Shown piece after piece: positions 1 through 64,000 of a stretch of 64,000 nt of DNA; the stretch's first letter is position 1, and each line of letters opens with the position of its first letter. This DNA comes from Octopus vulgaris. Its lineage: Eukaryota. A program made the translations under genes and the position numbers. Location of the stretch: positions 118,606,001 through 118,670,000 of the forward strand of contig OX597820.1 in the NCBI GenBank assembly GCA_951406725.2. The letters run 5' to 3'. The notes below the pieces were generated by a model that had not been told where the DNA came from, did no database searches, and was given only the letters and a program-made list of their open reading frames with translations.

Positions 1-584
1 TTAATGATTATTCGACTCATCTCAATGTTTGCATTACTTTCCGTTACGGCTAACCGCTTTTTTTTTTCATCCAGCCACATACTGTTATCTTGAAAAGTGG
101 TGGCCCTATCAGCTTTAAATGCTTATGCATTGAGTGGATAAACATGAACACAGATGAAAACTTGTAAATCGAAGAGGCCAGGGAGCAGAAGAAAGAAGAA
201 GAAAGAAGACATGCACCCAACACCAGAGCTGAAGACACCTCCGAAAGGGAGGTCCTGCCACGTCAAAACGGTAGTGGAGTAGGGGCCGAAACCGGACGTG
301 GTTCCTTCTGATGATATCTTGAGCTAACTGGATCCTATAAAAGAGCTGTTGTGGTAGCAGACCACGAAACACGGTTGTAATTCCTTCCTATTATTATCTT
401 GACTTCTCACAACAGTCTAACAGTCAAGTGAATGTCTGAGTAGGCGTTTGAGAAATTTTTCAGCTTTAGTAAATTAGTATCATATAATTTTGGTATCTCT
501 GTAATATTTTCTCCCTCATCTTTTGCACCTATGGGCTCACATAAGTGTATCTATCTAGTATAATGCTTATTGTGCGAAGATATG

Positions 585-961
585 TTTAGTCTTATATTTA
601 GACTGCCATATTAGTATGGCGATAACTAAGTCTTTAGAGAGACTTAGGAATTTTAATATTTCTATTATTGAAAACAAGTGGATGTATTCCACTGTAACTA
701 GGTAAATAAAATCTTCGAACAGACGGTCAGTAGCGACACCTGCTGGTTCTGACTACGCTGCATTGATAAAGGGCAACAACCCTGAAACATGTCTGCAGAT
801 GTCTGACTAGCAAGGTGAAGCGGCTGACCTCCCTGTTCGAAGGTTGTAATGGACGCAGGTTCGTGTATCATATAGCTAGCTAGAGGCGGTGGCCTCTTGG
901 AGCTAATCAGCGACAGCTTTAGTTTTATATTTAGACTGCCATATTAGTATGGCGATAACTA
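585..961 (+). mobile_element. Terminally redundant non-coding unit carrying one hammerhead (retrozyme/Penelope pLTR-like)
   Basis: 44-bp direct repeat (585-628, 918-961; 1 mismatch; 333-bp period) encloses the hammerhead; followed by (TA)n. Confidence 0.55.
758..798 (+). ncRNA. Minimal Type I hammerhead ribozyme, U3:A8 core variant
   Basis: ctgca-TTGATAA-aggg caacaa ccct-GAAA-CATG-TC-tgcag: 5-bp stem I, 4-bp stem II, palindromic CATG loop III, GUC site. Confidence 0.75.
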
Positions 962-1021
<60 letters not shown>

Positions 1022-1215
1022 CATATATATATATATACATATATGTGTGTGCGTGTGTGAGACTGTGTGCATGTGTGTGTGTGTATGTGTGTGCTTGTGA
1101 TTTTCCAACTTTCCTGTGAAATTTATAAACGCGAATAGTTTTAGGTTTCGAATCAATAAATAACAATTGAAACAAATAAAAAACACATGTATACACGCAA
1201 AAACACACCCGCAAA

Positions 1216-1343
<128 letters not shown>

Positions 1344-1366
1344 TATGTATGTATGATGTATTAATG

Positions 1367-1414
<48 letters not shown>

Positions 1415-1884
1415 CATATATATATATATATGTGCATGAATGTATGTGTGTGCGTGTTTTGAGCGTATTTCTGACAGTGCAAATATTCGCTAGCCTTTTT
1501 TGTGTTGTCACTTCTTCTGTGTCTTATAATAAACATCATCTTCTAAATAGTGAACTAAGAATGGTAAATAGAAGGCCTTCCCGAAAGAACTATTTTCTAA
1601 AGGAAACATAATTAGAACAGCTGACAATTTGAATATAATAGTCTGATTAAACATTTCTTGCTAAAGAATTCATCGTCTCCGTATTACCGAAATTTAACAG
1701 GCGACTAATGTGGTCGTTATTTCCCCGATGTATCGTTATTGATGTTTGATTTAATATAAGAAAATTATCACGGGAGTGATTAGTCTTAGAAATGGAATTA
1801 ATCTAAATAACGGCATTTTTTTTTATAGATGATAGTAGCAAATATTCTCTTTTTAATTCTCATTAGTTTTTCTTTGAATTATTA

Positions 1885-2046
<162 letters not shown>

Positions 2047-2777
2047 CCTTTATTGTTTTTCTTCGATACTTATAGTGTTCGTGTTCCATTGACCATGATT
2101 GGAGATTATTGGTTTGAATACTGGAACGGAACAGGGAGATATGAGCTGCTTCCTTGAACTGCTGTATTAGACACGTCTTACTGAAGTCTCGTTGACAAAA
2201 AACAACCACAAAAAACAGAAAATTAATAAGATATATAAGTACTCTATTACTTTAAGCCATTTAATCTATACTTGGTCGTTAAGCTTTTGTATTCCAACAT
2301 TAATTTTTATCCTTCGTACATCCCTAAAATGATCGAATGCACTCGAATGAGTTCAATTGTCTATATTCAAATGCTGCAAAACTTAACTTGTAAGAAAACA
2401 ATCAACTCATATTTTTCTCAATTACATAGAGAAATAGGGAATATTTCTCGATCTATTGCAATCCCCAGTTACAAAATAATGGTAAATAACCAGTTACCAA
2501 GCGTAAAGTGTAGCAAAAAACATTTGTATGGTATTTTGTGATTAAGCTGATCGTCCTAATTCTCTTTCGGAGTTTGGGTTCAACATTTGTGATATAACTA
2601 TAATCAAAGATGAAATGCGTGACACCTACTTAGTTTAAAAGATTAATGAAAAACCATGACAAAGTGTTCGAGTTTCTGCAAATTGAAAACGGGTTCTTTT
2701 TCTGCAGATATCCAAAAGCTACGAAATCAAGTGTCAAGACACTTAATATCTCAAGTAGTCCACATATGTAACATACT

Positions 2778-3177
2778 TATTTCTTTATTACCCACAAGGA
2801 GCTAAACATAGAGGGAACAAACAAGGACAGACAAAGGGACTAAATCGATTACATCGACCCCAGTGCGTAATTCAATCGACCCCGAAAGGATGAAAGGCAA
2901 AGTCAACCTCGGCGGAATTTGAACTCAGAACGTAACGGCAGACGAAATGCCCGTTTCTTTATTACCCACAAGGGGTGAAACATAGAGGGGACAAACAAGG
3001 ACAGACAAAGAGACTAAATCGATTACATCGACCCCAGTGCGTAAGTGGTACTTATTCAATCGACCCCGAAAGGATGAAAGGCAGAGTCAACCTCGGCGGA
3101 ATTTGAACTCAGCACGTAACGGCAGACGAAATACCGCTAAGACTTTCGCCCGGCGCGCTAACGTTTCTGCCAGTTCG
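2778..3177 (-). mobile_element. tRNA-derived SINE family A, head-to-tail dimer (near-full 2954-3177, 5'-truncated 2778-2951)
   Basis: Minus-strand head tggcagaaacgttagc (A box) and gagttcaaattcc (B box), central gcctttcatcctttcggggtcgat domain; family recurs at 5908 and 24830. Confidence 0.85.
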
Positions 3178-3605
3178 TAACAAACTGTTAAACAAAATGT
3201 CACATCTTGAAACCTTTCTTCACTCTCTCCTACCCCCACTCTCTCTCTCTCTGTCGCTCACAATCTATATCTTGCATATACTAATAAAGATATCTGTATA
3301 TTTTAAGCTGCATATGAATTACAGTATTTATGATGATCAATGTCTCAATAAGAATCCGCAGCCTTCATTTCGTTCTGCTGCCGAGACTAAAGCAAGCTTC
3401 CTATTGAATACGTACAACTCATTACAAATCCTAACTCTTGTCTTACTTCCTCACGTTTTATGTGTTGTCTTGGTAATTCCACACAAAATAAATAACTTAA
3501 CCTCTTCAGAACTCAGTCGTTATCCGCGTTTTCTCTTTTTCTGTAACAATTCTCAAAACCCCAATTGACTCCACTTTGATCTACTTCCTCGGTTCGAAGA
3601 ACTAG

Positions 3606-3687
<82 letters not shown>

Positions 3688-4154
3688 ATATATTTAAAGG
3701 GCTAAAGAACCACTATGTGGTCAGCTATATGCTAGAAGTAGATCACCTGCGGTCAAACTACAAAGAAAAGAATGTTCTCTAGAGAAAAATTTAGCGGACA
3801 CAAGAACAATATGCGGGCAAGACATGAAAATTATATAAAAAATCAGAATTACTCACAGACCGGCGGTTTCGCCTATTAACGAATGAAACACTTACGCAAT
3901 CTCTCATCTGTAGTACGATCGTTCCACAGGTAATATAATTTGTAAAACTAACCACCAGTTTTCCGTATAAAAACAGACACGTGCTTAGTTTCACCGATTA
4001 CATTGGAGTTAATTTCAAATGTCTGAGTTCTGGCGCGCTAAAGTCCGGAATGTATTAGAATTTTCTCTGATTCTTCATTATTTTGTATGCCAGGCTACTG
4101 GTTTTAAATTTATATTAATTAAATTAATATTCAATTTATCTCCCTCATTATTTA

Positions 4155-4204
<50 letters not shown>

Positions 4205-4205
4205 C

Positions 4206-4239
<34 letters not shown>

Positions 4240-4282
4240 AGTCAAGATAGGAAATGCTAAAGTGATTTTATAAAAAACAATT

Positions 4283-4318
4283 TAGTACCGGTTTCAGTCA
4301 TTGAAACTTTTTCAACTA
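4283..4318 (-). ncRNA. Minimal hammerhead ribozyme, U3:A8 variant
   Basis: Reverse complement: tag-TTGAAAA-agtt tcaat gact-GAAA-CCGG-TA-cta. Confidence 0.6.
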
Positions 4319-4481
4319 TAAGCATGGAAAACAATAAAATTTTGGAAAAATTAAAAGAAAATTTCTTTAAAAGAAGATTTGCCTAATGTTCAAATACAAG
4401 TGACATTTTCCGCGTTTCTGCCTGACTCTGTCTGTCTTGTTTACACTTGTGGATTCGAGGTTGTTATGAATTCTTGGTAGG

Positions 4482-4571
4482 GAAGAAGAAGAAGAAGAAG
4501 AAGAAGAAGAAGAAGAAGAAGAAGAAGAAGAAGAAGAAGAAGAAGAAGAAGAAGAAGAAAAAGAAGAAGAT
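4482..4571. repeat. (GAA)n microsatellite
   Basis: direct reading. Confidence 0.97.
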
Positions 4572-4672
4572 TGTGGGAGAGCCATGACAGTAGTATGTTG
4601 AATGATCAGCTGCCCCGAAAATGCCCCGTTGTGGATGGTATTAGTGATTGAATTCCTGAAACATCTCTTTTG

Positions 4673-4703
<31 letters not shown>

Positions 4704-4815
4704 AAGTATGAAAATTTAGTTCAAAGGTGATCCAAACAATTGGGTACGCGGGGTAAGTAATGTAACGGATGGGTATTAATATATACAATTCTCATTTTCC
4801 CTATTTCCCCTATTT

Positions 4816-4871
4816 GTCTCTGATGACAGAATATCCCATACTCAAGGATATCACAGAAACAGCTGTAAGAT
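4816..4871 (+). ncRNA. Hammerhead ribozyme, canonical core, imperfect base of stem II
   Basis: gtct-CTGATGA-caga atatcc catactcaa ggatat caca-GAAAC agct GTA-agat. Confidence 0.6.
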
Positions 4872-5094
4872 TTTCATATGAAAATATTGTATACGACTTG
4901 AGATGTGTTCCTTGCCTTAATGTTTGTTGTCCTCTTTAACAATTATACATGCACACACACACATATATATACATATATATATATATAGTAGTACCTAAGT
5001 TTACGAACGCCTCTGAACACGAATAAATCGTGTATTATATATCTATATTTATCATCTATCTATCTATCTCTCTCTCTCTCTCTCCCTCTCTCTC

Positions 5095-5156
<62 letters not shown>

Positions 5157-5739
5157 CATACATATGATAGGGATGACCACTATGTGGACAACCCTTATGC
5201 TAGATGTAGATCCGCTATGGTCTTACCACTAAGAAATTTTCTCAAGAAAATTCAGTAAACACCAGAACGTAAGCGAGGATGACAAATGAAAAGTAACAAA
5301 AATATAGATTAGCCATAAACATGTTTCACTATCGACAGTCACGTCATTTTACTTACGCAATTTGTCCGTAGATTTTGAGTATGATCGTCTTTACAAATAT
5401 AATATGCAGAACTATAAACGGGACGTCCGCATTTTAATATTTACTGCAAACTCAGCGGGGTTTGATGCTAGAAATTCCAAAATAACACTAAAAACTGGAA
5501 CTTATTTCCTCTGGGATTCAGTTTGGTAACAATTACTTTCAGCTAATTGATTTCTAACATTGGCCGAGAGAACAGCGAGTTATATTGACTGAGTGTATTA
5601 CTGGTATGTTTCTTGGTGGCTCCATAAGGATGAATGTCAGTCAAATCAACCGATAACTTATAGCAGTGAAATTCACTTCCAAACGGATTTTACCATTTCT
5701 GACCCCCGGGATATCATTTGTTGGCGCATTATTCTTTTA

Positions 5740-6357
5740 TTCTTTTACGTGTTTCATTCATTCGAGTGCGGCGAAGCTGGGGCATCGCCTTGAAAACGTT
5801 TTACTCGAACGACTGGAACACTATTACAAACTTTTTAAAGCTTGGTACTTATTCTAAGTTCTCTTTAGTGAACAGCAACGTTACAGGGATGTAAACATAA
5901 CAATACCTATTTCTTTACTACCCACAAGGGGCTAAACACAGAGAGGACAAACAGGACAGACAAACGGATTAAGTCGATTATATCGACCCCATGCGTAACT
6001 GGTACTTAATTTATCGACCCCGAAATGATGAAAGGCAAAGTCGACCTTGGCGGAATTGGAACTCAGAACGTAGCGGCAGACGAGATACGGCTACGCATTT
6101 CGCCCGGCGTGCTAACGTTTCTGCCAGCTCGCCGCCTTAAACATAACAATACCGGTTACCAAGAGGCGGTGAAGGACAAACACTCACACACACTCACACA
6201 CCACTGGCTTCTTTCAGTTTACAACCACCAATTCCACTTGCAAGGCTTTGGTCCGACTTAGGCTGTAGTAGATGACACTTGCTCAAAGTGCCACACAATG
6301 GAACTGAACTCGGAGCCATGTGGTTGGGAAGCAGATTTCTTACCACACAGTTGCAAC
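5740..6357 (-). mobile_element. Degraded SINE family C copy interrupted by a family A SINE
   Basis: Family C segments on both sides of 5908-6137, aligning with the copy at 54253-54670. Confidence 0.7.
5908..6137 (-). mobile_element. tRNA-derived SINE family A, full length, 16-bp TSD
   Basis: TSD taaacataacaatacc at 5892-5907 and 6138-6153; A/B boxes on minus strand. Confidence 0.9.
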
Positions 6358-7765
6358 TGTTTCTATTTCTTGATTATTTCTATTTTGATGGGTAAGTAAA
6401 TGTGTAACGCGAGATTCTGGTCTATCTGAGAACAATATAGGCCTAAGATAACTGGAATAGTATAAACCATGTCCTGATACTGTTTTCTATATATCATGCA
6501 AAAATATTAAGGTTTGTATCAATATAAGAAATCTTCAAATCATTACATATACACCGTATCATTTACAGATCACTACACATGGCATCGTATCAACAGACGT
6601 GTATTTATGAAGCTGGCAAAAATATTTTTATCTTGTAAGACACGCGATGTCAAAAGAAAATATTTCAAGATTTTAGGGCAACAGACGGGGATTTAGAATT
6701 CAAAATTCATGTACGGAAAATCAATTACATGAATGTTGCAAATACACTGGACATGTGATTCAGTAGTCTGTGCAGACTTCTTTACATGAGTTGAAGCGTA
6801 ATGGAAAATTATGACAATATTTTGAAACGAAGAGCCTGCCATATATTGCCGTAGAAGCACTTTGTCATGATTGTTTCAATCAAGTAAAATGGTCAAACGA
6901 AAAATTCATGTAGAGTCTTCTGTACTACGTGTACACGCAGACTACTCACCTGGGTTTCATTAGCAGACTCTTGCAGTACTAAGACTCTTAAAGACTGTAG
7001 TGACTCTTCAAGTAGAAACTACTTCTTTGATTCATTAAGTAGAATGGAAATTTTGTCGATGTACATTGTTGCGCATCAAATAGTCCTCGCGTATTCTAGG
7101 AAGAAATATATAAAGTGATCTTGTGTTGCTCCGTGGCACTCAAAGTAAATGATGATACGTAAGCCAATAAAGTCAGACTCCTATAGTCGACAGCTGATCT
7201 GAATTTACAGTACTAGAATCATTTACTTAATTCCTACTCAGTAACATCTGAACTATTACTGGCGGGGAAAAACAAGCTAGCGAATGAATAAGGTGGCAAG
7301 TGGTCTCTTGACATGCTAGAAAAAAAGACCATATATTTCATAGGTAAAATTCTATATTTTAATATGAGATGATGGTTTCAGATTCAGTTCCATCGGCGTG
7401 GCACTTAGGGAAAGGGTCTCCAAGTATAGCTTCTGCCTGGCGAAAAAGTTGGGAGTAGATTCGGTTAATGGAAGCTGAAAGAAGTTAGTCGTATATATAT
7501 ATATATACTAATAAAAAGGGTTCGGCAAGAGAATTGCGTCGCCGCATACCGAAGTTCAGAAATAGCAGCCAAAATCTTAGCCATTTCTTCTACTTTAAAA
7601 GGGTCTTCCAGAGAACTGAAAATACTTGAAGTTTAAACACACAGGCAGAGGGTAAAGCAAACGAAAATCAATCGATATCTGATCATCCATAGACGCGCAT
7701 TTCTGAATTAGGTCCTACGTAAAGAATATAAAAAATATATACTTTACCAACCGTATTCTTCATCA

Positions 7766-7843
<78 letters not shown>

Positions 7844-7878
7844 TACACATACATAGTTAAGTTAAGTTATATATATAT

Positions 7879-8759
7879 ATGGTGTGTGATGAGAATTTGT
7901 GGAATGGTATCTCATAGAAAATCAACGAACTGTAAAAGATGGAAAAGAGATGTTAAAATTTGAAAAGAATTTTAATACATTCATACAATCGTTTCGAACA
8001 GCAATATTAACATATAAATAACTTGGTAGAATACTTAAAAATTAATTAAATTAAATTAAATTAAATTAATTACATATCCCTGTTCTTCTCAGTGCAAAAA
8101 AGAATGCATTAAAAACTTATTATTATTATTATTATTATTGTTACAGACGCCTTGATGGAGGAAATAGCAAATAATATATTCGGATTTACATATTTTATCC
8201 TGATGAAATATTAAGAGCATACTTAGGAAGGGAAGCACTCCGTCGGTTACGACGACGAGGGTTCCGGTTGATCCGACCAACGGAACAGCCTGCTCGTGAA
8301 ATTAAGGTGTAAGTGGCTGAGCACTCCACAGACACGTGTACCCTTAACGTAGTTCTTGGGGATATTCAGCGTGACACAGAGAGTGACAAGGCCGGCCCCT
8401 TGAAATACAGGTACAGCAGAAACAGGAAGTAAGAGTGAGAGAAAGTTGTGGTGAAAGAGTACAGCAGGGATCACCACCATCCCCTGCCGGAGCCTCGTGG
8501 AGCTTTAGGTGTTTTCGCTCAATAAACACTCACAACGCCCGGTCTGGGAATCGAAACCGCGATCCTACGACCGCGAGTCTGCTGTCCTAACCACTGGGCC
8601 ATTGCGCCTCCAAAGAGCATACTAAAAGAATGATGTTGAGTCTAGTTGTGAATGAACTAAAATTCTTTTCAAATTTTAACATTTTCTCTTCTCAATCTGT
8701 AACAGTTCGTTGAGTTTCTGCGGGATACCCTTCCATAAATTCTCATAAAACACCATATA
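7879..8759. mobile_element. Inverted pair of pLTR-like repeats with a degenerate hammerhead (7982-8095, minus)
   Basis: 7879-7985 and ~8647-8759 are imperfect inverted copies; minus-strand ctgagaa-gaacag...ctgttc-GAAAC gatt GTA. Confidence 0.55.
8224..8612 (-). mobile_element. tRNA(Arg)-like SINE family B, full length, 11-bp TSD
   Basis: Head ggaggcgcaatggcccagtggttagg...ggtttcgattccc; TSD aagagcatact at 8213-8223 and 8613-8623. Confidence 0.9.
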
Positions 8760-8805
8760 ATTGTAATAATTTCATATTCTCAAAAATCTGACGTCAGTAA
8801 GCTGT

Positions 8806-9227
8806 CTTTTGCTCTTTTACTTGTTTCAGTCATTTGACTGCGGTCATGCTGGAGCACCGCCTTTAGTCGTGCAAATCCACCCCAGGACTTATTCTTTGGA
8901 AGCCTAGTACTTATTCGATCGGTCTCTTTTTCCGAACCGCTAAGTTACGGGGACGTAAACACACCAGTATCGGTTGTCAAGCGATGTTGGGGAGGGGCAA
9001 ACACAGGCACTCAAACACACTCACACACAGATATTTATATATATATATACATATACAAATATACGACGGGCTTCTTTCAGTTTTCGTCTACCAAATCCAC
9101 TCACAAGGCTTTGGTCGGCCCGAGGCTATAGTGCAAGACACTTGCTCAATGTGCCACGCAGTGGGATTGAACCCGGAACCATGTGGTTGGTAAGCAAGCT
9201 ACTTACCACACAGCCATTCCTGCCCCT
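8806..9227 (-). mobile_element. SINE family C (tRNA head, CORE-like segment, internal TA/TG tract)
   Basis: Colinear with copies at 41423, 54253 and 63570. Confidence 0.88.
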
Positions 9228-9303
9228 ACCTTACCACACAGCCACTGAATCGCCCTTTTGAACCCTCCAAAGTAAAGGATGAAATAGAACTCACCTTTTC
9301 CCA

Positions 9304-9357
<54 letters not shown>

Positions 9358-9654
9358 TACACATACACACACATATCGGTTTGGCTAAAGAGACCGATTG
9401 AATAAATGTGTGGCTTTTAAAAAATAAGTACTGGAGTCGATTTGTTTGACTACATCTTTTAAGAAGGTACTCCAGCATGGCCTCAGTCCATGCAAAAGGC
9501 CGAGTACGCTTGGAACGTCTTCGTAGTCTTCTTCGATGAACTACCAGCGACTAAAAGCCAACAGTATTGCTGACGCATATTAAGGAGTATAGCAACCGGC
9601 TTTTGCTGACACAACTTTTGAAATATGTAATACTCGGCACAAATTACAAAACGT

Positions 9655-10084
9655 GGAACTTTTCGGTTTGAACGGCAGTTTTTAACATAATTTCTAGGTA
9701 ACTAAAAAAATTTTAAACTTCGTATACTGGTAGAATGTGTTTATAAAACATATTTTACTCTTGGCTTTATTGAGAAAATTCTATAGTTTGTAAGATATTT
9801 GTTGCTTTTTTTCTTCAATTTCTGCAATTTCTACCAATCACTGACGTGTATTGAGGTTATAAACATTCTGTGCCGTATGAATATGTCCCTCGTTTAAGAA
9901 ACAGATTGGATTTATTTACATTTCTGAAGAAAAAATGATACCCTTCCCACCACCCCTAAACCTAACCCTAACCCTAACCCTAAAACAGATTGAAATGCAA
10001 TAGATCGATACTAGGGTCATAATTATGGGTGACAATTTCATATGACACCGCTAGAAAAAGCTGCCGTTCAAACCGAAAAGATCC
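9655..10084. mobile_element. MITE with GG-terminal ~29-bp TIRs and 8-bp TSD (Merlin-like), internal (CCCTAA)n
   Basis: TIRs ggaacttttcggtttgaacggcag / ctgccgttcaaaccgaaaagatcc; TSD caaaacgt / caaaatgt. Confidence 0.8.
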
Positions 10085-10734
10085 CAAAATGTAAACTCAC
10101 TCTTTTCACTTTCGACTTGGTGCTGTATGTATTAGACTTTATAGCATCCACAAGTCGTAACACAAGTGATAAATTACAATAGTTTCTTCATGCTTTATTC
10201 GCGATAATATATTAACGCACAGGATTAACTCATAGTGAGCAACGACTGCAGATTGACAGATGCAATAGAAAAGCATATTAAATTCAATTCCTGCAGTGTT
10301 TATTAGAAATGGGTTTGCAAGAAGCTTTTCGATTTATTTTTAAAGGAAGTGAAAATGCAGAATCGGATATTATACGGTGGAAAGCTCATTGTTAAATTCC
10401 TATATGTTTGGTAAATCTTATTTAACACTCCTTCAAAGCACTAACGTTTTCCACTTCAATCCTAGAGTTGTCTTAAAATTGTAATTGCTAAATTTATACG
10501 TATTTTTCTCTGGTTGAAGTTAGGGGATCAGTTGAAGCCGTGGTAGACTTTACATACCATTCAACCTTACTATAGTTATAAGAGAATTACAAGTCAAAGC
10601 AAAGACAGAGGGAAGCTTTATCTACGTCTGTGTGCCAATATTTCATTATATGAACGAATATAGGCATTCATATAAACACACATGCACACACAGAATTATC
10701 TTTGTCTTCTTTTCATTGGATACATACACATACA

Positions 10735-10765
<31 letters not shown>

Positions 10766-10846
10766 CTATCAATCTGTCTCTTTCTGTCTGTCTCTATATA
10801 AGCATTTATACATTCATACATGCATACATACATACATATATGCATA

Positions 10847-10920
<74 letters not shown>

Positions 10921-10928
10921 CTTGTCTG

Positions 10929-10996
<68 letters not shown>

Positions 10997-11189
10997 CATA
11001 TCATCTATCTGTCTGTGTGTGTGTATATATATGTGTATATATGTGTGTGTGTGTTTGTATATTTTGACAGAGATGATCAGAAAATGTGACGATCATAAAG
11101 CTCTGGGATGTGTCCAGGGAATTGAGCAAAGGTTTGCTCCTCTACATAACCTAGAAAGAGTTTGGTATATGTGGGGCTCATCCTGGAAT

Positions 11190-12110
11190 TCACCCTTCCC
11201 AAATCTGGACATCTCCGTCAAAATACACAATACCCACCTCTTCACAACTGTCTGCTATAAGCCTACTGACTCCCACTCCTACCTCTACTTCTCTTCCTCT
11301 CACCCCAAACACATTAACTCTGCTTTACCATTCTCTCAATTTCTTGGTCTTCGACGACTTTGCAACATCGAATCGGATTTCGAATCCCATTGCAAAACGA
11401 TGCAACGGTTTTTTTTCTAAATCGAGGGTATCCTCCGTCAGTTGTCGACTCGGCACTCCACCGAGCCCGAGCCGTCAACCGCAGCCCTCCTACCATCCTC
11501 ACCCACTTCCCCCAGCCGTATTCCACTCTCTCTTACCTACTACCCGTCCATCCTCCCTCTAAAGCTCACCCACAACTTTCGCATTCTTCTTTCTGATGCA
11601 ACAACCACCCATATCTTTCCCATACCGCCTCTCCTGCCTTTTAAAAATGATAGGAGTCTTAGAAAACTCCTTGTTAGAAGCTTCACAGCTCCCAGCTCCG
11701 ACCAACCAGGAACCTTTAAATGTTCCCACCGCCGAATTAACGCATGCCCCTACATCAGCGATATTACCACCATCAAGGGGCCCAAGAAGCAATATCACAT
11801 AGCACGCCACTTCGTTGCACTTCAGTGGATCGCTTATATTGCAACATATGCAAACTCTTCGGTGCTCTTTACATTGCAGAAACAGGGCAATGCCTTGGGG
11901 ATCGCTTACGCGAACACATCAGAAGCATAAGGCCTCGTTTGCCAGGCCAACCTGTCGTCACTCACGTCAACACTGAGAATCATCCTATTGCAGATTTATC
12001 AGTGTGTGGCGTGGCTATGCGCCACAGGCCCAGCTTCTCTAGAAAATAAAAGCAGCAACGTCTCATATTTGATCTTTGCACTATATCTCTAACAGGTATG
12101 CATGAACGTT
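11190..12110 (+). pseudogene. Penelope-like element (Neptune-type): RT C-terminus plus GIY-YIG endonuclease, frameshifted
   Basis: [38 protein letters not shown]; NRGYP; Cys-rich linker CSHRRINACPY; LYCNICK..LYIAETG..L.DRLREH..H split across frames. Confidence 0.9.
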
Positions 12111-12372
12111 TTCCCATTCATCCTTTCACTTAATCTTAATTCTTTTAGACCCTTTTTAATCTTCCTTCCACCCTCTCTCTGCAACATTCCCGTATTTACT
12201 TACCTCTGCTCTTTCCGTCACCATTTTCATCCTCCTTTCTGCACGCCTTCTCCCATAACTTCTGTTTCTCGTTATCTGCCCGCGTTATTCTGCGTCCATT
12301 TTCATTTGCAGCCAGTTTTTCAAGCTGAGAGGACGTAAAATGTGGTTGACTTTTTCTTCTCTTTTCCTCTGC

Positions 12373-12405
12373 CTCCTGACGAAGGATTGAATGTGAAACG
12401 TTGGA
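12373..12405 (+). ncRNA. Degenerate hammerhead in the 3' pLTR of the Penelope element
   Basis: CTGACGA-aggattgaatgt-GAAAC GTT about 270 bp after the GIY-YIG end; stems decayed. Confidence 0.5.
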
Positions 12406-12554
12406 TATTGCACTCCTCAGGGCAAGATCACTCTACTCCTGCCACTCTTTTCTATATTTTTTCAAGTTTTGCGACGCTGATCTTCTAGATTATTGCATGG
12501 TTATTATATGCATACATGCATGTGTGTATTAGATGTTACATATATACATATGTT

Positions 12555-12612
<58 letters not shown>

Positions 12613-12919
12613 AAAACATATGTATATATATATGTGTATGTACATATACATACACATGATTGATTGATTGATTCTAGTTTCAGCTTATGAGCTGTGGCCA
12701 TGCTGGGGCACCGCCATGTATAAATATATGTGTGTGTGTATGTGTGTGTATAAGAGTATCTATAGTTGTTCATATAGTATCATATTTACTCATTTACTAC
12801 GTTTATTATAAATTTATATAATATATATTATGTAATGTCTATCTATCTATCTATCTACATATTTAATATATGTACGTATATGCATACGAACATTTCTAGT
12901 ACATACATGTATATATATA

Positions 12920-12968
<49 letters not shown>

Positions 12969-13100
12969 TGAAGTAGATAAATGAATTATCTTATACGGAT
13001 ATTCAAATGATAACCGATACCTGGTAGCAAAAATCACAACAGAAAACACGGTTGTGGTTACGATCATAAATCCGTGCCTTAGTGCGGAAATTTGAAGTTT

Positions 13101-13232
13101 ATATATTTATTGTAGGAAGAAATGGAGCTGAACGAAGATTTAACAAAATTCCTTCTTATTATTTTCTACATACATATGTAGAAATAATAAAGAATTTTGT
13201 TAAATCTTCGTTCACTCCATTTCTTCCTACAC

Positions 13233-13241
<9 letters not shown>
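13101..13241. repeat. ~70-bp-arm imperfect palindrome adjoining (TA)n
   Basis: tgtaggaagaaatggag..ttctacata ca tatgtagaa..ctccatttcttcctaca. Confidence 0.85.
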
Positions 13242-13322
<81 letters not shown>

Positions 13323-13736
13323 TGTGTGTATATATATCTATAGAGCGAGAGAGAAAGAGGTTATGAGTGGTAATGGTGTCAATAAGACCCAAAGGTGTCA
13401 GGCAATGCTGAGTAAGTGCTATGGACAGACTATAGTTAAGTTCCAGGTGCGGTGATTATGCGAATAAGGAGTCCAACGTAGGTCATATATCAGCATGTGT
13501 ATATATAATTTATTTTTTCTCAGAATGAGATAAAATTCCAAGGGTGTGAAAGAATTCAGAACATTTATTAATAGAAGGTCTTCCGAGATATTTTTTATAT
13601 CCCTTCATCGGAGATGATTTGAGAAAATGGTTAAGCAATAGTTAATTTAGATAAGATATGAAATAGAGAGTGAAGTGGAGGAATAAAAACAGATGTGAGA
13701 TATGCAGGGACATTGCGTCTGTTGATCCATTATGCA

Positions 13737-13935
<199 letters not shown>

Positions 13936-14268
13936 GCGGGAACGACTGTTTCAACGAAGTCGCGTCCCGACGTTCGAAACGCGGGAGTAGATAAAACAGG
14001 GGACAACTGATAAAGGGAATGTGTTCTTTATGTTTCCTGTCTCGTTTCTGTATTTGTTTATTTCATTGTTCGAAAACAAGTTCGTTTTACATGTTTCTGT
14101 CTTTTTTTATGTTCTCGATTTCCATTCTGTTCACTTTTTTTGATGTCCTGTACCGATAAATGCATGTACATATACATATATATGTAGATATGTACATATT
14201 TGTATATATACATGCATATATATATATATATATATATATCCCACTTCTGACAAGCATCTTTTTGTGAA

Positions 14269-14609
14269 GGCGCATGGCTCAGTGGTTAGAGCGTCGAGCT
14301 TACGATCGTGAGGTTGTGAGCTCGAATCCCGGACCGGGCTGCGTGTTGTGTTCTTGAGCAAGACACTTTATTTCACGTTGCTCCAGTTCACTCAGCTGTA
14401 GAAATGAGTTGCGACGTCACAGGTGCCAAGCTGTATCGACCTTTGTCTTTCCCTTGGATAACACTGGTGGCGTGGAGAGGGGAGGCCGGTATGCATGGGC
14501 GACTACTGGTCTTCCATAAAACAACCTTGCCCAGACTTGTGCCTCAGAGGGTAACTCTCTAGGTGCAAACCCATGGTCACTTATGACCGAAGGGGGTCTT
14601 TAACCTTTA
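14269..14609 (+). mobile_element. tRNA-derived SINE family D (CORE-like)
   Basis: ggcgcatggctcagtggttagagcg head, ctcgaatccc B box, gttcttgagcaagacacttt CORE-like motif. Confidence 0.8.
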
Positions 14610-14632
14610 TATATATATATCATTCATATTAA

Positions 14633-14683
<51 letters not shown>

Positions 14684-14788
14684 AAGTAAGTAGTCAAAAG
14701 TTGAAGAAATGTTCTATTACTTATATGCACTTAGCAGTTTCATTACCTTTGGAAATTTTCAAACATTGTTGCCTATTTTATATATTGC

Positions 14789-14821
<33 letters not shown>

Positions 14822-15970
14822 TTGTGTCTGTGTGTGTGTGTATGTGTGTGTGGGTGTGGGGGGATGAGTGTGAGTGCATATGTGTGTGTGTATATATGTA
14901 AGTATTATGCATGTACGTACGCCAGCTGTTTTTTGAAGAACGTGGCAAAGAACAAATATTATCTGAAATGCTTGTGTTATTGATAAATCTGTCCAGAAAT
15001 GTCTAACTGTTTATTTATTGTTGGTTTTAATAGAGAGAAAATATTAGCCTTTTGATTGGCTTTCGATCAAGATATATTAATGTCATTTTATACATTTTTG
15101 TGCATGTCTGTGTTAGTGCGTAAGTTTGGTCCACTGCGCCTTTGAGTGTATGTATGTGTGTGTGTGTGTGTGGCTTTGCGCACATATGACGATTATTTAG
15201 AAATCATTTTCAGTAACCTGTCTTAGTAATAGCAGTAACGACAACGTAATTAAAATCTGGTGGCGACTTGGTTTCGTTCATCGGGAAAAGTTATTCTCCA
15301 ATAAAATTATTTTTTGTTAACAGAATATTTAAGCGTTTAACTTTGGAGCATATCTTTTGATAAAGTACTACTCAATTTTCTTCCGGCATTTTGAATAATC
15401 GTTTGGGCAATTTTAGAACGAGAAATATCTGGGATGTGTTGTTCAAATGGATTTCTAGATGTTTTTAAAACGGGATCCTCTATATTCTGCTCGTGTCATC
15501 TGATATTTATTCATTCTTACTTGCTCAGTGAGTTTCTCATCTGACGTCGGTCAACCGGAAACTCGCGTAGCAAGTAGGGTAACTTGTGCGATGTAATGAA
15601 CTTCTTGTTTCTCAGTTCATGTTTGCATTTATTTAGATTGGGTATCCAATTTGAAACTTTATATTGGGTCCAGTTTCGAGATATTTGAAATCGATACCGC
15701 ATATTCACATTTGCTGTACTCTCAAGCTTTTATGGACAATTCAGAATTGTCCCACCGCATGAATTCTACTCCTGTGGGTTGTATATAGCGTTTTTGTGGT
15801 TAAGGTTTGTTGTTCTTTATGTAACTTACAATTTGATTCATGTACTTCGACTAAAGCTCTCATTTCAGGGCTTTGAAATAGGATTAGTAGATTTGATTTC
15901 CCGGTGGGTAATATGAATGTCACTCCTGGATATATATGCATGTATATATATGTAAGTGTATATCTATAAA

Positions 15971-16176
15971 GTTAATCCAAACAAGAAAGCACCAAAAAAA
16001 CACAACAACGCGAGGACGTGGAACAAATATAGTATTATTGGACGCTCAGAAAAGATGGAAAGAAGGAGGGTTTAACGTTTCGAGCGGAGCTCTTCGTCGG
16101 AAACATAGGAGAAGGAAAGATCCAGAGAAGGGAAGACAGAGGAAAAAAAATCGCCAACGGTATACACACGAGGTCA
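15971..16176 (-). mobile_element. ~205-bp non-coding repeat with minimal hammerhead at 16070-16104
   Basis: Reverse complement gttt-CCGACGA-a-gagc tcc gctc-GAAACGTT-aaac; inverted copy at 17237. Confidence 0.75.
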
Positions 16177-16840
16177 CATTTTGTCTATCTATATGTATAT
16201 ACACTTATATAATATATAAATATGTGTATTGACATATGTAGGGTGTGTATCAGTTCGTGTGTGTACAGATGTCCTAATTCTAAGATATATGCCTGATGTA
16301 TATACACAAATATATATATACGCATGTCTCCCTTTCTGAATACGTTTTTGAGTTAAGAAGTATAGGACACTATCTGTGTCCCGGCGTTAAATAATATTTC
16401 GTTTAGAAAACAAATAATATAGTAAAATAGAGAACAAACATGTTTATAGACAACAATGAAAATATATAGAAAAATTAAACATGAATTACAGAAAAACAAA
16501 AGCTTGATTAACCATAAGAAATACGGTGAATGTAAAGTAAGAAGATAATAATAAAACAACGGGAGACAAAATGCAAATGTAAACGAAAGTATAAAAAATG
16601 AAATATATTATAATAACTGGAAAAAAAGCCTCAAACAAATGAAAATATTCTTTAAATACAATTGTTTATAAATTTATCTGTTTGTTTACTTAACTTTGTT
16701 TCTCTCTATTTAACTATGCAAATATCAACAGCGACACGAATGTTGATATTTACAAATGTTTGTATATGAGTGTATATATATATATATATATGTATATATA
16801 TAAGTGCGTGTGTGTGTGTCTGTATGTATATATAAATATA

Positions 16841-16897
<57 letters not shown>

Positions 16898-16933
16898 ACA
16901 TATATAGGCATATATGTATAAATGTATTTATAT

Positions 16934-17013
<80 letters not shown>

Positions 17014-17236
17014 TTATATATATATAGATACATATATATATATATATATACATTTATATATCTATGTCGCCATACGTGCATATACACACTTGCATTATCA
17101 TACAAATATATTATCTGGACCTTTGTCTCACAACTTAAACTCCATGCGCACCATATGTATAACATACACACATAAACACATGTTCATGCACATGTACACA
17201 CACACGCATGTATGTATATATATATATATATATATA

Positions 17237-17443
17237 TGACCTCGTGAGTACCGCTGGCGATTTTTTTCCTCTGTCTTCCCTTCTCGGGATCTTTCCTTCT
17301 CCTATGTTTCCGACGAAGAGCTCCGTTCGAAACGTTAAACCCTCCTTCTTCCCTTCTTTCCTGAGAGTCCAATAATACTTTATTTGTTCCACGTCCTCGC
17401 GTTGTTGTGTTGTTTTGTTTTTTTGTGGTTTCTTGTTTGGATT

Positions 17444-17446
<3 letters not shown>
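17237..17446 (+). mobile_element. ~210-bp non-coding repeat in (TA)n with minimal hammerhead at 17306-17340
   Basis: gttt-CCGACGA-a-gagc tcc gttc-GAAACGTT-aaac; (TA)n on both sides. Confidence 0.78.
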
Positions 17447-17503
<57 letters not shown>

Positions 17504-17889
17504 CATATTTATACACGTGTGTGCATATGTGAGCATGTGTATATGTATGCACTTACAATCTCACAAAGATATCCACACAGACTCATGCATATGGGTGGAT
17601 GCATTTTTAAGAGCGAGATGATTGATGTGTTGTGGATACTGGTACCTGGAAGAGAGGATTCGATATCATTATAGGGTAAACTTTCTGTTATATTAGAATT
17701 CTCTCTCTCCCGTATAGTAACGCGCCTGCGTGGATCTTCAGATTATATGTGCTTTTGCGTGTATTTCCGTGTGCGCGGGAAAGGAGTAGACATAGCTGTG
17801 GCCTCACAATTGCAGCTATTACTGCCTTCCTGGGACGACCAGTTCCATTTCAGTAAATTTGGTAGACAGAAACTCAGGCAAACCCGTCC

Positions 17890-17933
<44 letters not shown>

Positions 17934-18204
17934 CTGGGCAAAAGATGTACATACTCCGCTTTCTGCCAAAATTTGAATGCCCTTACCTAGGAAATCTGGG
18001 GTCTACCAATTTTGGACAGTCTTTAGTGTAACAGGCCGAAACTGTAATGATGATTGGAAGCTTGACAGATGAATAGAAATCCACGAATGTTCCGTCCTAG
18101 TTTTCTTGTCCATCTTTTCATCGTCCATCTGTTCGTATATTCTTATTGTCGTCCATTACGTTCTTGTTCCGTTTTTTGAAGCTATCTCTCTCTCTTTCTT
18201 TCTT

Positions 18205-18259
<55 letters not shown>

Positions 18260-18686
18260 GTACATATATAGATCTGTGCATGAGTTAGTGTATGTGCATG
18301 TCCCCAAACTGTTACATAACCAGTAGTGGTTTGTTTATTGCCTCCAACTTACCGGTTCGTCAAAAGCGAGCGGTAGAATAAGTACCAGACTTTACAAATA
18401 AATACTGCCATTGATCTATTCGACTTAACCACTTCAAAGAGGCGATCCAGCATGGTCGTAGTCCAATGAATGATACAAATGATACAAATGAAATAATATA
18501 ATATATACACGTGTGTGTGTGAGTGTGTATATACGGGAGAGCGTTTGGTTGCATACACCTTTTCAGTATTACACGTATACGTATACTAGCTTATATGGCT
18601 GTCTTCTCAGCCCACGTTTGTATATATGTTTGTACAATATGTGTATACATAGACATATATATATACGTGCATACTTATGTGTGTGC

Positions 18687-18762
<76 letters not shown>

Positions 18763-18797
18763 GTATAAATATATATATATAAATATAAATATAAATA

Positions 18798-18842
<45 letters not shown>

Positions 18843-20597
18843 TATATATTATATATATATATACGCACACATATATATTATGCGTGTATGTTATATGTAA
18901 TCAAATCAAAGCTAAACAAGCTAAAAATCTATTGGAAATATCTGGGTTTATCTAAATCTGAAGCCATGTCGCATAGGCAAAGGATCTGAAGATTCGCTTC
19001 AACTGAGCAGAACAGATTTTAATGTGTTTTCGGTTATCTGGGGAGTAATTGGTCAAAATCAGTGAACCACAAATGAAACATCGGATAGAATATATAAATA
19101 AAGAAACTGATGAACGGAAAATATATAAAGTTAAAGTAAATAGTAAATATAAATTATCAATAAATAACGAAGTTTTTTTTAATTTTATTTATGACAGATA
19201 AGTCTCTCTCCTTCTCTCTGGCTCTCAGTATCTCGGTCTCTCTTTATATACACACGCATGTATACGCTTATATATGTGCCTATATATGTGTAAATATCCC
19301 TCTCCTTTTCCCTTTCTCTTTATAAACGAATATATATCTATGTGTGTATATGTAGATATACAAACATGTATATGAACCAACTCATTACATTAAACCAACG
19401 TATTTCATTTTTATCCTATTTTAATATCACTATGTATAAGTGTATGAGTGTATATGCGTGTGTATATATATGTATGTTTGTGTGTGTGTGTATGTGTGTG
19501 TGTGTGTGTCAATGTAAATCTCCTGGCTTTCATTTTCTATGTGTATATGTGTGTTGTGCCTATTCTGCTACTATTCCTGGGTGTGCTCTTATACATACTG
19601 GTATACAAATTCCTATTGATATGATTCTTGTTGCTGAATTAGCTAAGACGCACCTCCTTTCCTTAAACTAATGATCTTTTCTGTATCCAATTCTCTCCAG
19701 ACTCTATTTTTTATATCCACTCCGCTCTTATCAGTAACCCTTATCTTCTTTTCTCCTAACCGTCATTTCTTAGATCATTTCACAGAGTCTTATGCACGAC
19801 TGCTAATCCTCTTCAAATCCCTGTCTTTCCCCACTAGACAAGCAGTAGGGTTTATTTATTGCCTCAAACTTACCAGTTCGCCAAAAGACAAATACAGCAA
19901 AAGAAAGAGCATTTTTCTGTGTCTCTCCGAAGAAAGACTGTGTACGAAGCGTCAAGCATCCATCTGCCAATAACAACCAAATATGGTAAACTTTCAAGTT
20001 GATGTGCACACACAGATATGCACACATATACACACACCCCTGCATACACACACATGCGTACGCACACATATTCGTATGCATGCTGAAGTATGTACATGTA
20101 CATAGATAAACTACTTAAATGGAACTGAACGTACTTTTTTCTGGACATGCCCTTTATCAAAGAGGAGTAAAAATATGAAGAGTGGCAAAAGGATAAGAAA
20201 AATGCACGATATTGAAAGTAAGAAATCTGTTTACGTAGCAGGTCTAATGTATGAGTGAAGCCGGCGAGTAGGATAGAAGGACCTGATGTAGCGGTATTAT
20301 CACGGTCCCAGGGAGAGTAAGTGGCAGTAGAGGGATGGATGGAGAGAGAGAAAAAGAAAGAGAGAGAGAGAGAGAGGGACGAAAAATTGAGAGAGATTAC
20401 AATATGTAATCGTGGGTGTGCATGTGTATTGTGAGGTTTAGTTAAATGTATCACATTTTCACTTTTGTAGAGAATAAATAGCATTTCTTGAAATACATGT
20501 AGTTATGTGTGTAGCAGTCATGCTTGCATTATATTGCATGTGTCCAATCAGGTATATTTATATACCTATGTGTATATATTTTTTTTTTTTTTTTTTT

Positions 20598-20829
20598 TTT
20601 TGTACTTGTTTCAGTCATTTGACTGCGGCCATGCTGGAGCACCGCCTTTTAGAGTGGTGAAAGAGTACAGCAGGGATCACCACCTCCTGCCGGAGCCTCG
20701 TGGAGCTTTTAGGTGTTTTTTTCGCTCAATAAACACACACAACGCCCGGTCTGGGAATCGAAACCGCGATCCTCCGACCGCAAGTCCGCTGCCCTAACCG
20801 CTAGGCCATTGCGCCTCCACATATATAAA

Positions 20830-20860
<31 letters not shown>

Positions 20861-21226
20861 TAAAAACGACAAACATGCACACATACAGAGTTCTGAAACT
20901 CGCACATACATGCTAGTCGTGGTGGCACTCCGTCGGTTACGACGACAAGCGTTCCAGTTGACCCAGTCAACGGAACAGCCTGCCCGCGAAATTATCCTGT
21001 AAGTGGCTGAGCACTCCAGAGAATACGTGTACCCTTAACGTAGTTCTCGGGGAGATTCAGCGTGACACAATGTGTGACAAGGCTGGCCCTTTAAAATACA
21101 GGTACAACAGAAACAGGAACTTTAGGTGTTTCCCTTCCTTAAACACAATGCCCGGTCTGGGAATCGAAACTGCGATCCCACGACCGCGAGTCCGCTGCCC
21201 TAGCCACTGGGCCATTGCACCTCCAC
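20598..21226 (-). mobile_element. SINE cluster: family C tail fused to a family B head (20598-20820); internally deleted family B (20925-21226)
   Basis: Similarity to 8224-8612 and 8806-9227. Confidence 0.8.
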
Positions 21227-22871
21227 ACATACTAGTAGTTGTGTGCATATATGATAGTATAAGTTATTTCTTCCTATGCTATTGCATCGAAAAATATTTT
21301 ATCAATAGGGCCTTCCTTTTTCAAAACATTATGGGCATGACAGGGGCCAACTTAGGAGTCATGTTGTTGACGCTTGTAATTTCTGAGTGTATCTAATAAA
21401 TAAAGATTATTGCCCGAGCTGGCAGAATCGTTATCACCAGAATTAACTCCTGACCGCTGATGTGAAAGCCGAAGGCTATGAAAAAGTTGAGGCAGACATA
21501 GCGGGAAGTCTACAAATATACGAACAGAATTTCAGAGCAGAGCAGACGACAAAACTATTCCAGTTTTTTTTATTAAAAGAGACCGTAAAAATGTAGGAAA
21601 TATGAATGCTTATTTAAGAACATTGCTGTTCCTAAATAATTCCCGAAATAATTGCCAAAATAATTGACACCAAAGTATAGAAAGTCTGTAATAAAATAGA
21701 TAATGCTGGATCTTGTCTTTTATGAAATACACACACACATACACACCTACCATAATGAGTAAAGTTGAACACACACACATATATATTATATGTAAATATA
21801 TATATTATATATTAATGTATGTATGTATGTACACACACACACACACAGTCACATACACACATACACACGCATACACACGCACACAGTCACATACACACAT
21901 ACGCACACATACACGCACACACATATAATCCAAGAGTTGGTACAGAAATACTTGTAACAAGCCATTAAAGGCGTGTTAAAGAATTTCTTTGTTTTATTAA
22001 TATTTGAATTATAGTTTACTCGTCGCCAAACTCACATTATGCCGTGACCGTTGTGAAATCAGGATTTTCTACGGTTGAAGAAAATTCCAACATTGGTTTG
22101 GAGCCGGACGGTGTTGATAGCCCAGTGTTCGAACTGAGTGTTTCTCTGGAAAAATTCTAACAGAACTTAAGATATACATATGTATAAATAAGGATAAGAC
22201 CCTTATTTAAATACCGATTAAATCAAGTGGCAGCATGGGAAGAAAAATCCTTATAGGTTATAATTCTTATTAAAATTAAAAATAAGGGTATCTAAGCAAT
22301 ACCACCATGCTTGAAATAGCAGTCAAAACTTGACTCTAATACCACATCATGGATTCAATACAGGAAAAGGTGAAAAGACAAATAGATAAATACTCTAGTA
22401 AAAATTGGACAATTCAAGGCCCTGGGTTTCTGGCTCTGCATAAAGATACGTTGCCTTCATCAATGAAATATCTCTTAGATGCCCTTATTTCTAATTTCAA
22501 TACACACACACACACACACACGATTACTGTACGTTGACAAGAGGCAAATTACCTCGAAACTGCAGTCCGTGCGTATCGCTTAGGTTTACGAAAGAGGGAT
22601 GACCTCCCTTTGCAAATACCATAAGAGCACAGAAAGTGTGCCTAAAGCCAGCTGGAGACGATGATCTCCTGGGGCTAAAAGCTACAGTAACACCCACCCT
22701 TAGTGATTAGCCATATTGAGATGGCTAGTATATGGATTAATTTAGTTTTTCATTATTGAATTGATAAAAGGTGTTTTTTTTCTAATTTGTATATATATAT
22801 ATTATATTTTGTGAAATTTAATTTAGTATTTCTAAATTGAATTTTTCCCTGTAAGTTTGGAATAATATTCC

Positions 22872-22923
<52 letters not shown>

Positions 22924-23685
22924 TACATTTATGCATGTGTGTATGTGTGTGTCTGTGTGTATGTATATAGAATCGATTCAATCGTTTTGTCAACTGCCTC
23001 TTTTAGTAGAAGATTTGTACTAAGACTTGTTTTCGATTACAACATGCGCGCGTGCTCTTACTAGACGTACAAACCACAACAGAAAAACATATTAAAAAGA
23101 GTAGTCTTCGGATTTGATCATATCAAAATATAATATTGTGCTCTGATAAGATGGAAATTTTATTAAATTTAAAAGGGAAACGAAAGGAATATATTCGCTG
23201 CAAGTCTTGTAGAAAATAAATTTTATCTCTTGTGTCACGAAGCGTAAGTTTGCTGCGATGTTCACTTGCGCGATGCGTTAGATATCCGGAGAATGTTATA
23301 ATGCCATGGTAACAGATGCACGATTTACGTGTCCTGGAGGAAGATGCTTACGTCAAATGTGACACACATAGTCTTCTGTACACAAACATGCATATATATA
23401 CATACATACATATACAAAGAGGCACATATTGACATACATACATACACACACGCATATGTACATGTGTGTGTTTGTGCGTACACATACACACATATACATA
23501 TATGCTTAAGCATATATACCTATGTGCTTAGATCATTCTCTTTTTCTCTCTTCGAGTGTATGTGCGTATTTTCGTGTGTATATAATGTATATTTTCAAAT
23601 ATCAGCAAACTGGAAGACAAAAGCATTTAGCCATGCACAGAACCACGTGTATTTATGTACGATATATAGACATGTATATATGTAT

Positions 23686-23730
<45 letters not shown>

Positions 23731-23886
23731 AAATGTTTAAATAAAAAAAGGCGGTGGTCCAGCATGGCCGCAGTCAAATGACTGAAACAAGTAAAAGAGT
23801 AAAAGAGTATATATATCGGAGTAAACACATAAATGTGAAACAAGGTGGAAAAAAGAGTACTCAAATACCAGTGGTAGAGTAATATG

Positions 23887-24030
23887 CTTTATTTAAAGGA
23901 GCAGAAAATTCAACAAAACCTGTTACTCTGAGTTTCCCGTTGCCGTTCGTCTAGCAAAAACTGTCCGACGAACGGAAATGGGAAACTCAGAGTAACAGGT
24001 TTTGTTGAATTTTCTGCTGCTTTAAATAAA

Positions 24031-24031
<1 letters not shown>
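23887..24031. repeat. Fold-back (~65-bp arms) whose right arm holds a hammerhead (23961-23998, +)
   Basis: ctgt-CCGACGA-acggaaatgg-GAAAC tcaga GTA-acag; left arm is the reverse complement truncated inside the core. Confidence 0.75.
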
Positions 24032-24095
<64 letters not shown>

Positions 24096-24312
24096 AAGTG
24101 TATGATAACGCGTTCGGATCATGAGTGTCCAGAGAAACCATGGAGTAAGAAATATGCAGTGGAGGTAGTAGTCGGTCAATGCCGTCGTCACAGAGACTTA
24201 GAACGGTAAGACTGCGGGTAAATTATATTCATTGAAGTTGTCTTTGATCAGCTTCTTAATTGGAAGGATCTTGTTAGACATCCATATTTTCAGACTATGT
24301 TATTTGAATATC

Positions 24313-24427
<115 letters not shown>

Positions 24428-25056
24428 ATTGATGTGATAACAAACACAGGATCCTGTAAAACCATTATGCATCCACTCATCTATCAAAGTTTGTCTCTGA
24501 CTTTTTGCTAAAACCCAAGACGAAACTCTAGGCTCCTGAGCTGTAATTTGCAAAAATTGTTCTTCTTCCAAGAAATCGAATGAAAAACTGAGACATCATC
24601 AACAGTTGCTCCAGACGTTGGTAAATATCACAGAAAAAGAACTGTACTGTAACCTACAATCCGCGTTCCAATATATGTTTCATCGACGGATGCGTCAAGA
24701 CTGGGTGGAGAAAATATTGAATTAGACAAGATTTAACAAAAAATACATTCCTCTTTAACGTTTAATTTCATTCTTTACTAAGAACAAATAAATATATTTA
24801 TTTCCAGGATATGTGGATTACAATATTCTCTTCTACTCAAGGCACAAAGCCCGAAATTTTGTGGGAGGGAAGCTAGTCGATTAGATCGACCCCAGTATGC
24901 AACTGGTATATAATTTATCGACCCCGAAAGGACGAAAGGCAAAGTCGACCTCGGCTGAATTGTGAATTACAATGTTATCTTAAAGATGCTCATATAGGCT
25001 TCACTTACTACAGGCACGCATGCACAAAGACTTGCTAAGAAACACAATTATATATA

Positions 25057-26281
25057 TGGGGGTTGGACAAAATAATGGAAACACCTTAATATTCCAAACA
25101 AATTTATCTAAATATGGGGTAGGACCGCCTTTGGCAGTAATTACAACTTGAATTCTACGAGGTATGATCTCGTACAAAGTTTAAATTGTTTCCAAAGGAA
25201 TATTTGTCCATTCTTCAGCTAAAAGAGTCTCCAGTTCTTGTGGTGATGATGGTGGAGGATATCGACTCCTTACATGTTTTTCTAAAATGCACCTTACATA
25301 TTCTATAATATTGAGATCTGGGGACTGTGGTGGCCAGATAAGATGTTCAACTTCATTAGAATGTTCCTTATGCCATTCAGTAACAACTTTAGCTGTGTGA
25401 ATTGGTCCATTATCATCCTGAAAGATTGCGTTTCCCTCCGGAAACAGTTCCGCAATCATAGGATGAATTTGATCTGATAAAATGCTTAAATAGTCGTGAC
25501 TATTAATTCTGCCATGAAGAGAAATCATTGGACCGGCGGATGTCCAAGATGTAGCACCCCGCAGACCATCACAGATCCTCCTCCATGTTTAATAGTTGGA
25601 ATATGGCAGTCTGGGTCTTTTGGCTGTCTCCACACGTATACTCAGCCGGTGGTCGGAAATAAGGTAAAGGATGACTCGTCCGAGAAAATGACATTCTTCC
25701 ACTGCTCAAGGGACCAATTCTGTAGGTTTTTACTCTACTCTAAACGCTTTGAAACGTTTGTTTATGAAAGTAGCGGTTTTCTGATTACAGCCCTTCCGTG
25801 AGATCCGGCTTTGTGCAGCTCCCGGAGAACAGTTTTTGTGGAAACTGCGTTCTCGAGGTGGTCATTAGGCTTTGCAGTAATTTTGGGTGCTTTAATTTTG
25901 TGATCCATTCTAGCAATTCTGAAACTTTTGGTTTTCTTCTGGAGTTTTCTTTCGACGAGGAGTTTTTTCCCTCTTTCTCAAAGGCTGTCATTACTTTCGA
26001 GAGAGTACTTCTTGATACACCAAACATTTCGACTGTTACGCTAGTGCCTGGCATACGATCACCAAAATTTGACCTCTTTGAAAGTCCGATAGATCAGTCA
26101 TTTTAATTAATTTTAATTACTTTTTTCTGATAATACCTGAGAAGAAAGAGAAATTTTAGCAAAACGTATTAAGCAACACAATTACTAAACAAATAATGAA
26201 CAACCTTTTGGTGGTTTAATAGATATTTCAAAATTATGATGCTATGATGCTAGGTGTTTCCATTATTTTGTCTAACCTCTG
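25057..26281 (-). mobile_element. Tc1-family DNA transposon fossil (frameshifted DDE transposase)
   Basis: ~30-bp TIRs (ggttggacaaaataatggaaacacct / aggtgtttccattattttgtctaacc), TA flanks; IFQDDNGPIH and WPPQSPDLNIIE motifs. Confidence 0.92.
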
Positions 26282-26342
26282 TATATTTATGTGTGTGTTT
26301 GTGTGTGTGTGTGTAAATACGTACACGCATATATATGTATGT

Positions 26343-26385
<43 letters not shown>

Positions 26386-26603
26386 CTGTGTGTCTCTGTA
26401 TGTGTGTGTGCATATGTGTGCGTATGCATATACACTACAGTATATACATACATATATATATATATACCTGCTTCTTGTTTATACACCTGTATATCGTCCT
26501 CTGTTTTCTGTAAATTTCAGCTACATATATATATGTGTGTGTGTATGTATATGTCTATATATATATATATATACATGTATATATGTCCATAAATGTATAT
26601 GTT

Positions 26604-26642
<39 letters not shown>

Positions 26643-26712
26643 GTATGAAAAGATACGCTTATAAATTTTAGTTTACTGATAAATTGCAAATATATATTGA
26701 AAGTATGTGTGT

Positions 26713-26764
<52 letters not shown>

Positions 26765-27178
26765 GCATATGTATATAGATATATGTATATGTGGGGGTAT
26801 ATATATATATATATGTCTGTGTGTGTGTGTGAGAGAGTGTGTGTGGGTGTATATATGCATGTATTTGTACGTTTGTGTGTGTGTGTGTATGTACTCTTGA
26901 GCGTGGAAACCTACAGTGACAGCTCTAAATGCATAAATACTATTCGGATAAGAGTACATAAACGAATATACACCGATACACCCTAGCAACACTTGCTATT
27001 TATCTTAAGGAAAGTTTGGCTGACCTCTCAAAGAATGCTGGTCTTGACCCAAGTTTTCTCATCGCCAAGTATGAATGGAAGCGAAAATTAATGAGTCCAT
27101 ATCTTTGAAGTTCACCTTTTATGATTGATATCAAATCGTTGTGTAACTTATTAATTATACACTCGAACAACGACTTGA

Positions 27179-27243
<65 letters not shown>

Positions 27244-27278
27244 GATGCATCTTTTTTCTATCTATCTATCTATCTATA

Positions 27279-27362
<84 letters not shown>

Positions 27363-27390
27363 CATGTATCTTTCTTTCTGTCTATCTATA

Positions 27391-27481
<91 letters not shown>

Positions 27482-27681
27482 TGACGGATGTGATGTCGTT
27501 TCAGCTCCGAAGGTAATCATTTATTTTGACTATTTATAGGCCAATTTTTGTGTAGATTTTTGCAAATAAGGTGTGTAAGGCAACCAACTTTCATTTGAGT
27601 GCTTTTCCAAGGGAGGAATTCGCCCCTAGGGGCAGTTTCGACCCCATTTCATTTCTATTATTTTCTTCTCGACATTAGAAA

Positions 27682-29550
27682 ATGTCTAGAAATTTTATTG
27701 TTGAACGCTGGTCGCGTTCTTTTTTGGAACAAAATTTTCCTAGTCTGGAAACGACAGAGAAAAAAAAGAACGTTCGCACGGAAAATGCCAACGTGAAATT
27801 CGGTGAGATGAACGCTGCAACCACGTGCGTTAACAGCCCTGTCACCAACGCCACCACCACCACTAACAACAGCAACCACGAGACAACAACTGCTACCACC
27901 ACCACCTCCACCACCACCACTACCACGACCAACATAAATGATAAAAATAAAACTGAAACGAAAACTATTGACAAAAACAACAGCAACAACAAGAACAACA
28001 ATAAAAATGAACTATCTAATAGTGAAGATGCCAATACAAAAAAGTCAACAACAGTAAATTTCGCAGATATTCTTCGCCAGAAAAAGGAGATTTTTACATT
28101 CACAAATGAAGAGCTCATAGAAACAAGAGCTCTCTTTACAACCCGTGGACAAGATTTAGTCCTGCATACACCTCAACATATAAAACAAGAAATTGAAAAT
28201 AAGACAATTGTATATAAAATTATTAGAAAAAACAAAAAACCAAATGAACAGATTACAAAAACTGATGTGGAGAAATGTTTAAAAAATATAATGAAAGAAA
28301 AAGAGTATATAAACTGGGGTCCACAGTTTAACACAGTAGTGGTCCGCTTCCCTAACCAGGAAGTGGCAAAAGCTCACTCTACTGAGTCTCTGGGAAATGA
28401 TGAAATCATCATGGTCCCTTATTATAAAAACCAGAGGGTGAGTAGAATTACTATCAGAAATGTACCCCCCGATATGCCGAACAAATGGATAACAGGGGCA
28501 ATCTGTTACCACTTGAAAAAGATCAATATTCTAGAAACAGCCGTGTACCTAAACGACAATTGGGGTGGAAAAACAGTAGTTGTGACCATCCAGATTGAGG
28601 GGGCCTCTATCGAGAGCCTACCCGACAAGATATACTTGGAGAATGGGCAATGCCTATATGTTATGGCAGAAGGCAAAAAGCCTAGATGCTACAAATGTGG
28701 CAGCCCCGAACATTTGATTGCCAAGTGCGATCTGGTACAGAAAAAACAAGAAAGAACAATTCAGAAAACAAATAAAATCCCTTTGCTGCCAACACCAACA
28801 CCAACACACTCAATTATGGAACAACGCCAAGAAAAACAACAAACCCCAACAACATCACCAAGAAAAACAGTACCAACTCAATCACCGTTGACGTCACAAC
28901 CAATTAAACTTGTTGAATCTTCAAAAAATCGACCCACACCCACACCCAGGACGACAATTAAAAAGACAGAAAACACTGACGAGAAGACAAATGCTACCCC
29001 TAACACCACAACAACACAAACACCGCACAAAACATCAACAATTTATACAAGCATACATAGTGATCCTGTTCTTTTTCCTCTACCCCATACTGATACCTCG
29101 GACGACGAAAGTTCGACGGAATGGCAAATAGCCACAGGGGGTAAAAGAAAAAGATCCAAAAAATCCACCAAACAAGGAATTAAAGCAGGGAGATATCTCA
29201 CTCAGGACAACATTCCCCTAGACAATCAAAAAAGTAATGAACCCGTAAAACCACACACACAACTAACTGCAATAGACACAGACAATAAAGAATTAATGGA
29301 CTACATCAAATCTAACATGGTCGTCTGTGAAGATGATTTTAAGACAAACAATCATCCGCACACCACACCACCGAAACACATCAGAATTTTACACATAACA
29401 CAAGCACAACACCACATACTGAAAACATTATTTCCGAATGCGGTAGGCGGGTATCAACGATACCTGTCGAAAAAACTATACAAACACCTCATCAAAAACG
29501 ATACAAAAGAAGAAGAAGAAAAAAATGAAACTTTTAAAATGAGTAAGTGA
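27682..29550 (+). CDS. LINE ORF1p, 622 aa: RRM-like region, one CCHC zinc knuckle, low-complexity termini
   Basis: CYKCGSPEHLIAKC = CX2CX4HX4C; RITIRNVPPDM RRM-like strand; lies 57 bp upstream of ORF2. Confidence 0.9.
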   Translation: MSRNFIVERWSRSFLEQNFPSLETTEKKKNVRTENANVKFGEMNAATTCVNSPVTNATTTTNNSNHETTTATTTTSTTTTTTTNINDKNKTETKTIDKNNSNNKNNNKNELSNSEDANTKKSTTVNFADILRQKKEIFTFTNEELIETRALFTTRGQDLVLHTPQHIKQEIENKTIVYKIIRKNKKPNEQITKTDVEKCLKNIMKEKEYINWGPQFNTVVVRFPNQEVAKAHSTESLGNDEIIMVPYYKNQRVSRITIRNVPPDMPNKWITGAICYHLKKINILETAVYLNDNWGGKTVVVTIQIEGASIESLPDKIYLENGQCLYVMAEGKKPRCYKCGSPEHLIAKCDLVQKKQERTIQKTNKIPLLPTPTPTHSIMEQRQEKQQTPTTSPRKTVPTQSPLTSQPIKLVESSKNRPTPTPRTTIKKTENTDEKTNATPNTTTTQTPHKTSTIYTSIHSDPVLFPLPHTDTSDDESSTEWQIATGGKRKRSKKSTKQGIKAGRYLTQDNIPLDNQKSNEPVKPHTQLTAIDTDNKELMDYIKSNMVVCEDDFKTNNHPHTTPPKHIRILHITQAQHHILKTLFPNAVGGYQRYLSKKLYKHLIKNDTKEEEEKNETFKMSK

Positions 29551-29607
29551 CCTCACTTCTTGCCTCTTGTCTCTTCTAATATAGTGTGTAAAACACAATT
29601 TTCGTAA

Positions 29608-32600
29608 ATGTCAAGTATGCTTAAATTAGGTTGTGTGAATGCGCGTGGCTTGGCGTCGGCTTGGAAGCAAGGTTACCTTCTAAACGACATCAAGTCACTG
29701 GACGTGGATATAGTAGCTATCAGCGAAACCAGACTCAGTAAGCCGCGGGCCCTCGAGTCCATGTTTGGCAATCAATTTGACATTTATTTTTCTCCCTGTC
29801 TGCCGAACATGGGTGGTGGAGGTACTGCGGTGCTTTTTCGAAAGAGTCTAAAGGTAAAAGTAAGAGCAATATTCCTAGACCCGGAGGGTAGGCTGGTTGT
29901 CTTGGACGTGGATGGCAGAAATGGGTGTGCATTCCGTCTGATGGCAGTTTATGCACCGTCCTTAACGGGTCGGGCGGATTTCTTCAGACGTCTAGAGGTT
30001 TTCCTGGGTACGTCTAGACCTTTACTGTTAGTAGGGGATTGGAACGCTACCTTGGACACGCATCTAGATTATGTGGGAAGGGATAGGAATAGAAGGGGGT
30101 GTAAGAGCCTCAAAGACCTGCTCAGACGTTTCCATTTGTCTGACAGGTTCCGACTCGACCATCCGAACGTGCCAACGTGGACTTGGACAAACCGCGTCGG
30201 ATCGTCGAGATCTTATCTAGATAGAATTCTATGCAGGACAGCGGATAGGGATAGTGTAGGATGTCCACAATTTAAAATAGTCAGCTACACAGATCACAAA
30301 TTTGTTACGTGTACGCTCGACTTAGATAAAACACATAGGCAGGGTCCCGGTTACTGGAAACTGAACACGTCGCTGTTAGCGCGACAGGTTTACAGGAACC
30401 GGATTAGCGATTTAATTAAGAGGGCGCTGACGGGAGCGGTCGTTAACAACCGCTGGTGGTACGCCCTGAAAATGGCAATAAAATCGGAATCAATTAGGTT
30501 TAGCAAGGAATTAGCGATAGAACGAAATAGAGTAGAGGGAGACTTAGTTAAGAAACTAGAAGAGGCACTTACCACTGGCAGCGCAACCAACGTGCTAGCT
30601 GCGAGGATGGCCCTCGACCAACACCTCAACGCCAAGCACGAAGGTTGCGTCGTCAGAGCTAAAATGCGTGCCTTAAGGAACGAAGGGATTGAAGCTGCGC
30701 GAGAGGCCCGGGTAGCGGAGGCGCAGCGTGGCAACAGATCAACCATTCGGTCTCTAATAGATCAACAGGGATGCAGTTTACTCGAACCCGAAAGGATGTG
30801 TGAGGCCTTTCAACAGCACTTTGCTCGACTGTTTGGTGCGAGTGGTGGGTCGGAACGAGGGATGGATTTCAGTGCCTACCTGACCGACCTGCCGCGGCTC
30901 TCGGCAAGAGAGGCGGAGTGTTGTGAAAGTCCCATCACAGCCGCTGACGTGTGGGATGCGATGGCGGGCTGCGCGAGGGATAAGTCGCCTGGATTGGATG
31001 GTTTACCCTACGAGCTGTATTGTCGAATGCCAGACTTGTTTGGCGACCTCTTGGCATCAGTCTACTGCAACTGGCAACAAAACGGGAGAATCCCCGGTTT
31101 CGTGAGCCGAGGTGCAGTGACGTTGCTGAAGAAAGACTCAAACAAGGGGAATTTTATAGATAATTTCAGGCCCATCACTCTGCTCAACGCAGATTTGAAA
31201 ATTTTGGCCAAAGTAATAACCGAGAGGTTGGCGCTTGTCATTGGTAAACTGGTCGACAGGGCGCAAACATGCGCCGTGCCGGGCAGAACCATACATGACA
31301 ACCTCCATCTGATGCGCTACATTGTGGACAGGGTAGTTAAGGATCCTGGCATGGGTGGGGCGCTGATAAATTTGGATCAGTCTAAAGCCTTCGATAGGGT
31401 CGACCATCGGTACTTGGCGGCCGTCCTCAGGGCGGCTGGCTTCGGTCCCGTCTTCCGCGGTTGGATCGCTGCCTTGTATAGCGGCATCCGATCGGTGATT
31501 CGGGTAAACGGTCACCTGTCTAAACCGTTTGACATCACGCGTTCGGTCCGTCAGGGGTGTCCCCTGTCGGCGCTTCTGTATGTATTGACTCTCGAGCCGC
31601 TACTGCGGAAGCTGGCGACACTGAGGGGCATCCCACGGGAACTGGGTTGCGGGACGAGCGTGTCGGCATATGCGGACGATGTCACCGTCATAGTGTCGAG
31701 CTACCAGCACATCGAGCTGGTCGGCGAGACACTAAGAAAATATGAAACGGTGACGGGAGCAAAGATTAACCCGGAAAAGTCAGTGGGTTTGCTACTCGGC
31801 ACCTGGAGAAGCAAGCCCATGCCGTCCGACTGCGGCTCAGTAGTGGGACGCTGGACGGACGGACCGGTTAAATTGCTCGGGGTCTGGTTCAGTCCGGACC
31901 TCCAAATGGATAAGAACTGGGACGAGATCACGAGTAGAGTGGTCGCTCTCAGCCAAACATGGGCCGAGAGAAAGCTGTCTCTAAAAGGCCGGGCGGAGGT
32001 GGCGAACGCGTACATCGCATCCGTCATCGATTACCGCCTGACCGTCGTACCTTGTCCCGACGCCACCATCACCAAACTGGAACGCATACTCTTCCGCTTC
32101 CTGTGGAAGGGTGGCGTTCCGATGGTGAGGAAGTCCATTTGCTGTCAACATCCGTTGAATGGAGGACTGGGCATGCCGTGGTTGATGATGCGCAGGCATG
32201 CGCTGAGACTGCGACATCTCTGGAAATTCATCGACGACGGTGAACAGGTGTGGGCGCCGTTTGTGAGGCGCGACTTCCCGCAGCTCGTCTCACTGACCGA
32301 ACTGCAAACGTGGATCAAAAAGAGACCGAAACTGGGCGATTGGCACCGAGAGTGTCGCCAAGCTCTACAGCAGCTCTGCCGACCGGGGTCAAACTTGTGC
32401 AACTTCCAAACGACTAAAGCGTTCTATAGAGGACTAGTGGAGGGGAGGTCCGACGACACACTCGGGGCAAACTTGGGCGTCGACGAGGAATTCCTAACCC
32501 GCCTGTTCAGGACGACGTTCGGGCCGGGGCCTATGGATAACTTCCAGAAATCCCTGGCTTGGCAGTGCTATCGAGACGCACTACCTGTTCGAGAGAAGAG

Positions 32601-33057
32601 CTACAGACACGGTTCGAAAACCATCACCGGACCGACCTGCCCGAGATGCGGTCAGAGCGACGAAACCGTTCTGCACGCACTCGTGCAGTGTCCAGATATT
32701 TCAGAGCTGTGGTCCTTCGTCGAACAGCTGTTGTCACGTGTAGGTCAGGCTCGCCTATCGGCCGAGTCTATTGTGGATATTGTTCCACCACCTTCCTTTA
32801 AACGGGAAGGGAAAACGGCTTTCGTTACGCTGATGGCTATGGCGAAAGAATGTGTGTGGTGGACGCGTTTGAAAGGACTGCAAACAAACACCTTCCTCTC
32901 TGGTCAGTCTCTCGTCAACTTTTTCAAGTACCACTTGAAAAGGAGGATGAGAATAGAGAGGAAGGCTTTGTCGAACGAATGTTTTAATAAAAAGTGGGTA
33001 AAAGTGGCAAAAATGGTCAGTATGAAAGACGACACTATTTTAAGCATAAATCTGTAA
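29608..33057 (+). CDS. LINE ORF2p, 1149 aa: APE endonuclease, reverse transcriptase, C-terminal zinc finger
   Basis: NARGL, ISETR, YAP, GDWN, YLDR, TDH (APE); KSPGLDG, RPITLLN, LDQSKAFDRV, RQGCPLS, YADD (RT); CPRC..ETVLH....C. Confidence 0.97.
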   Translation: MSSMLKLGCVNARGLASAWKQGYLLNDIKSLDVDIVAISETRLSKPRALESMFGNQFDIYFSPCLPNMGGGGTAVLFRKSLKVKVRAIFLDPEGRLVVLDVDGRNGCAFRLMAVYAPSLTGRADFFRRLEVFLGTSRPLLLVGDWNATLDTHLDYVGRDRNRRGCKSLKDLLRRFHLSDRFRLDHPNVPTWTWTNRVGSSRSYLDRILCRTADRDSVGCPQFKIVSYTDHKFVTCTLDLDKTHRQGPGYWKLNTSLLARQVYRNRISDLIKRALTGAVVNNRWWYALKMAIKSESIRFSKELAIERNRVEGDLVKKLEEALTTGSATNVLAARMALDQHLNAKHEGCVVRAKMRALRNEGIEAAREARVAEAQRGNRSTIRSLIDQQGCSLLEPERMCEAFQQHFARLFGASGGSERGMDFSAYLTDLPRLSAREAECCESPITAADVWDAMAGCARDKSPGLDGLPYELYCRMPDLFGDLLASVYCNWQQNGRIPGFVSRGAVTLLKKDSNKGNFIDNFRPITLLNADLKILAKVITERLALVIGKLVDRAQTCAVPGRTIHDNLHLMRYIVDRVVKDPGMGGALINLDQSKAFDRVDHRYLAAVLRAAGFGPVFRGWIAALYSGIRSVIRVNGHLSKPFDITRSVRQGCPLSALLYVLTLEPLLRKLATLRGIPRELGCGTSVSAYADDVTVIVSSYQHIELVGETLRKYETVTGAKINPEKSVGLLLGTWRSKPMPSDCGSVVGRWTDGPVKLLGVWFSPDLQMDKNWDEITSRVVALSQTWAERKLSLKGRAEVANAYIASVIDYRLTVVPCPDATITKLERILFRFLWKGGVPMVRKSICCQHPLNGGLGMPWLMMRRHALRLRHLWKFIDDGEQVWAPFVRRDFPQLVSLTELQTWIKKRPKLGDWHRECRQALQQLCRPGSNLCNFQTTKAFYRGLVEGRSDDTLGANLGVDEEFLTRLFRTTFGPGPMDNFQKSLAWQCYRDALPVREKSYRHGSKTITGPTCPRCGQSDETVLHALVQCPDISELWSFVEQLLSRVGQARLSAESIVDIVPPPSFKREGKTAFVTLMAMAKECVWWTRLKGLQTNTFLSGQSLVNFFKYHLKRRMRIERKALSNECFNKKWVKVAKMVSMKDDTILSINL

Positions 33058-33236
33058 CCAAAAGAGACAACGAGAAGTAAGGCGACTTACTCATGTGTTC
33101 TTTTTCGAATTGCCTGAGGTGACCTTGGTCTTTTTTGTAGGTTTTTCTTTCCAAGGCTACACCTAAACTGTGAACCTTATATATATATATATACTGCTTT
33201 TTTATACACCACACAACCCACAGATCCCTATTGATC

Positions 33237-33268
<32 letters not shown>

Positions 33269-33367
33269 CTTCTTGCCCCACCCATCCTACCTCGAAAAGA
33301 AAAAATTCTACATTGTATTTCGTCCATTTTTATTCTGTGTTTAGCCCTGTGTGGCTACAATAAAAAG

Positions 33368-33416
<49 letters not shown>

Positions 33417-33434
33417 CATGTATCTTTCTTTCTG

Positions 33435-33488
<54 letters not shown>

Positions 33489-33501
33489 CATGTATCTTTT
33501 T

Positions 33502-33559
<58 letters not shown>

Positions 33560-33576
33560 CATGTATCTTTCTTTCT

Positions 33577-33647
<71 letters not shown>

Positions 33648-33942
33648 ATCCTTCTATATATCTTTCTATCTGTCTGTCTGTCTCTCTCTCTTTATCTATC
33701 TATTTATCTATCTATCTTTTTTTCTGTCTGTCGAATTATTCTTTATCTGTCGGTGTATGTATGTCATTATTCTGTTTTATTTCAAGATTTCTTGCCAACA
33801 GAGAACGAACCGGTTTCTAACCTAGATCCAAGGCTCCTTCAATGGGATATCAACATTGGCAACAGGGTATTTTTTCATGTATGTATATACGTATGTATAT
33901 GTGCAGATTTGTACGTCTTGTTTAATGTATATATTTAAATTA

Positions 33943-34240
33943 TTAACTACTGAAAGCTTTACAGATTTTAACAGTTCCACTGATGACTTGGATCTGTAGT
34001 CTTCGAATCAGGTTACTCCTTTCTGGTTTTCTGGAGCCTAATTTCTTAGGATTTCCATTTAGACAGTGTGGTACATATCTCAGTGCCCCAATAATTACAG
34101 GTATAAACCTGAACTTGTAATCTGGATAGAGTAACTGTAGTTTTCTCAACAGTAGAGTTAAGTGCTTTGTTTTTCACTAATCTATAGCTTCCTGTTAACC
34201 AACACTGAACAGCTGGTTTCCACAACTGTACACAGTTTCT
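33943..34240 (-). pseudogene. C-terminal restriction-like endonuclease fragment of an R4/Dong-type LINE
   Basis: LQLLYPDYKFRFIPVIIGAL..RLQIQVISGTVKICK. Confidence 0.7.
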
Positions 34241-34248
34241 CGTATGTA

Positions 34249-34339
<91 letters not shown>

Positions 34340-34473
34340 GAAGTGTGTTATGTTAAGAACGTATAAGAGTACAAATAGAGCTCGTTCACACTTAGAATTC
34401 CAAAATAGCCGGTAGTATTGTTATAGTATGCTACCAATTCTAGTCTTAGGTATTCCTTTTTACTTTATATCTA

Positions 34474-34553
<80 letters not shown>

Positions 34554-34584
34554 CATCCATCCATCCATCCATCCACCCATCTAT

Positions 34585-35425
34585 CCGGAAACAAACCAGT
34601 GTAGTTTCCACTTCTGCGCTGTTAGAAGCCACTTGATGCGATTCTCAGGCACCAGTCTGTCGGTCGACCACGTCCAGTGAGGTCGTACTATCACGTGGTG
34701 CGTTTTTGTTTAACCTTGCTTCGCCTCTGTTCCTCGCTTTTTGCGATGGCTACAACGAAAGAACCGCTGCTTCCGTGAAATTCTGTTTTCTGCTGGGGAA
34801 AACAGTGGCCGAAACAGTTGTCATGCTTCAAACAGCTTACAAAAACGCTGCCATGAGCAAAACACAAGTTTACGAGTGGCTTTTACGCTTTAGGAATGGT
34901 CACTTGTCGCTTGAAGACGGACCTCATTCAAGGCGAATGTTAACCTCTCGAACGAATGAAAACATCATGAAACTTTATGAACTGATCTTGGAGGACCATC
35001 ACTGAACAATTGGCGAACTTGTTAATATGACTGGTGTATCTTGGAACTCCGAGGAATTGCGAATGAAAAGAGTTGCAGCAAAATTTGTGCCTTCCTTGCT
35101 TGTTCAGAGAAGATCAAAAGTAGTCACGACTGAATGGTAGTCGTGAACTGACAGAACATTTGGAATTTGATCCTTACCTTTAGTTTCGAAGGCCATCACG
35201 GATGAAAAAAGCTGGTGCTACGAAATTTTGCAGATGTGAAAGAAGTAAAGGAAAAAACGAAGGATGGGGTTAAAAGCATCCCTTCACAAGAATTTCAGAA
35301 CGGTTTCAAACAGTGGAAAACCTGTCTGGATTGATGCATTGCTTCAAATGGAGAATATTTTGAAGGCGATAAAAGTGTAAGGATGTAAAAGTGATTAAAG
35401 TAATATTGCAAAATTCCGGTTTCTT
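34585..35425 (+). mobile_element. Mariner transposon fossil with internal deletion
   Basis: VKFCFLLGKTVAET..MSKTQVYEW..RFRNG..LED HTH; later AAKFVP-like segment and C-terminal CIASNGEYFEGD. Confidence 0.8.
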
Positions 35426-35444
35426 TCTATACATACATATATGT

Positions 35445-35750
35445 GGAGGCGGCGTAGCCCAGTGGTTAGGGCAGCGGACTTGCAGTCGTAGGGTCGCGGC
35501 TTCGATTCCCAGGCCGGGCGTTGAGAGTGTTTATTAAGCAAAAACACCTAAAGCTCAATGAGGCTCCGGCAGGGGCTGGTGGCTAACCCTACTGTACTCT
35601 TTCACCGCAACTTTCTCTCACCCTTTCTTCCTGTTTCTTTTGTACCTGTATTTGAAAGGGCCGGCCTTGTCACACTCTGTGTAACGCTGAATCTTCTCCA
35701 CGCGTGTCTGTGGAGTGCTCAGTCACTCGTCGTCGTAACCGATGGAGTGC
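35445..35750 (+). mobile_element. SINE family B
   Basis: Colinear with 8224-8612. Confidence 0.85.
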
Positions 35751-35801
35751 AACGACATAAATATATATATATATTATGTATGAATGTATGTATGTATGTC
35801 A

Positions 35802-35879
35802 GGTCACTTTCGAGTGCTACTGGTAACATGTAACCCAGTACAACATGTTGCATGGTCGGGTCGTCGGCGACTAAACTGG
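35802..35879 (+). ncRNA. HDV-like (nested double pseudoknot) ribozyme, L3/P3 degenerate
   Basis: P1 ggtcac/atggtc, P2 ccagt/actgg, GG for P1.1, P4 tcgtcggcga hairpin, J4/2 CTAA with catalytic C. Confidence 0.55.
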
Positions 35880-36348
35880 CAACCCCACCAAGCTTTCTTG
35901 GTGAGGAGGGTGTTTATTGGACACCCTGCGGGATGAAAAACAAAACCCGTCAAAGGGCGGAGGAACTATTGAGAGTCAACGGCCATCCAATAAATGTCTT
36001 AAGGCTGTATCATGCGCGGAGACATAGAAATAATCGGACAGAATACCCGATCGTGCGGTTAAACCATTGGGAGTGAAGGATTCCTAGACTTTGTTAGGGC
36101 ATCCTCCTAGGAGAAGGTAACTCAGGTAACTGGGATAACTCCGACATAAAACTGCGGCTCAGTGGTGACCGATGATGTTGACTTGTTCTTCTTTTCAGAT
36201 TATGGCTGCTGTTGCTTAGAGAGTGGTATTGACTCAGTGCATAGCCTTTGTTCACTTAAAAAAAAATCTTCTTGCACAGGCATTGCACGATAACAACATT
36301 GATTAAGCTTCGTGCAAAGGCCATACTCGATAACGAGGGGGCAGCCAC
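35802..36348 (+). mobile_element. Non-coding, possibly RTE-derived element with HDV-like ribozyme head, in (TATG)n
   Basis: No long ORF; gggcatcctcctaggagaaggtaactc resembles RTE 5'-UTR motifs (from memory); TATG-like repeats on both sides. Confidence 0.6.
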
Positions 36349-36794
36349 CATGTATGCATGAATGCATGTATAAACGTGTTACCTGTTCAAGTATGCCCAT
36401 AACAAAGCCACTCAGTGTATTTTGTGAAGCATATTTAGACTAATAGCAGGTGTGTAATTGTACCGATCGCTGCTTAGTGTTCCTTATCCATACTTTATTG
36501 CAGGTAAATCGCGATTAGCGCAACCAGCGACGGTAGTTTGACTAAGACTTAATAAAAAAGAATTGGTCTCTTCTGAGCTCGGAGCAGCTCTCTTTCTGGT
36601 ATTTGATGGTTTACAGGAGGAAAGAACTCCTCAATACATGCTGTTATCAGTCTTGGTAGGGAACACTTAGAATTGATTTGGTGTATTTACACTTATTTGC
36701 CGTCAGCGAGAATGTTTCGTCTGATAAAACATTATGAGTGCCTGTCTTACTGGTTCGAATATGTCTCAAGCGTATTCGAAACGGTAACAAGTTC

Positions 36795-36985
<191 letters not shown>

Positions 36986-36994
36986 TGTTTATGT

Positions 36995-37279
36995 GGAGGC
37001 GCAATGGCCCAGTGGTTAGGGCAGCGGACTCGCGGTCTTAGGATCGCAGTTTCGATTGTTGTGTGTGTTTATAGAGCGAAAACACCTAAAAGCTCCACGA
37101 CGCTCCGGCAGTGGGGGGGTGATTCCTGCTGTACTCTTTGTCGCACTCTTTCTGCTGTTGGCCTGCTCGCTTAGCCAGCGGGGTGGCGTCATTCGAAGGC
37201 TAAAACAATGCGAACGAATCGTGATATGTAGCAACCAGCGATATGTAGCAACATCTGATGGTCTGGTCGGTCACGTGAT

Positions 37280-37288
<9 letters not shown>
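36995..37288 (+). mobile_element. SINE family B head with alternative 3' tail
   Basis: Same head as 8224; tail gcttagccagcggggtgg..ggtcggtcacgtga shared with 52575-52823. Confidence 0.82.
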
Positions 37289-37332
<44 letters not shown>

Positions 37333-37333
<1 letters not shown>

Positions 37334-37455
37334 CTGAAATTTGTGGTAAAGCAAAAGACGAAGACAGGTGTATGAACAAGTGTGCTGGTTTGACGCTCGG
37401 GGAAAAGGGAAAACTCCTTAACGTTTCGAGCCTGCGCTCTTTAACTGTGAGAAAT
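37333..37455 (-). mobile_element. Partial hammerhead-bearing repeat (family of 54692 and 60311), core decayed
   Basis: Reverse complement gagcgcaggctc-GAAACGTT; shared aaaagacgaagacaggtg flank. Confidence 0.6.
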
Positions 37456-37894
37456 AAGCATGAGATTATGGGTCACTATCTCCGATAAATCTACAGGAAT
37501 ATATTGTCTCATATATTCAGGTATAGCGTAACTTGGTTCTTCAATGCTCACATATTTCCTGATTGTTTGTGTCTCTTATGACTTGCTCTCCCTTTGTTTT
37601 CCTGTTTTCATCACGCTTTCTCAAACCTCTCAATCATCGACGGAACATAAAACAACCTCCTTATAATGTTATATAAGTGAAAACGCCCCGTATTTAGTCC
37701 TTTTATATATGACCGTTGCTTAACAATATGTCTCCCGACCTTTCCCCCTATCGTAGTATACACATGAAGCTCGCTCCAAACACGTCTGCTGAAATCGATA
37801 CCTATCAAATGGTTTCGATCATAAAAGACAAAAAAATCATTCTGAAGCAAATGGTAGATAAATTATATATTGTATTGTGTGAATATTTATAAGT

Positions 37895-38270
37895 GCAGGC
37901 ATGGCTGTGTGGTGAGAACCTTGCTTTCTAACCCCATGATTCCGGGTTCAGCCCCACTGCGTGGCGTCTTGGGCAAGTGAATTCTGCTATAGCGTTGTGG
38001 GTAGATCTGGTAGGGGGAAACTAAAAGAAGCTCATTATATATGTATATACATATATATGTATATACAAATGTGTATATACATATATATGTGTGTATGTCT
38101 GTGTCTATTGTTTATGTGTATATATCTATATGTGTGTGTCTTTCGGTTGCGTGTTTGTCCAGCACCACTGCCTAACAACCAGTATTGGTGTGTTTACGTC
38201 CCTGCAAGCTAGCGGTTCGACAAAATAGGCCGATCGAATAAGTACCTGGCTTAGAAATAATAAAAAAAAG
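37895..38270 (+). mobile_element. Diverged SINE family C
   Basis: gcaggcatggctgtgtggt head, internal TA/TG tract. Confidence 0.75.
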
Positions 38271-38377
38271 TAGTCACCGAAACAAATAAGAGATAAAAAA
38301 AGACTTAAATATTTCAATGATGGTGAGTTGAGAGAATTTTGCAATCAGTAAGCGGTGTTTTTATTCGTATAAGGATA

Positions 38378-39218
38378 TCTCATATTTGTATATATGATAT
38401 GATATTTGCATTATGATATGTAATATTTGTATATATGATATATTTGCATCATATGTCATATTTGTATATATATGATATGATATTTGCCTTATGATAAGTC
38501 ATATTTGTATATAAGATATGATATTTGCATTATGATATGTCATATTTGTATATAAGATATGATATTTGCATTATGATATGTCATATTTGTATATATGATG
38601 TAATATTTGCATTATGATAAGTCATATTTGTATATAAGATATGATATTTTCCTAATGATAAGTCATATTTGTATATAAGATATGATATTTGCATTATGAT
38701 GTGTCATATTTGTATATATGATATTTGCATTATGATGTCATATTTGTATATATGATGTAATATTTGCATTATGCTGTGTCATATTCTTATATATGATATA
38801 TTTGCATTATGATGTGTCATATTTGTATATATGATATGATATTTGCATTATGATATGTCATATTTGTATATATGATATGATATTTGCATTATGATAAGTC
38901 ATATTTGCATATATGATATATTTGCATTATGATGTGTCATATTTGTATATATGATATGATATTTGCATTATGATATGTCATATTTGTATATATGATATGA
39001 TATTTGCATTATGATAAGTCATATTCGTATATATGATATATTTGCATTATGATATATCATATTAGTATATATGATATGATATTTGCATTATATGTCATAT
39101 TTGTATATATGATATGATATTTGCATTATGATAAGTCATATTTGCATATATGATATATTTGCATTATGATATGTCATATTAGTATATATGATATGATATT
39201 TGCATTATATGTTATATT
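38378..39218. repeat. AT-rich minisatellite, ~36-41-bp unit, ~20 copies
   Basis: Repeated tcatatttgtatatatgatatgatatttgcattatgatatg. Confidence 0.95.
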
Positions 39219-39439
39219 TTCGTTGATGAAAAGGTTTGTGTGTCAGTTTTTTTGTAAGGAAATGTATAAAATAATCATTAACAAAATTAGATAAGATGCA
39301 CTGCGTTGATTAATTTGAAGAACATTAATGAAACTCTAATAATGCTTACGTGGACTTTAGGTCTTTCGGTAATTTGGGGGTTATTGGGGAAGTGAAGCAT
39401 CAATTGTATGAAGAAATGTGTACGTTTAGACGAAGTCAC

Positions 39440-39843
39440 TGATATTGTTTACATTATTTACATTTGACGGATATTTATCCTCACCACGTTTCGGCTGATA
39501 TACCCTCCAGTCTTCATCATGGGGAAATTTCGGACCTGGGTTTTCATTCTTAAGGTATTTTTCGATCTTCTTCTTCTTCTTCTTCTTCTTCTTCTTCTTC
39601 TTCTTCTTCTTCTTCTTCTTCTTCTTCTTCTTCTTCTTCTTCTTCTTCTTCTTCTTCTTCTTCTTCTTCTTCTTCTTCTTCTTCTTCTTCTTCTTCTTCT
39701 TCTTCTTCTTCTTCTTCTTCTTCTTCTTTTTCTTCTTATTGGGGTTAGTAGCCCACACTCTTAACCACTTCGCTATATGCCCGTCAAATGTAAATAATGT
39801 AAATAATGTACATAATTCCTCATCTCTTAAATTTAGAACTGTA
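39440..39843. mobile_element. pLTR-like repeat with degenerate hammerhead (39481-39525, minus), (TTC)n and an inverted tail copy
   Basis: Reverse complement aTGATGA-agactg..cagcc-GAAACGTG; tttacattatttacatttgacgg inverted at 39781-39803; (TTC)n 39567-39737. Confidence 0.55.
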
Positions 39844-41422
39844 TTAAAGTCACTGATGGAGTGAAATTCTGTTTTAGCAGCAAAGACATGTTTGGTGCAA
39901 CACTATTAGATGCTTGTGCAACTGGTGCCAATGTTAAATATTTATAGTGTGGATTTTCGGTGAGGGCAATAAGGCCGACGATGCTACACTAGTTCAATGA
40001 TTGAGAGAACAGGAAAAAAAGCAACACGCCAACACACACACACACACATACACACACACACACAGATACACACTCACACAATACGCACGCACACTTATAC
40101 ACGCTCACACGCGCACACAGAGGCATTCGCAGACACTCACTCACCGTTGTTTTCCATTTAGGACACTGAAAACTCCAAGGAACATCGCAAACAAACAAGC
40201 ATCAAATATAAATAATGGAAGGGGGAAAAAAACCAACAATGACGACGACAAGCTAACTACGATAATCTATCCGCTGCCAGAAATAGTCGAATGCTTTTCG
40301 ATTAAACTAACTTCTCTGAGTCGTGATCATCAACAGTGATTTACGAGCATTTCACAATTCTTAATGTTGCATAGAATCGAATTGATTGTGTGTCGCTATT
40401 TGCAACGAGTGGCGATAGAGTGTGTGATTTAAACAAGGCATGCCTTACCATTAATAGGGTGGCAAGTCACAGGATTTGGCAACATGCATCATTGGAAATC
40501 AGTATTTCCGGAACTATTCCGTACGCATCAACCATTCTGGCAGCAGCAGCAGCAGCAGCAGTAGTAGCAGCAGAGAAAACCAGAAAAAAAATGTAAGATA
40601 AAAAACAAGAAATAAAAAAATATATATGTATGGAAAACAGTTGCAAATATTTTCTGCGCAATGGAATTTTAGCTGCGCTGTCGTAAATGGCAGGTCTGGT
40701 GGTGCCGGAGCACTGGTTGTAGTTGTAGTGGTGGATATATTAGGTGTTTGTGGTTACGTGTTGAAGTCTAGCTGTGGGTTATATGTCCCAACGGTGGCGA
40801 ACATAGCGGCGGAAGATGTTTGAGCTTGTAGTACTGTTGTGCCATCGAAATTAAATTCTGTGACTGCGGTTGACTTATGTGGATGTTTTACTCTTGTTAG
40901 CAGAATTTAGTTATAACTTGGGGTTTTGGGGGGGAGGTATACGTTGTCGTCAAATGCGCTGGCTTCACTGTAAAAGTGGAGTTGTATTCTTTCTCTACAG
41001 TAAAGTTTTAGTTTAATGGAGATGGTATCAGATTATAATTTCATATTGAAGTTATGATATTAATGAGTTTTTTCACCAATAAGATAAAAACTTCTTCACC
41101 AACGGGATCCAAGTACTATGATACCGATGGAAGGTGTGTGTGGTCCGCAAAGTGGGGGCTGTGCTGAAAAATAAACCTCATTTGGTCACATTTCGTGAGT
41201 GTGTATTGGCCAGTCTATGAACATTTAAGCTGATCGTTGTCGATCTCATAATCTTTTCACTAATTAAGCGCTTTCAACCCAAAGCCTGCACTAATTTGTA
41301 TTCCTAACTCAGATTCCCTCTTACAACTTGTTGATCTTTTCCTGCAAACTCCAAATTAAATTACTCAGAGCTGAATATTAAACCTACCAAAGTCACCAAG
41401 TAAGAGCCCTTACAATGGTCAT

Positions 41423-41788
41423 ACTCTTTACTCTTTTACTTGTTTCAGTCATTTGATTGCGGTCATGCTGAAGCACTGCCTTTAGTCGAGCAAATCGACC
41501 CTGGGACTTATTCTTTGTAAGCCCAGTACTTATTCTATCGGTGTCTTTTGCCGAACCTCTAAGTGACGGGGACGTAATGCTAGGAGGACAAACACACACA
41601 CATACACATATATATATATATACATATATACGACAGGCTTCTTTCAGTTTCCATCTACCAAATCCACTCACAAGGCATTGGTCGGCCCGGGGCTATAGCA
41701 GAAGACACTTGCCCAAGATGCCAGGCAGTGGGACTGAACCCGGAACCATGTGGTTGGTTAGCAAGCTACTTACCACACAGCCACTCCT
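41423..41788 (-). mobile_element. SINE family C
   Basis: Colinear with 54253-54670. Confidence 0.88.
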
Positions 41789-42185
41789 AGTGACAATCTC
41801 TTCATCGTAACAAAAGCAATTTCAAGTATTTTTAGCATTTCCTTTGTGCTCGGTTTTTAATGTGACTCCAAGGGATGTTCACTTGTGCTGTGGCAGTAAC
41901 AGAAAAGGCTAAACTTTGCAGTTGCCGCTGCAACAGATTTCTGTGATTGTCTGGCTTTGAAAAAGAAGTGAAAGTGGCTCGGAGGAGTGGTATGATGATT
42001 TGAATAAGATATAGTGTGATCTGGTGACCGGAATTATGTTTTGATGAGGTATGGAATCATCTTGTAGTATAGGTTGCAACGAGGAAGAAAATAGGTCTTT
42101 GTGGGTATTCATTTGGGAATTGGAAACTTCTAGACATGAAGAATCGGAGACTGTTGAACAGAATGGCATGGCTGGGGCGCTCGTA

Positions 42186-43456
42186 CGAAGGAGAGTCATA
42201 AATTATATGCACTCTTGCTTTTTCAATGTATTTACACAAAAGCATGGGTTAAACAAATGCGCTATTTTTCTCTATAATCTCCTTTTTTGATGCTCTTGGT
42301 CAAGCGGTCCACAAGCTTGCATATCCCCTCCAAGAAGAAGGTTTTTGGTTGGTCATGCAACTATTTATGTACCACTTCCTTCACATCTCTAGGAAATCGA
42401 CGATCTTGTAAACCATCTTCCATCAGTCCAAAGATATGATAGTCGGAAGGGGCGAGATCTGGGTTGGTGGCAGGGTATTCCAGCACCTCAAAACCCAATT
42501 GATTAATGGTTTCAACAGTCTGGGTGGCCGTGTATGGGTGTGCATTGTAATGCAACAACAACACTTTCTTTGACAATAGGCTTTGGCATTTGGTGCGAAT
42601 TGCTGGCTTCAGTTTGTTGGCCAGCAAATCACTGTATCTTGCACTGTTGATCATACACCCCTTTTCAATGTAGTCTTCCAGTATAGGCCCTTTTGAGTCT
42701 CAAAAAAGGGAAACTGAGTCTTGAAATACTTCGTCGCTGGCGAGTTGGGATGTTTCCACTCCATACTCTGTGTTTTGGATTTTGCTTCATAATCACGGAC
42801 CCACGTTTCATCTCTTGTGACTATTCTGCTCAAAAATTCCTCACCCCATTGTTGTAGCGATCAAGTAAATGTTGGCAGGCTTCAAGACGTTTGCGCTTTT
42901 GCTCTGCAGTACACTCCCTTGGCATCCATCTTGCACAGATTTTATGGAAGCCGTGGATGATTTGATAGGCAAAAACCACGACTAATCTGCAGAGAACGAG
43001 CTACGATGATAACTCGCTGGTTCACCATTGCCGTCTCGGTCTTGCTGAGTCTTCTCGTCAGTGGTGAAGGTTGACTGACGGGCGCCCGGTTCTGTCTTCT
43101 TGCGTCAAGCTTATCCGGTCACATTTAAACTTCTCAATCTACTCATACACACTTCCACGCGGTAGCGCTCTGTCCCCGTTTTGTGCTAAAAGCCTCCGAT
43201 GAATTTCAGCACCTGATACAACTTCTGACTAGAGAAACTGGATCACTGCTCTTTGTTCTTTGGTGCACGTTGCTTGTGGAATGGCTATGCTTACACTGTA
43301 AAGCCCGAAAGAAAAAAGAAAATGGCACGATCAGGGTCAAACTTCGATCACGTGAACACAATAGTACCATCTATAAGCACGCATGCGCAGAAAGCAGTGT
43401 AACAATAATAAAGATATGTTATGGCCAAAGTAGAGATAATTTTTGACTTACCCTCG
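42186..43456 (-). mobile_element. Mariner transposon fossil, full length, frameshifted
   Basis: TIRs ta|cgaaggagagtcataaattat and ataatttttgacttaccctcg|ta; IVTRDETWV, LLHYNAHPY, NPDLAPSDY motifs. Confidence 0.92.
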
Positions 43457-44601
43457 TATTTAACATAGTAGTGCATATGGAGTAATATTCAATGTGATTC
43501 ATTACTGGAGTTTAAAGTCTAATCAAATTAATTATTTACGCAAGTTGATTATCTCATAATTAATTAATCCATACCTAAGTATACTTAAGAATCACGTTTC
43601 ATGGTATTAGAACCATTTGTACACATATTATGCCTCGCCAGTATTTTGGAGCTTCAAGTCTAATCAAATCAGGACAGGCTCCTGCACTAAAATGTCACTT
43701 TGAGCTTGATCCAAAATCTGTGTTATTTCTGTTAGAACTTTCTCTGACCAGTTTTCTGCCGTCACCATCCCATCATTATTCAAAGTATGTACAAGAATGA
43801 TGTGTTCAATAAATTTAGCTAATTTTATGATTGTACGGCGAAGATCCACGGTTATTTAGGAAGCTGCTGATATTAGGCTGAGTGATACCATTAGACGCTT
43901 CGGGGTTACCTGCAAGTAAGTTATAACCAATCAGCTCTAAGAGGTGCAATTGCGTGCCCGACAAGATACGTATGGTGTTCTGAATATGGTCCCTACTCTT
44001 AACGGTGTTGTCAGGATGTGATGTGATGGTACTTGTTAAGGGATAAATTGCATTGTGTTGATAGCTACAGGAGTACATCTCTTTCGGCGTGTGTTCCACT
44101 TTGGTTTGTTGCTCTTCAGTCATGGAGGTGAAATAGTATCTTCTCAAAGAAGCAACATGGTGGTTATGGTTGTAGTGACTCTGGCCGCAATGGCGATCTT
44201 CATAATGATGGTGGAAGTGGTACCGTTGAAATGGATGGTAGATTTTGTGAAGAAGCGTATTTGAGATGTGTTAGGTCTTCTTGCTTGTCGCTGTATGGTT
44301 TCATTGAGTGTGCTGATAATTTCGGATCGATCAGAGAATGAAAGATTCTAGGTATCAATACGTCAGCTTATGTATTGCGATATTTATACATAACGGTTGG
44401 GATCGATAAATCAAGTAAACATTGGCGAACCTGATGCGCATGGACGGATAGATAGAGGTTGCCATCAATTAAATATAAGCGATATTCATGAATACAATCA
44501 CACTCACACACACCGATGAACGTTTTGATATTGCTATATGGGAAGAGAAACGAGATCGCCGATGTATAGATCCCAGAAAGGCTTGAAAGCAGGAGCATAT
44601 T

Positions 44602-44708
<107 letters not shown>

Positions 44709-44863
44709 TTATCTGTCTGTCTGCCTGTCTGTCTGCTTTTCTTTCTCTCTCCCTGTCTCTTTCTCCTTATATATCTATCTATATTTTTCTTCTACCTATC
44801 CTTCTACTTGCCTACCTCTCTCTCTATCTCGATCTATCTATTTATCAATCAAACTCTCTATCC

Positions 44864-44922
<59 letters not shown>

Positions 44923-44948
44923 AATCTATCTATCTATCTATTTATCTA

Positions 44949-45055
<107 letters not shown>

Positions 45056-45537
45056 CTATGCATGTATCTCTGCGTGAAGGTCTGTGAAGCTCCTTTGAAA
45101 TCCTGGGGTCATAACCATTACGGTGATCCATCGACTGTTTTTAACAGCTTTTGTTATATTTGCAGTCAGAAAGTTCCACCATTAAATCTCTTTATAACTC
45201 AGTTAACTGCCAGGATAAGTCATCAGAAGGTGTCAGTTTAGAACATAAATTACTTAAGAACCTATGCATTATACCAAGCACTGTAAAATAGTTGATATAA
45301 AGTAACTGAAATAAGAATAAGCAAAAATCAAACAGTGTGTAATGAAATCGGATTTTATTATTTTTTTCCCACTTACAACAGCCTTCATTAACAATCATAT
45401 TATTTGGTGTTGATTGAAAAGGAAGTTCGGTATGGGCGTCTTTATTATATAAGAGATACGTTTCCATTTCAACATGCTCAAAACAATGCACGAAGCAATC
45501 CACGTGACAGAGATGGCGGTTTTCCAAAAACGAAAAA

Positions 45538-45917
45538 TCTCTCTATATATAAAGCTGAAGTTGTCTGTGTATGGCAGGTTTGGTAGCCTTCAACTAACAC
45601 TATCTCCTCCGTGCAAGTTGACCAAAATTGAGAGTATGACAGAAGAAGGCTTTCTCTTCCTTCCGTAGAAGAAAAATTCAAATCGGACCATGTTAACACC
45701 AAAAATTATTTACATCAAAAAGGTTCTATTTTTTCTATGAAAATCCCTATTTTTACGATTTTTTGACTGCTGTGTCGCCATTTTTCGGTGTATTTCAACC
45801 AGAAAAATGTTCACTTAAAGAGAATAACAAGCTACATAATGCAAAACTTTTACTTTTCAAAAATTCGAATTATAAAGGGTCAAAACAAACCCGAGCAACG
45901 CCGGGCGATACTGCTAG
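45538..45917 (+). mobile_element. Non-autonomous Helitron
   Basis: A|TC 5' end (tctctctatatataaag), subterminal hairpin cccgagcaacgccggg, CTAG|T 3' end, no TSD. Confidence 0.85.
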
Positions 45918-46546
45918 TATAAAATAAAAATCAAACAAAAGAAAAAGAAAGGGAAACTTCTGGACGCCTCAAAGAATCCGGTTCTCCTGTTCCTGTCGGG
46001 GTTTAAGCTTCTGCGAGAATGAAGGCATTCCGTTCGTTACTCTTCACATCCATAACCAAGCTCCAGTCCCTTCCTAAACAATCTAGAAGCTCAGCTTCCT
46101 GTCAACTTAGAGACAAGAAAATCTTGTATTCACGAAAAATGCAGATGAAGGCCCGTGGGCGAAGAATCCATCTTTTGCTGACGGTCACCACATGTATTTC
46201 TTGTTCATCTATTGTTTATATTTTTCCTGAAGTCTCTTACTCCTTTGGGCTATTTAAAAAAAAATGTTGTATGTGCGTTGTGACATTCGTGAAAGCGATG
46301 CAGTTGATTGTAATAATTGTAGTTTTGTATATGTACTTCATTTTTGTTTATTTACTGTTTATGTTTATGTTTATGGAATATAGGATTTCCTCGCTTTTGT
46401 TTGTGTTGGAGGATGCGTCCATGACTCTGAATTTGATTCTGCTTGCGATAGTGGTAGCGGTGGTGGTGACAGGGCGATGGCTTTGATAGCTTCTTGTGTA
46501 GCTGTTGTTAACGATGATGTTGAGGTATCGTTGCTTAAACGCATCC

Positions 46547-47094
46547 CTCCATTTGTAGACATCACCTTCGTTTGTTGAAATCCCCCCGTTTGTAGACATC
46601 TCCCCCATTTGTAGACATCACCTTTGTTTGTTGAAATCCCCCCGTTTGTAGACATCTCCCCCATTTGTAGACATCACCTTTGTTTGTTGAAATCCCCCCG
46701 TTTGTTGATATCTCTCCCTTTGTTGACATCTCTCCCTTTGTTGAAATTCCCCCTTTTGTTGACATCCCCCCGTTTGTTGACACCCCCCGTTTGTTGACAT
46801 CTTCCCCGTTTGTTGACATCTCCCCCATTTGTTGACATCCCCCCTGTTTGTTGACATCCCCTGTTTGTTGACATCTCCTCCATTTGTTGACATTCCCCGT
46901 TTGTTGACATCTCCCGTTTGTTGACATCTTCCCCGTTTGTTGACATCTCCGTTTGTTGACATCTCCCCCATTTGTTGACATCTCCCCTGTTTGTTGACAT
47001 CCTCCCGTTTGTTGACAACCCCCGTTTGTTGACATCCCCCCGTTGGTTGACATCTCCGTTTGTTGATACCCACCCCCGTCTGTTGACATCTCCC
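46547..47094. repeat. Minisatellite, ~17-20-bp unit gtttgttgacatctccccc, with a 58-bp higher-order trimer at the left
   Basis: direct reading. Confidence 0.95.
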
Positions 47095-47409
47095 AGACCT
47101 TTTTACTGGTGTCGTTTTGATTCTTTTTCTTTTTCTCAATTTTGTAGTGTTTACCATGTTGCTGTCATTGCTGCTGTTATATTTCTTTCTGCTAATTTTC
47201 CAGCGTTGTGTGTGTGTGTGTGTGCGTGTGTGCTCTTGGACATTCGTCCCAATGTTTTTGAATACGTTTCTAAATCAGTGTTAATTACTCTGACGTCTTA
47301 GTTTCCTACATATAACACTTCGAGCCGTGTCGAAAGTGAATATGTCAATTCAGCCGTGCTAAACATGAAGGTCTCAGGATGGCTACAAGAATTCGAATAT
47401 AAGAAAACT

Positions 47410-47675
47410 CGTGGCTTAGTGGTTAGGCTAGTCGGTTTACGATCGTAAGGTCGTGGGTTCCATTCCCGGTCTCACGTTGCGCCCGTGAGCAAGAAACTTT
47501 ATTAATCGTACCTGTATTTCAGAGGGCCAAACTTTGACACGCTGAAACTCCCTGCGAACTACGTTAAAGGTACGCGCGTCTGTGGAGTACTCAGCCACTT
47601 TCACATCAATTTCACGAACAGGCCGTTCCGTTGATCGAATCAACTGGGACTCTCGTCGTCGTAACTAACGGAGTT
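47410..47675 (+). mobile_element. Diverged tRNA-SINE with family B tail
   Basis: gtggcttagtggttagg head; gaactacgttaaaggtac..ctcgtcgtcgtaac tail. Confidence 0.75.
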
Positions 47676-48343
47676 CCGGATAGATTTCGAACTTCGGGTG
47701 CCATAATTAATCGAATCCCTTCGAAGCTGTATACCGACGCGGCCATCATTTAATGTATGATAACTGTAGAAATAGTAAAAGCATAAATTTGAATAGAAAA
47801 TGTATTTCTCCAAGAAGAAATGAAAATTTATCTTAAATTGACAACATAGGCATAATGAAAGAAAAGCTAAAATATAGAAAAAATAAAAGCAACAACAACA
47901 ACCAAAAACAGACCAATGCAAAACCGCACAGAATGGAGAGAATAAAAAAGCGAACCTAGTATAATGAAATGCATAAAACAAAGTAGAAAAGAATCGTAGA
48001 AAATATAGATATCAGATAATATTATAATTCTGGTCATAATATTTCCAAAGACGACTTAAAATTGGGTTATTATGTATTTTAGTGTTTTCCTGCTTTTTTG
48101 CTTCGTTTTGAATTCCTTTAAGAAATCTTTTCCTTTTTCTTCTTTCCTTCTTGTTTATTTCTACTTCATTTGCTCTAAGCAAAATGTCTATCCATTCTAC
48201 TCTGATCACTCTTTCTCTCCTTCTCTCTCTCACTCTCTCTCTCTCTCATCTCTCTCTCTTTCTCTCTCTCCCTCCTACTCTATCTCTCAGTCTCTCATTC
48301 TGCATTATATGTATATGCATATAAATATATATTTACATGCATG

Positions 48344-48421
<78 letters not shown>

Positions 48422-48433
48422 TAAATAAGCATA

Positions 48434-48471
<38 letters not shown>

Positions 48472-48506
48472 CACACATATGCAAGCATATATGCGTATAT
48501 ATGTAA

Positions 48507-48604
<98 letters not shown>

Positions 48605-48666
48605 CATATATATATACATTTATGCACATATATATAATATGCATATATACATACTGAGAAATACAA

Positions 48667-48707
<41 letters not shown>

Positions 48708-48854
48708 CGTATACCTATGCATATATGTATGTAAATATATATCTACACTTAGCTATATTTTTATGTTCATATCTATATATATATATGTATATAATCGGCT
48801 CATTTGTTTGTACATCTATGTGTGTATACATACATATATACACATAAAGATACT

Positions 48855-48908
<54 letters not shown>

Positions 48909-49254
48909 GCATATATACAATGCATTAATTTTAGCGCGTATATATCATTATATACGTGAACATATATATATATATATACATACTTATATATGTGTGTGTG
49001 TGCGAGTGAGTGTGTTTCTGTGTGTCTGTGTGTGAGTGTGTGAGTGTGTTTGTGTGCGTGTTTGCGCATGTGCGCGCTTGTCTCTATGTTTGTATGTTTG
49101 CGTGTGCTCGTGTGTGCGTGTGTGTGTGTGTGTGAGTGTGTCTGCCTAAGTACATACATAATTATATACATACGTCCATTTAAACCATACATATAGTCAT
49201 AAGTGCATTTACATAATTACCTCTCACACACACACACATGCACACACACACACG

Positions 49255-49318
<64 letters not shown>

Positions 49319-49679
49319 CATATATTAATTTCCATACATTTCCAAGCCTTCACTTATTCTATTACTCGTGGCTGGGAATATTTAAGTAGATAATGGAGAG
49401 ACTGAAATATATTTTGGCGATAGCATTGATGGTGATGCTGCGGCTGGTTGTGATGGTTATAAAGATGTGTGCTTGTGAGGCTGTTCTCGTTGTTGCTGTT
49501 GTTGTTGTTGTTGTTTATCGAGGTAGCAATTTCAGTAATGGTTGAGGGGCTGGAGGGGGGGGGGGAGATGATATTTACTGTAGTTAGAAAACTAACGATC
49601 GTGTTTATGTTCGTGTTGAATGCGATGATTTTAGTTATAGCATTAAATCATTTATTTTTCACTTTTTTTTTAGACATTA

Positions 49680-50110
49680 GGCCGCGGCCATGCTGGGGCA
49701 CCGCTTTGAAGAACTTTTATTCAAATGAATGGACGTCAAGGTTTAATTGTTTTAAAGCCCGGCGCTTATTCCATCTACCGTTTGCCGAATCGCTAGCTTG
49801 ATGGGGCGTGGGCACACGAACACCGGTTACCAGATAGTATTAGCGAAACACACATACAGACATATACACAGGTACAAATACACACACACATAAACATACA
49901 CACAGGTACACATATACACACATACATACACACAAGTACATACACACAATCACTCATATGTGATGGGCTTCTTTCCGTCTACCAAATCCAATCATAAAGC
50001 TTTGATCTGCGCGAGACTATAGCAGAAGGTACTTGCCGGGGGTGTCCCACAGTGGGACTGATACCGGCCCATATAGTTTTCAAGCAAGCTTCTTACCACA
50101 GAGCCACGCT
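49680..50110 (-). mobile_element. Diverged SINE family C
   Basis: gcggccatgctggggcaccgc tail, cttcttaccacagagccac head. Confidence 0.72.
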
Positions 50111-50324
50111 TACGTCTATGTGTGCTTTCAAAATGTCTGTCTTCAGAGCTAAGGCAAAGATTATTCCAGCTATCACTATCCTATCTTTGGCTGGGAATCT
50201 TATATTTTAGATCAGGTGGTTGGAGGTTCATTTAACTGCCATTTCTACCAATCTCTATGCTTGTATCTATATTGTTAATTTGATGGTGACGAAACGGTTT
50301 GCTGCTGCTTTTGCCATCAACATC

Positions 50325-50492
50325 ATCACCACCACCACTACGATCACCTTCACTACCGCCACAACCAGCAGCAGCAGCAGCAGCACCACCACCACCACCA
50401 CCACCATCACCACCACCACCACCACCACCACCAACACTACAACCACCACCACCACCAACACCGCCGCCGCCACCACCAACACCACCACCACC
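50325..50492. repeat. (ACC)n/(CAG)n microsatellite
   Basis: direct reading. Confidence 0.9.
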
Positions 50493-50794
50493 AATTTGAA
50501 ATCCTAAAGCAAAAATGGACGAAATGCCGCTGAGCATAAAAATACAAGATAGATTTGACAAGTTAATGTGTCGGACAAGATGTTTGGCGTCACAGTTCCA
50601 ATTTCACCTTTTAACTGAAGGAAAGAAAGAAAATTCTTATCGCTCGGTGCCCATTATAAAGTGTCATGAACTTTGGTGGTCCTTAAGAAAGTGCTTTTCG
50701 ATCACAACTCCCGCCAGCTCATCTTGAGATGTATACGGCATCTTCAACTCCTGTGCCTTGAAAGAAAGCATGAATGGCGCCACATACTCTATGG

Positions 50795-50995
50795 CAGTGT
50801 TTTTCAACCTTTTCGCTGGAGCGGAACCCCAAGGAAACAATTCACTGGCTCGAGGAACCACTGTGCAATAATTTAATTGTCTTATGCACACATATCTGCA
50901 CAGGAGAATTAAAAATTACCGCCGATTTTAGGAGTTTTGTAACTTCTTGCGGAACCCCTGGACTGTACTGGCGGAACCCTGGTTGAAAACCACTG
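50795..50995. mobile_element. hAT (Charlie-like) MITE with perfect 8-bp TSD
   Basis: TIRs cagtgtttttcaacc / ggttgaaaaccactg; TSD ctctatgg at 50787-50794 and 50996-51003; repeated gcggaaccc subterminal motifs. Confidence 0.93.
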
Positions 50996-51965
50996 CTCTA
51001 TGGTGTTAAATGTATATCAGTAATGAAGATGGACAGTTTGACAGTTTTTCCTGACCAAAATTTAATTGTTCGATCAAATTAACAGCCTGCCGTGGCTGAA
51101 TATTCTGCAGATCCACATTGTGACATTGAGTTATGGTAATTCCTGGGTAGAATCATCGTTGCACGATATATGGCGAGGCTATTTGTAATTAGAGGTACAC
51201 TGTATCTGCGGTACATTGTATCCCTGTAACGAGTATCCAGTAATCTACGTTTTATAAATTTAATTCAAGAGGCACAAATCGCCCGAATTTATGCAGAAAG
51301 AAACTAGCTAACAGCAGATCAGCAGATCTTACTAACCCTACGGTCATACTTGCATCTCGTGTTTATTATTTTGCATATTTCTGCGCATTCATACTTGCCT
51401 CTTTTCTTCATTCTTCTTAGCTTTAGTTTCTCCAGCTATACATGGAGCATCGAAAACTCCCTCATCCACCGTTCCTGTAGCTATCTGAATACGAAAGGCT
51501 AGGTTCCTAAGACATGCGTTCTATCAATCCTCCTTTCTGAACGGTGGCCTGGGAAGTGGCTACGCTGGTTACCAATCCAGAGCTTCAACGTCAATTTGGG
51601 TCGGGTACATAATATTGGACAGGCCCCAATTTCAGGTACAAAACTGAACCTGAGTACTTGTCAATCCGGGTCAACAAGTTCTGTAACATTGTCTGAGTTC
51701 ATTGTCCGCTATTCAAACCGTCAAATCAATTTGCTATTCACAAGCTGTTTTTCCTCCTCTTTTCTGTTCTCCTCCAAAACTTTACAGCTGGAGAATATGG
51801 ATGTGCTGTGCATAGACTTCGAAAGCAATATTTTAATTAATAATTTATAACTGTCTGCTGCACAGTTCACGCTAATCGAACACTTTATGCATGGATGTAT
51901 GTATGTATTATGTATCTGTGTGTGTATATATAGATATGTGGATATGTGTGCGAATGTATGTATGT

Positions 51966-52025
<60 letters not shown>

Positions 52026-52041
52026 ATATAATATATATAGG

Positions 52042-52114
<73 letters not shown>

Positions 52115-52480
52115 GTATTTGTGAGTGTAGGCGCATATATCATATATAAGTGTGCGAGTGTGTATATGTGTTTATGATTATGAAATGCATAGATGTGTGT
52201 AGGAATGTGTAAAAATGTATCTATATGTATGTGTGTATATGTGTATAACTGAATATATGTATATACAGATATCCATTATTACATTAAATTTGCATGTGAA
52301 AATACATTTCTGCAAGTAGATCTATCATGTCATTGGAAACTATTAAAGCTTTGAGCTCATATACGTTCTTTCTCAGTGTTTACAGTAAGAATTTAAGATT
52401 CGAATGCATACAAATACGAGACATATAAATAAAATGCACCTAGAAACATATAAACGCACACTAATACATACATACATATG

Positions 52481-52527
<47 letters not shown>

Positions 52528-52531
52528 GCAC

Positions 52532-52574
<43 letters not shown>

Positions 52575-52581
<7 letters not shown>

Positions 52582-52823
52582 ACCGACCAGACCACAGATG
52601 TTGTTACACATCGCTGGTCACAATGCGCTTTGCATTGTTTTGACCTTCGAATGACACCACCCCGCTGGCTAAGCGAGCAGGCCAACAGAAGAAAGAGTGG
52701 TGAAAGAGTACAGTAGGGATCACCACCCCCTGCCGAAGCGTCGTGGAGCTTTTAGGTGTTTTCACTCAATAAACACTCACAACGCCCTGTCAGGGAATCG
52801 AAACCACGATCGTTGCGCCTCCA
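52575..52823 (-). mobile_element. SINE family B head with alternative tail
   Basis: Inverse match to 36995-37288. Confidence 0.82.
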
Positions 52824-52941
52824 CAGATATATATATATGAAATGGTCGTGACATCTGGTACTTGACTGATGCAAGAAAGCCAAGAATGACCCGTCTTTTT
52901 TGCCCGTCCTAATTGTTTTTTCTCTTCTCTGCCTTTGTGTC

Positions 52942-52994
<53 letters not shown>

Positions 52995-52997
52995 AGT

Positions 52998-53053
<56 letters not shown>

Positions 53054-53604
53054 ATAAATGCAGTGGACATTTAAACCCATAAGAGGTATCCGATATAGGA
53101 TTGCTTTCACGCTAGAAGGAACACCTAAAGTTCAAACCACTTGACAACCGATGTTGGTGTGTTTACGTCCCCGTAACCTAGCGATTCGGCAAAAGAGGCT
53201 TACAAATATAAGTCCCGGGGTCAATTTGTTCGACTTAAAAAAAAGGGGGGGGCTCCAGCATGGCCGCAGTCAAGTGACTGAAACAAATAAAGAATACATC
53301 TGCCGATCTATAAACCTTCCTGCTATAAGCCCAAGGCCTGGAATTAGGTTTGAGGTGGCAAGGCGATGATATCGATCCTAGGGCGCAACGGGTTCTTATT
53401 TTATGAACCTCAAAAGGGAAGAAACCCTTGATGAAATATATATCGAACCGAAGTGGTACTGAATACTTTCTGTGAAATACATATTTATTATTCTTTAAGA
53501 AGAATAGTGTCGATTGTGATTTCGAAGTTTTGGCCTGCAGAGCTTTCATCGGACTCCTTCGAAGTCACTGTTACCACCAGTCTTGATATAAATGTGTGAA
53601 TATT

Positions 53605-53638
<34 letters not shown>

Positions 53639-53677
53639 AAAAAAGGTTTGAAAATGCAATTAAAACGATGTTTATTT

Positions 53678-53718
53678 ACTTAACCGGTTTCACTCTTTGG
53701 TAAAAGATTGTCAAAAGT
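53678..53718 (-). ncRNA. Minimal hammerhead, U3:A8 variant (2-nt insertion before GAAA)
   Basis: Reverse complement actt-TTGACAA-tcttt tacc aaaga-gt-GAAA-CCGG-TT-aagt. Confidence 0.55.
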
Positions 53719-53731
53719 TACATTTAAGGAA

Positions 53732-53961
53732 ACATTGAATAATATGGGTTCAAAAAAAGTTTTTTACATAATTGTCACATTGAATATTATGCATTCAAAA
53801 AGGTTTTTTACATAATTGTCACATTGGATATTATGGGTTCAAAAAAAGTTTTTTACATAATTGTCACATTGAATATTATGCATTCAAAAAAGTTTTTTAC
53901 ATAATTGTCACATTGGATATTATGAATTCAAAAATGTTTTTTTATACATAATTGTCACATT
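53732..53961. repeat. ~45-bp tandem repeat, ~5 copies with alternating variants
   Basis: acattgaatattatgcattcaaaaaagttttttacataattgtc units. Confidence 0.9.
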
Positions 53962-54204
53962 ATTTGGGAAAATTTGGCAGAAAAGGATAAAACAAATATA
54001 TTATTGGGAATTGGTTGCGTTAATTATTGGTTGTCGCAAATTGTCACATTACATGTATATATATACAATCTTTGGTATATATATACAGCGTTTTGACAGC
54101 AAAAATTAAAATGGATTTTTTGTCCATCTCAGAATATTTTAAGTATGTTTTTACTGACCTGTTAGTATTAGCAGAAAGGCTATATATATATTAGCAGAAA
54201 GGCT

Positions 54205-54252
<48 letters not shown>

Positions 54253-54255
<3 letters not shown>

Positions 54256-54670
54256 CGCAGGAGTGGATGTGTGGTAAGTAGCTTGCTAACCAGCCATATG
54301 GTTCTGGGTTCAGTCCCACTGCGTGGCATCTTGGGCAAGTGTCTTTTGCTATAGCCCCGGGTCGACCAATGCCTTGTGAGTGGATTTGGTAGACGGAAAC
54401 TGAAAGAAGCCTGTCGTATATATGTGTATATATATGTGTGTGTGTGTATATGTTTGTGTGTCTGTGTTTGTCCCCCTAGCATTGCTTGACAACCGATGCT
54501 GGTGTGTTTACGTCCCCGTCACTTAGCGGTTCGGCAAAAGAGACCGATAGAATAAGTGCTGGGCTTACAAAGAATAAGTTCCGGGGTCGATTTGATCGAC
54601 TAAAGGCGGTGCTCCAGCATGGCCGCAGTCAAATGACTGAAACAAGTAAAAGAGTAAAAGAGTAAAGAGT
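54253..54670 (+). mobile_element. SINE family C, full length
   Basis: ggcgcaggagtgg..gggttcagtccc head, cttgggcaagtgtctt CORE-like, internal TA/TG, (gtaaaaga)n tail. Confidence 0.9.
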
Positions 54671-54691
54671 ATATATATATATATATATATA

Positions 54692-54900
54692 TGGGAGAGT
54701 TTACGAAAAAAACAAAAGACGAAGACAGGTGGTGTACAAAGCAAACAGATGTATTAGTATAACAAGTCTTAGTATAAAAAGTCTTTTACGTTTCGAGCCT
54801 ACGCTCTTCTACAGAAAGGGACACAGAAAAAACAAGGAGAGAAACAAGGAAAGAAAAAAAATTGTGTAGTGGCTAACGATCTATCATGGCGATTGACCAT

Positions 54901-54903
<3 letters not shown>
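54692..54903 (-). mobile_element. ~210-bp non-coding repeat in (TA)n with minimal hammerhead at 54783-54818
   Basis: Reverse complement cttt-CTGTAGA-a-gagc gtag gctc-GAAACGTA-aaag. Confidence 0.75.
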
Positions 54904-54935
<32 letters not shown>

Positions 54936-54947
54936 TGTCGTGCCTGC

Positions 54948-55167
54948 GGAGAGTAATTTTCTCTTTGTGCTTTATAATGTAACACACTCACCGGTAAAAT
55001 TTCCACGTATTTCTTATTTTTATTTTCTTAAAATCTTCGCTGTGTCAAAACTATTGAAAAGGTTGGAAGACGCAACGAAAATTTTAGGAAAATAAAAATA
55101 AGAAAGAGGTGGAAATTTTACCAGTGAGTGTGTTACATTATAAGGCACAAAAAGAAAATGACTCTCC
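54948..55167. repeat. Fold-back (~100-bp arms) with hammerhead-like motif at 55051-55087 (+)
   Basis: Arms share gtaacacactcac/gtgagtgtgttac; cta-TTGAAAA-g-gttg gaagacg caac-GAAAATTT-tag. Confidence 0.7.
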
Positions 55168-55235
55168 CCAGACATAACAGAATATGCTTCAACACACGAA
55201 CTCATATAAAGAACTTTGCAAACCAAATCTCAAAA

Positions 55236-55287
<52 letters not shown>

Positions 55288-56121
55288 GAATGTATGTATG
55301 TATATCATTATTTATTATATTTCAATATTTCTTGCCAATAGAGAAAGAACCGGTTTCTAATCTAGATTCACGCCTCCTTCATTGGAGTTTCAACACCACC
55401 AAGGTGTTTTTGTTTGTATGTATGTAGGTATGTATATATTTGTATGCATGCATGTATGTATTTATGTGTGTATATGTAGCTATAGATATATAAATTTATT
55501 GAGAGAACAAAATACAATTATGTATATATATTGTGAATGTGTGTGTGTCCACGAGAGTTTGTATGTAAGATGTGAAGAGATAAATATACGCAATGTCTCT
55601 AGTCTCTCCCCCACTGCCTCGTCCTATCAATATATTTCTGCTACCATATATAGCAGTTTGCTTGGATCACATTTGCAAGAAGCTATTAGGCAATGTGCAA
55701 CAGGTCAGTGGCGCCCTTTAGAACTTCTTAATGACAAACACGGAACCAACGCCCACCTCTTCCTCATCGCCAGCTATACACTACAACAACCACAATAACT
55801 AGCATTCTTATTTCATCCTCCTTCACTCTGTATGACGCCATCTTCTATATCTGTTGTGTTTGTTGACTGACCATTGTATGGCTGTTTACGTGAACAAAAT
55901 TGCAGATAGCTCACAGCCAGCGCTTAGAATCCTTCAGCTTTTTTTTCGTTTTTTTTTTTTTCCATTTTGTTGATTTCGCTTGTATTGTTGTTTTGAATTT
56001 ATTAATTTTTGTTTTTGTTGTAAATCCACTACGGCAAAACCTCGCTTATGGTTTCATCAATCACGTAGTTATTACGCATGCGTGCACAATATTTCTACAT
56101 GCATGACAGGATTTTCATATC

Positions 56122-56159
<38 letters not shown>

Positions 56160-56405
56160 TACTATTATTATTGTTGTTATTATTATTATTGTTGTTGTTG
56201 TTGTTGCTATTATTATTATTATTATTGTTGTTGTTGTTTTTATTGTTATTTTTCAAATATATACACTGAATTGTATTTTTTTTATTCCGAGGTGGTGAGG
56301 TGCTTGTGCAGAGCAAGGGATGTTTAGAACTTCTTAGAATATGTACGTTGGCACTTTTACAACAACAACAACAACAGTCAAATCGCCTCAGCTAATAACA
56401 ACAAT

Positions 56406-56438
<33 letters not shown>

Positions 56439-56639
56439 ATCATGCAAGAAGAGCATTAATATGAGATTGAAAAAAAAATATTATTCATTGTCAATAACGA
56501 ACTTTTTTCTCACTTTCAAAATGTCGTCATCACTTGTTTAGAATCTTCTTCTCTGTTTATTTCGTTTCCTACCATTTTATGTTGTCCTGTCAGATTACAT
56601 TTTATACAAGACACTGACTGTTGTTGTTGCCATTATTAC

Positions 56640-56682
<43 letters not shown>

Positions 56683-56725
56683 GTCATTATTATTATCATT
56701 GTTATTATTGTTATTATTATTATTA

Positions 56726-56802
<77 letters not shown>

Positions 56803-57179
56803 GAAATATTGCGAAAATATACGAAAAGGTATATAGTATAACAATAATGTTTCTTACCACGCCTTTATGTGTGTATGTATGTATGTATGTATGTATTACG
56901 TATTTATGCAAGTATGCGTGTAAGTATGTATATGTATGTAATGTATGTATGTTTGTATTTATGTGTGTATGCATGTATTACGCATGTATGCAGGTATGCA
57001 TGTAGGTATGAATGTAGGTATGGTTATGCACATAAGTATGTAAACGTGTGTGTGTTTATGTCCAGTGATATTGGGCCCTTTATATGCACACTGACGCATA
57101 TATGTCTGCATATCGGAGTGTATGTGCGTAATGTGCATATTTGTGTATATATATATGTATACATATAAATATATATATT

Positions 57180-57259
<80 letters not shown>

Positions 57260-57404
57260 CCCACATACATATATATGCATATGTACATATACATCAGTGT
57301 CTCACTCTCTCTCTATATGTATATATATATATATATATACTGTATATATATATCATAGATATACATACATATATACATATATATATATATCGTATATATA
57401 ACTT

Positions 57405-57498
<94 letters not shown>

Positions 57499-57824
57499 TA
57501 TGTACTTCACTACAATACATTGTCAATTCACTATGCCTATTGGTCTCGTTAAGAGTACTTAATCAATTTCCTTTTAGCTTCCAGCTCAGTTTCTTCACTC
57601 TGATTTTCTAATTCTCGTATTTTCCTATTCTCTTTTGTTCCATTTGACTTTTTTTATTATATGTATTCGTCTTTTCTCAGAAGTTTCTCTAACTTGAAGA
57701 ACAAATGAAATTACTTGAAACAGTAAAAATAGAGAACACTTCCATAATCTGTCTATGTTAGCCCGTTACCAACTTTATATGTTCAGTTAAAATGTAAAAC
57801 CAGCACCCCAACCCGTTAACCCTC

Positions 57825-57924
57825 NNNNNNNNNNNNNNNNNNNNNNNNNNNNNNNNNNNNNNNNNNNNNNNNNNNNNNNNNNNNNNNNNNNNNNNNNNNN
57901 NNNNNNNNNNNNNNNNNNNNNNNN
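57825..57924. other. Assembly gap (100 N)
   Basis: N run. Confidence 1.
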
Positions 57925-58137
57925 CTACGCAAAATACTTTCTTTGTAATCTCAAGTTTTAAAACAAACAATTTTCGTATGGTTTTTTAGGCATTCACTAG
58001 TACAACACTAAGTACAAAACCAAATATATGGCACCCTAGGCATAACACCAACATGAACTTTCAACTTGTTGTCTCTTGAGGTCTCTGGGTGAGACTTGGA
58101 GCCAGCTTGTGCAAATGTAAAGCAAAAGTCAAACATA

Positions 58138-58173
<36 letters not shown>

Positions 58174-58198
58174 TAATAATAATAATAATAATAATAAT

Positions 58199-58246
<48 letters not shown>

Positions 58247-58264
58247 TATAATAATAATAATAAT

Positions 58265-59612
58265 AGGGATTTTTCAGGGTGACAGCCTATCTCCGTTGCT
58301 TTTCGTTCTCTGCATGATACCTCTGACCTTGGTGCTCAGGAAAATTAACCTGGGGTACCAACCAAAGGAAAAATCCCAAACAATCAACTACCTTCTCTTC
58401 ATGGATGATTTGAAACTGTATGGCAAAGATGAGACGCTACTGAGTGCCTTAGTGAACACGGCCAACTGTTTCAGTTCTGATATTAGAATGGAATTTGGAC
58501 TCAAGAACCGCGGAGTAATCCACCTAAAGAGAGGCTGGGTATAGTCCCTATCAGGGATAGGATTACCGAATAGAAACCTCATTAAACAAATTTAAACGGA
58601 AGGATACAAATACTTTGGTGTACTAGAGTGTAGCGGAATAATGGAAAAGGAAACGAAGGAGCAACTGAGGATGGAGTATTTCCGAAGACCGAGGTTGGTG
58701 CTGCGCTCAAAACTGACTGGATGGAGTAAAATCCAAGGCATTAATATGTGGACGATAGCATCACTTTGGTATGGAGAGGGAATCATAAAATGGCAAAGGA
58801 GAGAAGTGAAGAAAATGGATACCAAGACCAGAAAAACGTTGACAGTAAAAGGAAACTTCCATCCTAAGAGGGACACCGATAGGCTGTACTTGTCCAGAAA
58901 AAAGGGTGGGAGAGGTTTGATTAGTTGCCAGGACCGCATCGAAGCAGAGGAAAACAGCCTAGGGTTGTACATAAAAAAATGCCGTGGAGCCACTGTTGAA
59001 ACACACGAAGGCCGGCGCCATCAAAACTGAAAATTGGGCAACAAAAAGAAAAAATTAAACAAGAAAAGAACAAAAAAAAAAAAGAAAAGGCATGGAAAGA
59101 AAATGTACGGTTAGTTTGCAAGAGATGTGGACGTTAAGACAGATATAGAGGACCAGTGACTTTGAATGAGTAGGAGTTACCTAACGATAGAGACAGAAAC
59201 ACTCATATGTGCAACACAGGAACGAAACGTTAAGGACCAGTTATATGAAGTGTCGAAATGCCAACTATATCGATAGCGACAAATGCAGAATGTGTTGAGA
59301 GAGGGGTGAAACGGTATGACATATACTTAGCAAATGCCTGAAATTGGCACAACGCGAATGCAAACGATGCCATGACGATGTGGCAAGAATGATCCATTGA
59401 GAGCTCTGTGGAAATCACGACCTACAAAAAAAAAAAGAAAACAAAGCAAAAGGAGTCATTGAAAATGAGAATTGGAAAATCATGTGGGATGTAATGATCC
59501 AGTGCGAATAGGGCATTGTTGTGGTGAAGAAAAAAGAAAGAACATGTATGATTATCGACATAGCATGCCCCGGTAACGACAGGACCCATGTGAAGAAGTT
59601 ACGGGAACATAA
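58265..59612 (+). pseudogene. 5'-truncated R4/Dong-type LINE (RT, CCHC remnant, restriction-like endonuclease) directly after (TAA)n
   Basis: GIFQGDSLSPLLF, LFMDDLKLY, MEFGLK, YKYFGVLE, RLYLSRKKGGRGL, KIMWD, CMIIDIACP; many stops and frameshifts. Confidence 0.9.
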
Positions 59613-59658
59613 ACACTCCAGCATCTGTTGTCAAACGATGGTGGGTGAAAAAATACAG

Positions 59659-59714
<56 letters not shown>

Positions 59715-60251
59715 ATATGTAACCCAGAACCTGTTTGACAAAAAAAATCCAGCATTCCAATTAAAGAGCATAAAATCCACAGAATTGTCTCCCCTTACTC
59801 ACAGGAAATGGATAACTCCTACCCCATTTCCTGTTTCGACACAAAATCACCCAACTCTTTCAAACTAAACACTACACTTAAACACATGCATCCTAATCCT
59901 CCAAAGAGGTTTTTCCAAGGACTATTATTGAACTCTAAAAAGTATAAAGACATTACAATGTATTGTTATACTTATTTAATAATTTTTGTATATATGTATT
60001 ATTATTTTTTTGAAAAAACAAACATTGTAAATTCCTTCCTCAATTTAAAAAAAAATTTTCCTCTTCCAAATTTTGAAAATTTGCCTTGCAATGAAAGCCG
60101 CTATGATTTATTTTTTGTTTTTTAATTTTTCATTCGCCCATTTTTATTAAAATTTACTTTCAATTTAGAATCCTGACTTATTATTTTTTCCTCTCCTATC
60201 ATTTCTCCACGTGCGGTTAACACAACCCCGCCATTTACTGACTAATATATG

Positions 60252-60304
<53 letters not shown>

Positions 60305-60310
60305 ATATTG

Positions 60311-60591
60311 CGTCTCATGTTTGATCTTTGACTTCTTGGCCGAAATCAGATCGCCATGTTGATTCGCTAGCTTCTGCACGCATATTTTTGTTCTCTCCTT
60401 CTTTCTGTGTTTTTTCTCTGTGTATCTTTCTGTTGAAGAGCGTAGGCTCGAAACGTTAAAGACTTGTTTCATTTATATTTCCTGAGCGCCGTACTAATAC
60501 AATTGTTTGTTTGTATTCCACCTGCCTTCGTCTTTTGTTTATTTTCCGTAAACCTGCCTTCGTCTTTTGTCTATTTTCATAAAGCTTCCCG

Positions 60592-60594
<3 letters not shown>
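60311..60594 (+). mobile_element. Non-coding repeat in (TA)n with minimal hammerhead at 60425-60462 and duplicated 3' segment
   Basis: tcttt-CTGTTGA-a-gagc gtag gctc-GAAACGTT-aaaga; acctgccttcgtcttttgt present twice. Confidence 0.78.
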
Positions 60595-60643
<49 letters not shown>

Positions 60644-60724
60644 GACTTCCTTCGGTTTCCGTCTACGAAATTCCGTAGGAAGAATCCCGTATTATGTATG
60701 TATGTATGTATATATTCCCTCAAA

Positions 60725-60780
<56 letters not shown>

Positions 60781-61840
60781 CACACACACTCATATAGGGG
60801 AGGGTCTTTGTGTCTGTGGCTGTCTCGCATAACCGGTTGACAACCGGTGTTGGTGTGTTTAAATCCCCGTCACTTAGCTGTTCGACAATAAATACCGAAA
60901 GAATAAGTACCAGGCATTTAAAGAATAAGTACCGGGGTCTACTCATTCGACTAAAATTTCTTCAAAGCGGTGCCCCAGCATGACCGCAGCCGAATGTTTG
61001 AAAACAAGTAAATGATTAAAGATCTCAAGTAATTTGATTTTTCTTAGCTTTATTTCCTATCGTTTTGAGTGGGTAATCTCTTTCGCTTGGACACACAGAC
61101 ACGCACACAGACTCACGAATAGTTAAGACAGAAATAAAATTTTCGATTTGAATTCAGTTTCGATATTCAGGTATCAAAATTCGTTTTGATTTTTTTAAGA
61201 CGGAATTTCCTTTTTCTCAAACTTAACGAATCTTCCTTCAACGGAAATTTCAAATACATATCGAAAATAAGTTGCTTCTGAATTTCTATTGTTTTTATAG
61301 AAATTGCTGTCCTATTTCATTTCCTTTCTTCCCACGCTTATTTCGTAGATTATCTTTCTTATTCTCTGTCTTCGAAATAAGATAAGACAATATAATTGCT
61401 TATTATCAAAGTAATACTATCTTTTATAGAATTACAATGGTTTCATATATAATAAATACACAACGAATGTATTTACCAATGTATTACTAAGTTACCAAAT
61501 AACTTGCAGGTTGTGGGAGAGGTGAATAATAAATAGATAAATAACAACACGTGTTACTTATTTGCACAAAGTGTGCAACGAAATGTCCTTTATGCATAGA
61601 CATGTTGTTCTAGATATAGCAACCAAATCCACAAAAAAACCGCACTATAGCGTGTTAAAAAGAAAGTAAACATTGTATATTGTAGTCCCGGAGACAACAT
61701 TCTCTCTGAAAAGCTAAAATGAAGACAGCCCTCCGCCAGACACACTCGCATACAAAACAGCAGGATAATCACGCATGAAACATGTGGCGATAAGTCTTCT
61801 CGGCCAGCACTGATTGTCCTGTGGTTGAAAAATAATAACA

Positions 61841-61902
<62 letters not shown>

Positions 61903-61903
<1 letters not shown>

Positions 61904-62452
61904 TGCAGTACCAGGCAGTGGCTCTCGCATGGCTTCTGATCTTAACTGATTGGAAGTGTTATCATGTACATTGTTTTGTCTTGGTATAAAAGATGGGCTA
62001 CAGCAAATATTCTGCTCAATACCACAGATTTGCTTGTCAGTTGTTTGACCTTAACCAGTTGAGCATGTCCCTTAGTGGCTGACGATATGTGCATCTCTGA
62101 TCACGAGCAGAAGTAGTGGGGGAGCATCATAGCCATGTGTTGAGAGGGATTCTTTGGGGTTTGAATAATTCACCTCTGGAAACATGGGTGGTTCTTTCAA
62201 CATCCTTAAACAACCCTTATTCAGGGACCTTTTGAGCAGGATGGGCTACTCAACCTGAAGAAAATTCTAACTGGACCCCACCTGCAAGGTCATGTGCTGT
62301 TTATCTTGATATGAGATCACCATGTCGCGCACATATGGTTGTGATGCATGTGCCTGGTGTACCTTTATCCGACGGGTAGTCATGATGGGTATATTGGGCT
62401 TCGTATATTTTACCCCAGTGTCACTTTGATGACATGCACTGCTCTCTTACTC
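61903..62452 (+). mobile_element. Unclassified ~550-bp non-coding insertion in (TAA)n
   Basis: GC-richer than flanks, sharply bounded by (TAA)n on both sides, no long ORF. Confidence 0.6.
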
Positions 62453-62472
62453 AATAATAATAATAATAATAA

Positions 62473-62960
<488 letters not shown>

Positions 62961-62991
62961 TAATAATAATTTTACCGAAAATCTCAGAACC

Positions 62992-63060
<69 letters not shown>

Positions 63061-63074
63061 CATTATTATTATTA

Positions 63075-63120
<46 letters not shown>

Positions 63121-63180
63121 ATAGTTTTATTTTTATAGCGCAGCTGTGTGTGCCTTGGGTATGTGCTGTGATTTGTTGTG

Positions 63181-63558
63181 GTGCTCTGATGGTTAATACA
63201 GTAACCATCATAAAAATAAAACTACTGAATAATAATAATTATAGGTTCTGAGGTATTCGGTAAAATTTACATTATTCTACAACTGTACAATGCCTACATC
63301 GAATCATTAACCGCAAACTGCGTCTGCCTTAATCTCCACAAACTTACAAATACAAGTCATTTCCATAGACATTTGGAAATGACTTGTATTTGTAAGTTTG
63401 TGGAGATTAAGGCAGACGCAGTTTGCGGTTAATGATTCGATGTAGGCATTGTACAGTTGTAGAATAATGTAAATTTTACCGAATACCTCAGAACCTATAA
63501 TTATTATTATTCAGTAGTTTTATTTTTATGATGGTTACTGTATTAACCATCAGAGCAC
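63181..63558. repeat. Perfect palindrome, 185-bp arms, 8-nt spacer
   Basis: 63181-63365 is the reverse complement of 63374-63558; spacer tagacatt. Confidence 0.95.
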
Positions 63559-63569
63559 ATATATATGTA

Positions 63570-63741
63570 CATATATACGACAGGCTTCTTTCAGTTTCCG
63601 TCTACCAAATCCACTCACAAGGCTTTGGTCGGCCCGAGGCTATAGCAGAAAACACTTGCCCAAGGTGCCACGCAGTGGGACTGAACCCGGAACCGTGTGG
63701 TTGGTTAGCAAGCTACTTACCACACAGCCACTCCTGCGCCT
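63570..63741 (-). mobile_element. SINE family C, 5' half
   Basis: Match to the head of 54253. Confidence 0.88.
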
Positions 63742-64000
63742 ACATTATTAAGAACAACAACATCTGGAGATTTTTACTTAGGGACAAAACCGTTTCGATC
63801 TTACAAACTTATGATGGAAGGTGTACAAGCCATGATATTTTACTGTGATTTCTTTTCCAATAGGAACGGTTTACCCTATGCCAGTGGTTCACACACTGAC
63901 AAACACCAGCACAATTACCAAATTTTGTGGAATTTTTTGTTCCGAAGTCCTTGTTATTAATGACTTCTGATTTCCATAGAGGGTCAGCGGTTTTGAAGGA

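Follow-up and report, generated by a model that had tools for sequence, protein, structure and literature searches.

The element and its insertion site

We identified a LINE of 5,887 bp (27482-33368) in the window, by which we mean the whole 64-kb stretch of DNA that was analysed. We set its two ends where the sequence departs from the surrounding (TATC)n array (Table 1). Both ORFs are open and lie on the + strand, as a sequence-only reading of this DNA had claimed. The span given in that reading, 27179-33715, correctly encloses the element and takes in both TATC arrays as well, so the limits are narrowed here. The 3' end reads AATAAAAAGT, which stands directly before TATC; the earlier description of an AATAAA-AAGT end with no poly(A) is therefore accurate (AATAAA at 33359-33364). 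Self-comparison of the 64-kb window returned the self match only and no second copy of the element.

Table 1. Features of the LINE and its flanking arrays (positions in the window).
Feature	Position	Strand	Remarks
5' half of compound (TATC)n array	27179..27481	+	interruption motifs at ~27243 and ~27362
LINE 5' UTR	27482..27681	+	starts TGACGG
ORF1, 622 aa	27682..29550	+	T/N-rich N-terminus; one CCHC knuckle (aa 336-349); low-complexity C-terminus
ORF2, 1149 aa	29608..33057	+	APE endonuclease, reverse transcriptase, C-terminal zinc finger
APE endonuclease domain, ORF2 aa 1-238	29608..30321	+	
Reverse transcriptase core, Pfam aa 510-760 of ORF2	31135..31887	+	YADD at aa 688
C-terminal CCHC-type zinc finger, ORF2 aa 1011-1028	32638..32691	+	
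LINE 3' UTR	33058..33368	+	(TA)n and T27 tracts, AATAAA, end AAGT
3' half of (TATC)n array	33369..33717	+	interruption motif at ~33416, ~33488 and ~33559

The upstream array reads [TATC]16 GATGCATCTTTTTTC [TATC]4 TATA [TATC]21 CATGTATCTTTCTTTCTGTC TATCTATA [TATC]22 TAT and is followed by TGACGG. Downstream of AATAAAAAGT, the array reads [TATC]12 CATGTATCTTTCTTTCTGTC [TATC]13 CATG and onward. An interruption motif, CATGTATCTTT(C)TTT.., is common to both flanks, and its core (ATG[CT]ATCTTT) has five matches in the 64-kb window, all of them in the two flanking arrays (two upstream and three downstream). Because this rare motif is common to both, we infer that the arrays are the halves of one older array or a long target duplication, and therefore that the site contained TATC before the insertion. 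Self-comparison of the window identified the DNA upstream of the 5' array as non-element. The flanks and their common motif thus bear out the claim that both junctions lie within (TATC)n.

Perfect TATC arrays (at least five units) make up 556 bases, or 0.97% of the window outside the LINE locus. A single insertion in TATC is thus roughly a 1-in-100 event and is not decisive alone. For this reason, the case for targeting rests on junctions in public contigs. Perfect TATC arrays occur at five loci of the window (1216, 10847, 27179/33369, 34474 and 44604); each carries TATC, and none GATA, on the + strand.

Other features of the window include minisatellites at 38374-39208 (41 bp unit, 21 copies), 46544-47094 (19 and 56 bp units, ~30 and 10 copies) and 53732-53961 (44 bp unit, 5 copies). 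The region at ~11190-11990 is, by eye, what we take to be a decayed fragment of a Penelope-type RT/GIY-YIG element; a Pfam search of the ORF at 10650-11420 gave no matches.

Protein domains and class of element

We identified three Pfam domains in ORF2: Exo_endo_phos (1e-16), RVT_1 (1e-29) and zf-RVT (7e-6). The same search gave no match to an RNase H family. The best PDB match of ORF2 is human L1 ORF2p (E 1e-57), which scores 198 bits versus at most 81 bits for R2. The APE endonuclease has all seven catalytic positions (N11, E40, Y115, D144, N146, D205 and H230), and its structure model (pLDDT 93) has the L1 endonuclease 1vyb as best Foldseek match (E 7e-21). The hairpin loop of this domain, T192-S202, which influences specificity, matches the L1 loop in length (nine residues between the anchors); in relatives of ~40% identity the loop is 2-4 residues longer.

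ORF1 matches zf-CCHC in Pfam with an E value of 0.002, under the curated cut-off. Its Atlas look-alikes (score 0.91-0.93), which we treat as a lead, fall in zf-CCHC and ZCCHC3-type RBD clusters. The central region of ORF1 is likely RNA-binding. Judged by its predicted proteins, the element is a non-LTR retrotransposon of the L1 group and of APE type, as an endonuclease, an L1-like reverse transcriptase with a zinc finger, and a separate ORF1 are all present.

Relatives

The nearest protein (P0001) is 71% identical over 80% of ORF2 and 75% identical over the reverse transcriptase region. The closest named protein is a hypothetical protein of the octopod Argonauta hians (P0097), with 68% identity over the latter region, so that an octopod is the likely host. 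A quick reverse transcriptase tree of 53 rows, which left out P0043 and P0046 (short alignment) and was built without reference Tx1, Keno, Kibi or Koshi elements, places the LINE and these two proteins on one branch (SH-aLRT 99). This branch is sister to 15 proteins of ~40% identity (an 18-row branch, SH-aLRT 100), and the deeper forks are weak. The sole row named TX1, an automatically named Stylophora protein, has 39% identity over the reverse transcriptase region versus 27% for a plant L1.

For one of these ~40% families the DNA context is available: head-to-tail arrays of an intact ORF2 relative (41-42% identity, units of ~6.4-6.9 kb) were identified at 40 of 43 loci (L081-L119 and L123), on contigs 2-18 of the MAG record CAXXMW01. 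This bacterial MAG is labelled Arenicella, and the arrays are probably host DNA. The ORF1 of one of these relatives (L101) is 24% identical to that of the window over 191 aa. The copies stop one or two letters after AATAAA, with neither poly(A) nor a microsatellite tail; the 44 matches comprise 31 distinct junction strings. A TATC array is absent from all 123 loci retrieved for distant relatives. Thus, the tail-less end is common to the lineage and the TATC flank is not. Short, subfamily-specific spacers occur between the tandem copies, before both full-length and truncated next copies, and resemble target duplication between tandem insertions.

Other bacterial MAG records (L120, L121 and L122) have L1/Tx1-like ORF2 matches of 27-30%, two of them amid eukaryote-like microsatellites; these are likely host contamination. 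The 80 metagenome loci are distant (mostly 22-36%, with one segment of 44%) and hold no target information. In viral contigs, none of 94 candidate stretches proved to be a relative at the protein level, and a search with a 3'-end pattern gave no match. Tracts of (AT)n or (GT)n near the contig ends of L017, L032, L120 and L121 were considered as targets and rejected, as they are not at demonstrable element ends. Rfam, run on four of the 40 tandem-array loci, gave a MIR5743 match that was rejected (31 bits versus a cut-off of 111).

Junctions of other copies

Of 24 listed public runs, 20 (10 studies and three organism labels) contain 0.53-0.83 of the words of the element; no RNA data set is listed for it. 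All contigs of four of these 20 runs (X9, X4, X16 and X7) were placed, at 85% likeness, on the element with 19-20 letters of TATC per side. Positions 33178-33388 were left out as repeat, so that the placement covers the 5' side, and the window copy supplies the only 3' junction. At this likeness other subfamilies are mixed in. The reference contained TATC as its only flank, so only TATC flanks could appear as joints.

Among joints with letters between the joined pieces, all of the best 12 of 355 rows connect the upstream TATC, up to 27481, with a position inside the element. Nine distinct internal positions are represented (32032, 32161, 32188, 32233, 32309, 32427, 32834, 32917 and 32954), and in 11 of these 12 best-supported rows the intervening letters start as a continuation of the array. 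The joints at 32233 and 32427 have identical letters in X4 and X9, which come from different studies with different organism labels; the joint at 32954 is present in both runs, with differing letters. A tenth truncation point is given by a joint from 27482 to 32893 in X9 and X4 (best 15 of 606 rows). A full-length 5' variant, with seven extra letters after the array, follows TATC in X9, X4 and X16 (best 12 of 19 rows). TATC has the same orientation at all TATC junctions among the rows listed. The TATC side of joints with intervening letters comprises at most 19 reference letters. As listed rows are the best supported ones, and TATC contigs are probably inflated in depth, these 12 rows are biased toward TATC and give no rate.

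Across 10 distinct rows, the overlap of the junction with the array is zero letters in three and two letters in three, and the remaining four have 1-9 untemplated letters. Inferring the phase of the nick from these letters was considered and rejected, as the set is limited to joints with intervening letters, which biases the phase.

TATC adjoins 5' truncation points, which would not be expected of a tail and favours the view that it is a target. The sequence-only reading had named TATC confined to 3' ends as the observation that would count against targeting; instead, truncated copies follow TATC at 10 internal points, as does the full-length variant. The element also departs in this respect from RTE-type elements with microsatellite tails, in which the repeat is found only at the 3' end.

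Contig depth, which is not a measure of copy number, climbs toward the 3' part of ORF2. Recurrent joints also link 32567/32570 to 32653, 32655, 32708, 32715 and 32920 in three runs (best 15 of 606 rows), which suggests that the terminal part of ORF2 is prone to deletion or that non-autonomous derivatives arise there.

Probable specificity for TATC

Records that run past the ends of the placed stretch number 119 of 17,714 (X9), 180 of 20,942 (X4), 51 of 12,147 (X16) and 0 of 382 (X7). Records that continue for at least 20 letters into unlike sequence have a share of 0, 0, 0.01 and 0.06, respectively. The earlier reading had held that random flanks at other copies would count against a TATC target; these shares speak for targeting in the three deep runs and against it in X7, and serve as a rough bound only. 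By eye, the best 24 of 4,583 loose ends comprise 22 with diverged element sequence and two that are unclear; among these 24 there is no clear foreign flank and no (TA)n or (AAT)n.

On the assumption that each run-over record represents a 5' TATC junction and that unlike shares are counted per record, a rough TATC share of visible junctions is at least 57% (X9), at least 63% (X4) and 22-46% (X16), with none in X7, compared with a background of 0.97%. The estimate is inflated to the extent that foreign-flank contigs with only ~30 letters of element overlap escaped placement. A published criterion for target preference asks that a single type of sequence make up over 20% of flanks (PMC4494074). 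The proposal of GATA-repeat specificity made from the window alone gains support from the 10 TATC truncation points and the full-length variant.

Age and variation

The window copy differs from the eight listed X7 pieces at 15 of 3,164 letters (~0.5%). Among the 40 of 750 difference rows that were listed, the alternative letter accounts for 70% of depth or more in all three deep runs in 30 rows. We classed 29 of these 30 (31506 was left out): three are in UTRs, 14 are synonymous and 12 are non-synonymous, and none introduces a stop. By this measure of divergence the family is young, with several subfamilies; its youth had been suggested before, and the 15 differences in the X7 pieces support it.

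Proposed target choice and mechanism

We identify an intact LINE of the L1/Tx1 group in (TATC)n and conclude, with a probability of about 0.65, that its family likely prefers to insert in TATC/GATA repeats, with the APE endonuclease probably nicking the GATA strand. The endonuclease would set the choice of target, as it does for Tx1L (PMC1950540). Target-primed reverse transcription, as established for other elements, would here start from the nicked GATA strand, which primes cDNA synthesis at the 3' end of the RNA, and the reverse transcriptase would often halt early. The truncated cDNA end would then join the upstream TATC via 0-2 common letters or a few untemplated ones. More speculatively, the nick may fall at the single TpA step of each GATA unit, and read-through of the transcript into flanking TATC may let the RNA pair with the primer.

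A broader preference for TpA-rich microsatellites (TA, TATC and AAT), with TATC as one target among several, is unlikely. L1-type endonucleases cut TpA (PMC13295347, PMC6007223), and the nine-residue hairpin loop has the length of that of L1 and not the 11 residues of Tx1L. (AT)n is the commonest repeat of the window (2,222 bases versus 600 for AGAT), and (TA)n flanks would have been invisible, as they may have dropped out with the (TA)n-bearing 3' UTR that was skipped in placement. However, TATC is found at 10 truncation points and at full-length ends in one orientation among the rows listed, and the best 24 of 4,583 loose ends include neither (TA)n nor (AAT)n.

Chance, in the form of a promiscuous, high-copy family in a TATC-rich genome that yields tens of random TATC junctions, is highly improbable. 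The 12,147-20,942 contigs placed per deep run do imply many copies, and at ~1% TATC several thousand random insertions, a denominator that the contigs leave out of view, would give tens of such junctions. Nevertheless, records that run into unlike sequence amount to 0-1% in the deep runs, a proportion similar in magnitude to that of the run-over records, the best 24 of 4,583 loose ends had no clear foreign flank by eye, and both the full-length window copy and the full-length variant are in TATC.

Least probable of the three is that TATC is the element's own tail and that template jumps, or copies arranged head-to-tail in tandem, give rise to 5' TATC: tandem build-up does occur in the lineage (the 41-42% relatives) and the listed joints describe the junction contigs from TATC onward, but the upstream array of the window is preceded by non-element DNA and has a rare motif in common with the downstream array, and the tandem-array relatives end at AATAAA plus one or two letters with no microsatellite tail.

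A preference for TATC/GATA could also be part of something larger. An octopod-specific LINE lineage may have independently evolved a GATA-reading endonuclease and entered a feedback loop, in which insertions split or duplicate GATA arrays and read-through RNA spreads TATC, so that the element both uses and breeds the GATA repeats in which this genome abounds. We consider this decidedly unlikely. If true, the endonuclease would amount to a naturally occurring integrase with specificity for GATA repeats, which could be put to use in other GATA-rich genomes.

Comparison with known site-specific LINEs

Among APE LINEs, site-specific members occur only in the Tx1 and R1 clades (PMC6007223). Tx1 LINEs on microsatellites include Kibi, on (TC)n, and Koshi, on (TTC)n, of teleosts, and crocodilian families on (TTCC)n and (TTTC)n (PMC4494074, PMC3812793). 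The sequence-only reading had Kibi and Koshi right and missed the crocodilian families (PMC4494074). Like these elements, the LINE described here is of APE type with two ORFs and lies inside a microsatellite in fixed orientation. The known Tx1 units (TC, TTC, TTCC and TTTC) contain nothing but pyrimidines when read in the sense direction, whereas TATC has an A and a TpA step. The hosts also differ (teleosts and crocodilians versus, likely, an octopod).

Tx1L of Xenopus targets Tx1D, and its endonuclease was shown to be sequence-specific (PMC1950540). It has the same APE, reverse transcriptase and zinc finger order in ORF2, and specificity is likely set by the endonuclease. However, the target of Tx1L is a site in a transposon and its loop has 11 residues; here the target is a simple repeat and the loop has nine. 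Other LINEs that target microsatellites are Waldo (ACAY), Mino (AC) and Dong (TAA) (PMC3812793), and Togen, which targets (TG)n (PMC4640811). These also use abundant simple repeats, but they belong to other clades and have other units, none of which is TATC/GATA.

An annotation of L1-Tx1 elements in Octopus vulgaris reports 80 families (56.3 Mb), including 13 recently active families with 421 insertions (PMC13282606). It probably covers the same class of element and host group, and this family may be among its consensus sequences. In the available portions of that source, neither TATC nor GATA is matched in the main text and supplement, nor is 'target' in the supplement. The accessible parts of PMC5753468, PMC8869645, PMC9115989 and PMC8967140 likewise mention no TATC/GATA target. 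A published LINE with this target was not found in our literature search, conducted outside Repbase, which agrees with the earlier statement that no such family was known; an existing database entry is possible. A tetranucleotide target is itself not new; the TATC motif and the host lineage appear to be.

Implications

Few microsatellites are known as targets of APE-type LINEs, and the family would extend them by a repeat that is not purely pyrimidine. The mechanism by which target specificity changes has been described as not well understood (PMC3812793), and this LINE and its 41-42% relatives, which have different junctions, lend themselves to a comparison of how specificity shifts among APE endonucleases. 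A young, intact, multi-copy family is also a ready source of enzyme for nicking and retrotransposition assays. Targeting of TATC may refine the annotation of octopus repeats, in which recently active L1-Tx1 families are listed without targets, and may explain common flanks and unstable alleles at octopod GATA markers.
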